A DNA stretch of 64,000 nucleotides from an uncultured virus (IMG/VR IMGVR_UViG_3300012012_001842) (lineage: Duplodnaviria; Heunggongvirae; Uroviricota; Caudoviricetes): the IMG/VR virus record IMGVR_UViG_3300012012_001842. One strand, written 5' to 3'. Under the pieces are notes generated by a model. The model was not told the DNA's origin, made no database searches, and saw only the letters and a list, made by a program, of their open reading frames with translations. The position numbers and the translations under genes are program-made. Positions 1 to 64,000 of the stretch are shown piece by piece; positions within the stretch are counted from its first letter, which is position 1, and each line of letters opens with the position of its first letter.

Positions 1-453
1 ATTGTGGACGCAATATGTTCTCCGCAGGAGTTTTACAGATCAGCGGCGAACATACACCTGGAGAACATTCAAGCAACGACGACACCGTTCTACGAGTCCG
101 TGCTGGCAGGGTTGAAGTCAGGACGCATACTCAAGCCAGTGTTCAACAACAACTTCGACGGGATACTGGAAAGTCTGACGTCGGACACGTTCTCACTGCG
201 GAGCCGAGACAGATACCACCACTACGGCGACTACCCGCTACTGAAAACCGCTAAGTCGCTGCTGGTTGTCGGCGCTCACGCCGACCGACGCATGCTGCAG
301 AAACAGTTTATCAATGACATTGGCGGTCCGGTGGTGTATGTAGACCCAGAGGGGTACCAGGGTGGACTGACCTACCCACTGGAGTGTGCTTACGACAACT
401 CGTACCACCTACCAATCACCGCTGGAGAATTTGCCTCGGCGCTGTTGAGTTGA
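1..453 (+). CDS. SIR2/sirtuin-like protein, C-terminal part (5' truncated by window edge)
   Basis: VFNNNFDGILES resembles sirtuin (T/Q)N(F/Y/I)DxL; LLVVG...VVYVDP...ITAGEF resembles the C-terminal Rossmann strands of SIR2-family proteins. Confidence 0.5.
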   Translation: MVDAICSPQEFYRSAANIHLENIQATTTPFYESVLAGLKSGRILKPVFNNNFDGILESLTSDTFSLRSRDRYHHYGDYPLLKTAKSLLVVGAHADRRMLQKQFINDIGGPVVYVDPEGYQGGLTYPLECAYDNSYHLPITAGEFASALLS

Positions 454-531
454 CGGACGGCTTGTTTCTGAACTGGCAGTTCGCAATTCAAAAGCCATTG
501 GACTGTGTCACCTGCTGAACAGGGCGACGAC

Positions 532-1023
532 ATGAGCTACTTCGCTTCCCGCGCCCACTTCAAGTACTACGACCGCGCCTACGGTTTCTGTGTCGGCTTG
601 GCCGATGCAGTCAGCGTGTTGGACGTGGGCTGCAGCGAGGTTCCCTTCGTCCAAAGGCTCGCCTGGATTCCGGACAAGCACTGCCTCGATCTCACCCCGG
701 TCGAGTTCGACGGTGTCACGAGTCACACAGGCGACTTCCTCACCCACGAGTTCGGACGCACGTTCGATCTCGTGCTCTGCATGCAGGTCTTGGAGCACGT
801 CACGCATCCGGTGACCTTCGCAGCCAAACTCTTCTCGCTGGCCAGCAAGCACGTCCTGATCTCTGTTCCGTACAACTGGAAGCGCGGACTGTGCAAGGAG
901 CACGTTCACGATCCGGTGGATGAGGCGAAGCTGAAGCTCTGGACTGGTCGCGACCCGGATCATTCGGAGATCGTCACCGACAAAGGCCGCAAACGACTCG
1001 TGTGCTGGTACGACAAAACCTGA
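532..1023 (+). CDS. Class I SAM-dependent methyltransferase
   Basis: VLDVGC motif I and FDLVLCMQVLEHV motif; ATG at 532 preferred over GTG at 505. Confidence 0.85.
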   Translation: MSYFASRAHFKYYDRAYGFCVGLADAVSVLDVGCSEVPFVQRLAWIPDKHCLDLTPVEFDGVTSHTGDFLTHEFGRTFDLVLCMQVLEHVTHPVTFAAKLFSLASKHVLISVPYNWKRGLCKEHVHDPVDEAKLKLWTGRDPDHSEIVTDKGRKRLVCWYDKT

Positions 1024-1076
1024 AGCGGTATGTTGCCCGCGGGTTTTGTCACCACAACGCACAGGAGTTTTTCACG

Positions 1077-1457
1077 ATGAGAGAGATCCACAGTCACCAG
1101 GTCAGCGGGCTAAATGAGTACCTGCAGATCCAGGCCATTGACGAACCGGGTCCGGGCGGGGCGTGTCACATCTACACGATCGCGAGCAACGAACCTCGTA
1201 ACGAGGAAGACAAGCCGCGCGTGACGTGCTGGATTCAGTTTCAGAAAGGTCCAATCGGCGAGAGCGGTGTGAACGGTGTCAGCATCGAAGCCCTCCTCGC
1301 GATCGCCGCGGACCGATTGGAGTCCTTTCAATCCGGACCCTTTGCTTGCCCTGAGAACCAGGAAGCTCTCAGCGGGATGGAGCAGGTGATGCAGGTGCTG
1401 CACCGCCGTACGCAAGACCGCGTGACCCGATGCGTCGAAGGGACCTTGCAGGTCTAG
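1077..1457 (+). CDS. tad1: Thoeris anti-defence 1 (Tad1) family signal-sponge protein
   Basis: GPGGACHIY, IQFQKGP, GVNGV, DRLESFQSGPFACPEN..AL..E and HRRTQDRVTRCVEGT match recalled Tad1 motifs (GPGGAYHEY, FQKG, DRLKSFQAGPF, NRRVEDRIERNVLG); 126 aa; AGGAG RBS at 1063-1067. Confidence 0.88.
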   Translation: MREIHSHQVSGLNEYLQIQAIDEPGPGGACHIYTIASNEPRNEEDKPRVTCWIQFQKGPIGESGVNGVSIEALLAIAADRLESFQSGPFACPENQEALSGMEQVMQVLHRRTQDRVTRCVEGTLQV

Positions 1458-1458
1458 C

Positions 1459-1487
1459 TTGCGGTGTGTTTTCCAGAACCGTACTAT
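1459..1487 (+). promoter_or_regulatory. Putative sigma70-type promoter
   Basis: TTGCGG (1459-1464), 17-nt spacer, TACTAT (1482-1487), in an intergenic region. Confidence 0.5.
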
Positions 1488-1593
1488 CAAGCCGTCCCGA
1501 TTGAACATCGGAAGGTATTCGCAAGGAGTGTGATTGGCCTTCGGCCGCGTTAGCTAGGGCTGTGCGGTAGGACGCGACGTCGGTTTGCAAATC

Positions 1594-1631
1594 GCTCGGC
1601 TGGTTGATCTGACCAGCCGGGCTTTCTGTTT
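1594..1631 (+). terminator. Intrinsic terminator / attenuator hairpin
   Basis: 12-bp stem GCTCGGCTGGTT-gatct-GACCAGCCGGGC (two G-U pairs) followed by TTTCTGTTT. Confidence 0.65.
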
Positions 1632-1646
1632 GTAAGGGACTACAAC

Positions 1647-3020
1647 GTGCGGATCATTCAGACCGCGAACCCAGCACTTCGCGAGCAGTGGCGAGACACA
1701 CTCGATCACCAACTGTTCGAGGCCAGTCACTGCCACGGGTTGATGTGCAAACGGGCCGACACGCCAGTCACGTCAATGGCCATGACCGGTCAGCTCTACG
1801 CCTCGAAGTCCGGCTGGCTGATGCTCGCTGTCCCCAACGCACTGGTACGCGGGGTGTTTCAAGCCCTGGACGAACCCGGCATCGAACTGCCTCTGGACTC
1901 AGACGGCAATCTGCTGGCGCACATCAGCGTTTGTCGCCCGAGTGAGCTGGCTCAACTCGGCGGAGTGGGGAAGATCACCGAACGAGGTAAGCGGTTCCAC
2001 TACACCGTCGGCGGCCTGAAGACCGTGAAGCCGCTGGGCTGGGAAGGCGTGTCGAAGGTCTGGATGTTGTCCATCTCCTCGCCCGAGCTGTCCGCGTTGC
2101 GCAGGTCTTACGGTTTGCCATCGCTGCCCACGCGGAACGGAGTGGAGCTGCCGTTCCATGCTACCGTAGCCCGGCGGGCTGTGGGGGTACTGGGCCGCAA
2201 CGAGGTCTCGAAGGCCGCCCGTTACATCACGCGTGAAGAACTGCTGACAGCGTCCAAGGACGTACACCCCAGTCCAACGCCAGGTCAGCAGGACGCGGGA
2301 AATTACGCCAAGGGGCACACCCGTCTGCACGGCTACGACATCTCGATCGAGAACGCCAAGGGTGGCAAGCGAAGCGGCATCGATAAGGGCGGGAAGGCGT
2401 GGTCGGTGACGATGAAGTCGCACTACGGTTACATCCGCGGCTCGAAGGCCAAGGACGGAGACCACGTCGACTGCTTCATCGGTGAGCATCCAGAAAGTGA
2501 AGCCATCTTCGTCGTCGATCAACGAGAGCCGGGGACAGGTGCCTTCGATGAGCCGAAGGTATTTTTTGGATTCTTGAACATCCAAGCGGCCAAGCAGGCG
2601 TACCTGGAGAATTACGAGGATGGCTGGAAGGGGCTGATGGCGATCACGCCGATGACCGTCTCGCAGTTCGATTGGTGGCTCGAACACGGCAATCAGAAGA
2701 AGCCTGTCTCGAAGCAGACCTTGAAGACGGCCGCCGACGTAGTGTTTCGTAAATTTTCCGGACGGGACGGCAGAACGTACGAGTACAAAGCCTTGTCAGT
2801 TGATCCAGGTCGCCGAGTAGAAGGCGACCTTGCTGGCGTTGATTGTCCAGAGTGCGGTTCAAACTGGACAAACAACTGCCGCTCGATGGTTGGCGACAAG
2901 CAGTGCCAGGCGTGCGGTAACATCTGGTCGTCAGCACGGAAGACAGCCTCTGCTAGGTCGCTTTCGCAGCTCCCTATGGATAGGCTCACGCCGCATTCAC
3001 TCGCCGCGTTCCTGTCATAA
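1647..3020 (+). CDS. Multidomain (polyvalent) protein: 2H phosphoesterase (Acb1-like fold) + phage InPase (inorganic pyrophosphatase-like) domain + Zn ribbon
   Basis: Two HxS/T motifs (AHISV, FHATV); GNYAKGH..ISIENAKG..RSG..W...M..HYGYI..DGDHVD.FIG..FVVDQ..FDEPKV..GF..AY.ENY..GW matches the polyvalent-protein InPase domain; CPEC...CQAC at the C-terminus. Confidence 0.75.
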   Translation: MRIIQTANPALREQWRDTLDHQLFEASHCHGLMCKRADTPVTSMAMTGQLYASKSGWLMLAVPNALVRGVFQALDEPGIELPLDSDGNLLAHISVCRPSELAQLGGVGKITERGKRFHYTVGGLKTVKPLGWEGVSKVWMLSISSPELSALRRSYGLPSLPTRNGVELPFHATVARRAVGVLGRNEVSKAARYITREELLTASKDVHPSPTPGQQDAGNYAKGHTRLHGYDISIENAKGGKRSGIDKGGKAWSVTMKSHYGYIRGSKAKDGDHVDCFIGEHPESEAIFVVDQREPGTGAFDEPKVFFGFLNIQAAKQAYLENYEDGWKGLMAITPMTVSQFDWWLEHGNQKKPVSKQTLKTAADVVFRKFSGRDGRTYEYKALSVDPGRRVEGDLAGVDCPECGSNWTNNCRSMVGDKQCQACGNIWSSARKTASARSLSQLPMDRLTPHSLAAFLS

Positions 3021-3031
3021 GGCATCCAAGG

Positions 3032-3721
3032 ATGGATCCGAAGCCTCTCGTTTTCTCCTTGCAGCTCACACCGGTCACGCGATTAGAGCGGCTCTCCATC
3101 GAGTCTTTCATTGCTGCCGGGTACGACTACCGGCTCTATGGCTACCTCACGCCCGATCAGCTCGGGGCCATACCGCATCCGGCAACGTACCACGACGCCC
3201 GCGAGATCCTGCCTGTCATGGAAGACACGCACCCGGAAGCCATACTGAACGCTTTTCAGTACGCCCTCATGGCCAAGCACGTCGGAACGTGGGCCGACAC
3301 GGACTATGTGCTGCTGAGGCCACTGCCTACCACGGAACTGCTAGGAGTCCGCGTGGATGCTGGCCTGTTCCCGCGATTGCTCCGACTGCCACCGGAGGTT
3401 GTCGAGTTCTACCGCCTGGACAAGTTCGCCCTGAAGTACATCGACCTGAAGGATCCTCGCGAACGGGTGGCGGCGAAGATGTCCCTCTCGTGGCCTCGTG
3501 AGTCGCAGGATTCGTTGCTCTCCAGTCAGGACGGCTGCCCGCTGCCAGCAAAACAACTTGGACTGCTGTTCGATCCTGGTTGTGTGGCTGACCTGTTCCC
3601 GAAGTCGACGTACGGAATCTGCCTGTGGCGCGAAGCCTGGGGTTGGCTGGATCGCCATCCGTCGTCCCGGTTCAACATCCACTCAGCCTACGAGATGTTG
3701 TGGCGGAAGCACTTCTCCTGA
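3032..3721 (+). CDS. DxD glycosyltransferase (GT32 / alpha-1,4-GT-like)
   Basis: ERLSIESF...YRLYGY, DAREILP, FQYALM...GTWADTDYVLLRPL. Confidence 0.7.
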   Translation: MDPKPLVFSLQLTPVTRLERLSIESFIAAGYDYRLYGYLTPDQLGAIPHPATYHDAREILPVMEDTHPEAILNAFQYALMAKHVGTWADTDYVLLRPLPTTELLGVRVDAGLFPRLLRLPPEVVEFYRLDKFALKYIDLKDPRERVAAKMSLSWPRESQDSLLSSQDGCPLPAKQLGLLFDPGCVADLFPKSTYGICLWREAWGWLDRHPSSRFNIHSAYEMLWRKHFS

Positions 3722-3811
3722 ACTAAATTTGACGCTGTTTTGCGTCACTACTCTTTGATAACGGTATGCCGTTGGACGAAAACCGATTGGAGTCGGCCTA
3801 TGCTGGACAAT

Positions 3812-3851
3812 AGAGACAGCAGCCCCGCAAGGGGCGGTTGGTCTTTTCTTT
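3812..3851 (+). terminator. Intrinsic terminator-like hairpin with GNRA loop
   Basis: GCCCC-GCAA-GGGGC core with extended imperfect stem, followed by TTTTCTTT. Confidence 0.55.
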
Positions 3852-3893
3852 AGCTATCGCAGCTCTGTACCTTGTGGCACACAGGAGCAGACA

Positions 3894-4919
3894 ATGTGGT
3901 GCGATCTTTCAATCGACATTCAGAAACGCGTAGCCGACCTGGCTCCGTTTTACCGGGCGGTCAAACGGGCCTCAGTGAACGCTGAGTTCGTAGCCATTGA
4001 CGAAGATCGCAACGTGTACGCGATCGGCGACATCGACCTGCCTGGCATCAAAGTCCACCGCGAGATCCCCACGCACCCAGTTGTGCTGGTGAAGCGATCT
4101 GGCTGGAAGATCAAGGACATCACCCAGCCGGCAGTGTCCGGCTTCAACCTGGCCCAGCGAGCTGTCGGCGGTCCGAACGCCTTGTCCACCACGTTGGTCG
4201 GTGGCGCGCTCGGCGGTCTTGGCGGGTACGGTTTGGGCTACCTGTACGACAAGACGGTCCCGAGAACACTGAAGCGGCTGGTCGGGAAGAATACCCGGTC
4301 CCTGGTCGGCAGGGACGGTCGGCCGGTCGTCGACGAGATGGACGACGTCATCGACGAGAACGGATCGAACATGGCGGCTGTGCTGGGGACGCTCGGCGCT
4401 GTCGGCGGTTCCGCCTTCGGGCTGGGTCGGGGTTACACGGCTGCAACGCAGGGTCATTCGATTCTCTCCCCGTACCCCTGGACGAACGCCGACCCGCAAT
4501 TTCAAAAGGCGTCCGAGGCGACAGGTGGCTTGTTCGTCCCGTCCATTCCTGTGGACGCCTTCAATCGAGCCGTGTGGAACAGCACATCGCCGAATCCGTT
4601 CGGTACGAAGGACAGGTTCGGCGACAACGAACAGCAGATGTACACGCCGCCCTTTGTGGCCGCGTCGATGGGTGGGGTGGTGGCGGCCGCCGGGGCTGCT
4701 CGCGGCTCGAACTACGTCTCGCCGTGGGATGTGGCCCAGGTCGTTTCACACGCTGGCATCAACGCCGGGCTGGGCGGGTTGTCAGGGTCGGCGACTGGCT
4801 TGCTGGCTGGAAAAGTTCTGGGCACTCTTGCGGGATTGACACCAGGAGCACAACAATATCTCCAGCAGACGGGTTTGTGGGCGGGAGCTCTGACAGGTCT
4901 GGCCAAGAGTATCTTCTAG
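3894..4919 (+). CDS. Glycine-zipper protein, putative internal virion/ejection protein
   Basis: GGALGGLGGYGLG and GLGGLSGSATGLLAG zippers; KRAS/KRSG/KAS motifs; AGGAG RBS. Confidence 0.55.
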   Translation: MWCDLSIDIQKRVADLAPFYRAVKRASVNAEFVAIDEDRNVYAIGDIDLPGIKVHREIPTHPVVLVKRSGWKIKDITQPAVSGFNLAQRAVGGPNALSTTLVGGALGGLGGYGLGYLYDKTVPRTLKRLVGKNTRSLVGRDGRPVVDEMDDVIDENGSNMAAVLGTLGAVGGSAFGLGRGYTAATQGHSILSPYPWTNADPQFQKASEATGGLFVPSIPVDAFNRAVWNSTSPNPFGTKDRFGDNEQQMYTPPFVAASMGGVVAAAGAARGSNYVSPWDVAQVVSHAGINAGLGGLSGSATGLLAGKVLGTLAGLTPGAQQYLQQTGLWAGALTGLAKSIF

Positions 4920-4963
4920 GGAACGCAGATGTACGAACTCAATCAAAACAAGAAAGACGACCA

Positions 4964-5422
4964 ATGACTGGATCGCCCGCCTTTTCATTTTCCATACGCA
5001 CCGACATGAAGTCCGTCCTCATCGGGGCTGCCGTCGCCATCGGTGGTGCGCTGCTCGCCGCAGCTGGACCGTTCCTTTTGCACCTCGCGTCTGTGGTGCA
5101 GGATCCCTCGTTCGCTGCTAATCTCGGCCAGTTTGGACCGGTGTTGGTGGTGGCTTGCATGTCCGTCATCAACGGCCTGCAGGAGTTCTTCCGGGCTGGA
5201 AAGTTCGGACCGAAGGAGTTGGCGGCCTTCGGTCGAGGTTTGGTCATTGCCGCGGCAGGAGCTGTGCTCACTTACCTGCAGGACGCCATGACCGGCGGTA
5301 GCGCTGGGCAGAGCAATCCTTTGAACGTGGTGGCCTGGACTGTGTTCATCAACGCGCTCCGCAAGTACGTCAGACCCACCGGCGACTACGTTGTAGTGCC
5401 CAACAACCCGCCGACTAATTAG
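4964..5422 (+). CDS. Multi-pass membrane protein, holin-like
   Basis: About four hydrophobic segments with internal two-fold similarity (G.xxA.xGA.L...V.IN.L); ATG at 4964. Confidence 0.55.
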   Translation: MTGSPAFSFSIRTDMKSVLIGAAVAIGGALLAAAGPFLLHLASVVQDPSFAANLGQFGPVLVVACMSVINGLQEFFRAGKFGPKELAAFGRGLVIAAAGAVLTYLQDAMTGGSAGQSNPLNVVAWTVFINALRKYVRPTGDYVVVPNNPPTN

Positions 5423-5432
5423 GACCACGATT

Positions 5433-5879
5433 ATGCCAGCCGCAAAGCTCTTTCTGATTGCCGGATCCGCCACCACTGGACTCGGGGCGCTGGCGATGCT
5501 GGCCAACCTGCAGGCTGGCACACTGACCAACCAGAGCAACCTGATGGCTGTGATCGCCCTAACTACGCTCGGGGCAGCGGCCTTGAGCGTGGGCTTCCTG
5601 CTGCCGATGTTTACTGGCGACGGATCCGGACCGCCAGCGGTGCCGCAGACGCTGCCGGCCACCGACCTGGCCGCCGACAAGACAGGCCGGTTTGTCTTGA
5701 TGTCTGTCGAACAGCGAGACCTGGACGCTCTGCACCATCTGTCTTCCAGGGCAGCAAAGTGCAGAGACAAGGAATTGCGAACCAAGATGTTGGACCACTG
5801 TCGCCACATCGGCGACTGCGTTTTCACGATGCACCACGGCAGGGAGGCCGCGTCCGATGAGAGTTCAATTGCGTCATAG
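5433..5879 (+). CDS. Membrane protein (two N-terminal TM segments)
   Basis: Two hydrophobic stretches followed by a soluble domain; 3' end overlaps the next lipoprotein gene. Confidence 0.6.
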   Translation: MPAAKLFLIAGSATTGLGALAMLANLQAGTLTNQSNLMAVIALTTLGAAALSVGFLLPMFTGDGSGPPAVPQTLPATDLAADKTGRFVLMSVEQRDLDALHHLSSRAAKCRDKELRTKMLDHCRHIGDCVFTMHHGREAASDESSIAS

Positions 5880-6348
5880 CCTGTGTTGGTTGCTGTTGCT
5901 GGTCAGCCTACCTGGCTGCGCCTTGCTGTTTCCGCCAAGCAACAAGCCGGTCGATCCGGACAAGCCGGATGTTGTCGTTCCTGACGACAAAGATCCGGAC
6001 GTTGGCATTGTCGACGAGTTCAAGGTCAGAGCTGGAACGAAGGCAGCCGTCAAAGGCATCCCAGCCGACAAGATTCTCGTGCTGTACGGGGCTTGTGATG
6101 CGATGGCTGACTTTGTCAGTCTGAGCCGCGGCAACCTCGAAACCACGCACGACGTCGTCACTCTGCTCGGCAACGCGATGGACAACCTCGGTTGGACAAA
6201 GGGTGCGTATCCAGCCTGGAACGCAGAACTCGATCGTGCGTGGGCGGCTTACAAGTTCGACGACGCCACGCCGGTCAACGAGCACAGGAACGAGATCGCA
6301 GGTGTGCTGCGTCTGCTGGCCTTGGGTTGCAAGGATGCCTTGAAGTGA
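5857..6348 (+). CDS. Lipoprotein
   Basis: Signal peptide with lipobox-like LLLLVSLPG-C, followed by a Pro/Asp-rich linker. Confidence 0.65.
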   Translation: MRVQLRHSLCWLLLLVSLPGCALLFPPSNKPVDPDKPDVVVPDDKDPDVGIVDEFKVRAGTKAAVKGIPADKILVLYGACDAMADFVSLSRGNLETTHDVVTLLGNAMDNLGWTKGAYPAWNAELDRAWAAYKFDDATPVNEHRNEIAGVLRLLALGCKDALK

Positions 6349-6362
6349 AGGGAGGTGATCTG

Positions 6363-6911
6363 ATGTTGCGAAGGTCGTTTCTTCAATACGCCGCTTCGAT
6401 TCTGGCGGGTACTCAGATTCTGCTGCAGACGATTGCGACGGAGCCGGAACTAAGATTCATCGCGACTGTGCCGGGCAGCGACGAAGGTCCGAAGCCGGGC
6501 TGCCTGGGTATGCAGTTCACTTTTCAAGAGTTAGAGGCCACGGACGGATCTCCAGAGCCGATATGCTGTGTCGTAGGGTGCCGTGACGATGTGTCTCGTT
6601 TCTTGCGTCTGGTCATTGACGCCAGGGTCAAGATCACCGGCAAGCCAGGCTATCCGTACAGTGACAGTGACATCGAAAACATGGCGACCGAGTCGTTTAG
6701 AGTGTCGGGTTTCTTTATCGTGCGCGAGCAGTCTGATATTGCCGCGTTTGAACAGGCGATAGCCAAATGGCCTGCATCAATCGTCGTGCGGTCGTCGGAC
6801 GAATCGCAAATTGATCGTTTGAGTCGGTTGCGAGGCAGCTCGCGTTTGAACAGATCTAACTTCGTCAGCCTAAACAATACGAAGTCACAACACTTGTTGC
6901 TGTCGGACTGA
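6363..6911 (+). CDS. Hypothetical protein with twin-arginine-like N-terminus
   Basis: MLRRSFLQYAASILAG; GGAGGTG RBS before ATG 6363. Confidence 0.55.
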   Translation: MLRRSFLQYAASILAGTQILLQTIATEPELRFIATVPGSDEGPKPGCLGMQFTFQELEATDGSPEPICCVVGCRDDVSRFLRLVIDARVKITGKPGYPYSDSDIENMATESFRVSGFFIVREQSDIAAFEQAIAKWPASIVVRSSDESQIDRLSRLRGSSRLNRSNFVSLNNTKSQHLLLSD

Positions 6912-6941
6912 CGATCAGCAAAACCAGGGAGGGTTTTTCGC

Positions 6942-7856
6942 ATGGCTGACTTCACCGATCTTTGTGGCTGGCACGATGACCAGAAGGCGGTCGAGGCCGT
7001 CATGGCGCGGCAGCAGTTCCCGCTGTTCGGCCCGGCAGCTGTGACGTCGCAGGCCAAAGGTGGCGGGCGCGGCAAGCGCGAGCTGCTGTACAAGTTCGTC
7101 GAGAAGGCCAACGGCGGCAAGTTCAACACCAGGCTGCAGACGATTGGCGACTGCGTCGGACAAGGCGCGGGCGGAGCTGTAGACGTGCTGCGCGCGATCC
7201 AGGTCTGCAACGGCAAGGGTTCTTGGGTGGCTGAGACGGCCACCGAGCCAATCTACGCCGTCAGCCGTGTCGAGATCGGCAAGGGGCAACTCGGTAACAG
7301 CGACGGCTCCGTCGGTGCATGGGCTGCCGAAGGCGTTAAGAAGTTCGGGACTCTCGTTCGCAAGAAGTACGGGAAGTACGACCTCACCAAGTACAGCGGC
7401 GCGCTGGCCAAGCAATGGGGCGCGAGAGGCGCTGGCCTGCCGGACGATCTCGAACCGGAGGCCGCTCAGCATCTCGTCGAGACCGTGTCGCTCGTGACGA
7501 CCTGGGAGGAACTGTGCGACGCCGTCGCGGCCGGTTACCCGGTCACGATCGCATCGACGCAAGGGTTCAGCAATGTGCGAGATTCCCAAGGCTTCCTCAA
7601 GCCGCAAGGGAGCTGGCCGCACCAGATGGTCGTGATGGGCACCGACGACTTGTCGCCTCGCCCCGGCGCGTGCATCATCAACAGCTGGGGGCCGGATTGG
7701 GTCACAGGACCGAAACAGTTCGAGCAGCCAGATGGTTCGTTCTGGTGCGACGCTGACGTGATCGAGAAGCGAATTCTCAGTGCTCAGGACAGCTGGGCCT
7801 ACAGCGAGTACAAAGGCTTCCCACCCAAGAAACTCAATCTCGGGAGTGCATTTTGA
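6942..7856 (+). CDS. Papain-like (C1 family) cysteine peptidase
   Basis: QTIGDCV (oxyanion Gln, catalytic Cys), WPHQM (His), INSWG (Asn), GSFW. Confidence 0.85.
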   Translation: MADFTDLCGWHDDQKAVEAVMARQQFPLFGPAAVTSQAKGGGRGKRELLYKFVEKANGGKFNTRLQTIGDCVGQGAGGAVDVLRAIQVCNGKGSWVAETATEPIYAVSRVEIGKGQLGNSDGSVGAWAAEGVKKFGTLVRKKYGKYDLTKYSGALAKQWGARGAGLPDDLEPEAAQHLVETVSLVTTWEELCDAVAAGYPVTIASTQGFSNVRDSQGFLKPQGSWPHQMVVMGTDDLSPRPGACIINSWGPDWVTGPKQFEQPDGSFWCDADVIEKRILSAQDSWAYSEYKGFPPKKLNLGSAF

Positions 7857-8545
7857 CAACTACACTGCTCTGTCTGTGTCTGCTGACCGCCTCGCCGCTC
7901 GAACTGGTCAAGGCCAAGTGCATGGCCGCCATCGCCATTACGGCGGCGTCAGCTCAGCCCGACGACGGTCAGCCTCGCCCCGACGTGCCGAAGCCGGACG
8001 ACGTCGCGCCACCGGACAACAAGCCGCACGACGCCACCTGTAAGTGCGGCGGCACCGGCAAGCTGCGGACAGGCGACGGGCTGAGCGAGTTCCCGTGTCC
8101 GTGCGACGCGCGGTGCAAATGCAAACGCCGCGGAGCCGCAGCGGCGGAAGCCCAGCGAGGCAAGCCGCGACAGGTGGTCGTGCTGACAGCCAGTTGGTGT
8201 CTGCCGTGCCGGCCGGTCAAGGAGACGGTCAAGAAGCTCAAGGACGCGGGTTGGGATGTGTCCGACACCGACACAGCTCAAATCCGTCTGGTCGATCCGG
8301 ATATGCAGCCAGCGCTGGCCCAGTCGCTCGGTGTCGAAGCCGTTCCCACGGTGTTGGTGCTGCAGGACGGCAAGGTCGTTTCGCGGCTGACCGGTTTGGC
8401 GGCTTCGTCGTTGACGACGTTCGCCATCGGCGACATGTACACCGGCAAAGTGACGCCGACGACGGCCCCGCCTGCTGTTCAGCCACAGCAGACTTGGATG
8501 TACCAGCTACCCACCAAATCGCAGAGGCAGCAACGTGTCCGATAA
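7853..8545 (+). CDS. Exported thioredoxin-fold protein with Cys-rich linker
   Basis: Signal-like N-terminus; CKCGGTG..CPC..C.C; TASWCLPCRP active site; GVEAVPT cis-Pro motif. Confidence 0.8.
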   Translation: MTTTLLCLCLLTASPLELVKAKCMAAIAITAASAQPDDGQPRPDVPKPDDVAPPDNKPHDATCKCGGTGKLRTGDGLSEFPCPCDARCKCKRRGAAAAEAQRGKPRQVVVLTASWCLPCRPVKETVKKLKDAGWDVSDTDTAQIRLVDPDMQPALAQSLGVEAVPTVLVLQDGKVVSRLTGLAASSLTTFAIGDMYTGKVTPTTAPPAVQPQQTWMYQLPTKSQRQQRVR

Positions 8546-8855
8546 ACAGCAAGTCTGGTCAGCTGGTCCGACACTCACCGGGCTTCGACCGGTGTTCGCG
8601 AAGATTCGCGAGTTTCTGCGCGGACGACTGCCGGTGCAGGACGGTGTCGCGATCGAATCCGGCAAACGAATCGCCTTCCGGGGTTTCCTGGTGGGCGACA
8701 CGATTCGCATCGAGTTCGACAGTCCGCAGCCGGTGGCTGACGTCACTTACCTGATGCGGTTCAAGAAACCGATCGTCGGCGCCAACATTACCGACGAGAA
8801 GATCACGATCGAAATTGCCGGCCTGCCCGATCCAACCTTTGAGGTGCTGTCGTGA
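8535..8855 (+). CDS. Hypothetical protein
   Basis: ORF coupled to neighbours. Confidence 0.55.
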   Translation: MSDKQQVWSAGPTLTGLRPVFAKIREFLRGRLPVQDGVAIESGKRIAFRGFLVGDTIRIEFDSPQPVADVTYLMRFKKPIVGANITDEKITIEIAGLPDPTFEVLS

Positions 8856-9217
8856 AACATCCCGTTTCGTTCTCCAAGCCGAATGTCGTGGGCTGGATGG
8901 TTGCTGAGTCCGGCTTCACTGGCAAGCAGAAGACGATGGCCGAGCGTTGTTCGGAGCTGTCCTACGAGTGGGCGGCCATGCGCGCGGGTCAGCTCAACCC
9001 GGAGCAGAAGAAGCAGCAGGCTGAGGCGTGTCGGAAGTACGTCGAGCAGATCATGCGGCAGGAGGCGTCTGGATTTGTCGGACTGTCGGCGCTGCTCTGG
9101 TGGTTGCTTCCGAAGGTGCTGAGTGTCATCATCAACATTCTGATCAACTACCTCAACCGAGACGAAGCGACTGTGCAGGAATGGTCCCAGTACGTCGCCA
9201 AATCCAAGCAAGGCTGA
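8852..9217 (+). CDS. Hypothetical protein with one TM segment
   Basis: GTGA overlap; hydrophobic FVGLSALLWWLLPKVLSVIINILI. Confidence 0.55.
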   Translation: MKHPVSFSKPNVVGWMVAESGFTGKQKTMAERCSELSYEWAAMRAGQLNPEQKKQQAEACRKYVEQIMRQEASGFVGLSALLWWLLPKVLSVIINILINYLNRDEATVQEWSQYVAKSKQG

Positions 9218-9220
9218 CAA

Positions 9221-9697
9221 ATGCCCGATAGAAGTCTCTGGCCGACCGTACGCAAGGTCGGCAACAAGTACGAATACGGATCGCTGACATTCTGGGCTGA
9301 CGGCGGCGGCATCTACTGCCACGACCGGGACCCAGGAGAGCAGCTGGAAAACGTGTCCATCACGATGCCCAAGTGGCGTGACCGTATCGAGGAGATGACG
9401 CGCCGACGTAATCATCTCTGCATGTCGTCGCACGAAGGGAATTCGGCGAAGTTGGCCATACAGGCTCAGCAGATTCAGTCGTTCGACGCCTTGCTGACGG
9501 CCATGGAAGAAGTCGCCCGGCAAGTCCTGAAGCAGGGGGACATCATGGACCCCGGCACTCAAAAGTATTTACGTGAGCATGTGGCTAAGGTAAAACGGAC
9601 ACACCTCGTCGGCGCGGACGTGCTGCCAGCGCCTTTGGCTGCCTCACTGTCAAAGACGCGAACGCGACGACTCGACAGCAACCCCTTGCCGGACTAA
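9221..9697 (+). CDS. Hypothetical protein
   Basis: ORF fits the gene packing. Confidence 0.6.
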   Translation: MPDRSLWPTVRKVGNKYEYGSLTFWADGGGIYCHDRDPGEQLENVSITMPKWRDRIEEMTRRRNHLCMSSHEGNSAKLAIQAQQIQSFDALLTAMEEVARQVLKQGDIMDPGTQKYLREHVAKVKRTHLVGADVLPAPLAASLSKTRTRRLDSNPLPD

Positions 9698-9700
9698 CTC

Positions 9701-10105
9701 ATGCTCACCGCTCCCGAAGCTTTCCGCGCCGGTTTTCTGCTCCGCTGTGCTGAAGAGGGGTTGTCTCAACCTCAGATCAACGAGCGGATCGAGAAGTCGG
9801 CTTCGTTTCACAAAGCGGCTGAGGGCGGAGTGCTGCAGACGCTCAAGGACGTCGGCGTAACCGGGCTGACGACGGCGCTGGGTGCCGGCACTGTTATCGG
9901 CGGGCTGGGCGGAGCGGCCTACGGCTTGTCAACACCGGACGATTTCTCATCCGTCAAACGTCCGGACTACGTCGACGATGTGCAGCGGGCGGAGTTGATC
10001 TCCGCCTATCGTCGCAACGCGGCCGACCTCCGTCGGCAGGCTGTGCTGACACAGAGAAAAGCTCAGCGGCAGTCGCGGTTCTCGCGATCGCCTTATGGCA
10101 TCTGA
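9701..10105 (+). CDS. Small glycine-zipper virion-like protein
   Basis: EKSASFHKAAE motifs; GAGTVIGGLGGAAYG zipper. Confidence 0.6.
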   Translation: MLTAPEAFRAGFLLRCAEEGLSQPQINERIEKSASFHKAAEGGVLQTLKDVGVTGLTTALGAGTVIGGLGGAAYGLSTPDDFSSVKRPDYVDDVQRAELISAYRRNAADLRRQAVLTQRKAQRQSRFSRSPYGI

Positions 10106-10119
10106 ACCAAGGGACCTAA

Positions 10120-10518
10120 ATGAGTTTGCTGAAGTTTTTTGAGCGGGACAACCCGCACGACGAGTCCTACGGCGGCAAACTCGGGTGGATCGGCAATGAG
10201 CAGTTGCCGCCGCTACTGAACACCTCGCTGCCGGCGTTGACACAGACGCAGCTGGAAAGTCTGGAGACCCACGCTCAGTTCAGACGCCGCAAGTTCTGCC
10301 TGTGGGTGCCAGAAGAGCTGGCGGAGTACGTGGAAGTTAATGACAAGGCCATCAATGGCCTGTACGATGTGCTGCACTTGGAACGACACGAGTCCCCAGA
10401 ACACGGTGAACAGTATGTCTACGTTGAATGGATGCAGAAATACAGCGCCTTACCGCCAACCGGAGGCTTTGCCGATCCCGGCGAGCGGCCTGTTCACTCA
10501 ATCCAAGGCAGCCGTTGA
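10120..10518 (+). CDS. Hypothetical protein
   Basis: AAGGGA RBS and ATG; ORF fits the packing. Confidence 0.6.
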   Translation: MSLLKFFERDNPHDESYGGKLGWIGNEQLPPLLNTSLPALTQTQLESLETHAQFRRRKFCLWVPEELAEYVEVNDKAINGLYDVLHLERHESPEHGEQYVYVEWMQKYSALPPTGGFADPGERPVHSIQGSR

Positions 10519-11473
10519 CGCCAAGTCTGAAGCTGCCACGCGAGAGATGATTCGGCATTGGCTCATGTACGGACTTGCAGGTGCCGGTGCCGGATTCGGT
10601 CTACGTGGGTTGGCCTCTGTAGACACGCTACTCAATCCACGCCCGATCGTGGACAACACGCCGTCGGGTCCGGTGACTGTGTCGCTCGGATCGCAGGCGT
10701 CAGAGCGGCCGCACGGCTGGATTGAGACCTCTGGTTACCGTCCGGCATACCAGCGTCAGTCTCCGTCACTTCTACCGTCTGTGAAGCTACCTCAGGCACC
10801 TGCCGCAGAGGAAAAACCGGAAAAGCAGAATAATCGGCCAACGAAGCAGGCGGCTGCTTCGATGTCAGGTGCCGCAAACGCGATTTACGACACGGTCATC
10901 AAACCGACAGGGCTGCATCGCGCCTTCGACTTTCCGTTCGGTAACATCACTGTCCCAGAAGCCAAGCCGTGGCATTTGGCTGGCGGTGTCGCTGCCGGGT
11001 ACGGAGCCGGCCGAGGGGCCTACGCACTGGCGGACTGGATGTTCAAGAAACGCCGCAACAACGAGCTCGACGGTGAGATGGCAGCGTCAGAGCAGGAGTA
11101 CCTGGACGCCGTCAAGGAACTTCGCGGCGTGAAGACTGCTTCGCTGGATAAAGCTCGCGAGCTGACCAAAACTGCCGCAGATCCTCCCGCCGTCAAACCT
11201 GATGCGATGTCGCTCTGGGGCGCTATTAAGGGGTTGATCTCTCCGCAGGATCGCGTCAACAACGTGACCGGCCCGATCGCCAATGGCTGGCTAGGGCTGG
11301 CAACTGCCGCCAGCATCCCCGCCGCTCACATTGGCTACAGTCTAGCCAGAGACAACAGCAACGCTCGCGCAATGCGAGAAGCCTTGATGCGGCGTCAGCG
11401 GGCGATTCAGAAGAGCCGCCCGGCTCCGATTGTGTTGACTCGACCTGACGGTGAACTCGAAGAGGCGATCTGA
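10340..11473 (+). CDS. Glycine-zipper protein with repeated K-x-A motifs (start uncertain, 10340-10547)
   Basis: GLAGAGAGFGL, GGVAAGYGAG, GWLGLATAA segments separated by SKAA, TKQAA, VKTAS, TKTAA. Confidence 0.6.
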   Translation: MTRPSMACTMCCTWNDTSPQNTVNSMSTLNGCRNTAPYRQPEALPIPASGLFTQSKAAVDAKSEAATREMIRHWLMYGLAGAGAGFGLRGLASVDTLLNPRPIVDNTPSGPVTVSLGSQASERPHGWIETSGYRPAYQRQSPSLLPSVKLPQAPAAEEKPEKQNNRPTKQAAASMSGAANAIYDTVIKPTGLHRAFDFPFGNITVPEAKPWHLAGGVAAGYGAGRGAYALADWMFKKRRNNELDGEMAASEQEYLDAVKELRGVKTASLDKARELTKTAADPPAVKPDAMSLWGAIKGLISPQDRVNNVTGPIANGWLGLATAASIPAAHIGYSLARDNSNARAMREALMRRQRAIQKSRPAPIVLTRPDGELEEAI

Positions 11474-11474
11474 C

Positions 11475-14400
11475 ATGCCAGGACTGGAACTTCCCGGACG
11501 CCCCGTTGACGATCCGGCGGCAGTCCGACAGAGCATCTTCGATCGAGCACTGGAAACGGCCTCCGCTATCCAGCCGGTCTCTAACGCCCGGCACACGTTG
11601 ACCGTTACCGATGCCGGTTACGAAGGTCCGGAGCGATTCTCTGTCAGCGCGCAGAAGAAGGCCATCCTCGAAGGCGGCTCTCTTGGTCGACGACTGCGCG
11701 GGACGCTCACGCTACAGGACACCGTCACTGGCGCTCCGGTAGCCACTCGCCGGGCGACGCTGGCCACGATCCCGTACTACACGGATCGAGGAACGTTCAT
11801 CGACAACGGTTCTGAGTACACGCTCGGCTCGCAGTTACGCATGAAGCCTGGGGTGTTTCACCGACAGAAGGACAGCGGCGACCTCGAAGCGCACGTTTCG
11901 ACACTGCCAGGCAAAGGTGTGCCGCATCGTCTGTTCCTCGACCCGAAGACTGGCGTGTTCCGCATCCGCGTCGAACAAGCCAACCTACCGCTCGTGCCGC
12001 TGCTGCAGGCCATGGGGATGAAGGACGCCGACTTTCGCGAGATGTGGGGGTCGGACCTCGCCGCCGTGAACTTGCAGAAGTCCACCGGAGCGGACGTTTC
12101 CAAGCTCTACCGCAAGATCGTCCGCAACGGCAAGTCGGACGATCCCAACACGCAGCGACAGGAGTTGGCTGCGGCGATGCAGAACACGCTGCTCGACCCG
12201 GACGTCAGCCGTCAGACGCTCGGGCAGCCGTTCGACCGGGTGTCCACAGATTCGATCCGCGCGAGCACGCGCAAGCTGCTGGCCATTCAGAATCGCGACA
12301 ACCCGGACTATCTGGCGAAGCACGGACTCGAAGCAGCCAGCCAGGATGATCGCGATCATCTGGCTTACATGATGTTGCACGGACCGGAGGACATGATCGC
12401 CGAGCGGTTGGGCCGCGGCTCTCGCATGCTCAAACAGGTGCTGTGGAAATCCGGACGTCGCAACAATCTGGATCACGTCACGGCCGGCATGTTCGACCGC
12501 GACGTTCGTAGTGCCTACCTCGGCAGCGGTCTGGGTCAGACCAGTGAATCGATCAATCCGCTGCAGGTCTTCGAGCAGCAGATGCGTGTCAGCCGTCTGG
12601 GCCAGGGGGCGATTGCCAACAAGTCCGCTGTGCCAAGTTCGAGTCGCGCCGTCCAACCGAGTTACCTGGGTGCCATCGATCTGATCACGACACCCGAGTC
12701 AGAAAGTGCCGGTGTCGACATTCGCATGGTGCGAAACCTGCGAAAAGGCCGAGACGGTGAGATGTACCAACGGGTGCGAGATGTTCGCACTGGGGAGTTG
12801 GTCTGGAAACAGCCCAAGGAGCTGCAGGACGCCGTGGTAGCCTTCCCGCGCGCCGAGAAGAACGCGTTCGAGACCAACGCCGGGATGCGTGTGCCTGCGA
12901 TGCGTGGCGGCAAAGCCAGCTACGTGCCAGCGGACTCTGTGCAGTATCAGTTGCCACACATGGAGCAGGCGTTCAATCCCACGGCCAATCTGGTACCGCT
13001 CAAGTCGGCCATGAAGGGTCAGCGGGTGGCGATGGGCGCTCGTTTTCTGACACAGTCGTTACCGCTGAACAATCCTGAGTCGGCTCTGGTGCAGAGCGGC
13101 GTGCCAGACGAGGACGACAAGAGTTACGACGAGTCACTCGGCGAACGCATGGGAGCTGTGCGGGCTAAGGCCGGCGGCCGAGTTCGCAATGTCACTCCAG
13201 ACGGTCTCGAAGTGCAGTACGACGACGGCACGACAGACATGGTGGAGCTGGCCTCACATCTTCCAGCCAACCGCAAAACCATGTTTCACCAGGAGGCGGC
13301 TGTTCAAGCCGGGCAACGCTTCGAGGCCGGGTCTCTGCTGGCGAAGAGCAACTACACCGACGCGAACGGGGTGACTGCGCTCGGCAAGAACGCCAGGGTC
13401 GGGTACATCAGCGCGCGTGGGAAAAATTACGAGGACTCGATTCTGGTCAGCCGCAGTTTCGCGGATCGGATGGACTCCAACCATCTCTACCAGTCTCCAG
13501 TCGAGATCAACCCTGACTCGCAAGTTGTAGGCCGCAACAAATTCCTGGGCATCTTCCCCGGCAAGTTCAACAAGCAACAGCTGGAAACGGTGGACGACAA
13601 TGGCGTGGTTAGAGTCGGACAACGAGTCGAGTTCGGAGATCCCCTGGTACTTGTGGCAGGACGACGACAAGCTCGGGTGGGTGAGGTCAGTCGATCCCGT
13701 GCTCATGCGTTCAGCGATCAGACGGAGACCTGGACTCATCACACACCCGGTATTGTTACCGATGTTGCCAAGACCAAAACCGGCTGGAACGTCGCCGTTA
13801 AAACAAGTGCAGTGATGCAGGAAGGTGACAAGGCAGCCAACCGCTTCGGCGGGAAGGGCGTCGTGAATGTCATCCCCGACGACCAGATGCCGATCGCCGA
13901 AGACGGACGGCCGCTCGAAGTCTTGATGAACAGTCACGGGATCATTTCCAGATCTAATCCTTCGCAGGCTATCGAGACCTGGCTGGGGAAAGTGGCGGAG
14001 AAAACAGGCAAGCCATACAAGATCAAGGATTTCGAGGACATCGACGACCTGGCTGGGTTTGCCCAGCAGGAGTTGTCGCGGCACGGACTGAAGGGGACGG
14101 AGACGCTCACCGATCCGGTGACGGGCCGCAAAATCCCTGGCGTGTTGACCGGTAGCACGTACATGTTGAAGCTGCACCACGTCAGTGAAGCCAAGGCGAG
14201 CGGTCGAACGTTCGGTCGCTACGACCAGGACGGCGTCCCAGCCAAAGGCGGAGACGATGGCAGTAAGACGTTCGGCATGCTGCACCTCAACGCGATTCTG
14301 TCCCACGGTGCCACGGGAGTCATCCGGGACGCCTCACTCGTGCGCGGACAGCGCAACAACGAGTACTGGGCGGCGGTGATGGCCGGACGCAATCCACCAG

Positions 14401-15884
14401 ACCCACCGACGCCGCTCGTCTACCAGAAGTTCGTCGAACAACTGCGGGCGACCGGTATCAATCCAAAGCGAGAAGGCACCCGCACTCAACTGATGGCTTT
14501 GACGAACGCCAACATCGACCAGCTCGCCGAGAATCGCGTGCTGGGAAACAGCAAGACCGTGGAGTGGCAAGACGACACGCTGCGACCGATCAAGGGCGGT
14601 CTGTTCGACGAGTCGCTGTTTGGCGGCGCTGCTGGCAACAGATGGGCACGGTTGCCATTGGTCGAGCCATTCCTGAATCCAGTGATGGAGCGTCCGGCGT
14701 TGAAGCTGCTTGATCTGAAGGAGCGGGAGTTCCGGGACATCATCGCCGGTCGAAAAGAACTCGGCGGCAAGACCGGTCCTAAAGCCATTGGCGACGCACT
14801 GTCGTCCATCAACATTGATCGCGCGATCGAGCAGGCGAAGATTGCCATCAAGAGTTCGCGATCCACGGTGCGCAACGCAGCCGTACAAAAGCTCGGCTAC
14901 CTGAACGGCGTCAAGCAGACTGGAGTGCCGCCGTCCGAGTGGATGTGGAACTCCGTGCCGGTCATGCCGCCACAGTTCCGCCCAGTCGGCAAGATGGGCG
15001 GCGGGGACGTGCCGTTGGTTTCGGATGCCAATTTTTTGTACAAGGATTTGTTTGACACGCACGAGAACTTGAAGTGGTCACGCGACAATCTCGGCGACCA
15101 CGGTGATGATCGGCTGGCCACCTACGACGCCATCAAGGCCGTCACTGGACTCGGCGATCCTGCACCTGTGAAGCTGCAGGAACAGAAGGTCCAAGGCGTG
15201 CTGAAGCACATCCTTGGGAACGGACCGAAAAACAGCATCGTGCAGCGTCGATTGTTGGGCAACAAGGTCGATCTGGTCGGTCGCGGCACGGTGCTCGCCA
15301 ATCCAGACCTGGGCTTGGACGAGGTCGCCATCCCGGAAGAGCAGGCGTGGAAGGTCTACCAACCGTTCGTGGTTCGCGAACTCGTCAAGCGCGGCTTGTC
15401 TCCTGCGAGGGCGGCTATCGCGGTCGCAGGCAAGCAGGACGTCGCCAAGCGGGAGCTGCTGGGCGTGATGTCGCAGCGGCCGGTGATTCTGGATCGCTCT
15501 CCGGTGTTGCACCGGTACGGCGTGATGGCGTTCTGGCCCAAGCTGACAAAGGGTAGCAACATCGAAACGAACTCGGCCGTGAACAAAGGCTTCACGCTCG
15601 ACCACGACGGTGATGCGATGTCGTTCCATGTTCCAGCCCACGCTGACGCTGTGAAAGACGCCATTGAGAAGATGCTCCCCTCCAAGAACCTCTTCAACGT
15701 GTCGCAGTTCAAGGTGCATCAGCTGCCGCAGCAGGAGTACCTCGGCGGACTGTACGCGGCGTCTACGGCCAGATCCGATAAGCGTTCGGCTGTGTTCGCC
15801 ACTCGTGCGGATGCTATAAAGGCTTACCACCGGGGCGAGATCGATCCCGGTCAACAAATTCAAATTGTGAACGAGAAGGAATGA
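11475..15884 (+). CDS. rpoBC: Phage RNA polymerase: beta subunit fused to the N-terminal (catalytic) half of beta'
   Basis: beta motifs: GTFIDNGSEY..SQLRMKPGVF, INPL..RVSRLGQG, TTPESESAG, QRVAMGA, GKNYEDSILVS, GDKAANRFGGKGVV, SRSNPSQ, YMLKLHH. beta' motifs: GGLFDESLFG, EWMWNSVPVMPPQFRP, LLGNKVDLVGRG, DRSPVLHR, catalytic DHDGD at 15600-15614, PQQEYLGGLY. Confidence 0.95.
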   Translation: MPGLELPGRPVDDPAAVRQSIFDRALETASAIQPVSNARHTLTVTDAGYEGPERFSVSAQKKAILEGGSLGRRLRGTLTLQDTVTGAPVATRRATLATIPYYTDRGTFIDNGSEYTLGSQLRMKPGVFHRQKDSGDLEAHVSTLPGKGVPHRLFLDPKTGVFRIRVEQANLPLVPLLQAMGMKDADFREMWGSDLAAVNLQKSTGADVSKLYRKIVRNGKSDDPNTQRQELAAAMQNTLLDPDVSRQTLGQPFDRVSTDSIRASTRKLLAIQNRDNPDYLAKHGLEAASQDDRDHLAYMMLHGPEDMIAERLGRGSRMLKQVLWKSGRRNNLDHVTAGMFDRDVRSAYLGSGLGQTSESINPLQVFEQQMRVSRLGQGAIANKSAVPSSSRAVQPSYLGAIDLITTPESESAGVDIRMVRNLRKGRDGEMYQRVRDVRTGELVWKQPKELQDAVVAFPRAEKNAFETNAGMRVPAMRGGKASYVPADSVQYQLPHMEQAFNPTANLVPLKSAMKGQRVAMGARFLTQSLPLNNPESALVQSGVPDEDDKSYDESLGERMGAVRAKAGGRVRNVTPDGLEVQYDDGTTDMVELASHLPANRKTMFHQEAAVQAGQRFEAGSLLAKSNYTDANGVTALGKNARVGYISARGKNYEDSILVSRSFADRMDSNHLYQSPVEINPDSQVVGRNKFLGIFPGKFNKQQLETVDDNGVVRVGQRVEFGDPLVLVAGRRQARVGEVSRSRAHAFSDQTETWTHHTPGIVTDVAKTKTGWNVAVKTSAVMQEGDKAANRFGGKGVVNVIPDDQMPIAEDGRPLEVLMNSHGIISRSNPSQAIETWLGKVAEKTGKPYKIKDFEDIDDLAGFAQQELSRHGLKGTETLTDPVTGRKIPGVLTGSTYMLKLHHVSEAKASGRTFGRYDQDGVPAKGGDDGSKTFGMLHLNAILSHGATGVIRDASLVRGQRNNEYWAAVMAGRNPPDPPTPLVYQKFVEQLRATGINPKREGTRTQLMALTNANIDQLAENRVLGNSKTVEWQDDTLRPIKGGLFDESLFGGAAGNRWARLPLVEPFLNPVMERPALKLLDLKEREFRDIIAGRKELGGKTGPKAIGDALSSINIDRAIEQAKIAIKSSRSTVRNAAVQKLGYLNGVKQTGVPPSEWMWNSVPVMPPQFRPVGKMGGGDVPLVSDANFLYKDLFDTHENLKWSRDNLGDHGDDRLATYDAIKAVTGLGDPAPVKLQEQKVQGVLKHILGNGPKNSIVQRRLLGNKVDLVGRGTVLANPDLGLDEVAIPEEQAWKVYQPFVVRELVKRGLSPARAAIAVAGKQDVAKRELLGVMSQRPVILDRSPVLHRYGVMAFWPKLTKGSNIETNSAVNKGFTLDHDGDAMSFHVPAHADAVKDAIEKMLPSKNLFNVSQFKVHQLPQQEYLGGLYAASTARSDKRSAVFATRADAIKAYHRGEIDPGQQIQIVNEKE

Positions 15885-15887
15885 GGC

Positions 15888-16568
15888 ATGGTCAACCAAG
15901 TGCTGCTCGACATGGTGAAGCGAAGTTTTGTACCTCCAGGTGCCGGTGGTGACCCGGCAGCTATGGGTGCGCCTCCAGGTGGCGACCCTAATGCGGCACC
16001 GCCACCAGGAGGGCAGCCTATGCCGGCCGGTGATCCGAACGCAGCGGCAGCTCCGGCACCCCCTCCGGGACTTGATCCAGCCATCATTCAACAGATCGTG
16101 CAGGCTGTGCAGGGGGCTGGAGCTGGCGGCGGTGGAGCTGCCAAACCTAAAGGGGCTGGCAAGAATGATGAAACCACGCAACAGCTCTACAAGCTGAACG
16201 TGCTGTTGATGGCCATCGCCAAGCAGCTCGGTGTGGAGATTCCTGACGAGATGTTCCTCGGCCCTCCCCCTGGCGACCCAGCAGCACAACAGCAAGCAGC
16301 TGCTCCTCCTGCAGACCCGGCACAGGACCCAAATGCAGCCGCCCAGCCGCAGATGATGGACGTTGCGCCGTCAGTGGCAATGCCGAAGATGGCTGAAATT
16401 GTCCCCACCCTCGGGTCGTCGTTCGACATTTCCGGCACGCCGGCAATGTCGCTGGTGGATGTGCCGACGTCGAGGCAGGCAGCTGAGCAACAAGCAGCAC
16501 AAAAACCGAGTACGACTACCAAGGCAGCCGCACTGGTTGCGCTGCTGAGATCTCACAATCGAGGTTGA
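15888..16568 (+). CDS. Pro/Gly/Ala/Gln-rich low-complexity protein between the RNAP genes
   Basis: GGDPAAMGAPPGGDPNAAPPPGG repeats; VKRS, PKMA and TKAA motifs. Confidence 0.65.
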   Translation: MVNQVLLDMVKRSFVPPGAGGDPAAMGAPPGGDPNAAPPPGGQPMPAGDPNAAAAPAPPPGLDPAIIQQIVQAVQGAGAGGGGAAKPKGAGKNDETTQQLYKLNVLLMAIAKQLGVEIPDEMFLGPPPGDPAAQQQAAAPPADPAQDPNAAAQPQMMDVAPSVAMPKMAEIVPTLGSSFDISGTPAMSLVDVPTSRQAAEQQAAQKPSTTTKAAALVALLRSHNRG

Positions 16569-16819
16569 TGATGCTGGTAGAACTGATCGATGATCGCGGA
16601 CACCCGCACGCAATCTCCGCGCAACGCGTCGTGATTAGAGATACGAGAACCGGCACGCCGATCAGCCTGGCTCTGGAGGCTGTGCCGGGTCAGTACCTTG
16701 CCGCCACGGCGGCGGACGGCAACGCATTTCAGACCATGCTACGTGAGATGAGAATCAGTGACACTGTGCTGGTCACCAACCTGACTCCGGGAACCATTCC
16801 AGACATTTCGATCGGTTGA
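16565..16819 (+). CDS. Small hypothetical protein
   Basis: TTGATG overlap with the upstream stop; GAGG RBS. Confidence 0.55.
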   Translation: MMMLVELIDDRGHPHAISAQRVVIRDTRTGTPISLALEAVPGQYLAATAADGNAFQTMLREMRISDTVLVTNLTPGTIPDISIG

Positions 16820-16836
16820 TTTTGTTGGGCGCTACA

Positions 16837-16986
16837 ATGTTTCGAGGCTGGTTGAAGCTGCTGCCGTTCTTCGTCGTGGAGCGGCTCGCGCGGCGTTACT
16901 GTGCTCGATCGACTGTGGGTGACTGGCTGTCTGAGTCAGGTGTGTCTGTAAGTTTTCACACAACTGGAATGGTGCGACCATGCTGA
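16837..16986 (+). CDS. Possible 49-aa ORF (below ORF-track cutoff)
   Basis: ATG 16837, MFRGWLKLLPFFVVERLARRYC...; fills the gap and overlaps the next start. No RBS. Confidence 0.3.
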   Translation: MFRGWLKLLPFFVVERLARRYCARSTVGDWLSESGVSVSFHTTGMVRPC

Positions 16987-18845
16987 ACACCACGCTGGGA
17001 CAGCTGCTTGTGAACGAAGCGTTGCCGCCGACGCTGCGGGACTACTCCCGCACACTCGACAAGAAGGCCACGGCCGAGCTGTTCGAGCGTGTCGCGCGTG
17101 AACATCCCGAGCAGTACGGACAGATCTTGAAGCGGGTGTTGGATGTCGGCCGTGAGGTGTCCTACATCACCGGCGGCAACTCGTTCGGTACCGAGCATCT
17201 GCGGCCTGGTGCGGCGACGCAGGTCGCCCGTCAACGAATCCGCGAGGCTCGTCGGCAGATTTATGACGACGATGCTTTGGACGACGACGCGAAGCAGAAG
17301 AAGCTCATGGGTGTCGTCGAGACGGCGCGGGCGAAGATGGTTGGCGATCTCTACAAGGAGAGCCTGGCCGAGAAGAACCCGTTCGCGATGCAGGTGATCT
17401 CCGGGGCGCGGGGCAGCGACACCAATCTCAGCTCGTTGCGAGGCTTCGACGGGGCCTACGAGGACCAGAACGGCGACGTCGTGCCCATCCCTGTCACGCG
17501 GAACTATGGTGAAGGGCTGACACCGGTGGAGTATTTTGCCGGCACGTTCGGAGCACGTCGTGGTGTGACCGACGTTAAGCTGGGTGTGGCAAAAGCCGGG
17601 TTCACTGCCAAGCAGTTGTCGCAGCTGGCACATCGCCTGGTGGTGTCAGCGACAGACGATGACGAGGACACAGACAACTCCAGACGTCTGGGCCTGCCGT
17701 CGCCAATCGACGACAAGGACAACGAGGGGTCGTTGCTGGCGATCGATCACGGACCGTACAAGCGCAACACCATCGTCACGCCGAAGATCGCCCGAGACTT
17801 GCAGAAGTCCGGATTTGACGAGTTGCTGCTTCGCAGTACGACAGTCGGAGGTCCGTCGGATGGTGGCGTTTACGCCAGAGACGCCGGTGTGCGCGAGCGG
17901 GGCGGTGTGGCTCCGCTGGGTGACTACATCGGCATCGCAGCGGCTGGGTCGATCTCAGAGCAGCTGACTCAAGCCGGGTTGAATTCAAAGCACAAGGGCG
18001 GAATCGCCGGCTCGGGTCCTTCCGGTTACGAGTTGCTGAGTCAGCTGGTGCAAGTACCTGAGAACTTCTCTGGTGGCGCGACGCACGCACAGCACGACGG
18101 GCACGTACAAGACATCCGCGAGGCTCCGCAGGGTGGTCAGTTCGTCACGATCAACGGTGAAGAGCACTACGTTCCGGCAAACCTCAAGCTGAGCGTTAAG
18201 GCTGGAGACACTGTCGAAGCGGGAGACACGATCAGCGCCGGCGTCCCCAATCCGTCTGAGATCGTCAAACACAAAGGGATTGGAGAGGGTCGTAAATACT
18301 TCACGCAGGCGTTTCGCAAGGCGTACGAAGAGTCCGGCATGCGATCGCACAGACGCAACATCGAACTCATCTCGCGCGGTTTGATCGATCATGTGCGAGT
18401 GACTGAGCCGTGGGAGAACTATGCGCCGGACGACATCATTCCCTATCGTGAGGCTGCCTCATTGTGGGAGCCGCGGGCTGGCTCGGCGGCTGTCGCACCG
18501 CAGAAGGCGGTTGGTAAGTATCTCGAACGGCCCACGCTCCACTACACCGTCGGTACGAAGATCAAACCGTCGATGCTCAAGACACTCGACAAGTTCGGTG
18601 TGACAGGGGTAGAGGTGCATGACGATCCGCCACCGTTTGAACCGGACATGCAGCGGGCGATGGCTTCCATCTCGACAGATCCTGACTGGATGACGAGAAT
18701 GCTAGGCAGCGGACAGAAAACCAGTCTGCTGGACGCCGTACATCGCGGAGCGGTGTCGGACACGGAGAGTACGAGTTACGTTCCGTCGCTGGCGATCGGA
18801 ACACCGTTTGGCAAGACGCCGCTTACTCAGGGATGGAAACCGTAA
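16980..18845 (+). CDS. rpoC: Phage RNA polymerase beta' C-terminal half (bridge helix, trigger loop)
   Basis: TTLGQLLVN, SGARGS, NYGEGLTPVEYF..TFGARRGVTDVKL..AKAGF (bridge helix), GIAAAGSISEQLTQAGLNSKHKGG (trigger loop), VEAGDTISAG.PNP, RRNIELISR. Confidence 0.93.
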   Translation: MLNTTLGQLLVNEALPPTLRDYSRTLDKKATAELFERVAREHPEQYGQILKRVLDVGREVSYITGGNSFGTEHLRPGAATQVARQRIREARRQIYDDDALDDDAKQKKLMGVVETARAKMVGDLYKESLAEKNPFAMQVISGARGSDTNLSSLRGFDGAYEDQNGDVVPIPVTRNYGEGLTPVEYFAGTFGARRGVTDVKLGVAKAGFTAKQLSQLAHRLVVSATDDDEDTDNSRRLGLPSPIDDKDNEGSLLAIDHGPYKRNTIVTPKIARDLQKSGFDELLLRSTTVGGPSDGGVYARDAGVRERGGVAPLGDYIGIAAAGSISEQLTQAGLNSKHKGGIAGSGPSGYELLSQLVQVPENFSGGATHAQHDGHVQDIREAPQGGQFVTINGEEHYVPANLKLSVKAGDTVEAGDTISAGVPNPSEIVKHKGIGEGRKYFTQAFRKAYEESGMRSHRRNIELISRGLIDHVRVTEPWENYAPDDIIPYREAASLWEPRAGSAAVAPQKAVGKYLERPTLHYTVGTKIKPSMLKTLDKFGVTGVEVHDDPPPFEPDMQRAMASISTDPDWMTRMLGSGQKTSLLDAVHRGAVSDTESTSYVPSLAIGTPFGKTPLTQGWKP

Positions 18846-18846
18846 C

Positions 18847-20088
18847 GTGCCACAACCAGCACCCAGCATTTTCGGCACTGACGCGAGCAGCCTCACCGGG
18901 CGGACGTCCGGACAGAAATTTCATCGCATGCCGTCTGCGCAACTGCAGTCGCAGCGATTGCAGACTCCAGCAACACCAGCTCCATTGCCACCCCCGCCCA
19001 GGCCGCAGAAGCCGACCGTTAGCTTCGGGCCACAGGCTGCCTTGGGTGGCTTGGGTGGATTGGCGGCGGCTGGCGGAGGGTTGCTTCGCGGCGCTTCATC
19101 AGGGCTGGGATCGGCCGGACCGCAGACGGTGACACAACAGCCACCTGCGGCGGCACAACCTGCGGCGGCACAACCTGCTGCGGTACAACCAGCAGCACCC
19201 CTGGACCCGTTTAGCCTGCCGGCCGTGCAGCACAGCAATTCGAGATTTGTCAGACCGCTCAATTGGGCTGATCGCGGCGAGGAGGCAATGGGCTACCTGG
19301 GCGACGCCCAGCAGTATCTTGGAGACGCCGGACTGGCAATGGCCGCTCCAACACTGGCAGCGGCCGGCGCCCACGCAGTCAAGTCTGCGCCAGCGGCACT
19401 CTCAGCCGCCTACCGCGGCGCGACGCTGGCCAACACCGGTACCGGGTTGTTGAACGCTGGTCGCAGTTTGCCGGGCGCTGTGCGGGCTGTTCCAGGCGCT
19501 GTGAAAAGTCTGTCCGGGCTGTCGCAGGCCCGAGCTATGCCGTTGAGCGGTCTGACAGGTCTGCTGAAATCTCCAGTAATGCAGGGCTTTGGAAAAATAC
19601 TCGGCAAGGTGAACCCGATTACGAACGCCGTCTACGGGGCTTACGCCCTCGGAGACGTCGGCCGCAGCGCCTACAACCTTTACAACGGCACGGAGAGTTT
19701 GGACCAGATTCAGAACGACGCGATGAATCGCGGCTATCTCGGCAACGTCGGTCACAATTTGAACAGACCTGGCCAGGCTGCAATTGCCCTCGGACACGGT
19801 GCTGTTGCCGCTCCGATGGAGCTCGCCCAGGCGCACGCCAGAGCGGCGGCGCTGAACATGCAAGTACGTGACCAGCAGGCTGCTCGCCAGCAAACCAACA
19901 CTCAAGCGTTCAACTCTGGATCGATGACGCCGCAGCAACACGTCGATCATTGGGACAGAATGCGGAAGCTTCCACTCGCCACGCAGGCAAAAATAGTACA
20001 AGATAGCGCTCAGAGTCGCGCAGCCGCCTCGTTGCTGAGAGGTCCGTCACCTGAACCAGCCAGACCTTACGTCAATCACGGTTTCTGA
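18847..20088 (+). CDS. Low-complexity Ala/Gly-rich amphipathic protein, putative ejection protein
   Basis: GTG at 18847 after the RNAP stop; ALGGLGGLAAAGGG; QPAAA repeats. Confidence 0.55.
   Translation: MPQPAPSIFGTDASSLTGRTSGQKFHRMPSAQLQSQRLQTPATPAPLPPPPRPQKPTVSFGPQAALGGLGGLAAAGGGLLRGASSGLGSAGPQTVTQQPPAAAQPAAAQPAAVQPAAPLDPFSLPAVQHSNSRFVRPLNWADRGEEAMGYLGDAQQYLGDAGLAMAAPTLAAAGAHAVKSAPAALSAAYRGATLANTGTGLLNAGRSLPGAVRAVPGAVKSLSGLSQARAMPLSGLTGLLKSPVMQGFGKILGKVNPITNAVYGAYALGDVGRSAYNLYNGTESLDQIQNDAMNRGYLGNVGHNLNRPGQAAIALGHGAVAAPMELAQAHARAAALNMQVRDQQAARQQTNTQAFNSGSMTPQQHVDHWDRMRKLPLATQAKIVQDSAQSRAAASLLRGPSPEPARPYVNHGF
19143..19197 (+). repeat. 15-bp coding tandem repeat (about 3.5 copies, QPAAA)
   Basis: acctgcggcggcaca x2 plus degenerate copies. 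Confidence 0.7.
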
Positions 20089-20110
20089 CAAAACGTCAAG
20101 GACAGATCGC

Positions 20111-22306
20111 ATGCCAGTAGCAACCAAGAAGATTGCCGAGATCGGCGGAGACGGACAGGGCGACAATTTCGAGCAGTCGTTTTCGAGTCTCGCGCACGCC
20201 TACAACCACGAGTCTGCGCCTAGTCTGGAGCAGCACGAACTCGGCTTCCAGATGCTGGAGCGCTCCGACGACGGCGAGCGAGCCGCCGGAATCACCGGCT
20301 TCCAGGTTGGCGATCAGTTGATCTACGCCCCTGTGTTCTGGCTGACTGGCCGGATCAAGGGTCACGAACTGCTGTACCTGCACAATCACGATCTGTTCAT
20401 CCCGAACAAGGAGAACTGGATCAACGAGATGATGCAGAAGCGGGCTCCTCGCGTAGGCGAAGCCGTCACGAGAAATCCGCGACGACTCGGCATCCGCCAG
20501 CCCGACCTGCGACGCATGACGCGGTCCCCGTACAAGTTCGCGTCATTTCGCGGTCCGGCCTGGGCGCGGACAGCCGCTGAACGCCTGGCCGAAATTGCCA
20601 CAGAGAACATTAAACCTGAGTCCAGCTCGTTGCTGGACTTCATCAAGGAGGCTGGACAAGCGGGAGTGCTGGCGTTCAAGAAGCTGGCCGATCACAGCCC
20701 GGAGATCGCTGCCGCCGCGCACAATTTCCATGGCGACGCCTTGCTGGACGCTCTTTCCGCAGCCTCCAAAGCTCGCGTTGAGAAGAAGGCTGCCATCAAG
20801 TCGTTGAAGACTGACCCGCGTCCTGGTTTGCGGATCATCTCTGTGCGGCTGTCGGTCTCCGGCAATGAACCTGTCGACTTGTCCGAACTCGACAAAGAGA
20901 AGCTGATGCGGGACGGCGCGCTGATCCACGATAAGCGGCCTGATGCGGAAGTGTCTAAGGCGTACCGGGAGGACACTGCTGTACGGCTGTTCAACCCGGA
21001 CACGGCTGGAGTCTACGATGTCATCACAGCCAAAGGCGACGTAGAGAAGTGCCTCGTGCTGCCAAAGCCGTGGTCTACGCACGGTCGCATGGATTACACG
21101 CTTGTGGTCTCGCTGGATGACGGCAAGCGAGTTGCGCAGGCGGCCTACAACAAGGTCTGGGCAACCGAAGCGCTACCACACTCTGAGTTCGTGGACGCGA
21201 TCGACAAGCTCGTCACAGCGGACTCGCTGGACGGTAACGAACAGTCAAAGCTCGTCATCGTGAGTACGACAGGTGTCTGCAGCGTGCCGCTGCGAATCGG
21301 CCGCGTGGTGTGGAGCGCAGACGGCATCGTCACCTACGACATCAACGGTCAGGAGAGTCGGGATCACCTCGGTGACAGCCGCATCAAGGGCGTCGACTAC
21401 TGTTGCGACAAGAAGTTGATCGTGGACAACACTGATACCACTCGATTCCGCACGCTGGACAGCAAACTCTACGTGCCGAACTCGGCGAAAGTGCTACGGG
21501 TGTCGTCCAGCTACGACGACCAGTTGGAACTCGGCGACGCCTCCGATTTGAAGTCGGCCATTGGTCGTTCGATGTCCAAGCTGGCTGTTTACCGCTCCGG
21601 CAACGAAGTGGTCATCAGCACAGCGACCGGTCAGTCGCACTCCATGTCGCCTTACGAGGGCTTGGCCCAACTTGTGATGCACCACGGTTTGCGTGAGTCA
21701 GCCGCCCGCGATCTGCTCAAGCAAGCCGACGCACGTCGTAAAGTGTCGTGCCTGGTCAAGTACGCCGAGCCGTACATGCGTGATGTTGATCAGTACGGAC
21801 CGGCTTCCGACCTCGACGACGCCGAGGGCGCGTGGACGATGAGCAGCGGCGAGTCTGTAGCTGAACGTCAGAACCAGCAGATTCACTCCCGTGTGGACAT
21901 GCCGGAAGAAGAGCAGCGACAAGCTGAGCCGGTGCATTACGTGGATGACGGCCTGGAGATCGCTCAACAGGCGTCCCAGTCCGGTCAGAAAGACGTATTC
22001 GACGCCTCGACACTGACCACCATGCTGCGGAACATGCGGGACGATCAGCTCATCGACCGGTTCATTCCGGCGCTGACTCGCGCGATGGACGCTTCCGGTC
22101 GGCTGTTGTTTCAGTTCTACTGGCACCAGGAGGACTTCTCCGAACGGTACGGCGAACGTGACCTGCCGGAGATGGAAGACGCCATCCGCAACATGTTCGA
22201 GGGCCTCGGTGACCTCGTATTGAAACTCAAACAGAAGAGCGTGCATCCAGAACTCGGCGACGACGAGTTGGGTGTCTCCCTCAATGACCTGGCAGGAGCT
22301 AGCTGA
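20111..22306 (+). CDS. Large head-region protein of unknown function
   Basis: 731-aa ORF with KIAE, KFAS, KEAG, KKAA, KQAD and KYAE motifs. Confidence 0.7.
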   Translation: MPVATKKIAEIGGDGQGDNFEQSFSSLAHAYNHESAPSLEQHELGFQMLERSDDGERAAGITGFQVGDQLIYAPVFWLTGRIKGHELLYLHNHDLFIPNKENWINEMMQKRAPRVGEAVTRNPRRLGIRQPDLRRMTRSPYKFASFRGPAWARTAAERLAEIATENIKPESSSLLDFIKEAGQAGVLAFKKLADHSPEIAAAAHNFHGDALLDALSAASKARVEKKAAIKSLKTDPRPGLRIISVRLSVSGNEPVDLSELDKEKLMRDGALIHDKRPDAEVSKAYREDTAVRLFNPDTAGVYDVITAKGDVEKCLVLPKPWSTHGRMDYTLVVSLDDGKRVAQAAYNKVWATEALPHSEFVDAIDKLVTADSLDGNEQSKLVIVSTTGVCSVPLRIGRVVWSADGIVTYDINGQESRDHLGDSRIKGVDYCCDKKLIVDNTDTTRFRTLDSKLYVPNSAKVLRVSSSYDDQLELGDASDLKSAIGRSMSKLAVYRSGNEVVISTATGQSHSMSPYEGLAQLVMHHGLRESAARDLLKQADARRKVSCLVKYAEPYMRDVDQYGPASDLDDAEGAWTMSSGESVAERQNQQIHSRVDMPEEEQRQAEPVHYVDDGLEIAQQASQSGQKDVFDASTLTTMLRNMRDDQLIDRFIPALTRAMDASGRLLFQFYWHQEDFSERYGERDLPEMEDAIRNMFEGLGDLVLKLKQKSVHPELGDDELGVSLNDLAGAS

Positions 22307-22719
22307 TGCCGAAGAATTTTGTGACGCCCCTAGTTGGACTCGGATCAGGTTCCGAGATCAGACTTATCGGAGCCGCTGTTGGTGAAGGCAGGTTGCACTC
22401 GGTGACTGTCATTCAGACGGCGGGCACCTCAGCTGGCTTTGACGTCGAGGTGTTGGCAGCCAAAGGGGCCTGCCCGCCGAACTTCCCCGCCGCCGACGCG
22501 GCAACCGCACCGCCCGGCGACGCCAAGCTGTACAGAGTCATCTCGCCACTGGCGGCGTCGTCTGGAGTCGCTCAATGGTTCAGCGACGAAGGGCAGCCGT
22601 TCGAGAACTATGACAGCACGTCCCGCACAGCGGTGAATGCCATCTATGTCCGGATCACCCCCTCGGGCGGTGTCGTTGGTAAGACGTTCGACGTCTCCCT
22701 CGGGATCGAAGCCCTGTGA
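22306..22719 (+). CDS. Hypothetical beta-rich protein
   Basis: TGATG overlap, AGGAG RBS. Confidence 0.6.
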   Translation: MPKNFVTPLVGLGSGSEIRLIGAAVGEGRLHSVTVIQTAGTSAGFDVEVLAAKGACPPNFPAADAATAPPGDAKLYRVISPLAASSGVAQWFSDEGQPFENYDSTSRTAVNAIYVRITPSGGVVGKTFDVSLGIEAL

Positions 22720-23672
22720 GTATTGACCTGTCTCGTCACAATCCGTGGCGTCCGGCAGACTGGCGTTGGCAGCGAGCCCGCAAAATTGCAGCGGGTGAGC
22801 TGCGGCTCAGCAGCCGCATGGACGACAAGCACGTCCGTCGCGCTTTGCGGTTGGCTCGCGATGTCGTGGACGAGACCACGCCAGCCGGGCAGGACGCTGT
22901 CGCCAACGCCGACCCGTCTCTGTACTGGGCCTATGTTCTGCACCGGCAGTCGTCGCCAGCTTGTCGCGCGGAGATCGAAGCTCGCATTATCTCGGGCGAG
23001 ATCGAGGACGAGTTGCTGCGTCGAGTGGGCGTGTCTCACGAAGTGCTGCAGACGTACGAGCGCGTGTTCTTCGACGTCCGGGACCGACTCTGTACGCCGG
23101 CCTATGTGCTCAACATCATCATCGGTGAGGCGATGCACAAGGGTCTGTCCGAGAAAGACTACCCGACGCTGTGGAAGTTCTATGGCTACACCTACGGCCC
23201 CCGCATGCTCGACTCACTGATCGGGCAGGCGATCGCACCGTACAAGCCTCGAACGGCTGGCGAGGTCAAATACGCTTGGCAGGATGACGGCATCGGCTCC
23301 ATCTTGCGCAAGCAGGCAATCGCAGCGCGAACCGTACCTGTCAACATGTTCACGCAGTTGGACATCTTGCAGGTCTACAGCAAATTTGTGGAGATCGACC
23401 GGGCAGCTGGTCAGGATCGCGCCAGCTCGCAGCCTGAATCGGTGCTGGCTGGAATCGAAGCCATGCTGAAGGCACTGCCGGTTGACGTCGGCCCGTATGC
23501 CAGACTGCGTGTAGACTCGACCACGCTGTCAAAGTACGATGCAGGCGCGGGTGAACTCAGCGCCAAGCAATTGCTGCTGGCGGCACAGGATATAGAGTCG
23601 GTGCAGGACGCGGAGTTCGAGACGCTCACATACCCTGAGGTGCATGATGCAACGATTGAGCAAGGAAGCTGA
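22716..23672 (+). CDS. Hypothetical protein
   Basis: GTGA overlap; 318 aa. Confidence 0.65.
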   Translation: MSIDLSRHNPWRPADWRWQRARKIAAGELRLSSRMDDKHVRRALRLARDVVDETTPAGQDAVANADPSLYWAYVLHRQSSPACRAEIEARIISGEIEDELLRRVGVSHEVLQTYERVFFDVRDRLCTPAYVLNIIIGEAMHKGLSEKDYPTLWKFYGYTYGPRMLDSLIGQAIAPYKPRTAGEVKYAWQDDGIGSILRKQAIAARTVPVNMFTQLDILQVYSKFVEIDRAAGQDRASSQPESVLAGIEAMLKALPVDVGPYARLRVDSTTLSKYDAGAGELSAKQLLLAAQDIESVQDAEFETLTYPEVHDATIEQGS

Positions 23673-25092
23673 GAGTAAGATCGCGTTGGCTCTGGACAAG
23701 ATCGCCGACTTGGTCGACTCGGGCGAGCACCCGACGGACGCTGTTGTCGCAGCTGCCAAAAGCCACGGGCTGACAGCCAACTACGCCAAGCTCGCCGCCG
23801 TGGCCTACAACACCGGCCGCTCTGCAGTCCAACGTGACTCTTCGTCGGATACATTTGGACGCGGCGGGGAGTTCGAGCTGGCCGATCCGGAACTGATCGG
23901 ACAGCAGCTGGAGGTCACCAAAACAGCAGCGGCATCCGATGAAGTGTCGGACGAGTACTCCCGACCGCCAACATTCATTCGCGAGCACCACCAGCGGCAG
24001 AAGTTCGCTCAGGTCGTCATCCCTCCGCTCAACGTCAAGTACGGCACATTGCCGAAGTACGACGGCGATGATTTTGAGAAAGCTCGCGGCGACGTTCAGC
24101 GATCGCAGGCCAAGCTGGGACAGTGCGATCAGATCTTTGACAGACTCTGCAACGACCTCGACGCCGGTCTGGAGAAGTTCGCCGCTCACCTCACCGGCAT
24201 CTACGCTCCGGCTGTAGCGACGCTGCGCAAGGTGGCGGCGATTCGCGGGGATGCGAATGTCTCCGCTGTGCTGTCAGAGTTGTGCTTGCGTCAGCCGAAG
24301 TTGTCCAAGCGAGCGGCCAGCACCAGCGTGTCGCTGTCGATCGATGAGCAGAAGGCGTACTCCGCCGCTGTCGAGTTGGCTTCCGCTGCTGATCGAGTGC
24401 TGCGGGCTTCTCAGGCTGTTGAGTCGGCCAAGACGGCAGCTGCCAAAACTATCACTGAGGCCGTCTCGCCACACGTGCGCGGCATTGTAAGCCGCAACAA
24501 CGATCCCTGGGCGTCGCTGAACGTCGTGCCGGAGTTCGACAAGCGATCTGCTGCGGTTCCGCTGCAGGCGGCGCTGGGTTACTACATGGGCCAGCAGGGG
24601 GGTCACCCGAGCAACAACGACGATCAGGTCGAAGCTCACATGGCGGCGTTGGATGATCCGCAGCAGGCTCAGCGGCTGTCAGCCATCAACGCGCGTACGG
24701 CTGTCGAAGGTCTGATGGCCTCCGACCCCGTACTGCGAGGCTACCACCCCGACGACGTGATCGAGTCGTACAATGACATCGTGCAGGCGTCTCCGCGAGT
24801 GGCCGACCAGAAGCTGTTCTTGCAAAGCGCCCTGCGGCGTCACCTGTCCCAAGGTGGATCGCTCGACCCAGCAGACATTCGCGAGAACATCTACGGGTTG
24901 GACAAACCTCTTCGAGAAATGCAGTCGCCGGCGGACATCAAGCCCACGCAGCCGATCAAAACCCGCGACCGCATGGGCGTGTTGCAGCAATCCATGCAGC
25001 TGTCTCCGACGCGGGCTGCCCAGAGTATGTGGGGCGGCACGAACGGTAAACAGAAGCAACAACTCAACGGTGAGGAGAACGCCGCCCCATGA
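23644..25092 (+). CDS. Helical head-region protein with many K-x-A motifs
   Basis: SKEAE, TKTAA, QKFAQ, RKVAA, SKRAA, AKTAA, DKRSA. Confidence 0.65.
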   Translation: MMQRLSKEAESKIALALDKIADLVDSGEHPTDAVVAAAKSHGLTANYAKLAAVAYNTGRSAVQRDSSSDTFGRGGEFELADPELIGQQLEVTKTAAASDEVSDEYSRPPTFIREHHQRQKFAQVVIPPLNVKYGTLPKYDGDDFEKARGDVQRSQAKLGQCDQIFDRLCNDLDAGLEKFAAHLTGIYAPAVATLRKVAAIRGDANVSAVLSELCLRQPKLSKRAASTSVSLSIDEQKAYSAAVELASAADRVLRASQAVESAKTAAAKTITEAVSPHVRGIVSRNNDPWASLNVVPEFDKRSAAVPLQAALGYYMGQQGGHPSNNDDQVEAHMAALDDPQQAQRLSAINARTAVEGLMASDPVLRGYHPDDVIESYNDIVQASPRVADQKLFLQSALRRHLSQGGSLDPADIRENIYGLDKPLREMQSPADIKPTQPIKTRDRMGVLQQSMQLSPTRAAQSMWGGTNGKQKQQLNGEENAAP

Positions 25093-26159
25093 ACAAGTTT
25101 GCCTCACTCGTATCCGGCAGCAACGAGGACGCTCTGTCCCAGATTGCCGCCGTGGTCGTCGTACATCGCCGTCTCAACAAAGTTGCCGCAGGTGGAACGT
25201 CAGGCAGTTCCGTGCCGACGACGCTTGGTGAAGCCGGCGCACTGGCTTCCAGTACTATCCCGTCTGCTTTGGCTAACGTGGGGTACCTCGCGCCGCTTGG
25301 CGCCGCCGCGATGGGCGGGCTGAGTCTGTACCGGGAGTCCCAAAAGCCGAAGGAGCGAAGGCGCTACTCGAACGCCTTGGTGGACGCCGGTATTGGCGGG
25401 GCTCTCGGTTCAGTGCCGTGGCTGGTGGGTCATCTTCTGGCAAACGGTGACACGGAGACTCCAACACCGAAGACGTGGGGTAACCTGCCTGGGCGAATTC
25501 CGGGGATGATCACCGGAGCCGCCAACACTGCAGTGCATGCTCCTGGGCAAGTGATGCCAAACGGCAGCACTGCTGTCGGCGCAGCGACACAGCCATTCCT
25601 TTATCGATACCTGTCCAAGGGCAATCCGGACGGACCGTCCATCAGGGCGGTGGGCGGTGAAGGTGGAATGCCCGGCGGACGTTTACTTGGCGGTTGGTCG
25701 CAAGTTCAGGGCAACGACGCCTCCGCGATTGTCGGCGGCAAGCCAGGCATCAAGCACAACGTGCTGGGTGACTTGCAGAACCCAGCTGGCGTGAAGCTCG
25801 GACCGAGCGACAGATTCCCAGTTGAGCAGGCACTCAACAAAATGCGAGACAGCGCTGGAGCGGTTCGCAATGCCACACTCGCCGCCAAACACGGCCTGCC
25901 GGCGTCGGGTACGTTCAGCTGGCGCGATCGGTACTTGCCGAACTTCAACCGCGGCGGCGGTCTTTACGCCAAGCCGATCATGCTGACAGACGCAGCATCT
26001 CTGGAGCACATCTCTAAGAACTGGCAGAAGGCACCGGCGCCAACCGGGCTGCTCGGCAATCTAGGCACAGCCTCGAAACACTTGCGAGGGTTAGCTTCGC
26101 TGGCGCCTGTGATAATCGGCGCCGTGGCCGACAACAACCTGCTAGGCACCAAGGAATGA
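25089..26159 (+). CDS. Glycine-zipper protein, putative ejection protein
   Basis: MNKFAS, NKVAA; LGAAAMGGLSL and AGIGGALG segments. Confidence 0.55.
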   Translation: MNKFASLVSGSNEDALSQIAAVVVVHRRLNKVAAGGTSGSSVPTTLGEAGALASSTIPSALANVGYLAPLGAAAMGGLSLYRESQKPKERRRYSNALVDAGIGGALGSVPWLVGHLLANGDTETPTPKTWGNLPGRIPGMITGAANTAVHAPGQVMPNGSTAVGAATQPFLYRYLSKGNPDGPSIRAVGGEGGMPGGRLLGGWSQVQGNDASAIVGGKPGIKHNVLGDLQNPAGVKLGPSDRFPVEQALNKMRDSAGAVRNATLAAKHGLPASGTFSWRDRYLPNFNRGGGLYAKPIMLTDAASLEHISKNWQKAPAPTGLLGNLGTASKHLRGLASLAPVIIGAVADNNLLGTKE

Positions 26160-27535
26160 CCATGCAAAAAATCATCACCGCCGACGCGTGGTCGTTCGAT
26201 ACTGAGCAGTCGATCGCGATTCCGATGCTGCGTGGCGACATCGGTCCGAACGATCGTAAGGCGTTCTCCAAACGAGCCGACGAAGGTCTGTTGTCGAAGA
26301 TCGCACAGGCGAAGTTCAGTGACGACGAGCTGCCGATTCACATGATCGCTGTTGGCTCGACAGAATTTTTCGGCGCGAATCGTAACGGCGACGGGTTTCG
26401 AGAAGAGACGTGTCGCAATAGTCACCCGACGTTCGTCAAGCACGCCCGCTTCTACCGAAATCACAAGTCGAGCGACAAAGCCAAGAGTTACGGCGTCGTG
26501 AAGCTGTCGCACTACAACGAGAAGATGCACCGCATCGAACTCGTTGTAAGCCTCAACAAAACAGCCGAAGCCGCGCGAAGAAACGGCGGACTGATTGCCG
26601 ACAGCGAGCTGAAGAAGCTGGCCGAGGGTAAGGACATCCCTGTGTCGATGGGCTGCGGTCTGGCGTTCGATCGTTGCTCTCACTGCAGCAACGAAGCCAA
26701 GACCAGGGCCGACTATTGCGACGAAAGCATGTGCAAGGCCGGAGGGTTGAAGCACAACATGGGCAAGCTCTGCGCGGACGGTACCGTGCTGCACGCCGAC
26801 AATCCTAACCCTACGTTCAACGACATCTCGCACGTCCCTCGCCAAGCGGACCGCACAGCCTACGTTCTGGGCGCGCTGCAGAAGGCTGCGTCGGATTCCA
26901 AACGAATCATCAGCGGTGCTGAGCTGGCGGAGTTGATTTACGTCGATGAGTCACAGCCGTTGTCGAAGCTGGCAAGGGATCTCGCAGACGCCGACGCTAT
27001 GTCGCCTTCGATAGAGCTGTGCTTCGCGCTGTCGTCACGACCGCTGCCTAAGCCGCTCCCGATCGACGGCATGCGCAAGCTTTCACAGGTCGTGGCTGCG
27101 CTCGCCGACAACGGCATCGTGCTGCCAGCGGACGCCTTTGTGCATGTGCTGTCCGGTGGTAAACATTCGCATGTTGCCAGTCTGGTGAAAGTCGCCTGCG
27201 CCGGTTCGTTCGGACGCTTGTCAGTGCCGGCCTTAAACCCGTACAGTCACAGCGGTCCAGTGGCTTCAAACTGTTTGGCCTGGGCTGCGTCGCTGGCGGC
27301 AGACTACAGTTTGACGCCGACACACATCGCCAAGCGAGCTGGGTTGTCGCGATTGAAAAATGTCACGCCAACTTTGTTGAGCGTTACAAAGCTGGCCTCG
27401 ACGGATGATGCAGTTGACGAGCTTGTGCATCAGTATGGACTCTACGTGGTGGCCTCACTCGACCGGATGCGGGCCAGAAATCAGAACTTTCCATTGACAA
27501 CTGTTGCTGCGGTATTACAGAATCGCGTTCATTAG
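26156..27535 (+). CDS. Prohead (capsid maturation) protease
   Basis: ANRNGDGF...FYRNH...SYG...VSMGC...CSHC...C...C...F.DIS.V...AD pattern of large-phage HK97/herpes-like proteases; immediately upstream of scaffold and capsid. Confidence 0.75.
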   Translation: MTMQKIITADAWSFDTEQSIAIPMLRGDIGPNDRKAFSKRADEGLLSKIAQAKFSDDELPIHMIAVGSTEFFGANRNGDGFREETCRNSHPTFVKHARFYRNHKSSDKAKSYGVVKLSHYNEKMHRIELVVSLNKTAEAARRNGGLIADSELKKLAEGKDIPVSMGCGLAFDRCSHCSNEAKTRADYCDESMCKAGGLKHNMGKLCADGTVLHADNPNPTFNDISHVPRQADRTAYVLGALQKAASDSKRIISGAELAELIYVDESQPLSKLARDLADADAMSPSIELCFALSSRPLPKPLPIDGMRKLSQVVAALADNGIVLPADAFVHVLSGGKHSHVASLVKVACAGSFGRLSVPALNPYSHSGPVASNCLAWAASLAADYSLTPTHIAKRAGLSRLKNVTPTLLSVTKLASTDDAVDELVHQYGLYVVASLDRMRARNQNFPLTTVAAVLQNRVH

Positions 27536-27583
27536 CCGGTAGGGTGCGGTTTGGATGCCATCGCAATAGTCAGGGAGTGACTC

Positions 27584-28798
27584 ATGTCTGCGGCGCTTTT
27601 CAAGAAACTTGAGTTGTTGGTCGAAGAGATCGGCAGCAACAATAAGACGGCTTCGGCCTTGTCGGAACCTGACGGTAACGGAGCCACTGGCTCCGATTCT
27701 CAACACCCCAGTAAGTCGATGGATGACGGGCTTGTGCCCGCCACCACCGGATCGCTGGCTGCTGAGAAGAGCAAGGAGGTCAAAGACCTCGGCCCTGGTT
27801 CGATCGACGCGGCAACCGCCCCGGCAGCTGACAAGCCTGCTGAGTCGCGTGAGGCGAATGTCGGTCTGACGGTTTCCGGTGTCGGCAACGACTCCGCCAC
27901 CGAAGACGGCTACGTCGACAACCTCAAGGAGCCGGGCGTGGGGACGTCCACCGGCGCCAAGTTTGACGACGGACATAAGTACGCCGCCGCTGACTTCATG
28001 AAGCTCAGCAGCGATCGACGAAACACACACCTGTCGGCCCTCGCCAACGACCTGCTGGCCGACATCGTCAACACGAACCAAAAGCAGGCTGCTTCGCCAG
28101 CGTCGAAAGTCGCGACGGAGGCTCTGGCTGCAGAACTCGTCAAGGAAGCTCAGGCTGGCTACGAGCTGGCTGCTGCGATCGGCATGGAGAAGATGAGCAA
28201 CGACCAGCGTGTCGCTGCGACTATTCGTCAGACTGTCTGCGACGCCCTGTTCGACGCTGATCTCGTCGGTGCTTGGTTCAAGCAAGCTGCCGAAATGGGA
28301 CCTGAAATGGGACCCGAGGAGGGCTTGCCTCCTGGCGAAGGTCTGCCTCCGGAACTCGCCGCTGGCGGACCTCCTGGTGCCGGTCTTCCCCCTGGCGGAC
28401 CTGAAGGCGCTGGCGGACCGCCACCAGAGGCCATCGACCAAGCCCTCGGCGATGCCACCGATGGCGGACAGCAGGCCGGTCCGTCCAAGGATGAGGTCAT
28501 GCAAGAGTTGCTGATGGCCATGCAGGAGATGGGCATCACTCCCGAAGAGTTGATGCAGGTGGCCTCTGCCGGAGGCCCTCCTGGTGCTGGCGGCCCTCCT
28601 GGTGCTGGCGGCCCTCCTGAACCAGACGGTGACGAAATGCCTGCAGGTGAGCAAAAGGCCGCCAACGCAAAGAAGATCGCCAGTGCCGCCCGCGAGTACA
28701 GGCGGTCAGGCAAGTTTGAGTTCAAGACGGCCTGCTCGCCACGTCAACGGTCGATTCGCGATCACATGAAGCAGGTGCTTGGTGAGTTGGTTTCCTGA
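27584..28798 (+). CDS. Putative scaffold / internal core protein
   Basis: Acidic, GGPP-rich, about 11 K-x-A/S motifs; lies between protease and capsid genes. Confidence 0.55.
   Translation: MSAALFKKLELLVEEIGSNNKTASALSEPDGNGATGSDSQHPSKSMDDGLVPATTGSLAAEKSKEVKDLGPGSIDAATAPAADKPAESREANVGLTVSGVGNDSATEDGYVDNLKEPGVGTSTGAKFDDGHKYAAADFMKLSSDRRNTHLSALANDLLADIVNTNQKQAASPASKVATEALAAELVKEAQAGYELAAAIGMEKMSNDQRVAATIRQTVCDALFDADLVGAWFKQAAEMGPEMGPEEGLPPGEGLPPELAAGGPPGAGLPPGGPEGAGGPPPEAIDQALGDATDGGQQAGPSKDEVMQELLMAMQEMGITPEELMQVASAGGPPGAGGPPGAGGPPEPDGDEMPAGEQKAANAKKIASAAREYRRSGKFEFKTACSPRQRSIRDHMKQVLGELVS
28573..28618 (+). repeat. 18-bp coding tandem repeat (GPPGAG)
   Basis: ggccctcctggtgctggc x2.5. Confidence 0.7.
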
Positions 28799-28828
28799 CA
28801 CAAAACACTTAGGTCCAAGGACTTCTCC

Positions 28829-29212
28829 ATGACTGTGACTTTTCAAGAAAAGGTGGCCTCTTACGTGGAGCTGACTTCAGCAGCCCTCGAAGATGCGAAC
28901 ACCAAACTCGCCGCACACGCCGCCGCGGCGGACACGTACGCCGCCAAGGTGAACACGGCGGTGGACAACCTCGTCAAACACGGCTTCCTGAAGGAGTCGA
29001 ATCGTGCTCGCGCCATCCGCGAGCTGCAAAGTCCGGAATTCGCCATCGACCAGCTTGTCAAGGTGGCGTTGGCACAGCCGGTCGAAGTCGGTTCGTCTCT
29101 GGGTACTGCGGTGTCTCCAGCCGGGCAAGTGAAGACGAGCAACGCCCGTAATCGACGCCAGCACGACATCGACTTTGTGACCAGCCTCGGTCTGACAGCC
29201 GAGTACGCTTGA
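28829..29212 (+). CDS. Small helical head-assembly protein
   Basis: EKVAS, TKLAA, VKVAL, VKTSN motifs; position in the head module. Confidence 0.55.
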   Translation: MTVTFQEKVASYVELTSAALEDANTKLAAHAAAADTYAAKVNTAVDNLVKHGFLKESNRARAIRELQSPEFAIDQLVKVALAQPVEVGSSLGTAVSPAGQVKTSNARNRRQHDIDFVTSLGLTAEYA

Positions 29213-29272
29213 TTGATCTGATCCCAACGTGCATCTGACGCACAGACTATTTGAACCAGGGAGGGTTTCGGT

Positions 29273-29839
29273 ATGCCTACGCTTTCTTCGCCAGCTTCGA
29301 TTTTTGAACACACGCTGGATGCTGTCTCCGGCTACGACAAGGAGCGAGGACTGGCCTACACGGCTGTTCTCGACGACGCCGTCACCATCGACATCTACCC
29401 TGGCCGCGTTGCTCACCTGAACGCCGCCGGTAAGTTCGAGATGGGCGTCACCGGCAAGCAGATGCCGTTGTTCCTCATGCCTCCTTCGCACCCGCTGGGT
29501 GCTAACCCGTCCGTTTCGCCATACTGGCGAGGTGTCGGTACGTTCCCTCTGACCGGGCTTCCAGCTACGGCCGGTTTGGAACTTGCCACGACAGAGTACG
29601 ACGCCACAAACACCTACGTGCCGAACGACCTGTTGACGGCTGTCGCCAGCAACACGGTTCAAGCCACCGGTGGACTGATCACCAACGAGAATGCGTCCGG
29701 AACCGCACTCACCGCCCCGTACATCTCCGGCGGAACCACGCGAACCGTGATTGGCATGGTGTCCAAGGCTCCGACGCAGCTGCGCAACGGCAACACCGTC
29801 TTGTCGTTCTGGACCCATCTCATCCTCGGCGCGACGTGA
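29273..29839 (+). CDS. Putative capsid decoration/cement protein
   Basis: 188-aa beta-rich ORF directly before the capsid gene; strong RBS. Confidence 0.5.
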   Translation: MPTLSSPASIFEHTLDAVSGYDKERGLAYTAVLDDAVTIDIYPGRVAHLNAAGKFEMGVTGKQMPLFLMPPSHPLGANPSVSPYWRGVGTFPLTGLPATAGLELATTEYDATNTYVPNDLLTAVASNTVQATGGLITNENASGTALTAPYISGGTTRTVIGMVSKAPTQLRNGNTVLSFWTHLILGAT

Positions 29840-29896
29840 GTCTCGTCCGGCTAGTGTCTTCTCTTTAACAACAATTTCGTCGCAGGGAGGCGATTC

Positions 29897-30841
29897 ATGT
29901 CCAGTAAGTCAGCATCGCAGGTTGTCAACAGCGTTCTGCTCGAACAACTCGCAACGCCCGGTCTGCAGAAGCAGGCCGAGGACGCCTTGAACAGCTTCAC
30001 GCGATCGGAAATGCGTGAAGAGGGGGCGTTCCGCAAGATTCTGCCGATGTCGGAAATCGGCGACGACGAACTTGACGCGCAAATCGGAACCGATTCGCTG
30101 GTCAAGATCTTCTGGAAGGAACCTGGTAGTCCGGGTGCCATGTCCGTGCCGTTTGCTGGTTCGCCTCGGGCGTTCTTCATTCGCGGCTCGAACTATCCGT
30201 TGTACTTCTCCAACATCATCGGTCCGAAGCACATCAAGGACATCAACGAGCTTCGCGTCTATCCGTACGACATCCGCCAGGTGTTGACGGATCACGCCAT
30301 CCGAGATGTCCAAGAGGAAGAGGACAAGCGTTGGTTCACCGACGGCATCGACGCCGCGATGGTGGGCGTGAATCAGGTCTCGCCATTCACCAACCGGGTG
30401 CAGTGGTCGCAGATCAGCGGCGGTTGGACGCGTGGTAACGTCGTGCAGGCCATGAAGTCGTTGCCGAGCGGCACGACCAAGACCAAGGCCGACACCTGCG
30501 TCATCAACTCCGTTACCGTCTACGACTTCCAAAAGTGGGGTCGTGACGAATGGGGCGGTGACATGTCTCAGGACATCCTCAAGAACGGCCGCGCCGAAGG
30601 CAGCTGGTTGGTCGGCGACTTCATGCAAGCTCGCTGGTTGGTCACGATCAAGCACAACCTGGTTCCGGACGGAAGTCTTTACTGCTTCTCGACTCCGGAA
30701 TACATCGGGAAATCTTGTTCATTGATGGACATTACCATGTACATCGAAAGACGGGGCACGACAATCGAATTTTATCCGTACGAAACCATCGGCGCGGCCA
30801 TCGGCAACGTCGGCGGCTTCACACGTACCGACATCGTCTGA
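29897..30841 (+). CDS. Major capsid protein (HK97-like fold, inferred)
   Basis: 314 aa; follows protease-scaffold-decoration; strong RBS; followed by a 16-bp terminator hairpin; REEGAFRKILP and YETIGAAIGN patterns. Confidence 0.75.
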   Translation: MSSKSASQVVNSVLLEQLATPGLQKQAEDALNSFTRSEMREEGAFRKILPMSEIGDDELDAQIGTDSLVKIFWKEPGSPGAMSVPFAGSPRAFFIRGSNYPLYFSNIIGPKHIKDINELRVYPYDIRQVLTDHAIRDVQEEEDKRWFTDGIDAAMVGVNQVSPFTNRVQWSQISGGWTRGNVVQAMKSLPSGTTKTKADTCVINSVTVYDFQKWGRDEWGGDMSQDILKNGRAEGSWLVGDFMQARWLVTIKHNLVPDGSLYCFSTPEYIGKSCSLMDITMYIERRGTTIEFYPYETIGAAIGNVGGFTRTDIV

Positions 30842-30852
30842 TCGGTGTAGCG

Positions 30853-30892
30853 GTGACGGGCGTCGTTCGTCAGAATGGCGCCCGTCACTTTT
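30853..30892 (+). terminator. Intrinsic terminator after the capsid gene
   Basis: GTGACGGGCGTCGTTC-gtca-GAATGGCGCCCGTCAC (16 bp, two G-U) followed by TTTT. Confidence 0.75.
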
Positions 30893-30922
30893 CGCGCACA
30901 ATTTTTCAATTGAGGGGGCTTC

Positions 30923-31306
30923 ATGCCAGCTACGAACACGGCGGAGCAGGACTACGACGTCATCTTCAACAATGCCTACGCTCCGGCATTTTTCAACAAG
31001 CTCGCCGCTGACTACGGCGTAGTCCCGCAGACCGAAGAGCAGGCCGTCAGCCTGTTGCGTCAGGCGGGCAAGTTGCGAACAGCCCACGACGGGCAAGTGG
31101 TCAAGCAGGCATCCGCCACGCTCGACCCGATCACAGCTGCCGAGCAGAGGCTGGATCAAACTCTGAACAAGCTGGCCGGCCACGATCCGTGGCACCAGGA
31201 CTCACAAATCGACGCCTTCACGGCTCAGCTGGCGTCCGATCCGAATATCGCCAGTGCGGTCATCGGCTACCAAAACGCGGTCGCTAAAACCGCTCTCGCC
31301 AAGTAA
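30923..31306 (+). CDS. Small head-region protein
   Basis: NKLAA, VKQAS, NKLAG, AKTAL motifs. Confidence 0.6.
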   Translation: MPATNTAEQDYDVIFNNAYAPAFFNKLAADYGVVPQTEEQAVSLLRQAGKLRTAHDGQVVKQASATLDPITAAEQRLDQTLNKLAGHDPWHQDSQIDAFTAQLASDPNIASAVIGYQNAVAKTALAK

Positions 31307-31339
31307 CACGAACGGTCACGTTCGACAAGGAGGTCACTC

Positions 31340-31657
31340 GTGTCGCTACCATGTCTCTATACCACGGTCAAGAATATCTCCGGTGCGTCGATGCACTTCG
31401 GCTTCTTGCCGCCTCACGGCGTCACGCTTGCTGACGATGCTGAATTGTCGCTGCCCGGCGACCTGACCACACGACTCGCTTCGCAGCACAACGGCGCGCG
31501 TCAGTTCGCCGCGCTGGAGTCGGCTCTGACGGCACAGCTGGTGAGGATCACTAAGACACCTGCTGTCATCCTGTACGATCCGACTGAATCGAACAGCAGG
31601 CAACTCGCCTTGGACAGTGAAGTTCTTGGCTCGGTAACTCCGTGCTGGGTAGACTGA
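31340..31657 (+). CDS. Hypothetical virion protein
   Basis: AAGGAGG RBS and GTG start. Confidence 0.6.
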   Translation: MSLPCLYTTVKNISGASMHFGFLPPHGVTLADDAELSLPGDLTTRLASQHNGARQFAALESALTAQLVRITKTPAVILYDPTESNSRQLALDSEVLGSVTPCWVD

Positions 31658-31700
31658 CAAAGCCGAGGGGTGATTGACGGAGTTCCTTTCCTCCGCCATT

Positions 31701-31740
31701 CGACGACAGCCAGGGTCTCGCCCCCTGGCTGTTGTCGTTT
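31701..31740 (+). terminator. Strong hairpin / terminator
   Basis: CGACGACAGCCAGGG-tctcgcc-CCCTGGCTGTTGTCG (15 bp, one G-U) followed by TTT. Confidence 0.6.
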
Positions 31741-31781
31741 CCACGGCAGGCGATTATCGTGAGTTGAGGAGACCCGACACC

Positions 31782-33032
31782 TTGCTCAGTTTGTACACCC
31801 CCACTAATTCCACGGCATTTCTCGAAGAAGCTTGGCAGTCCTTGAAAGATCAGGACGCGGACTTCGAGTGGATCATTGTCCCGAACGGCAACTGCCAGTC
31901 CTTACCGCAGACGCTGCTGGCGGACTCCAGAGTCCACGCTTTTCCGGCGACGCACCTCACAGGCCGTATCGGCGCGCTGAAGAAGTTCGCCGTCAAACAC
32001 GCCCAGGGCGACGTGTTCATCGAGTTCGATCACGACGACCTGTTGATGCCGAACGCACTGAAGCGAATCGCCGACAGCGTCGATGCGACCAAGCCGCAGT
32101 TCCTGTTCTCCGACTTCGCCGCCTTCGAGGACGCCTTCAAGCCGTTCCTGTACGACAAGAACTACGGCTGGCGTACGTACCCGGTCACGTACAACGGACG
32201 CGAGCTCATTGCGCATCGGCAGTTCGACATTGACCCTGTGGCACTCTCCAGCCTGCACTTCTCGCCGAACCACGTCCGCGTCTGGACCCGTGCGGCTTAC
32301 GAGTTGGCCGGTCACTACTCCGAGGCATACGACATCGCCGACGACTACGAGCTGATGCTGCGAACTTACCTCACCGGCGCTGAGTTCATTCACATCCCCG
32401 AGTGCCTGTACTTGCAGCGGATGCACCGCCACAGCGCCTCTGCGGCGAAGAACGCGCAGATTCAGTCGATTCAGCAGGAGCTGTCCAATCAGAACGCCTA
32501 CCATGTGCTGGACGAGTGGCGACGCCGAAACGACCTCCCCGCCTTTGCACTCTCCGTCTCGGCCAGCACCGAAAGCCGGTACCCCGTCCTGACTCCGCTG
32601 GCCGACACGGTGAGACACGAGACCGGAGTCAGATTTCAAGGGCTGTCCGATCTTCCTGACAACTCGGTTGGCCGACTCGAAGTTCGTCACCTGTTGCCGT
32701 ACCTACCACCCAACCTCGTGTTGCCGTTCTTCGAGGAGTGTCACCGCGTTTTGGCTGCTGGCGGGTGGCTCTGTTGTCAGGCCCCTTCCACCGACGGACG
32801 CGCGGCGTTCACCAATCCCCTCTACCGCACGTTCTGGAACGAGACTACATTCTGGACGTTCACGAAGACCAAGTTCGCAGCCCTGGCCGGCGGTCACAAC
32901 GCCCGCTTCTACGCCGTACGCGAGTGGACTGCCTGGCCGATGTGGGAGCACCGGGCGGAGCAGTATGCCGAGGTCTGTGTGGATCTCGTCGCATTGAAGG
33001 GTCAAACACAACCTGGCTGGACTGGGATCTGA
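31782..33032 (+). CDS. GT2 glycosyltransferase fused to a methyltransferase-like domain
   Basis: SLYTPT...FEWIIV, FIEFDHDD (DxD), DDYELMLR, HIPECLY; C-terminal FFEECHRVLAAGGW..PSTDGRAAF; TTG at 31782 with GAGGAG RBS. Confidence 0.8.
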   Translation: MLSLYTPTNSTAFLEEAWQSLKDQDADFEWIIVPNGNCQSLPQTLLADSRVHAFPATHLTGRIGALKKFAVKHAQGDVFIEFDHDDLLMPNALKRIADSVDATKPQFLFSDFAAFEDAFKPFLYDKNYGWRTYPVTYNGRELIAHRQFDIDPVALSSLHFSPNHVRVWTRAAYELAGHYSEAYDIADDYELMLRTYLTGAEFIHIPECLYLQRMHRHSASAAKNAQIQSIQQELSNQNAYHVLDEWRRRNDLPAFALSVSASTESRYPVLTPLADTVRHETGVRFQGLSDLPDNSVGRLEVRHLLPYLPPNLVLPFFEECHRVLAAGGWLCCQAPSTDGRAAFTNPLYRTFWNETTFWTFTKTKFAALAGGHNARFYAVREWTAWPMWEHRAEQYAEVCVDLVALKGQTQPGWTGI

Positions 33033-33033
33033 C

Positions 33034-33879
33034 ATGGCAACGGTACCGCAACGAAACCCAGATCACTTTGGCGGAGCCAGGGTCAAACAGAAGCGTCGCA
33101 CGATCGTCGTCCGCGCCGGTTCGTACACGCCGGTGAATTTCGTGATGGAGAACGAACTCGGACAGCCGGTCGATCTCACCACCTACGGCTTGGACTCCAG
33201 CGAGAGCGGCTCGTCGGAACCAGCCGCTCAGCTGATCGCGAAATTCGTCGAGCACGCGGACTCCGGAGAGTCGGAGGTCAACGCCACGATCGTCAACGCC
33301 GAGGAAGGGCTGGTGTCGATCATCATCCCGTCCGGCATCTTGACGAGGCCCGGTGTGTGGTTGGCCGAATTCATCGTCGTGGACGACCAGGATCGTCACG
33401 TCTTCGCCAACCAGGCATACCTCTACGTCGAGCGATCAGCGTCGCAGACTGACTGCGGTGGGCTGCCCGCCATCCCCGAGGTTCGCATGTACTTGCGGGA
33501 CTTCGCCAGCGAGAACGAACTCCTGGATGTGGTGGACTTCGACGCCAGTGAAATTGCCTTCGCGGCGTCGATGTGCGTGGACGAGTGGAACGAGATGGAC
33601 CCGATGGACGGCCCTCGATACACGACGCACAACTTCCCGTACCGCCGCAACTGGCTCGTCGGCATGTCGTCCTACTTGTTCCAAATCGCAGCCGAGCACT
33701 ACGCCCGCAACTCGCTGGCGTACCAGGCGGGCGGGATGAGCTTTGATGACAAAAATCGTGCGAGCGTTTACCAGCAGAAGGCGCAGATGGCGAGACAGGA
33801 GTGGGTCCAGTTCGCGCTGTCCCGCAAGATGGTCATGTCGGTGCAGGGCGGCTACCGAGAAATTCCCGGCTTCTTCTAG
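33034..33879 (+). CDS. Head-tail adaptor/neck protein with N-terminal Ig-like domain
   Basis: GQPVDLT..GLVS..G.W.AEF (BppU-like); VRMYLRD..ENELLD, RNSLAYQAGG.SFDDK; position after capsid. Confidence 0.6.
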   Translation: MATVPQRNPDHFGGARVKQKRRTIVVRAGSYTPVNFVMENELGQPVDLTTYGLDSSESGSSEPAAQLIAKFVEHADSGESEVNATIVNAEEGLVSIIIPSGILTRPGVWLAEFIVVDDQDRHVFANQAYLYVERSASQTDCGGLPAIPEVRMYLRDFASENELLDVVDFDASEIAFAASMCVDEWNEMDPMDGPRYTTHNFPYRRNWLVGMSSYLFQIAAEHYARNSLAYQAGGMSFDDKNRASVYQQKAQMARQEWVQFALSRKMVMSVQGGYREIPGFF

Positions 33880-33888
33880 GACTGACGC

Positions 33889-34734
33889 GTGCCCAATACC
33901 CGTGACAACGTGTTTGACAGAGTGGTCGTGGATCACATCGTGGCCGGGGATACCCGTGTGGTGTGGCGTCTGCGCGACGACTTCGTTGACGCTCAGCCGC
34001 ACACGTTCCGGCTGCAGACCGGGGAGTCAGGGGTCGCCGCCGCTGACGATTGGCTCAACGTCGGCTCACCGGTCGTAGATTCGTTCCTGGCCTTCGATCC
34101 GACGCAGCGTGACTACGCCATCACACAGACTTCTCACTATCGCGTGAAGCTGACCACAGCAGTTGGCGCGTACTTCTCGCAACCGGCCGCCTGTTGGAGC
34201 CATCTGCATCGACACGACTGGCTCAACGCTCGCGCGGTGGTTCGCCGGGAGCTGCTGCGTCATCGCGTGGCGAGCTCCGAACCTGGATGGCTGTTCAAGC
34301 GACGCCAGAAAACCGCCAAGATCGTCGATCCGCACATCATCGATCCACTGACGGGCGAAGTCATCAAGACCAGCAACACAGCCGGGATCGGCACCGGCTG
34401 CGTCGGCGGTTACTTCGCGCCCGTATCGTTTTGGATGGACCTGCAGCCGACGGCTCGATACTCACGGCGCGATGAAAGCCGCGGTCAGGTGGACGACATC
34501 AACACGCTCGGACGCGCTGTCGCGTTTCCGCAGCTGGAGCATGGGGACGTCTGGGCCAGCAGCACGGGCGACGCCCGTTATGCGATTCACGAAATTCGTG
34601 CTGAGGCTCTCGTCCGAAACACGCCGATCATTGTCTCAGCCTCCTTGCGACGGCTCTCGCCATCCGATCCAATCTATGAGCTGCCGCTGCCGCCGCGACC
34701 AGCGTTGCAAACTGTCGATCGTTGGGAGGTTTGA
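33889..34734 (+). CDS. Putative head closure/neck protein
   Basis: GTGCVGGYFAP, FPQL..GD..RY.I, L..SDPIY pattern; synteny. Confidence 0.5.
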   Translation: MPNTRDNVFDRVVVDHIVAGDTRVVWRLRDDFVDAQPHTFRLQTGESGVAAADDWLNVGSPVVDSFLAFDPTQRDYAITQTSHYRVKLTTAVGAYFSQPAACWSHLHRHDWLNARAVVRRELLRHRVASSEPGWLFKRRQKTAKIVDPHIIDPLTGEVIKTSNTAGIGTGCVGGYFAPVSFWMDLQPTARYSRRDESRGQVDDINTLGRAVAFPQLEHGDVWASSTGDARYAIHEIRAEALVRNTPIIVSASLRRLSPSDPIYELPLPPRPALQTVDRWEV

Positions 34735-34736
34735 AA

Positions 34737-34946
34737 ATGGCCGCCGCTGAAAAATCCGCCTCGACAAACCACGACCAGCTCAGCTTGTGGGGCTACCAAC
34801 CCAACCAGCAGGGACGCGACCAGGGTCACGGACTTCCTCAACAGTCCGCACAACCACAGATCAGCTTGCATGGCTACCAGCCAGATCAGCAGCTCATCGA
34901 CCAAGCTCTTGGGCTCAATCGGCCGACCGACAAACCACAAAGGTAA
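34737..34946 (+). CDS. Small Gln-rich protein with internal repeat
   Basis: GGGAGG RBS; EKSAS; QLSLWGYQPNQQ / QISLHGYQPDQQ. Confidence 0.55.
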   Translation: MAAAEKSASTNHDQLSLWGYQPNQQGRDQGHGLPQQSAQPQISLHGYQPDQQLIDQALGLNRPTDKPQR

Positions 34947-34949
34947 GAC

Positions 34950-35579
34950 GTGCTCACTCCTCCGCAGGTTGTCGTCGATAACGTCAGCTCCGTCTGTTCG
35001 TTGGGAATGCGTCCGCACTTGATGACCGGATTTTTGCGGCAACATCTCATCGCGCACTTCTCGCAGCCGGATCAGATCGAACACCCCAACCTGCGCGAGT
35101 ACCTTTGGCGGGCTGAGATCGAGCGATCTAAGATTTTGATCGAGTCGTTGACGCAGTGGAAACCGGAGAACGCCGGTACGCGGCCGGCAATCCTGATCCG
35201 TCGAAACGCCTGGCAAAATCAGCGCATGGGCATCGGCGACTACCTTCAAGGCGCCACGGTCATCGAAGGCCACGACAGGTATTCGACGCTCATGCAAGGC
35301 AGCCACACGATATTCTGCTTGACGACTACCCCTGGTGAATGCGAAACTCTAGCCGCCGAGGTTTACCGAGAGCTGTTGCAGTTCGGACCAGTGATTCGTG
35401 AAACATTGTCACTGATGCGATTCGTGCTGACTGAGGTCGGGCAGATGAAACCTGTGCTGGAAGCCGGAGAGCACTACGCCACGCCAGTGACAGTTTCCTA
35501 CGCCCACACCGAAGACTGGATTATTCGGCGGCACGCTCCGGTGCTGAACCACATTGAACTTTCCGAATTCAGACCCTAG
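34950..35579 (+). CDS. Putative tail terminator/completion protein
   Basis: 209 aa immediately upstream of the sheath; RPAILIRR. Confidence 0.5.
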   Translation: MLTPPQVVVDNVSSVCSLGMRPHLMTGFLRQHLIAHFSQPDQIEHPNLREYLWRAEIERSKILIESLTQWKPENAGTRPAILIRRNAWQNQRMGIGDYLQGATVIEGHDRYSTLMQGSHTIFCLTTTPGECETLAAEVYRELLQFGPVIRETLSLMRFVLTEVGQMKPVLEAGEHYATPVTVSYAHTEDWIIRRHAPVLNHIELSEFRP

Positions 35580-35608
35580 TAGTTGATGTTGAGGCAGGGA
35601 GGCCACAC

Positions 35609-38184
35609 ATGCCGGTTCCGTACCTATTGCCGCAGGTTCTTGTTTTTCAAGAGTTCACAGACATCGCTCCGGAGATCACGAACCCGCTGCGGGCGTGGAT
35701 CGTCGGACCGAATGCTGAACTCCACCGCCACGCGATCGAGGACGAAAAGCAGTCCGGGTTGCTGGGGGCTTACGACTACTTGCTGGAGACAGCATACAGT
35801 TGGCCAAACAAGACGGCCGGCAGTGAAGTCGATCAGGCTTACACGAAGCTCTTCGTCGACGACGCCAAGCTTCGTTACTTCCAAGATTTGATCGGCTTGG
35901 GCAGCTGCTTCACTGCTGTGAGTGGTCGGCCGAATCGTATACGGTCTTGCACCACGGCGTTCAAGGCCGCTACCGGATTCCCTCGGACGGCCACGCTCTA
36001 CGACCGCGACGTCCGGGTCGGTGACTTGGTTTGGCTCCGCGGCAGCTATGATGGCGTGCAAGAAGAGCTGTGGACCTACGTTCGCGGGCTGGCCGCTGAA
36101 GTCATCGGCACCTCCGTGTCCGCCACCGACGCCGACGCTGACAACGCATCGACCGTTACCAACAGTGTCGCGGTCACTCAGATTGGTGGTCTCACCAACC
36201 TGCTCAACTTGTCTGTCAGCATCGCGGATTACAACGCCTACATCGACGGCGACCTGACGGACACCTACGTCCTGACCGTCACCAGAGGTTCGGTCGACGG
36301 CGATCTCACGACGGCCAGGTTCCGACTGGAGACCTCTAGCGGTTACGAGTACCTCACCGACCTCACTCCGGCGGCTGAAAACAGCGTCGACACCTACGGC
36401 TCTCGCGGTATCGAGCTCGGCTGGATCGCTTCTGGCGATCCTGGCGATGTTGATCCCGGCGCGGACGAGGATGACCTGATCATCGGTCAGAAGTTTCAAG
36501 TCGTCATCACGCAAGCGTTCACCGTCCCTGACGCGGTATCTGCTGGAACTTACGTCGGTGCTGTTGACAACACCTATGTGGTCACAGTCGCGTCCGGCGG
36601 TCTGTTCGACGATCCGATCGCCTCGCGACTGCCCCGCCTCAACATTCACACGACACTCGGCATCGACGGACAGCAGAACGTCTCTGTCAGCGGTCTTACT
36701 GTGGCTATTCCGCTCGGAACCAGCGGCGCCACGCTGACGTTCGGTGGTACGTCGTTAGGACTTCGCAAGGGCGACAAGTTCTACGTCGAGGTCAATGCGG
36801 CCACGACCGGACGTGTCAGCACTCTGGTGCTCGGTCACAGCCTGTCCGCGACTCTGCAGGCTGCCGCCGATCTCGATCTAGAACTCTACATCAAGAAGGA
36901 CGTGGAGATCCCTGAATATCGAACGGACATCACTCCGGTCGCCAACTGGGAAACGAGCGAGACTCAAATTACTCTCGCCGCGGACATCGTCGCCTTCGAC
37001 AGCTCCTGGACGTCGGGTGGTGTTGCACTGCCGATTCCGGTATTGGCTGGGACAGCTTACGTCGAATACCGCGAATGGCTCGTGGCTTTGGCGGCTGACG
37101 TGGGTAGCGTCTCGGACATCTCTGAGATCGACACCATCCCCGGTCCGCTCGATCCAGACAACCCGCTCAAGTGGGCTGTCAGTAAGGCCGTCGCCAACAG
37201 CAACGGTACCGGAGTTCGCTTCACTGCCGTAGGGGCACCAACCAATCTCGAAAGCTGGACGGATGCGCTAGATCTCGGAACAGAGCGCGACGATCTGTAC
37301 AGCCTCGTACCGCTGACGACCAACAAGACAATCCTGGACCTGTTCGTGGCTCACGTCAACAGCATGTCCGGAGAGTCCAAGGGTCGTTGGAGGAAGGTCT
37401 TCGTGCCTCTGGTCGCCGAGGACAACTCGGCCGTTGTAAGCCACAACAAGTCGTCCGACGGTTCGGCGGTCTTGGCGACCATCACCGACGATCCGACCAG
37501 CACCGGTACACAGTACACGCTTGTCACAGTGGCCAGTGAAAATGCACTGCTGGTCGAACTCAACGTTCGGGCCGGAGATACGCTTCGTACGAACTTCTCC
37601 GAGAACGAACTCGGCGAAGCGGTCTACGATGAATTCGTCATCGACGACCTGGTAAACGAGAGCTCCGTACGGTTGCTGACCGGTCTTAACACGGCAGTCT
37701 CCGTGGCTCAGAAGATCGAAATCTGGCGCAAGAACTCCAAGACGGAGCTTGTCAAACAGATCGGTTCTCTGGCTGGCTCCTACGGCAATCGCCGTGTCTG
37801 TGCTGTCTGGCCGGATGTGGTGTCTTCCGGAGGCCGGACGTTCCCTGGTTACCACATGTGCGCCGCGCTGGCCGGTTTGGCGAGCGGCGTCGCTCCGCAT
37901 CAGCACCTGACCAACGTGCAAATCTCCGGCTTCGACACGGTGGCTCGCACGAACGGCTTGTTCTCGTCCGCCCAGCTCGACGACCTGGCCGCCTACGGCG
38001 TCTGGATTGTCACCAAGACGTTGGAAGGATCGATCATCACTCGCGACGCCTTGACGACCAACATGACCACGCTGCAGTCCAAGACGGACATGGTCGTGCG
38101 AAACGTTGACTCGATCAGCTACCTGATCCTGGGTCGGTTCCGCCAGTACATCGGCCGATCCAACGTGACGCCATCCACGCTGCG
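35609..38184 (+). CDS. Contractile tail sheath protein (3' end lost in N gap)
   Basis: N-terminal PQVLVFQEF...IVGP; C-terminal CAALAGL..Q.LTNVQISGF..FS..QLDDLAAYGVWIV..RDALTT..VVRNVDSIS typical of the sheath C-domain; large inserted domains. Confidence 0.8.
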
Positions 38185-39001
38185 NNNNNNNNNNNNNNNN
38201 NNNNNNNNNNNNNNNNNNNNNNNNNNNNNNNNNNNNNNNNNNNNNNNNNNNNNNNNNNNNNNNNNNNNNNNNNNNNNNNNNNNNNNNNNNNNNNNNNNNN
38301 NNNNNNNNNNNNNNNNNNNNNNNNNNNNNNNNNNNNNNNNNNNNNNNNNNNNNNNNNNNNNNNNNNNNNNNNNNNNNNNNNNNNNNNNNNNNNNNNNNNN
38401 NNNNNNNNNNNNNNNNNNNNNNNNNNNNNNNNNNNNNNNNNNNNNNNNNNNNNNNNNNNNNNNNNNNNNNNNNNNNNNNNNNNNNNNNNNNNNNNNNNNN
38501 NNNNNNNNNNNNNNNNNNNNNNNNNNNNNNNNNNNNNNNNNNNNNNNNNNNNNNNNNNNNNNNNNNNNNNNNNNNNNNNNNNNNNNNNNNNNNNNNNNNN
38601 NNNNNNNNNNNNNNNNNNNNNNNNNNNNNNNNNNNNNNNNNNNNNNNNNNNNNNNNNNNNNNNNNNNNNNNNNNNNNNNNNNNNNNNNNNNNNNNNNNNN
38701 NNNNNNNNNNNNNNNNNNNNNNNNNNNNNNNNNNNNNNNNNNNNNNNNNNNNNNNNNNNNNNNNNNNNNNNNNNNNNNNNNNNNNNNNNNNNNNNNNNNN
38801 NNNNNNNNNNNNNNNNNNNNNNNNNNNNNNNNNNNNNNNNNNNNNNNNNNNNNNNNNNNNNNNNNNNNNNNNNNNNNNNNNNNNNNNNNNNNNNNNNNNN
38901 NNNNNNNNNNNNNNNNNNNNNNNNNNNNNNNNNNNNNNNNNNNNNNNNNNNNNNNNNNNNNNNNNNNNNNNNNNNNNNNNNNNNNNNNNNNNNNNNNNNN
39001 N
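38185..39001. other. Assembly gap / masked region (817 N)
   Basis: Run of N. Confidence 1.
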
Positions 39002-41677
39002 GTGGCAGCTAGTAACAGTCATATCGGTTGGCAACTTGCCGAATTAGGGAACCTGGGTCGGGAGCGATTGGCTTCCGACCCTACTTCTTCTGGAGCAGCA
39101 CAGCTCACAAGTCTCGGCCGAGGCGTCGAGATCATCGCCGGACGGGTGGTCGATTCGATCGCCTACCTGCACGCATACAAAGTGCTTCCAGAGCGTGGTT
39201 TGGCGTGCATGATCTGCACCTACCTCACCCCTGGCGTCAGTTCGGCGATCGGGGCCAAGTCGATCAACACCCTGCCGCCCGGAACGCGGGTGTGGTTCAT
39301 CTACCACCGCGAGCTGTTGTACGGTCTGATTGTCGGTGTCGAGCCGGACTACATGACCGACGGCAAGTACGCCACCTCTGACTGCTTCTACCTCGGCAGC
39401 CGCAGCGGATTCCACCGAGACTCCGCTCACTCATTCCCGCTGCAGATCGCCCACAACGGAGTGGTGGACTGGTCCGCCGGCCGTCCGTTCGACGGCACCA
39501 CAGCCGGTGAGTGGGGTGCGATGACTGAGACAGGCATGCGCGTCACACTCGACTCGTTCATGGCGCAGCTGGGCGTGGGCGAGGCGTGTGGTGTGTTTGC
39601 CTACTACTGGGATCAGTTGCTGCGGATCGCCGGAACAAACCTGCAGATCCGCTCCAGCACGTTCGAGCACGAGTCTCTGGACGACGAGAGCGAGCACTTC
39701 GACGTGATCGGCCGCTCCGTGTACCCGTGGGAGTCTCTGGGTGCTGGACGGCAGCAGGCCGGGCTGTTCCGCGAGCACACCGCCAAGCAGTTCGAGATCG
39801 ATACGCCGTGGTACGGGCCAGTGGAGCCGAAGTACGACGACCAGGTGCCGCTCCGCAGAACATACGAGTTCCACGGCTACTTGGGCCAGGGCGGCAAGCG
39901 GGTTTTGTTGGCCCCTACAAACAATGCCGTCGCCCGACAATCGAACCCGGCCCCGATGGCGGCGTTGTTCTCAGAAGCCGTCACCCTCACCGGACGCTAC
40001 CTGCTCAGCTCCGCTAAGGGCATCACCATCTCGCGACGGGTGTCGATCCCGGCGGTCAAGCCGAAGAAGCGACCCGAGCACGCGGACGGTGACAACACCG
40101 ACAACTACAAGGCATCGAGTGCGTTCGGCAGCGGTCCGGAGCACGTCGTAAAGTCGGCTCCGGCGATGCAAGAGGGTGACGACCCGTCCCTGATACGCGC
40201 GGCTGCTGTTCAAGACCTGCACTCCTACACCTTCAACTGGGAGTCGCCTCACCCGTTTCATTACCACGAACAGGACTGGGATTTGGACGAGGAGTCGGAG
40301 TGCGAGTTGTCCGGAGACACACCACCCATTCCGTTTTCTGACCTAGCCAACCATCAACGGATGTACCTGCCCGAGCCGCCGACGGCTTCGATCGAGGTCG
40401 ATCACCGCTACCGCACCGTCGAGTACGCACTGGCCACCAGTTATCTCACGCTGCTGGACGACGGAGGTGTCGTGCTAGGCTCCGGGTGCGGTTGCGAGAT
40501 TCGCATGGCTGGCGGTTCGATCAGCGTCTCAGCGCCGGGCGACATCTGGACCAAGCCCGGACGAAACGCAGTCACGTGGGCTGGTCGAGACGCAATACTC
40601 CGCGCCAAGCGGCACGTCGACGTCACGTCCACCGACAAGGACGTACGAATCAAGGCGGAGCGTCACCTTTGGGCTTTGGCCGGTAACAGCGGCTCTTCCG
40701 GCATGCTGCTTCTGGAAAGCCGCGCATCGCAACAGACGTTCCTGTTCGAGAACGACGAGGGCGGGCCGATGATCGGCGAAGACGCTCAGGCCGGCGGTGT
40801 GGTGATCCGCACACCCGACTCGAACTTCGTGACGTGGGCCAAGGACATCTACCTGCGAACCGGCGGCGGCTCGGTGCAGGACGGAAACATCACTTTGGAC
40901 GCCTCCGAAGGTCGCCGGGTGGTCGTCACCGAGTCGCAGGCGGTTGTGAATCTGTTCACCCCCAGCCAGGGTAGCGGTCGATTCGACGTGTTTCACGACG
41001 AGGGTAAGGTCAAGAGCGTCCACGTCACGATACACGACTATCTGCTGCTAAACGGAAACCTTGCCGTGCTGGGCTTCGCCGCCGTCGACGGCCACCTCTA
41101 CACCAACGACTGGATCTATGTTGACACGGGGCACATCGCCACAGCGGACGCGCCGAAGTACATGGGACTTGTGCAGGCGATCAAACCGGAGTCGATTCAG
41201 CCGTTCTTCGACGCCTTGGGCAACGCTGAGAAGCGGATGAAGTTCGAGCTGACCGACTTCTACGAGTCCGCCCATAAAGAGAAGTGGCGTGGCGATTACC
41301 GCGCCGGCAACGACCGCGTGATGGAAATCTGCGAGTTCAGTTTCCGCACGCCAGAGCAGTACGGCACGCAAGACGACCGCTTCCGGCTGTACGAGGACCG
41401 CTGGCAGCAGCTCGCGAGACTCGGCGGCACAGAGACGCAGACTTGGCAGGAGCAGTTCGTTGAGACGCAAGGGACCAGCACCGGGCCGTATCCAGGCCGC
41501 GAAGTTGCACAGAAGGAAGGGAGTTACCAAACTGTCGATCTGACGATCTACGACTCCGAATCAGGACACTCGAAAGATCGCGGCACGGCAGCGGAAGTGG
41601 CCGACTGTTACAAGAACCCCAAGTACGCTACCCCGCAGAAAACAACGTTGGAAAACGGCTACACCATTCTCGGTTAG
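39002..41677 (+). CDS. Baseplate central spike-like protein (gp5/gpV/VgrG-like); start at or within the gap
   Basis: N-terminal OB-fold-like GRVVD...LPPGTRVW; beta-helix-like repeats EIRMAGGSISVSAPGDIWTKPGRNAVTWAGRDAILRAKRHVDVTS. Confidence 0.55.
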   Translation: MAASNSHIGWQLAELGNLGRERLASDPTSSGAAQLTSLGRGVEIIAGRVVDSIAYLHAYKVLPERGLACMICTYLTPGVSSAIGAKSINTLPPGTRVWFIYHRELLYGLIVGVEPDYMTDGKYATSDCFYLGSRSGFHRDSAHSFPLQIAHNGVVDWSAGRPFDGTTAGEWGAMTETGMRVTLDSFMAQLGVGEACGVFAYYWDQLLRIAGTNLQIRSSTFEHESLDDESEHFDVIGRSVYPWESLGAGRQQAGLFREHTAKQFEIDTPWYGPVEPKYDDQVPLRRTYEFHGYLGQGGKRVLLAPTNNAVARQSNPAPMAALFSEAVTLTGRYLLSSAKGITISRRVSIPAVKPKKRPEHADGDNTDNYKASSAFGSGPEHVVKSAPAMQEGDDPSLIRAAAVQDLHSYTFNWESPHPFHYHEQDWDLDEESECELSGDTPPIPFSDLANHQRMYLPEPPTASIEVDHRYRTVEYALATSYLTLLDDGGVVLGSGCGCEIRMAGGSISVSAPGDIWTKPGRNAVTWAGRDAILRAKRHVDVTSTDKDVRIKAERHLWALAGNSGSSGMLLLESRASQQTFLFENDEGGPMIGEDAQAGGVVIRTPDSNFVTWAKDIYLRTGGGSVQDGNITLDASEGRRVVVTESQAVVNLFTPSQGSGRFDVFHDEGKVKSVHVTIHDYLLLNGNLAVLGFAAVDGHLYTNDWIYVDTGHIATADAPKYMGLVQAIKPESIQPFFDALGNAEKRMKFELTDFYESAHKEKWRGDYRAGNDRVMEICEFSFRTPEQYGTQDDRFRLYEDRWQQLARLGGTETQTWQEQFVETQGTSTGPYPGREVAQKEGSYQTVDLTIYDSESGHSKDRGTAAEVADCYKNPKYATPQKTTLENGYTILG

Positions 41678-41689
41678 GAGACAGACAAG

Positions 41690-42739
41690 ATGCTGGATTT
41701 GAGAAAGCCACAACCCGTGGCTCAACCCGTGGCTCAACCCGTTGCCGCACCTGCACCAAGACCGTTGTTACCGATTGGGACGGTGTTGTCCTTGTCGCCT
41801 GAGGAACAGGCTTCACTGGAGTCGCTCGGCTGGAAACAGGGCGAGCCAGTGCCGGATGTGGCCTCCGCTGTCGAGCAGGTCAGACGCGAAGCAGACGCCT
41901 CGCCACACTACGACCAAGCTCAGCCGGTCACCCCGCTCCGGACGGTGAACATCGAAGACTTGCCTGAGGCTGAGCGGCAGCGATTGATGGAGAGCATTCG
42001 ACAGACAATCGAGGCGACGAAGAACATCAAGGTCAGCTCGGCAGCCAATCCACAAGATTACGACCCGAGCGTGCTGGCGGCGATGTCAGCGATGGACGCA
42101 TCGGCACAAGCCTCGGTCGCGGTGACATTGACTCCCAAGCCAAAGACGGCCGACAAACCCGACATCCCGTCGCCTGGCCTGGCTACTATGGCTCCAGTCA
42201 AACACGTTTGCAGCCATTGCGGTTGGGAGGAGGGTAACGCGGCCCCGGATGTCGCCGACCAGGACAAGACGAATTTCCTGGCCATGATCGTAGGCGGTTC
42301 TCGGTTCGTGAAAGAGTACGAACTGTTCGGCGGTCAAATGTCGGTATTCTTGCGCAACCTCACCACCGCCGAGATGAACCTGGCCATCACGCAAGCAGCC
42401 TACGACGACCGAGACGGCGAAATCCCAGCCAGCTACGAGTTCTTCCGACGCGTGACCAACTACCAAACAGTCATGGCCCTGTGCGCTATTCGGCGAGGCC
42501 AGAATCGCGTGGAGCTGCCGACCATCGACCAGGTGACGGCGGAGACGGTCGGAGAGAACGGCAAACCACAGACGAAGCTCAAGGCGTACTATCCGCACAT
42601 CGTCGGCACTTATCTGGAGCAGGACGCCGTGTTCCGCGTTGTCTGCAAGTTGTACGGCGACTTCAAGGCCCTCCAGACACGTATGGAGGCCAACATGCTT
42701 AACGTGGATTTTTACGCCGGGATCGCATCGCCCGTCTGA
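41690..42739 (+). CDS. Tail assembly chaperone (G-like)
   Basis: Two genes before the tape measure; disordered N-terminus, CSHCG; ends just after a slippery G GAT TTT. Confidence 0.55.
   Translation: MLDLRKPQPVAQPVAQPVAAPAPRPLLPIGTVLSLSPEEQASLESLGWKQGEPVPDVASAVEQVRREADASPHYDQAQPVTPLRTVNIEDLPEAERQRLMESIRQTIEATKNIKVSSAANPQDYDPSVLAAMSAMDASAQASVAVTLTPKPKTADKPDIPSPGLATMAPVKHVCSHCGWEEGNAAPDVADQDKTNFLAMIVGGSRFVKEYELFGGQMSVFLRNLTTAEMNLAITQAAYDDRDGEIPASYEFFRRVTNYQTVMALCAIRRGQNRVELPTIDQVTAETVGENGKPQTKLKAYYPHIVGTYLEQDAVFRVVCKLYGDFKALQTRMEANMLNVDFYAGIASPV
41711..41746 (+). repeat. 12-bp coding tandem repeat x3 (QPVA)
   Basis: caacccgtggct caacccgtggct caacccgttgcc. Confidence 0.75.
42706..42712 (+). 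promoter_or_regulatory. Candidate -1 programmed ribosomal frameshift site G GAT TTT
   Basis: Correct codon phase; the -1 frame is open into ORF 42739; canonical position upstream of the tape measure gene. Confidence 0.55.
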
Positions 42740-43137
42740 TGGCCAGGGTCAGACGAAACAACACATTCGACTTCGATCGATACGATCCCCTGGATTGGCA
42801 CCAACAGCTGCGTCTCTCGATGGCGATTCACGAGGAGGGTCAGGCAGCAGCTGAGGAAGTCTGGAAACAGACGCAGACTTTCAAGTTGACACTCGCCACA
42901 ATGGCACTCGGTGACTCGGCTAAGGATCTTCGCGGGCGGTTGTTGAACGCTGCGTTTGACGCCAGGCAAAGTTTGCTGTCGTCGCTGCTGCCTTGGGTGT
43001 TCGACGAACAGCCAGCGGCTAAGACAGACAGTCTGAAGGACCTGGAGCAGGCTTGGACTGAAGTCTGGGGCGATCCGAACGACCCAGAGGTAGCTCAGAG
43101 AATTCAGAATACGGTGGACTACCTGTCGAGGGGTTGA
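42739..43137 (+). CDS. Tail assembly chaperone (T-like)
   Basis: In the -1 frame of the upstream ORF; directly before the tape measure. Confidence 0.5.
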   Translation: MARVRRNNTFDFDRYDPLDWHQQLRLSMAIHEEGQAAAEEVWKQTQTFKLTLATMALGDSAKDLRGRLLNAAFDARQSLLSSLLPWVFDEQPAAKTDSLKDLEQAWTEVWGDPNDPEVAQRIQNTVDYLSRG

Positions 43138-43140
43138 GGT

Positions 43141-46100
43141 ATGGCAGAGTCGGATATGTTTCTCAGCACAGCGACGCAACAGAATTCGCTGTTTTCTGGC
43201 TTTACTAACACGGCTACGTCCGGGTTTTCTCAGCTTGGCTCGCTGAACTCGATCCTGCAGCCAATCCTGTCGCAGTTGGCTGCCAAGTCAGGCGTGTACC
43301 CCGGCCAATTCATGCCAACACACGGCGTTTCCGACCTGCTACGGGCCGACGTGGAGCGATCGCAGGCACAGGCGGCCATGACCAAGGCCGCCCAGACGCA
43401 CGACACGGAGACGTGGCTGCGCACCAGCGAGGGTATGTATCGCACGTTGGGCGTGGACTACGGCCTGGACCAACAGGTCGCCTTCCGACAGACGTACCAG
43501 AAGTTCGCCCCGATGATGTCGATGCTGGCCCAGATGGCCCCAGGACTTGTCGATTCGCTGCACGGCAGCCGCGGCAGTGCCGCTCTCCTGAACATGGGCC
43601 TGACCAAGGGCGGTCGGTACCGTAGCGACGCCGATGGAATGCCGACCATGTCCGGACAGGCACTGGAGTCGCTGACCGCAGAGATCAAGGACAGCCTGTA
43701 CGGCACACCACAGGCAGTTAGAGAGATGCGCGGTATCGGCATGGGGTCTCTGGGTCAGATTTTCGACGAGGCCAGTCGTCGTGGTTACCTACCTGCCAGT
43801 ATTGGAGCCGGCGGGCGTGACGCCGCCATTAAACGTCTGTCACAGGAGGAGCAGAAGACGATCACGGAACTAGAAGCAGGCGGTGACATCGACGACAAGC
43901 TTCGCAATTTCGACTCCAAACGCATCGCCGGACGGTTGAAGGAACTGTCCGGGAGCGTCTCTGCCATGCGAGACATTTTCGGGTCGATGGGCCAGACCGA
44001 CGCACCGATGGGTCAACTGATGAACGCCCTGGAGATGCTGACGCAGAACAGGCTCTCCAGCATGGCGCCGGGTCAGGTTGAGCAGATCGTCCGGCAGACC
44101 AAGTCGCTGATGCAGACCACGGGGATGAACCTGGACGGTATCATGCGATTGACGGCTCAGTCGTCCGCCTACGGGCAGCAGCTCGGGCTAGCTCCGGAGA
44201 TTTCCATCCAGTCCGCAATGGGCTCCGTAGCCTACGCGCAGGGTTACAAGGACAACTTCGGAGGATTTCGCAGCTTCAACGCCTCCAGCCTGGATGAGGT
44301 CACCATTCGCGACACGAAACTGCGGCAGCAAGCGGCTGCATCGCAAACGTCGATGAGTGCAGCGGCGGCAATTCGAGTGGTAGATGCCTTCGGAGTCGAT
44401 CCGGGGTCGCAGGCGGCAAAACTGGTTGAGGCGATCAAGAATCGCGAGGCTACCTTCGACGGCAAACCGATGTACGAAGTCCTGCGGGACGACTCGTTGG
44501 CTAGCATTTTCAAGGCGTCCGGCGCTAGCGACGCCGCCCTGTCGTCGCTGCGGGAAGCCTCCCGAGACAATATCGGCAATCAGGAGACGATCCACGCCAA
44601 CCGACTGGGGGACTGGACTCGTGAAACCCAGCAGCCGCTGGAGATTATCGACCAGGTAGGTGCGACGGCCGGACGTAACGCTGTGGTTCTTGCGTTGGAG
44701 AAATCCGGCGTTGATCGTGACGAGGCTGGAAGGTTAGGAGATGACCTCGGACCGGAGTTGTTACTCGAACGGCTGAACATGGCCCCGGAGGACCTGAGCG
44801 ATCCTAAAAAGCGGAGAGCGATGATCGAGACGGCGCTGGTTAGAAAAATTGGCCGCGATCGCGTCACGCCAGACATGGCGTCCGCTGTCGAAATGAACCT
44901 CGAAACCTACGGCAACGCCGCGTTTCAAAAAATTGGCTTCGGGAACATGACGCAGGGCATTCAATCGATGCACAAGCAAGGTCTGGGCGGTGGCGAGCGC
45001 GCGTACCGCATGGCGGAGACGGAAGCCTTAATCGACAGCGAGCTGTCGCAGTTCGGTAAGGCGGACGCGGCGCAGCGGATCGTGGACGCATTGCAGAATC
45101 CGGAACTCAGCGAAGTGGACTTGACCAAGCTCCTCAACGACGTCGCCGGCAACATCGATTTCGGCACGGATAAAGACGGCGTGAGCAACGTCAAGCACCT
45201 GCAAACGGCCATCGTCGGCCTGCGTGAAGTCGCAGCTATGGATCGCCGCGAACTGGAACAGGATGACCTGGTCGTTCTGAATGCGAGGCGGGAAAAACAT
45301 TTAGACACGTTTCTGACAGTGTCAAAAGCCGCGGTGGCGAGCGCTGAAAAGAGCGGCATGACTACAGGCCGGAAAACCTCCGACACCCAAATGTTGGCCG
45401 CTGCTCAGTCCGGAGAGGCCGTGAGTGCAATTCTGGCTGATACGAAAATGACACAAGAGGATAGAGACAAGAAGTTGTTGGCCGCTACAAGTCTGCAGTC
45501 AGCCCGCGCCAAGTCCGTCGTGCAGGGCCTGTACATCGACGAGGCAAGTTTGAAGCAGCTGGGCAAGGGCGGACTTGGTCGTGTACAACAAGTTGAGGCG
45601 GCGAGGCTGGAAATGCTGCGACTTGCCGGAGGTGACCCGGAAAAACTAGCAGACATACTGGCCGGAACAGCCGGCACTCCGGAAGAGCAAGCCCGCATGC
45701 ACCAGCTCCAAGGGACCGTGTCGAGCGAGATCAAAGACATCGGCAACATTTTGAAGTCTAATCGTCCGCGGATGTCAGACGAGGAGTGGGAGAAGTCAGG
45801 AGAGCAAAAACGCTACAAGGAATTCATCGACGAGCGGTCGGCAACGGACGAAGATCAGACCTCGGCCATGCTCGGCAAACTTGACACGATCGGCGGCATG
45901 AAACTGTCCAAGGAAGACAAGGTGAAACTGGCCGAACACATGGGTAAGTTTGGCAGTGACCAGCGACACGACATTGGAATGGCGATCAAGGCCAGGGAGC
46001 GGCTGCAGGTCGAGGCGGACAAACAAAAAATCAGTCTCGACCAGCTGCGGGACAGCAAACAGTTCCCTGATGAATTTCAAAAGGCTGGCGCCTTCGGCAA

Positions 46101-46299
46101 TAAGGACGGGTTTCGCACCAACGAAAAAGATCTCGAAGACGTGAACAGTCTGATACCGACACTGGACAAGTTCAAACCAGACGCAAAGACAGGCTCACGG
46201 GACATCACGCTCAGAGGCGGCAACATCAAGGTGGACCTGATACGCGGCACAGCCTCGTTGGATCTGTCCGGTACGACTGACTTCTCCAATCACGTATAG
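43141..46299 (+). CDS. Tape measure protein
   Basis: 1052 aa, helical Ala/Gln/Met/Gly-rich; between chaperones and baseplate. Confidence 0.7.
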   Translation: MAESDMFLSTATQQNSLFSGFTNTATSGFSQLGSLNSILQPILSQLAAKSGVYPGQFMPTHGVSDLLRADVERSQAQAAMTKAAQTHDTETWLRTSEGMYRTLGVDYGLDQQVAFRQTYQKFAPMMSMLAQMAPGLVDSLHGSRGSAALLNMGLTKGGRYRSDADGMPTMSGQALESLTAEIKDSLYGTPQAVREMRGIGMGSLGQIFDEASRRGYLPASIGAGGRDAAIKRLSQEEQKTITELEAGGDIDDKLRNFDSKRIAGRLKELSGSVSAMRDIFGSMGQTDAPMGQLMNALEMLTQNRLSSMAPGQVEQIVRQTKSLMQTTGMNLDGIMRLTAQSSAYGQQLGLAPEISIQSAMGSVAYAQGYKDNFGGFRSFNASSLDEVTIRDTKLRQQAAASQTSMSAAAAIRVVDAFGVDPGSQAAKLVEAIKNREATFDGKPMYEVLRDDSLASIFKASGASDAALSSLREASRDNIGNQETIHANRLGDWTRETQQPLEIIDQVGATAGRNAVVLALEKSGVDRDEAGRLGDDLGPELLLERLNMAPEDLSDPKKRRAMIETALVRKIGRDRVTPDMASAVEMNLETYGNAAFQKIGFGNMTQGIQSMHKQGLGGGERAYRMAETEALIDSELSQFGKADAAQRIVDALQNPELSEVDLTKLLNDVAGNIDFGTDKDGVSNVKHLQTAIVGLREVAAMDRRELEQDDLVVLNARREKHLDTFLTVSKAAVASAEKSGMTTGRKTSDTQMLAAAQSGEAVSAILADTKMTQEDRDKKLLAATSLQSARAKSVVQGLYIDEASLKQLGKGGLGRVQQVEAARLEMLRLAGGDPEKLADILAGTAGTPEEQARMHQLQGTVSSEIKDIGNILKSNRPRMSDEEWEKSGEQKRYKEFIDERSATDEDQTSAMLGKLDTIGGMKLSKEDKVKLAEHMGKFGSDQRHDIGMAIKARERLQVEADKQKISLDQLRDSKQFPDEFQKAGAFGNKDGFRTNEKDLEDVNSLIPTLDKFKPDAKTGSRDITLRGGNIKVDLIRGTASLDLSGTTDFSNHV

Positions 46300-46307
46300 G
46301 CCCAAAC

Positions 46308-46790
46308 GTGGCAACACTGTTCGTAACACGCCGAGGTCAGGTGGTCAGCTTCCGGGACGAGGCGTTTTCCGGCGGAATGCCGCTCAGTCTTACGATGGAC
46401 GACTGGGACGGATTTCCCACCATGCAGGCCATCCTGACAAAGGTGAACGGCCAGTCTGTTGGCAACTTTCAGGTGATGCACACTCTCAAACGTTTCATCT
46501 ATGTCTACGTGTTCGGCGAACGCGTCGGCGAGCTGAGCATATCCGGACTGGCCTTCTCGGAGGTCTGCAACAGGTCGAAAACGCAGACTGGGATCGTGGA
46601 CGTTGCTGACTACTACAAGGCCAACTGCATCTCCGAGACAGGTAAGTTGATTACGGTGACGATTGGATTGAACCTGCTCCTGCGTGGATTCCTGGTTGGC
46701 TTCCGACATCAAGCTGTCGACGCCGATCAACAACTGTGCCAGTTCGATCTGAGCTTTCTGACCATTCCTGCAGGACTGGATCGAGACTAA
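46308..46790 (+). CDS. Tail tube-like / tube initiator protein
   Basis: 160 aa after the tape measure; YVYVFGERVGELSISG. Confidence 0.5.
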   Translation: MATLFVTRRGQVVSFRDEAFSGGMPLSLTMDDWDGFPTMQAILTKVNGQSVGNFQVMHTLKRFIYVYVFGERVGELSISGLAFSEVCNRSKTQTGIVDVADYYKANCISETGKLITVTIGLNLLLRGFLVGFRHQAVDADQQLCQFDLSFLTIPAGLDRD

Positions 46791-46834
46791 ACCCGGCAAC
46801 CTTCCGTCGCATCCTGTCGTTTGAGGTCGTCACG

Positions 46835-47635
46835 TTGATCAATGAAGTCCGCACGCTGCTGCTGAACAGAAACGGAGCCGGCTTGGATAGCCAGGACTTT
46901 GCGGCCGAGTTCGTGCCTGCGGAGTACGTCGCTGCCAACCTGCCGACGTCGCTGCTTCGTATACGTCAGTCGCTATTCGGCCGAAATCCGGATACTGACG
47001 GCCTGAACTACCGTCTGCGGCAGTTCACAGCACTGCTGCACGCCCCTGACATCGAGGCGTACACACGCCGACGTGATTCGCGTATCACCTACCCGACCGG
47101 ATCGCTGGCGGCGGTCGACGCGGCTTGCTTCCGCCAAAGTACCGGACTGAGCGTCGAGCAGTTGCGTGGAAGCGTGGCTGTCTCACTCGTGGGTGCCTTA
47201 CCGCAGGATCGCGACGGCCGTCTGCGTCGTTCGTGGTTGGTGACTGCGACGGACACAGACTTCGTCGATATCGACCCGTTGCAGTCCGGGTCCTCTCCGC
47301 AGAGTGCGGAGGTGACATGGAGTGAGTCGCTGTCGTCGTTGCTGCCGTTGCCTGGCGTGTCTGGTCTGTTCTTTCGTCTGGGCGGCACTTCGATTGTGCA
47401 ATCGACGATTTTCAGGATCACACTGTTGTCGGCGCCTGTGGTAGGGTTGGCTGACTTACCGGGGTTGGTGGAGGCGGTCTTGGACTCCGAATCTGAGCGG
47501 TTGCTGTTCCCGGCTCGCAGTGATCTGCCCTACCGTGCGTGGTGGTTCGACAGCTCGCAGCTGCACTTCCGCCTGTGCGGGCTGCTGCTCGCCCTCGCCG
47601 ACGCCACTGACGTCGTCCGCAAGCAGGGGGTGTAA
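46835..47635 (+). CDS. Hypothetical baseplate-region protein
   Basis: TTG start with GAGG RBS (MINEVRTLLLN). Confidence 0.55.
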   Translation: MINEVRTLLLNRNGAGLDSQDFAAEFVPAEYVAANLPTSLLRIRQSLFGRNPDTDGLNYRLRQFTALLHAPDIEAYTRRRDSRITYPTGSLAAVDAACFRQSTGLSVEQLRGSVAVSLVGALPQDRDGRLRRSWLVTATDTDFVDIDPLQSGSSPQSAEVTWSESLSSLLPLPGVSGLFFRLGGTSIVQSTIFRITLLSAPVVGLADLPGLVEAVLDSESERLLFPARSDLPYRAWWFDSSQLHFRLCGLLLALADATDVVRKQGV

Positions 47636-47637
47636 TC

Positions 47638-49263
47638 GTGGGTTGGTCCTCTATCAAAGTTCGAGGTCGCCTGCTGATTGGCGGTATTGGCGGTATTGGC
47701 GGTCACGAGTTCGACACCACCATGGCGTCGATCGCTTACGAATTGAACAGCATCCCACAAGCCACGTTTGCGGTGGAGATTGGTCGAAACGCTTCCAAGA
47801 AATTAGAGTCGGCCGCGATTCACGCGGCGGCTGGTTATCTATCCGCTGAGACGAAACTGAAGTACGAAGTCAAACTCGACTACATGGACGGCTCCGGAGT
47901 TCGTGACGACCTGCCGAAAGGCTGGACGACGCTGTTCGAGGGCTACCTCATTGGCGTGTCTTGGCAGAAGCTCTACGGCAACGCCCAAGTTTTGCTGCAC
48001 GCCAGGAACTGGCTGTTAGACATGGACTACTCGTCGGCGCTCAGTGACAGCAGTCATCCTACAAATCCAGCTCAGTTCAGTTTCAAATCCGTGTCCGCTC
48101 CAGCGGGTACAGGATTAAATGCAGTCGGCTACACGCCGCTGGCTGCTATGTCAAAGGCCGTCGGTTCTGGCATCCAAAACGACTTCTGGAAGGAGGGTCT
48201 CTACAAGCTGTTTAAGGTATTGACAAGTAGTGATCAAATCAACGCCGCAGAGGTGGGCATAACCGGAAGCGGCCCTAACAGCGTAGCCAACTCAGCATTG
48301 GATCGATTCGTGTCAACCGCCGGCCTCCCAGCCAACTACGTGCCGCTGAAATTCAATAGTCACGGTGCGGACGCAGGCCGTGTGACGACCGCCATCACAG
48401 ATCACATCAGCCAGCAATCGTTCGAGTCGTTCGCCAACACAACGCTCTGGGGCAAGCTGGTCGGTGAGTACGTCCCGCTCTACATGATTGCTGTCGTACC
48501 TCGTATCAGCGACGCCTTGGTTATTCCGTACGTACCTGGACTGAGGAGGACGCACGATAAGATGCTCAGCGGCGACGACTACGCTGTGGTAGCGTCCAAC
48601 TCGGAACTGCAACGCACGTTGCGCGGCGTGGGCGTATTCGCCGGTATCAGCTGGATGACCGGTGCCGACATGTCCCCTGGAGGATCTCCAAAGGCACAAG
48701 GCATCGGCGGTTGGTACTCGCCAAAAGACGCAAAGCGAGGCACGGTTCTGTTTCGCGAAGCGCCGCCGTGGCTGGCAGGTATGACCGTGCGTCACCCAAG
48801 CACGGCTAAGGCATGCGGCAGCGGCACGAGTCCGATCGGCACGGCGTTCACACCAGGGGAGTCGGCCTCCGCGGACGCACCAGCAGACGCCACGGCACCG
48901 GAGAACGTGGAGCGGAAAGCGAAAAAACTAGCAGACGCTTACGCCGAGTCCTTGTACGTCTACGAGCTGCTGCGATTGAGGCACGTCGAATTCGGCGGTA
49001 AGCTCCGCTTCGACATCGCCCCTGGCTCCACGATCAAGGCTGAGATGATCGGGGAGAAGTTCGTCGAAGAGGACAATCTGGCGCAAGACATCGTCGGCGA
49101 TGTGCTGCGCGTGTCGTACGTGTTCGACAGTGAGAATTCGCGAGCTTCGACCAATTTCAATCTGGCGCACGTCCGGACCGAGCAGGAGAATGCCAACGAG
49201 GGCTTCTCCTTGGAACATCATCCGTTGTGGCAAGAATCCTGGGCGGGAGCAGGCTTACTTTGA
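47638..49263 (+). CDS. Baseplate hub (gp27 / late control D-like)
   Basis: LNSIPQATF, LFEGYL.G, GKLRFDIAPGSTI, G.V.RVSY; synteny. Confidence 0.6.
   Translation: MGWSSIKVRGRLLIGGIGGIGGHEFDTTMASIAYELNSIPQATFAVEIGRNASKKLESAAIHAAAGYLSAETKLKYEVKLDYMDGSGVRDDLPKGWTTLFEGYLIGVSWQKLYGNAQVLLHARNWLLDMDYSSALSDSSHPTNPAQFSFKSVSAPAGTGLNAVGYTPLAAMSKAVGSGIQNDFWKEGLYKLFKVLTSSDQINAAEVGITGSGPNSVANSALDRFVSTAGLPANYVPLKFNSHGADAGRVTTAITDHISQQSFESFANTTLWGKLVGEYVPLYMIAVVPRISDALVIPYVPGLRRTHDKMLSGDDYAVVASNSELQRTLRGVGVFAGISWMTGADMSPGGSPKAQGIGGWYSPKDAKRGTVLFREAPPWLAGMTVRHPSTAKACGSGTSPIGTAFTPGESASADAPADATAPENVERKAKKLADAYAESLYVYELLRLRHVEFGGKLRFDIAPGSTIKAEMIGEKFVEEDNLAQDIVGDVLRVSYVFDSENSRASTNFNLAHVRTEQENANEGFSLEHHPLWQESWAGAGLL
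47677..47703 (+). repeat. 9-bp perfect tandem repeat x3 (IGG)
   Basis: attggcggt x3. Confidence 0.75.
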
Positions 49264-50057
49264 ATCCAGCAGACAACGACGATTTGTTTCAGCGGATGCT
49301 GTCGCCGCCGAAGGCCCCTAAACCCCAGGCCGCTAGCAGCCGCAATCGGCTGGAGCCGGAGTACGAACCGCACTTTACCGCCTGGAAAGCGGCTCCGTCC
49401 CCGCAGACCAACTCCAGCATGCTGAGAGCCATCTCGCCCATCATCGACTCGGCAGTAAAACCTTTGGGAGGGTCGCCGCTACTGTACGGACAGGCTCGAC
49501 GCATCGCCGTGCAGTCGTTGGCGGGGTACGACCCGGAGCGGGCCAGCCTTAAAACGCACCTGATGTCTCAGCTGCAGGGGCTGAAGCGATTGTCCGCCAA
49601 CCAGGACGAAATCATTCACGTCCCTGAACGTCAGCGTATGCAGCGCAAGCACCTGGCCGACACAGAACTCAACCTGCGAGACTCACTCGGGCGAGATCCA
49701 GACGACACAGAGCTGGCCGACGCATCCGGCGTCGGTGTTTCGCAGATCGTCAAATTGAGAAAACTGACACGTCCTGTGGCAGAGAGCGCTTTCGGATTCA
49801 ACGATGACACGGACGCCACGCCAGGCATGCAGAGTCGTCCGAACCTGACGTTGCTGCACTCGTTTGTGCGGGATGACATGTCACCGACAGATAGACTGGT
49901 GTTTGACTACGCCACCGGGGCCAACGGTCGTGATAAGCTGGAGCCACGAGAAATCGCCAGACGTCTGAGCATCACGCCTGGTGCTGTCAGTCAAAAACTG
50001 GCAGCTGTTCAAGCCCGGCTTAATGAGCTGGACGACCTGTCCTTGCTGGGAGAATGA
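49260..50057 (+). CDS. Sigma70-family RNA polymerase sigma factor
   Basis: Region 2 YDPERASLKTH, IIHVPE; region 3 LGRDPDDTELADASG; region 4 HTH MSPTDRLVF..G..EIARRLSITPGAVSQ; TTGA overlap with the hub stop. Confidence 0.85.
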   Translation: MNPADNDDLFQRMLSPPKAPKPQAASSRNRLEPEYEPHFTAWKAAPSPQTNSSMLRAISPIIDSAVKPLGGSPLLYGQARRIAVQSLAGYDPERASLKTHLMSQLQGLKRLSANQDEIIHVPERQRMQRKHLADTELNLRDSLGRDPDDTELADASGVGVSQIVKLRKLTRPVAESAFGFNDDTDATPGMQSRPNLTLLHSFVRDDMSPTDRLVFDYATGANGRDKLEPREIARRLSITPGAVSQKLAAVQARLNELDDLSLLGE

Positions 50058-50058
50058 C

Positions 50059-50487
50059 GTGTCTGCTGTAACTCACGACAAATTCAACGAGCGGCTCACC
50101 GATCTGGAGCACCAGGCTGCTGAGTTACGCAAAGCCGACGTGCTCGAACAGCAGAGGTTGTGGATGGTGCCGTCCGACTGGGTAGGTGACCCGTTCGACA
50201 TCCCTCAACAACACCTGCCGTCGTTCGATCGGAGCAAAATCAACAACAACTACTGCGAAATTCACTCCAGCGGGTCCAAAGCCGGCACTGTCGGTGAAGC
50301 AGCGTCGCTGAAGATTCAGCTCGACTACCTGTCTGTGATGGAGCGGGCCTTTCGCTCTCGACACGCCTCATCGGTTCGAGGTCAAATGCACTCGGCGGCG
50401 CGGCACGCTGGGCACGGTCACTCGCGTGGCGTGTTCGGTCGCGTCCGCGGCTACGCCCAGGACCTTTTGAAGGCGTCTGGATCTTGA
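50059..50487 (+). CDS. Hypothetical protein
   Basis: GTG at 50059 with GGGAG RBS. Confidence 0.55.
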   Translation: MSAVTHDKFNERLTDLEHQAAELRKADVLEQQRLWMVPSDWVGDPFDIPQQHLPSFDRSKINNNYCEIHSSGSKAGTVGEAASLKIQLDYLSVMERAFRSRHASSVRGQMHSAARHAGHGHSRGVFGRVRGYAQDLLKASGS

Positions 50488-50930
50488 TCAAAACCTACGA
50501 CATCGCCGCATTTGCACCCTCTGGCTCCTCCGCGAAGCCGGATTCGCAGCTGTTGTGGACTGAGACCGGGCAGGGGTTGGTAGTGACTGGAATCATCAAG
50601 CTCTCGCAGAGATTCCTGCTGGAGCTGCTCACCGTGCGCGGTTCAATGCCGTACGCACCGACACGAGGTTCGGTACTGCTGAATCGAGCCCGCGAAGGTC
50701 GAATTCGTAGCGAGATCGACGCCCACACGTACTTCCAGTATGCTGCAGGCCAGGTGCGGTCGACGCTGCTGTCCGAAGAAACAGCAGACGATCCGGCAAA
50801 TGAACGGTACGATTCTGTGGAAATCCTGAGCGTCTCGTTTGCCGCCGGTTGGGTGTCGTACAATATCAAGCTGTTGAGTTTGGCGGGGGAGGCCCGCACG
50901 CTGACGCTGCCGTTGGCCGTAATCCACTGA
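50484..50930 (+). CDS. Baseplate wedge gp25/gpW-like protein
   Basis: GIIKLSQRFLLELLT.RGS.PY.P.RGS; precedes the J-like gene. Confidence 0.7.
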   Translation: MIKTYDIAAFAPSGSSAKPDSQLLWTETGQGLVVTGIIKLSQRFLLELLTVRGSMPYAPTRGSVLLNRAREGRIRSEIDAHTYFQYAAGQVRSTLLSEETADDPANERYDSVEILSVSFAAGWVSYNIKLLSLAGEARTLTLPLAVIH

Positions 50931-50944
50931 CATGGACGTCACAC

Positions 50945-52567
50945 ATGCCCGTCGCCGTCGAACACTTCTCAGAGATTTCGCAGGAACAGTACGACCGAGC
51001 GTTCGCCACCGTGGCTCAGATCGTCGGCGAAGCCCATCCCGATCTTGATCTGCGGCGTGGCGTGATCCACGACGTTGTACTGACGCTGCACGGCGTACTG
51101 ACGGCGTCTCTACGTGTTGAACGTGAGCGAATGCTGAAAGCGAACAGCTTGCTGGCCGTGACGAGAGATCCAACGCTCTCTGACGCTGAGACGCTGGACC
51201 GACTGTTCTCGAACTACCGCATTTCCCGTCGCGACGGTCAGCAGGCGGTCGGCTCGGTGACGCTCATTCTCTCCAAGCCGACCACGACGGTGATCCCGCA
51301 GGGGTTTGTCTTCTCAGCCGGATCTCGCAAGTTTGCCACCGAGTCCAGTTTCGCCGCCAGGCTGTCGGAAGCCGACGTGTTGTCCGACACAGATCGCGTG
51401 TTGGTGGCGCAGGCAGACGGTAGCTTCTCATTTGGCATCGACGTCATAGCTGTAGATGTCGGCGAATTGGGCATGCTGCGGCAGGGTGAAACCGTCACCC
51501 CGGTCAAATCCGTACTGCACCTCGTCAAAGGCTACGCTTCGGCTGATTTCTCTGGCGGGCAGGATGCGGAGATGACGGCGGGTATGCTGCAGCGGCTGGA
51601 GCTGGGGTTGTCTGCCAGAAGCTGGTCCAATCGCAGCGGCATTGCTTCTCTGGTGCGGGACGAGAAAGAGTTCGCCGACGCCGAGGTGTCCGTGATTGGC
51701 GCTGGTGACGCGGAGATGCTCCGCGACAAACACTCAGCCTTTCCAATTTCGCACGGCAACCGTGTCGATCTGTATGTCAAACAACGCCGACCTCCGGCCA
51801 TCGCCACAGCTTCTCTGGCGGCCGTCTTCATCGGTAACACGGCTAACGGACCGCAATGGTCAGTCAACCTCGGACGAAACGACCTGCCTGGTGTCTACGC
51901 CGTCGTGTCCCTGTTGAGAACCGGCCGCGACGCTTTCTCATCCGTCGCACCCTCCAGTTTTGTTAGGTCTTACAACTCCGCGGTCGGAGACCCGGACATC
52001 ATCAACGCGATTGAATCCAGCTTCAGCGTCTACCAGTCCGGCGTGGTGACTTTTGTGGACGCGGCAAACGCCGGCGAGACGTTGACGCCTGGTGTTTCGA
52101 CAGCGACCTACAGTGTGACAGGACTGCTGCTCCGAAACCTGGCAGCTATACAGGCTTCGCTCAACGCGAGGGGCGTCTCTGCTCTGGCTGGTGACGTTGT
52201 TGTTCGTGGTGCTGTGCCGTGTTTCGTTTCCGTGGAGCTGGAACTGAAAGCGGACGCCGTACTGACAATCGATTCTGCGAGAATTGCGTCCGTGGTGGCA
52301 ACCATGGTCAACCGTGACGGGTTCAGCGGCGCTGTTTACGCTTCGCGAATTTCGGCTGCGGTGTCGCCGTACCTGCCAGCCGGAGCTGAGTTGCTGCGAG
52401 TCAGGCTGTCCGGCATTGTCTTTCGACCGGACGGCTCAAAAACGCTGTTTCGTGACCGGGAGGTTCTGGCAGCTCCGAACGAACCAGCCAAGATGACGAC
52501 GTCCAAAACTGTGGCCTTCTTCCTCGATCCATCCGACGTGTCTGTGAACATCATCTCCAATGGCTGA
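50945..52567 (+). CDS. Baseplate J-like wedge protein
   Basis: DLRRGVIHD, LDRLFSNYRISR..G..A.G.V, VIPQG..F, FSGGQDAE. Confidence 0.75.
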   Translation: MPVAVEHFSEISQEQYDRAFATVAQIVGEAHPDLDLRRGVIHDVVLTLHGVLTASLRVERERMLKANSLLAVTRDPTLSDAETLDRLFSNYRISRRDGQQAVGSVTLILSKPTTTVIPQGFVFSAGSRKFATESSFAARLSEADVLSDTDRVLVAQADGSFSFGIDVIAVDVGELGMLRQGETVTPVKSVLHLVKGYASADFSGGQDAEMTAGMLQRLELGLSARSWSNRSGIASLVRDEKEFADAEVSVIGAGDAEMLRDKHSAFPISHGNRVDLYVKQRRPPAIATASLAAVFIGNTANGPQWSVNLGRNDLPGVYAVVSLLRTGRDAFSSVAPSSFVRSYNSAVGDPDIINAIESSFSVYQSGVVTFVDAANAGETLTPGVSTATYSVTGLLLRNLAAIQASLNARGVSALAGDVVVRGAVPCFVSVELELKADAVLTIDSARIASVVATMVNRDGFSGAVYASRISAAVSPYLPAGAELLRVRLSGIVFRPDGSKTLFRDREVLAAPNEPAKMTTSKTVAFFLDPSDVSVNIISNG

Positions 52568-54032
52568 TCGCATCGACGACTCGCAGGCAATCTCCACTCT
52601 ACCTGGCTCGTTTTGGACAGAAACGTACGCAGGTCACAGCCAGGTTACGTCCATTTGCGACGCAGTCGCGGAGGCAGGGCGACAGTCCTTGGTGACCGCC
52701 GAAGAGCTGGCAGCCTCGACTGGTCGCGAGAGTGCCTTGCCCTACCGGAGGACAACGTGGCACCCTCTGACGCTGAAACTTTCCGAATTGAACGCCAGCC
52801 GCGCCGCGTTGCTTCGATTCGGAGACGGGGCTGTGCTCGGGCCGCAGTCGGACGGTTCCCGGTACTACTTCGGTGTCAGCAGGCAGACGTACTACACGTT
52901 TCCAACGCCGACAAACCTGAAACGATTCTCCTACGCCGCTACACGAATCTCCTCGCCCGGCCGCGTGTGGCTCGTTGGTGTGGACGTGCTATTCGATCAC
53001 GAGCGATCCTTGCTGCTGTTTCTCGACAATCCTCTGGACGAGCCGACAGCGGCTGTCAGCTCCGTGTTTCACAATTCTGACCTGTCGGACGCTTCTCTGA
53101 CTCTGTGGTTGGCTGATGCCGAATTCGATCACGGCGACGTCTACGAGCAGCACGGGTTTGTGTTTGGCATGCCACCACAGCAGGACAGCGCGTGGCAGCA
53201 GCCTGGGTTGATCGCGCTGGCTGACAACGTCGTGGGCGGTACCAATCTGTCTGACTTCATGGCTTTGTTGTCAGCCGGAACCGGAGTACCGCTGACGACC
53301 GAAGCCGAGGTCGTGGAACACATCGTTGAAGACCGTCACGGCGTCGCTGTGGTTACAGACAAAAACTGCCATCGGTTGCCGGCCGGTTCGGCTTCGACGG
53401 TTGCTGTTGGTGACACGCTGCTGGCCGGTACGTTTGTTGGGAGTGGCGTACGTGTCGCCACGTTCCAGAACGGGATTGTCCCAGCCTGGCTGAATGCGAT
53501 CGCGATAGGCCGGGGACTTTTAGACAGGTCAATCGCCGGCGAATTTCTGCTGCAAAACGCCGACGTTCCGTTCATCACACAAACTACGTCCGGCTCGCCT
53601 GTTTCCCGGTTCGAGATCGGCGGACTTCCTGCGGAATCCGCCGCCTTCTTTAGAGAAGTACACACCCGCCTGGCGGCGAATGAGTCGTCGCTGTTCGACG
53701 TCGTCGGAAATTGGCAAGGTGAGGACTATCCAACGATCATCAACCCGTTGGCGTTTTTCGCCGACCAGTGGTTTCGCTGCTCGCTGGTTGTCGTACATTT
53801 GACTCAGGCGTCGCTGCGGTCGAAGGGTGTGTCGCATTTACGGCTGCTGCCTCGCGTGTTTCCTCCGCACCTGCTCTTGCTGGTGGTAATAGACTTACGC
53901 CCGCCGGTGTCCGACTTTATACTGCCGCAGACGGCTTCGATCGGTGGTTTTTCCGCCGCTGTCAAACAAACGGCCTCCGGTACTGCGGGCGAGATCGTCT
54001 CCAGCCGTCGGTACGTGACCAACTGCGCCTGA
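52560..54032 (+). CDS. Baseplate wedge (gpI-like position) protein
   Basis: Follows the J-like gene; synteny only. Confidence 0.5.
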   Translation: MADRIDDSQAISTLPGSFWTETYAGHSQVTSICDAVAEAGRQSLVTAEELAASTGRESALPYRRTTWHPLTLKLSELNASRAALLRFGDGAVLGPQSDGSRYYFGVSRQTYYTFPTPTNLKRFSYAATRISSPGRVWLVGVDVLFDHERSLLLFLDNPLDEPTAAVSSVFHNSDLSDASLTLWLADAEFDHGDVYEQHGFVFGMPPQQDSAWQQPGLIALADNVVGGTNLSDFMALLSAGTGVPLTTEAEVVEHIVEDRHGVAVVTDKNCHRLPAGSASTVAVGDTLLAGTFVGSGVRVATFQNGIVPAWLNAIAIGRGLLDRSIAGEFLLQNADVPFITQTTSGSPVSRFEIGGLPAESAAFFREVHTRLAANESSLFDVVGNWQGEDYPTIINPLAFFADQWFRCSLVVVHLTQASLRSKGVSHLRLLPRVFPPHLLLLVVIDLRPPVSDFILPQTASIGGFSAAVKQTASGTAGEIVSSRRYVTNCA

Positions 54033-54048
54033 ACACGGATGTAAACGC

Positions 54049-54579
54049 ATGTCTGCGACACTGCTGGCCTCTTGGGGATACGCCGCCGCCAAAGCCCTCG
54101 GGGATGGCGGGCTGCAGTGGCGCGCTCGCAAGGTCTACATCGAGTTCGAGAACGTGGTCAGTCCATCTAATCCGGTATCCGTGCCGGCGGTGGCGGCTTT
54201 GGACGAGACACACGGAGCGGCGTACTACGCCGGTCTGTCCAGCTCCGCCACGCGAGACTTCCTTCGAGTCGACTTGCTGGCTGCCCCTTTACTGGGTGTC
54301 GCTGCCGGCTACGAAGGCTACTTCCCCGAGGGACACGGCAACGTGTTGCGGCTGTTTGCACAAACGGCCGGCATCGTCGGATTCCACGGACGCACATTCT
54401 CCGACACAGCCAACAGTAAAGTCTGTGGCGTGGCGCTGGTCGTAGCCCCGGCTGAGCTGGACCAGACACAGGATGTTGTCATCATGCGGTCCTACTACAG
54501 CACCGGCGAGCAGATTCTGAAGCTGCCTAACTCGCAGATCGGCGTCTCACTCGAAATTCCGTTCATTCTGCCGGACTGA
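54049..54579 (+). CDS. Tail/baseplate-associated protein
   Basis: 176-aa ORF; synteny. Confidence 0.5.
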   Translation: MSATLLASWGYAAAKALGDGGLQWRARKVYIEFENVVSPSNPVSVPAVAALDETHGAAYYAGLSSSATRDFLRVDLLAAPLLGVAAGYEGYFPEGHGNVLRLFAQTAGIVGFHGRTFSDTANSKVCGVALVVAPAELDQTQDVVIMRSYYSTGEQILKLPNSQIGVSLEIPFILPD

Positions 54580-54597
54580 CATTGGAAGGGACTTCGC

Positions 54598-56382
54598 ATG
54601 GCGGGTTGGCTGGAACGAATTCAACACCTGATCGACGGCGAGCCGGTGGACGCTGGCGCGACGGGGCGTCCAGATCGTCAACTCGATCAGAACCTGCAGC
54701 ATCTAAAAGATCTGCTGGAACTGTCGTTGGTTGGACAAGCCCTGGTAGCCCGAGACGTGACAGTGTCGCCGGACGTACTGCTTGGCCAGCCTGTATTCTG
54801 GAACGCCACAAGCGATCGCGCGGAGCGGGCGTTGGCCAAGGTTGAATACGACACTGAGCTTGGTACGCTCGTCGCAGCGGCTGAGGCGGAAGTGCTGGGC
54901 GTGGTGTTGTCCAAGTCTGGCTCGACGTTGGCGGACATCGTCATCGTAGGTTGGGTGGACCTGGACATCTCCAACGCAGTGACTGGCGACACAGAGTCTG
55001 GACGCTATTACCTGTCCGGCAGCAATCCAGGACATTTGACTCGGTCGAGACCGTCTCTGTCTGTGCCTGTTCTGTTTGCGGACGGGCACGGAAAAGCGCT
55101 CGTATTGCCGATCGCCCGCAACTGGATGGAAGATCACGGACACTTCCGTTTTGGTTTGGTCTGCGCTCCAGCAGGCGACCACACGCCTCCGTCGAGCGGC
55201 AACCCGCACACGATTACCGACGCGGACGCTGATCTCGCCGGCTGGTTGCCAGCCGCACACGCCAGCTTCAACGGAAACGCTCCAGCAGGGGCTAGGTTTG
55301 GCTACAACATACCCGCGCATCCAGCCTTGTCTCGCGTTTGGCCTCCGCTGCCGGAGTCGTCCGCCTCGTTGACGTGGGACCGCGGCCAGAACCAAGTCGG
55401 TGGCACGGAAGTCCCCCTCGGCGAGCACGGCCAAGCGGTGATCGACAAACACGGCATCTGGTGGATGACCAACTGTTACAGCGACGTTCCATGGCCTACC
55501 GACTTCACGTTCGCTGACGGTGAAGACTCGGAGATTATCGATCCACCCAGCACTTGCCCGCGACCGGAAATCATGCGGCTGAGCCTGAACTTCTCCCGGA
55601 CGCTTTTCGACGCTGCCAGAACCGTCGTGACCAGCCTGGTTGCCAAGCCTGGCGGAATTGTGCGCGTCTACGGCTGCGACGGGCTGGTGGCAAGCACCGG
55701 AGATTTGACAGTTGACGCGTTGTTGTCACTGTCCATTCTGAACAACGACGAGCCGGGCTTTCTGGTGATCAAGGGCATCGACGAGGACAGCAAATTTCTA
55801 CGCGGTCCGGTGGTTGAGGGCGTCGTAGTCGCCGGTACCGGCCTCGTGGCCACATCAACTGGCTCGGAGGTCGTTCTCGGCACCACTGTACACCGTGGAA
55901 GAATTTCTCTCACCGCGGCGCTCACGCCTGCGGACAAGGAACTCGCGCCTACGGTTGTGCGTCTCAGCGACGCCAAGGAACGATTTGAGAACGAGATTCC
56001 CTACGTCGGCTTTCCGTCTGGTTACATGTCGTCCGTGCGGGTGAGTTTCAACGTGCCTCCGGACGGCGTGGCTGTCGATTCCCCGCTCACGTTCAATCTC
56101 GTGGTCCTCGGCACACAGGCTGGTCAGCTGCCAAACCTAGAAGTGTCGTACCGCGTCATTCCGGCGGCCTCTGGCACCCCTCAAACCGTGCCTGCGACGG
56201 ACACAGCACTCACGCCTCCGGCCACGACGCCGCTCGTCTCGGCCAATCAGTACCTGGCAATCGCGATGCCGTCAATTGAAGTCAATCCAGGTGACACTGT
56301 GTTGCTGGATGTCGGCCGCGGGAGTGACGGTTACGGCGGAGAAATCGGTTTGATCCGTGTCTCCGCAGTGTTGGGGGGCTAA
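54598..56382 (+). CDS. Virion structural (tail fibre proximal/baseplate) protein
   Basis: DGEPVDAG..RP..QL..N..LK N-terminus typical of fibre-attachment proteins; GRYYLS..PG.LT. Confidence 0.55.
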   Translation: MAGWLERIQHLIDGEPVDAGATGRPDRQLDQNLQHLKDLLELSLVGQALVARDVTVSPDVLLGQPVFWNATSDRAERALAKVEYDTELGTLVAAAEAEVLGVVLSKSGSTLADIVIVGWVDLDISNAVTGDTESGRYYLSGSNPGHLTRSRPSLSVPVLFADGHGKALVLPIARNWMEDHGHFRFGLVCAPAGDHTPPSSGNPHTITDADADLAGWLPAAHASFNGNAPAGARFGYNIPAHPALSRVWPPLPESSASLTWDRGQNQVGGTEVPLGEHGQAVIDKHGIWWMTNCYSDVPWPTDFTFADGEDSEIIDPPSTCPRPEIMRLSLNFSRTLFDAARTVVTSLVAKPGGIVRVYGCDGLVASTGDLTVDALLSLSILNNDEPGFLVIKGIDEDSKFLRGPVVEGVVVAGTGLVATSTGSEVVLGTTVHRGRISLTAALTPADKELAPTVVRLSDAKERFENEIPYVGFPSGYMSSVRVSFNVPPDGVAVDSPLTFNLVVLGTQAGQLPNLEVSYRVIPAASGTPQTVPATDTALTPPATTPLVSANQYLAIAMPSIEVNPGDTVLLDVGRGSDGYGGEIGLIRVSAVLGG

Positions 56383-56384
56383 GC

Positions 56385-58187
56385 GTGCCCGCATTTTTTA
56401 ACTCCGAATGGCTCAACAGCAACAGCCAGCGCAGCTACCCGTTTGCCGAGCACGCGACAAAGACAGACGTCACGTCGTCGATCGTCATGCCGGACAGTTT
56501 CCTGGTGGAGCTGTACATGCCGGTGTCTGCCGTGTTCGACACGCTGCCAGACAAGTTCTACGTCCATTCCATCGCAATCATCGGCGCTGGGTACGTGCTG
56601 AACATAGGCTACGACGACGGCACCAGCGAGCCGACAATAATCGCCGTGACCAGCATCGCCCGTACGAACTTTCACGAGAACGGACGCTACGCTCTGGTCG
56701 GCACCGGCGACTTCGACGACACCGTCGGAAAAGTGGTCATTGGACGGCTGCAGGAGATCGAACGTCTGCCTGCCGGCATCTACACGTTCACTCCAGCGGG
56801 CGGAGCTATCGATCCGGACTGCATTCGACCGATGATTCGCGGAGTCAGCTCGATCGCTGTTGACCTTAACGGCGTGCGAGGTCCTCGTCTGCGTGACAGG
56901 GTGATCCTGTCGGCTGGGAACGGCATACGTCTGTCCACCATCACCGGACCAGGCATCGACTCCAGGATTCGCATCGACGCCATCCCAGGCAGCCTCGAAG
57001 AGGCGTGTCTGTGCGACGAACCTCAACCGCCTTGCATCCGTACCATCAACGGGATCCCTGGAGACTCGAACCAGAACTTCACACTGACCGGAGACAACTG
57101 TCTGGTCATTACGCCATCCGGCAACGGGCTGCGTCTGGAAGACAAGTGCTGCAAGCCATGCTGCGGCTGTGATGAGCTGAACGAAGTGCTGCGAGCTTTG
57201 CGCGGCACGCAGTCCAGTCTGCACACGGTCGAGAACTTCACCAGTCGGTTGGCTGGTGAGGTGCAGGAGATGGAACTGACCGTTCTCAGCAGTCGACTGA
57301 ACGACACCGGCTGCGGCGGTGGCGGTGGCGGCGGCGGTGGAGGTGGAACAGCTCCAACGATCACCATCACCGCAGCTCCGTCGAGCGTCGCGTCAGGGGC
57401 CAGCGCCACATTAACCTGGAGTTCCACCAACGCTACCACAGTCACAATTGACGGATCTTCAGTGGCGTTGTCCGGGTCGATGTCAGTCTCGCCCGGCGGC
57501 ACGCATACTTACACAGCTGCGGCTGTCGGCGTAGGCGGCACCGCCTCCGCTTCGGCCACTGTGACAGTGACAGGCTCCGGCGGACCGCCAACGATCAACC
57601 TCACAGTCAGTCCGGCCAATGTGCTCGCCGGAGGCTCTGCCACGCTAAGCTGGAGTTCCACCAACGCCGTCGCAGTCACAATTGATGGAACTTCAGCAGC
57701 GTTGTCCGGGTCTCGGGCTATCACCGCTCCTGTAACATCTGGTCAACGGGCGATGCTTCAGTTTACCCACACGGCCCTGGCTACTAAGCCAGGCGCTACT
57801 AGCGGCAGCGATTCGGTAATTTTGCACGTAGCTCCTGTGCCTGTGGGTGCTATGCGGGTTACCTTCAGTATCAGCGGAACTGCCGGCAGCTTCTCTATGT
57901 CATGGAATGCCGCCGAACGACAGTGGCGATCGTACGCCACTTCCGGCGTGGCAACCAGCCGAGCGCTGACTGCGCAACTGGCCGGGGTTAGCTCAGGACC
58001 GGCTGCCGGTGCTACTTTGGTCATCTCCAGCCCGATCAACGGCCCTGTGGCTTGGTACAACTCCAGTTCAGGTGCGACAGACATCTCTGAAGGTGTGTGC
58101 GGGTCACTCTCACTCGGCAAGAACGTCAGCATGTCATCCATATACGGGCAGACTTACTCCAACGTGGCGACCGGGGCCTGCCTGTAA
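56385..58187 (+). CDS. Cys-rich fibre/baseplate paralog 1 with poly-Gly hinge and two Ig-like repeats
   Basis: WLNSNSQRSYPF; IRTINGIPGD; CCKPCCGC; Gly run; 2x PTI....P..V..G.SATL.WSSTNA..VTIDG.S.ALSGS. Confidence 0.7.
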   Translation: MPAFFNSEWLNSNSQRSYPFAEHATKTDVTSSIVMPDSFLVELYMPVSAVFDTLPDKFYVHSIAIIGAGYVLNIGYDDGTSEPTIIAVTSIARTNFHENGRYALVGTGDFDDTVGKVVIGRLQEIERLPAGIYTFTPAGGAIDPDCIRPMIRGVSSIAVDLNGVRGPRLRDRVILSAGNGIRLSTITGPGIDSRIRIDAIPGSLEEACLCDEPQPPCIRTINGIPGDSNQNFTLTGDNCLVITPSGNGLRLEDKCCKPCCGCDELNEVLRALRGTQSSLHTVENFTSRLAGEVQEMELTVLSSRLNDTGCGGGGGGGGGGGTAPTITITAAPSSVASGASATLTWSSTNATTVTIDGSSVALSGSMSVSPGGTHTYTAAAVGVGGTASASATVTVTGSGGPPTINLTVSPANVLAGGSATLSWSSTNAVAVTIDGTSAALSGSRAITAPVTSGQRAMLQFTHTALATKPGATSGSDSVILHVAPVPVGAMRVTFSISGTAGSFSMSWNAAERQWRSYATSGVATSRALTAQLAGVSSGPAAGATLVISSPINGPVAWYNSSSGATDISEGVCGSLSLGKNVSMSSIYGQTYSNVATGACL

Positions 58188-58204
58188 CAATTGCGAGTAC
58201 GGAC

Positions 58205-59767
58205 ATGCCCACTCTTTTCAATTCACTGCTGTCGCCTGACGCCGGGCGTGGAACCGGAGTGGAGTTCCACGGCTCGAATTACCCTTTTGTATCGCCCAAC
58301 AACGGCTCGCGAGGTCTGCTGGCTGATCTGTGGCTGACGCACGACGACACGACGCTTGTGCCGCCATTCAGAGTGTCTCAAATGCTGCACATGGGTCGAC
58401 CGCTCGACCTGGAGGCAGCCGCTCCGCCGGACGAGCACCCGTGCGACCTGGTTATACTGGACGCTACCAACTCCGTCGTCTGTGACACCCGCCTGGCTTC
58501 GCGATACGACGGTCGCCGATTCGGTAGCCGGTTCTTCGTTCACGAGTGGAGGTTCCCGGACCGAGTCTGCAGCGTCGTGCAGCACGCAGCCCTGGACGAT
58601 CTGCTGCAAGACGTGTTACGCACGACAGACAACGGTGACGGCCAGATCGAGGAAGCCGAGCTGGACGCCTACCTCACAACGTTTGGCAATCCCATCCCGG
58701 AGTTGATCATACCGACGTCCGGTGAGTTGGATGAACGGACACACGAATTACTGGTAGACCGGCTGCTGGAGTTTGAAGTAGACGGAGTGGTCATTTCAGG
58801 AAATGTCATCCTGGTGCCGGGATTCAACATCGTCTTAGGTGGCGACGCCTCGCTGTCGCAGCGAATACCGGCGGGCCTTCCAACAAGTTTGCGTTCGTCG
58901 ATCGGCTCTACGTTATCGTTGACAGAGAACGTGGTGTCGATTTCGATCGAGCCTGGCGGCGGTGAAGGGCCTGTTCCTGGCTGCGACGGAGCGGAAGCCG
59001 GCCTGCGGTCGATCAACATCACCAATCCAACCAACGACGGACGGTTCACGCTCTCCGGAGTGGCCTGCATCGACGTGTCTCCACCGCCATTGGACGGACG
59101 TCCGTTGGAGCTGTTGACGAGCGCATTGAAACTCAGCAACCATTGCGGCGCGTGCTGCGCTTGCACGGACTATGTCGCCACGTACAAGCAGATTCGGCGG
59201 GTCTACGACCGTATCAAGGTGGCGGCGGCACTGGCCGAGGTGGTCCGATACGACTACCACGACTTGCTGGATCGATGGGACACAGAAAAGCTGTGCCGCG
59301 AGTCAAAGCCGCTGCGAGTCGGCTGCTCGGGTGCGAAATTCATCAGGCCGTACCCGGACGCCGATCCTCCTAAGCCGCCTTACGAGGTGACGTACGTCAC
59401 CATAGCCTGCACCGTGTGCAACACCACCGACGACTGTCTGTTCGACGTCCAGGTGCGGTTGTCGCACGGCTGGGGCGGCGGCGTCATTCTAAACGGCAGC
59501 AATTTCCAAACTTATGACGACGGGTCGTCTGACACAGCTGACGTTGGTAGCGGGCCAGTTCATTTCGCCAACTGGGGCCAGATCGCCAAGAACCAGTCCG
59601 TGTTTGTACAGTTCACGCTGATGTGGGAGCCGATCAACACTCCGTCTGGCTCGTTTACGGTTTGTGCCACAGCCACGGCCGCAGGTCAGACGTTGCCGCT
59701 GGGCGGGACAGCCTACGAGACGTGTGATACGACGACAGTGGCTATCCAAGTACTGGCGGTGTTCTGA
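58205..59767 (+). CDS. Cys-rich fibre/baseplate paralog 2
   Basis: SNYPF; LRSINITNPTNDGRFTL; NHCGACCAC. Confidence 0.65.
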   Translation: MPTLFNSLLSPDAGRGTGVEFHGSNYPFVSPNNGSRGLLADLWLTHDDTTLVPPFRVSQMLHMGRPLDLEAAAPPDEHPCDLVILDATNSVVCDTRLASRYDGRRFGSRFFVHEWRFPDRVCSVVQHAALDDLLQDVLRTTDNGDGQIEEAELDAYLTTFGNPIPELIIPTSGELDERTHELLVDRLLEFEVDGVVISGNVILVPGFNIVLGGDASLSQRIPAGLPTSLRSSIGSTLSLTENVVSISIEPGGGEGPVPGCDGAEAGLRSINITNPTNDGRFTLSGVACIDVSPPPLDGRPLELLTSALKLSNHCGACCACTDYVATYKQIRRVYDRIKVAAALAEVVRYDYHDLLDRWDTEKLCRESKPLRVGCSGAKFIRPYPDADPPKPPYEVTYVTIACTVCNTTDDCLFDVQVRLSHGWGGGVILNGSNFQTYDDGSSDTADVGSGPVHFANWGQIAKNQSVFVQFTLMWEPINTPSGSFTVCATATAAGQTLPLGGTAYETCDTTTVAIQVLAVF

Positions 59768-61353
59768 TGTCCTACAAGGGCCGAAACTTTCACGATCTGA
59801 ACTCCGTCCGCGGCTATCCGCTGGACGATACGGCCACCGGTCTGTCTGACGACGGAGTCAGAATGCCAGACGGCATCCTGGTGGACGCCTGTCTCCGCTT
59901 CCCTCGCACGATCGGTCAGTTTGCCTACCTGATGGCTGTCAATTCTTCGCCGACGCAGGTCAGCTTCGTGATCGGCGTCGCGGACGAGCTCGATGACAGC
60001 ACCATGCTGCCGATCGCCGCACTGTCGCTGTCGGCTCCGATACTGTCCGGCAAGCCGTATGAGCTTAAACCGCTGTTGGTTGGAGTTGCCGGCTGGCTGG
60101 TATTCGGACCGAACGACGAGCCGTACGCTGGCAAATTCTCCACGCCGTCGCAAAGCCGTTTGTTGGACAGGGTGGCGAGGCCGTATCAAAGTCTGCCAGT
60201 GCCGTGGATCTCGAAGACGATGGACGAGCACAAGCTTGTCAGCGAGACACACTTGTTTGGCGGCACGGACATCGAGGTGATAACCGGGCAGAGGTTGATC
60301 GAAGGCGTGCTGAAAGACGCCGTCATCATTCGACTTACTGGCGATCTGCAGGCCAAGCTAGAAGAGTACGCGGGCACGTGCGGCGGGCGTCCAGACAGCC
60401 GTACCTGCATTCTGCCTGGTGTTGAAAGCATCTCCGGGGCGACGCCAGACGCTAATGGCGACATCGAGATCGCGTTCGGAGGTATGCGGGCTTCGTCCAT
60501 TCCCAACGGAGTGTTGGTCAGTACGTCCGCGTCACTACCGGAATTGTGCGGTGACCGGCTCGTTTCCGTTGATGAGCCTGTGGACTACTGCAGCTCGATG
60601 TCCGAGATCAGCGAGAGCACCGGCGTCTCCGACAGCATTAGCGACAGTGTGAGCGATTCTGTCAGTACGTCGGAGTCGTCCAGCGTTGTCGATGTAACCT
60701 ATCCGAAGTGCGTCCGCTTCTTTTCGGACGAGACCTCGCCGCTGTCGTTTCCATACGGCGCGTGGGATAAGACCGCAGCCTACCCGCACACGTTTCCGTG
60801 CTGGGACGGCGGTCACGATGAGCCTACGTGGAGGTCTCAACGGACCAACCACACGCCCCTTGCCGTCGGCAACCCCTGCGGTTCTCAGATCGCCATCTTT
60901 AACAATCCTGACTACACTCAAGCCGTAAACATGTCCGTCGAGACGTCTCTGCGGGTCATCGGCGCAGACGCCATCGCCGGTGTGTTGTTCGGTTATCGCC
61001 GGCTGTGGGACCGCAGTTACCCAGACGGCTTCGCAGCTGTCATGGATCGCAGCCGCAGCAGTTTCAGCATCGGTTACTGGACGCCTTCTGGGTTCTTGCC
61101 ACTCGTGTCCTCGAAAAAATTGTATTTTGACTCAGGGTACTGGCACAAGATCCAGGCAACCATCACCCAGGACGGCGCGGACATCGTGTTGCAGGCTTCG
61201 CTTGGCATAGTTGGCGGCAATTCCAGCCGCTCGATTCAGACGCGAATTCAAGGCGGTTGGCGAGATAGCGCCAGTGGTCGTTTCGGGCTGCTGGCCATGG
61301 GTCAGACTGCTGAAAACTCAATGTTTGCCTACCTCCGCATGGATCTAATCTGA
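59767..61353 (+). CDS. Fibre/baseplate paralog 3 with Ser-rich linker and C-terminal beta-sandwich
   Basis: FHDLNSVRGYPL; VESISGATPDANGDI; SESTGVSDSISDSVSDSVSTSESSS. Confidence 0.65.
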   Translation: MSYKGRNFHDLNSVRGYPLDDTATGLSDDGVRMPDGILVDACLRFPRTIGQFAYLMAVNSSPTQVSFVIGVADELDDSTMLPIAALSLSAPILSGKPYELKPLLVGVAGWLVFGPNDEPYAGKFSTPSQSRLLDRVARPYQSLPVPWISKTMDEHKLVSETHLFGGTDIEVITGQRLIEGVLKDAVIIRLTGDLQAKLEEYAGTCGGRPDSRTCILPGVESISGATPDANGDIEIAFGGMRASSIPNGVLVSTSASLPELCGDRLVSVDEPVDYCSSMSEISESTGVSDSISDSVSDSVSTSESSSVVDVTYPKCVRFFSDETSPLSFPYGAWDKTAAYPHTFPCWDGGHDEPTWRSQRTNHTPLAVGNPCGSQIAIFNNPDYTQAVNMSVETSLRVIGADAIAGVLFGYRRLWDRSYPDGFAAVMDRSRSSFSIGYWTPSGFLPLVSSKKLYFDSGYWHKIQATITQDGADIVLQASLGIVGGNSSRSIQTRIQGGWRDSASGRFGLLAMGQTAENSMFAYLRMDLI

Positions 61354-61354
61354 C

Positions 61355-62098
61355 GTGGCCAGAATAGTTCACCCGCAGTTTCGTGATGAGAACGCGTACT
61401 CTAAGTACCCGTTCACGGACCTGTCGTCGCTCGTGTCGGACACAGGCGAGGAGCTACCTCGCGACGCACTGATCGACGCCGTGCTGCATCCGGTAGGACT
61501 GTCGCAGTCACTGGTCTTGCTGAGTGTGACCATCGACGGTTTGACAGCTTCATTTTCTATTGGGTGGGATTCTGAAGAGCTGTGCTCTGGGTCGATTTAC
61601 CTGTCGGGGCAAAACGGAGCCACTGCGATGGCGGACGGTCTTGGGAGGCCCGCCGGCGTGTTGCTGTTCAATCCAGGCACGATCGCCACAATTCAGGGCT
61701 GGCAGAACGGAGTCCACAGTTTCGGGCGTGCCGCCACGTTCGTTCCTACCGTCGTCATACCGTCTCCGGAAGTTGCCGTGCGAGGTCTCGGCGCTGAGTC
61801 CGATGTGCCTCTCGTCAACGATGTCTGGATCGTTGGGGAGGACGGTGTGTTGGTGACAGACGACAACGGCGACATCCGTATCGACATCGTGGGTGATCCT
61901 CTCTGGCGTCGCGCGGTTTGCGATCGACAACCTGACTTCCAAAGTCCAAACTTTGCGTTGACAATCAACGGGACTCCTCCAGATGACTACGGTAATTGGA
62001 GGCTTGTAACCGGCCGCGAGTTGACGACGAAGCCGGCGTTACGCGTCCGTCCGGAAAATGGCGTTTTGATCATTGAACTCGCGTTACCTGGAGGCTGA
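61355..62098 (+). CDS. Fibre/baseplate paralog 4
   Basis: FRDENAYSKYPF; LTINGTPPDDYGNW. Confidence 0.65.
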   Translation: MARIVHPQFRDENAYSKYPFTDLSSLVSDTGEELPRDALIDAVLHPVGLSQSLVLLSVTIDGLTASFSIGWDSEELCSGSIYLSGQNGATAMADGLGRPAGVLLFNPGTIATIQGWQNGVHSFGRAATFVPTVVIPSPEVAVRGLGAESDVPLVNDVWIVGEDGVLVTDDNGDIRIDIVGDPLWRRAVCDRQPDFQSPNFALTINGTPPDDYGNWRLVTGRELTTKPALRVRPENGVLIIELALPGG

Positions 62099-62099
62099 C

Positions 62100-63017
62100 T
62101 TGCCACGCACTAGCTTCCACGACGACAACCGACATCGCCGATACCCATTTGTCAGCACGCCCGAAATCGAGGCGGCTGCCGCAGACGATCAGATTCCGGA
62201 CAGTCTGCTGCTGGACGTTGGTTTCACAATGGCGGCCTACTCCGGCTTCGATCCCGAGGTGCATGAGGTCTGGCTAGAGGAAATCTACGCGTCCGGAGGT
62301 GCTTTGGTTCTGGTCTTTCAAACTGACTGTAACGCGGTGGCGTCCGATAACCCGCTCGTGTTTCAGCTGCAGCCGGATACCAGTGAATCGCAAGTGGCGT
62401 TCACTGAGTCGTCAGGCGTGACCATGGAATGCTCCAGCGCACAACTCATCTGGTACGGATTTGTCGCAGTCGGCAGCGTGTCAAAAACACTGACCTGGTT
62501 AGGTACGCACAGCGGCGAGCTGAACCGCTTGCAGCACACGGTAGAGCCGTCGCTGGTGCAGAACATCGACAAGACCTACGTGCGGTCAGCCAGCCTGGCT
62601 AACAGACAGCGCACGCGCGTGACAGACATCCCCGGCGTGACTCGGCCGTACATCGTCAACTCCAAAGGCATCCAAGGACCGCTCCGGTTCAAAGAAGGCA
62701 AAAACGTCACGATCAGTTACGACCTCAATCGTAACGGCCTGACCATCTCCGCGGCGGTCGGCTCCGGTGAAGGCAAGGTCTGCGAGGAGCTGCCGCAGTT
62801 CGATGGCGAGGTGTCGCCCGACGGCGGCGAGTTGCTCAGCGGTGGACCTGCGTGCAGGCAGGTCGTCAAAACCCTAAACGGCATCTCCGGTTCGCGGATC
62901 ACATTGCAGGGCGGTTCTGGCATTCTCATCGAACGCGCCTCGGATGACGAACACAAGTTAATCATCCGCGTTGATGACGGGTCCGTCGCCCCCTGCAGCA
63001 CCGGGGGTTTAGCATGA
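62100..63017 (+). CDS. Fibre/baseplate paralog 5
   Basis: [22 protein letters not shown] at 62100 with GGAGG RBS. Confidence 0.65.
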
Positions 63018-63763
63018 CGAACGCATTCAATCCGGCCAACTGCGTTGTGGAAGACGTAGAGCGGATCGACAACTTCAAACTCATCGTAGACTGCGTGATT
63101 CGCGAGTCCCCGCCGCCGATTCATGGCTGCGCTGACCTGCAGTTCTGGCCTCCGCTACCAGGAGCTCCGGGTCCGATCGGACCTCAAGGACCTCAAGGAC
63201 CTCAAGGACCTCAAGGACCTCAAGGACCTCAAGGACCTCAAGGACCTCAAGGACCTCAAGGACCTCAAGGACCTCAGGGTCCTCGCGGAGTTCCTGGACC
63301 GCCAGGTCCGGATGGCGATGACGGCCCTCAGGGTCCTCCTGGTGACAAGTACGCCATCGTTCCCACGTCTCAAGGGGCTGTAGGTCTGGTGTGCGTGGAA
63401 AGTCCTGAGGTCTGGTTTGACGATGTCATCTCTGCCGCTGTGTGTGGTGAGTCGACGTACATCATGCTCGACCCGTTGTTCTGCGAGACAGTGGAACCGG
63501 GTTCGATTCGTGTCACCAGCCTGACCCCGTCCAGCCCGGCCATGTGCGGCGCCCGCGTCGAGCCTAGAAGTCCGGAACGGCATCTGTCGATGGTGGTGGT
63601 GGAGTGCTCAGCTCCGGTGGGTCGTTATCCTCTGCCGGCCTCGGTCACCGTCTGTGTTCGCGGAATACGTCGCGGTCGAGGCGGTGTGAGATTCCGCAAG
63701 TTTGACAACGAACAAATGAGGCGAAACGATGAGTTTTGGCGTTCAGCCTACGAGTGGAACTGA
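63014..63763 (+). CDS. Collagen-like tail fibre protein
   Basis: (GPQ)11 within a longer G-X-Y run; C-terminal [18 protein letters not shown] domain seen in phage fibres. Confidence 0.8.
63179..63277 (+). repeat. 9-bp tandem repeat GGACCTCAA, 10 perfect copies plus 1 variant
   Basis: Read directly; encodes (GPQ)11. Confidence 0.95.
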
Positions 63764-64000
63764 AAACCTGCTTATCCGGTTGGCAAACGCGCCTGGCGAT
63801 ACGATCGTGCTGACAGCCGCTGTGCGGGATTTGGCGTTGCAGTATCCAGACAGGTTCTCCGTATCCGTCGATACGCACGCCAACTCCGTGTGGCATGGTA
63901 ATCCGCACGTTGTGCCGGTTGGCCCGTCGCCACGAGTGCTGCAGCTGAAGTACGGCGGGCAGATGCGTCGCGCACACGGCGGCGTTCGCATGCACTTCCT
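63729..64000 (+). CDS. GT9 (heptosyltransferase-like) glycosyltransferase, 3' truncated; absent from the ORF track
   Basis: Manual translation from ATG 63729: ...[39 protein letters not shown], matching the GT9 N-terminal GD motif and NP.V. Confidence 0.7.

Follow-up and report, generated by a model that had tools for sequence, protein, structure and literature searches.

A family-wide RNA polymerase active site without N458, R933 and F935 in an uncultured tailed phage and its Arash-like relatives

Given that the catalytic loop of an RNA polymerase encoded by an uncultured virus (Caudoviricetes, IMG/VR record IMGVR_UViG_3300012012_001842) reads FTLDHDGD in place of YNADFDGD, we questioned whether this spelling and the changes in two further motifs are genuine, whether they are peculiar to this phage, and what they imply for substrate selection. 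The window, meaning the whole stretch of 64,000 nucleotides that was analysed, bears tailed-phage marks (sheath, baseplate and tail-fibre matches) and is part of a genome, with no match to the PF07068 capsid protein among 42 window proteins scanned. The runs containing half or more of the window DNA (8 of 20 listed) were lake or freshwater metagenomes, and no RNA data set was listed among those with the window's sequence.

The polymerase is encoded as two chains. ORF A (11451..15884, + strand) joins RNA polymerase beta and the N-terminal part of beta' in one chain (PF00562, PF00623 and PF04565; PDB matches; profile map). It comprises 1477 aa from a GTG start, database copies beginning at an ATG 8 codons downstream (1469 aa), and in the profile map it spans E. 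coli beta 113-1339 and beta' 160-550, the first 1000 residues matching beta and the last 390 matching beta' 160-550. ORF B (16980..18845, +; 621 aa; PF04998 and PF05000) is the C-terminal part of beta' (E. coli beta' 572-1289), and carries the bridge helix (17541..17618, +) and trigger loop (17967..17993, +). Homology to the bacterial subunits (E. coli, T. thermophilus) is collinear, with the same fold and all core catalytic residues; however, beta' is split in the window, and its first 159 residues have no counterpart in the profile map. The structure model of ORF B (pLDDT 87.6; helices at 182-216 and 317-339) matched T. thermophilus beta' best (TM 0.72), while a model of the catalytic fragment (pTM 0.47, rmsd ~16 A to cellular beta') gave no usable active-site geometry; there was no Arash-like family structure among the PDB matches. 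A sigma70 region 3-like protein (49227..50057, +; PF04539, E 9e-6), encoded far from the polymerase genes, is a candidate specificity factor. A tRNA-Gly predicted by ARAGORN inside this sigma-like gene (49348-49418, antisense) is probably spurious. Elsewhere, the protein encoded at positions 1647-3020 combines an inorganic pyrophosphatase domain (PF18823) with a 2H phosphoesterase-like part.

This layout, a beta plus beta'-N fusion of ~1450-1530 aa and a separate beta'-C of ~620 aa, is that of an informal group we call Arash-like. The closest cultured relatives sharing it are Salmonella phage Arash (gp206 and gp216, OQ632216) and Vibrio phages D69, D148 and D181, with 30-32% identity over 96-98% of chain A and 27-28% in chain B. 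Neither ORF A nor ORF B contains cysteine, as is the case for 115/115 chain-B and 97/109 insert-free-length chain-A homologues, whereas Arash and D69 do have Cys. Arash is a viable phage, and mass spectrometry placed both chains among the five most abundant particle proteins, with a sigma factor also present in the particles (PMC10585845). Virion packaging is known for Arash only. The Arash paper annotates beta and beta', and its accessible portion says nothing of the fusion or the motifs (PMC10585845).

Translation bore out the three altered motifs described in the earlier note. Positions 15585-15626 translate as KGFTLDHDGDAMSF, in which the catalytic loop FTLDHDGD (15591..15614, +; beta' 457-464) reads Y457F, N458T, A459L, D460, F461H, D462, G463 and D464 in E. 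coli numbering (profile map), and all three Asp residues are indeed retained (15600-15614). The trigger loop TQAGLNSKH reads Q929, L930A, T931G, M932L, R933N, T934S, F935K and H936, and the beta motif GDKAANRFGGKG (13824..13859, +) retains the catalytic lysines K1065 and K1073 with G1068N, H1070F and N1072G (both by profile map). Also retained are R425 (15495..15497, + strand; motif ILDRSPVLHR), the main 2'-OH selector, and beta E813-D814 (13431..13436, +), the second metal site. In the bacteria compared, NADFDGD, TQLT(M/L)RTFH and GRHGNKG are fixed, and the window differs from them at each.

The motifs are not products of misassembly, which had been named as a possible refutation. They are the same in all six members of the 90% cluster of ORF A, one of which differs at 37 other substitutions, and in 3/3 members of that of ORF B (in each case one member is the window's own protein). 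Contigs from three of the four runs compared (4 of the 20 listed, the possible source run being excluded) span each of the catalytic loop, trigger loop and beta motif, with no differences inside the motifs, and 10/13 coding differences between strains in those runs were synonymous. Error or gene decay could draw on the rarity of the T458+H461 pair (1/267 nearest rows) and of N933 (1/122 nearest rows), both found only in the window's own lineage; however, strain variants and contigs from other runs share the motifs, most differences are synonymous, and the open frames have lengths typical of the family, all of which makes this explanation extremely unlikely. Four synonymous differences, grouped in bridge-helix codons at 17579-17630, belong to a second strain of one run.

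We assessed how far each residue is shared among homologues. The chain A tally of 267 rows consists of the best 120 of 762 matches, 145 new representatives (from the best 150 of 4724), Arash and D69, one of these rows being almost the same protein as the window's; the chain B tally of 122 rows consists of the best 120 of 951 (including the window's own), Arash and D69. Both tallies therefore describe nearest matches, not the entire family, the chain-B set being the less diverse, and smaller denominators give the rows covering a site. The bacterial reference set comprised six genera or species (E. coli, B. subtilis, Nonomuraea, Collinsella, Parabacteroides and Subdoligranulum). Among the nearest rows the catalytic core was close to invariant, both on the beta'-N side (R425, P427 and G463, each 267/267) and in beta (K1065 243/244, K1073 247/248, D814 243/243, E813 235/243, R1106 245/255, H1237 251/256), as well as in the trigger loop (Q929 and H936, each 122/122), and the window polymerase has every one of these residues. 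With its DxDGD triad, two beta lysines, D814, R425, bridge helix and trigger loop, it is a two-barrel multisubunit RNA polymerase; with T458, L459, H461 and K935 it departs from the canonical cellular enzyme, which has N458 and F935. Intact frames, the complete catalytic core and the predominance of synonymous differences support the earlier proposal of an active enzyme, and the polymerase is very probably functional. At 353 columns invariant in six bacteria the window keeps 45% (family median, 47%), and its chain A is an ordinary family member, only the exact T458+H461 pair being unique among the 267 nearest rows.

Position 458 proved variable. Among the 267 nearest rows it was Gly in 165, Asn in 77, Ala in 14, Thr in 8 and Ser in 3, such that N458 is absent in 190/267, with 63 changes at this position on the tree. 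Position 461 was Phe in 210, His in 24, Tyr in 19, Asn in 7 and another residue in 7. The suggested survey of N-to-T and F-to-H thus found both substitutions outside the window (T458 in 8/267 and H461 in 24/267 nearest rows; 7 and 17, respectively, of the 145 more diverse representatives). Of the 247 rows covering the beta motif, 9 have canonical GRHGNKG and 24 have NRxG(G/S)K. T458 required 7 changes for 8 tips. For its 24 tips H461 needed 19, a value that shuffles also reach (mean 23, minimum 19), which rejects H461 as a single inherited innovation. The motif called universal in the earlier note is so in cells, but not in phage enzymes, as cultured YerA41 (FNLDYDGD) and Arash (YAADYDGD) illustrate. 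Other rare changes of the window lineage in chain A were P451S (3/267 nearest rows) and A426S (7/267).

H461 did not vary alone, a co-evolving set with N454 and L459 that the earlier reading overlooked. It accompanies L459 (13/19 versus 11/247 rows) and N454 (13/15 versus 11/252), the L459+H461 pair arises at 11 separate places on the tree, and independent pairs of H461 and N454 changed in the same direction 5.5 times and in the opposite direction never. The co-varying upstream residues, T449 to N454 (A1373 and A1378 in ORF A), are encoded at 15567..15584 (+). Median p values from independent pairs on the FastTree tree were borderline (N454, 0.03; L459, 0.06; T449, 0.5). Position 454 is Cys in 6/6 bacteria and Asn in the window, and A459 has been described as belonging to the barrel's hydrophobic core (bioRxiv 10.1101/2024.06.20.599782). 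The coupling of H461, L459 and N454 suggests local repacking, in which a polar N454-H461 contact may replace Cys/Thr-Phe packing while Leu459 fills space. The exact FTLDHDGD spelling is one of many interchangeable or tolerated versions.

Changes in the trigger loop were far more uniform across the family. Among the 122 nearest rows, position 933 was Ser in 113, Gly in 7, Ala in 1, Asn in 1 and Arg in none, N933 occurring only in the window's own lineage, and position 935 was Lys in all rows but one (121/122), the exception having Arg. K935-H936 without R933 was likewise found in 26/26 IMG/VR loci (those of 28 whose trigger loop fell inside the retrieved stretch). The true family signature is F935K together with loss of R933, and the family has moved the basic trigger-loop residue from 933 to 935. 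As K935 is so fixed it must serve some function, and it probably takes over the phosphate or bridge-helix contact of R933 by another route. Loss of N458 and the trigger-loop Lys are family-wide and not peculiar to this phage.

The bridge helix also carries family-wide replacements (A787K in 119/122 and R798K in 122/122 nearest rows), together with rare changes in the window (K789G and T790V, 4/122 nearest rows each); K789 is lost while K787 is present. Q921G is confined to the window lineage (1/122 nearest rows). Rare residues, T790V, Q921G and R933N among them, are more numerous in ORF B than in 93% of its 120 nearest homologues, which is the sole sign of the window phage being unusual within its family. 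Two of the trigger-loop residues have precedents elsewhere: M932L and R933N correspond to yeast Pol II L1081 and N1082 (PMC5737373), Leu at 932 also occurs in Parabacteroides, and Taq M1238L behaves near wild type (PMC5127505). F935 (F1084) was not found in the accessible portions of PMC7862312, PMC5737373, PMC5127505, bioRxiv 10.1101/2024.06.20.599782 or PMC3424550. Further family-fixed replacements of bacterially invariant columns lie near the cleft, at ORF A residues 410, 939 and 1265 (beta C559D and Q1268K, beta' R339Q) and ORF B residues 200, 211 and 212 (A787K, R798K and R799Q).

Comparison with other polymerases indicates how this active site is distributed. Arash and D69 resemble the window in having lost N458 (A458), changed F461 (Y461), K935-H936 and a retained R425, whereas Arash keeps GLHGNKG and A459, and its bridge helix diverges. 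The mReC enzymes also come from tailed phages in aquatic metagenomes and align to COG0085/COG0086, but have a separate beta, a beta' of 887-1391 aa in 90/90 rows examined and, in the accessible material, no ~620-aa partner (PMC7481178). Membership in that group was rejected on gene layout, as the window has no separate full beta and beta'; among the mReC enzymes the NADFDG motif is described as conserved (PMC7481178). YerA41 shares L459 and a changed residue 461 in its loop FNLDYDGD (L042:1556-3226), with Y461 where the window has H461, and Vibrio phage Va2 shares the K935-H936 trigger loop (TQLGLRSKH; L043:5512-9090). However, YerA41, Va2 and RHph_Y65 have other subunit splits and all retain N458, RHph_Y65 being canonical at the catalytic and trigger-loop motifs. 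A distant group (L045 and L046) has beta and all of beta' in one chain (2559-2594 aa with intein), with near-canonical trigger loops (TQLAMRTFH and TQLAMRGFH) that retain F935. We found no paper on the active-site motifs of the Arash-like family, subscription journals being mostly outside the search, and no enzyme assays of the family in the accessible literature; the accessible parts of several further sources gave background only and nothing on these motifs (PMC12619734, PMC7824862, PMC7618050, PMC9508822, PMC3424550, PMC1635734 and PMC5050341).

All three flagged motifs are intein insertion sites in relatives, a point missed in the earlier reading. Among resolved chain-A inteins, 49/212 lie directly after D464, making the catalytic loop the busiest intein site of the family, and 14 lie in the beta lysine motif; 3/4 resolved chain-B inteins lie between 932 and 933, and two of these three trigger-loop carriers are the closest relatives of ORF B among the best 120 of 951 matches. 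The window itself has no inteins. A third intein clade at the catalytic-loop site has no N-terminal nucleophile (P0151, P0153, P0163, P0172, P0187 and ~12 more), its members starting with Q, A, E, D, L, G or Y, ending with Ser-Asn or His-Asn, and resembling class 2 or 3.

Insertion at this site is accompanied by changes to the triad itself. Where an insert follows the loop, a triad Asp is encoded as Asn in 31/54 rows (24 D464N, 6 D462N and 1 D460N), versus 0/213 where none does, so that the third-Asp-to-Asn change is not alignment noise, the alleles being real and all at intein junctions. In the intein tree (n=52, with 3 candidates unresolved, one of them a further D464N case), Asn occupies -1 in 23/23 members of a clade of Cys-start, Asp-end inteins, while their Ser-start, Asp-end relatives keep Asp at -1 (6/6), and D462N accompanies 6/6 members of a clade that starts with Ser and ends with His-Asn. 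The D464N inteins comprise 24 proteins (P0122, P0127, P0136 and 21 more) and 5 loci of 2 sequence types (L044-L048); P0122 shares a 6-member clade with the window's protein. The D462N group consists of 6 protein records (P0133, P0144, P0149, P0156, P0184 and P0188), and D460N of P0243. An Asn in the triad ruins the E. coli enzyme, Asp at -1 promotes premature intein cleavage, and Asn-Gly deamidates fast. D464N beside an intein suggests either splicing-linked deamidation or tolerance. Neither a second RNA polymerase copy nor PCMT repair explains the Asn allele, as the only complete genome having it (G005, 178 kb) encodes one RNA polymerase and no PCMT.

Because all three motifs are insertion sites, their changes could be read as escape mutations from intein homing endonucleases. 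The trigger-loop intein in the two closest relatives of ORF B needs Ser933, Asn at that position is found only in the window phage among the 122 nearest rows, and Ser, Thr and Cys are absent from the +1 positions of all three motifs in the window. As a general cause, however, homing escape was rejected: proximity to an intein site (7 residues or fewer) did not raise the frequency of change at bacterially invariant columns (104 near versus 194 distant columns, p 0.55), nor did it in a constrained subset (p 0.37); H461 is not rarer beside an insert (8/54) than without one (16/213); and there is no shared or conversion tract around H461, upstream of the site, identity over 1372-1382 being 0.43 where 0.48 would be expected. 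We consider this explanation of the motif changes quite improbable, although it may account for N933 alone.

The consequences for substrate selection are best judged from characterised enzymes. The ribose contacts are R425, N458 and Q929, with R425 the major determinant in E. coli; R425K reduces selectivity by 17-fold at the binding step and by 25-fold at incorporation, whereas for N458S a ~4-fold loss at binding is accompanied by a 1.5-fold improvement at incorporation, and M932A has mixed small effects (PMC7862312). Selectivity or fidelity may be altered, as the earlier note proposed, but this is weaker and less special than envisaged there, given that R425 is retained and the effect of N458S is small. 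As R425 and Q929 are both kept, a few-fold relaxation would be expected, and the most likely outcome appears to be a working enzyme whose dNTP discrimination is at most modestly relaxed. The single-mutant data may understate the sum, as several rare changes (P451S, A426S, T790V, Q921G and R933N) are stacked around the site.

A much greater loss of sugar and base selectivity, through the loss of N458, R933 and F935 and tolerated by or useful to a lytic phage, would have its precedent in the plant polymerases Pol IV and V, which are active without the N458 equivalent (N479) and with altered trigger loops, and whose dTTP discrimination is over 60-fold and 4.5-fold worse, respectively, than that of Pol II (PMC5737373). 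The family-wide extent of these losses (122/122 nearest rows without R933 and F935) and the additional lineage-specific changes near the site fit such an enzyme. Pol IV and Pol V, however, are Pol II offshoots with 3/4 NTP-contacting trigger-loop positions changed (PMC5737373), while Q929, L932, N933 and H936 of the window match Pol II, and R425 and Q929 are invariant in the family. Moreover, N458 was regained repeatedly (77/267, 63 changes), which fits near-neutrality and not a fixed new specificity, and the enzyme must transcribe the mRNA of a ~200 kb genome as the single RNA polymerase (3/3 complete relatives), so that we regard Pol IV-like relaxation as doubtful. The region matching beta' 572-705, including the rim helices, which we take to be the Gre site, is present in the window and counts against an active site tuned to factor-independent proofreading by intrinsic RNA cleavage, as might suit an injected enzyme that does not use host Gre. 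Such tuning has support from E. coli N458S, Y457F, A459T and R933A, each of which stimulates intrinsic cleavage, but R933N and M932L, both present in the window phage, lower it (bioRxiv 10.1101/2024.06.20.599782). Proofreading thus fits the family consensus (G458, F457 and S933) better than the window phage, and we hold it to be very unlikely. A more thorough rebuilding of nucleotide selection is conceivable, although we think it unlikely: K935, together with the K789 to K787 shift, would be the main phosphate-positioning or general-acid residue, triad Asn beside an intein would be tolerated or restored by splicing-linked deamidation, and the enzyme would differ more than 10-fold from cellular RNA polymerase in its use of dNTPs or modified NTPs or in proofreading.

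We instead favour, as the likely reading, a working two-chain, bacterial-type Arash-like RNA polymerase with the usual two-metal mechanism, ribose selection by R425 and Q929, a repacked floor and a relocated basic residue. The Asp triad would bind Mg2+, and beta K1065, K1073, D814, R1106 and H1237, together with Q929 and H936 of the trigger loop, all of which were observed, would work as in cells. R425 and Q929 would carry ribose selection, N458 being dispensable in the Arash-like family at a probable few-fold cost in dNTP discrimination, judging from E. coli N458S. H461 would not be a catalytic novelty; it would belong to a repacked barrel floor (N454-L459-H461) that has arisen several times, and the basic residue, moved from 933 to 935, would probably keep its phosphate or bridge-helix contact by another route. 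As Arash packs its enzyme into particles, the K935 trigger loop and N458-less floor are directly assayable.

The lasting result is an active site, shared across the family, that lacks N458, R933 and F935 and has a fixed K935. The three missing residues are regarded as fixed parts of the cellular RNA polymerase active site, and hundreds of natural phage enzymes do without them while keeping R425, Q929 and H936. Such enzymes are an evolutionary test of whether R425 alone carries ribose selection, and reveal the irreducible core of the active site. If sugar selection is relaxed, a two-chain, largely cysteine-free polymerase would be useful for the synthesis of modified RNA.
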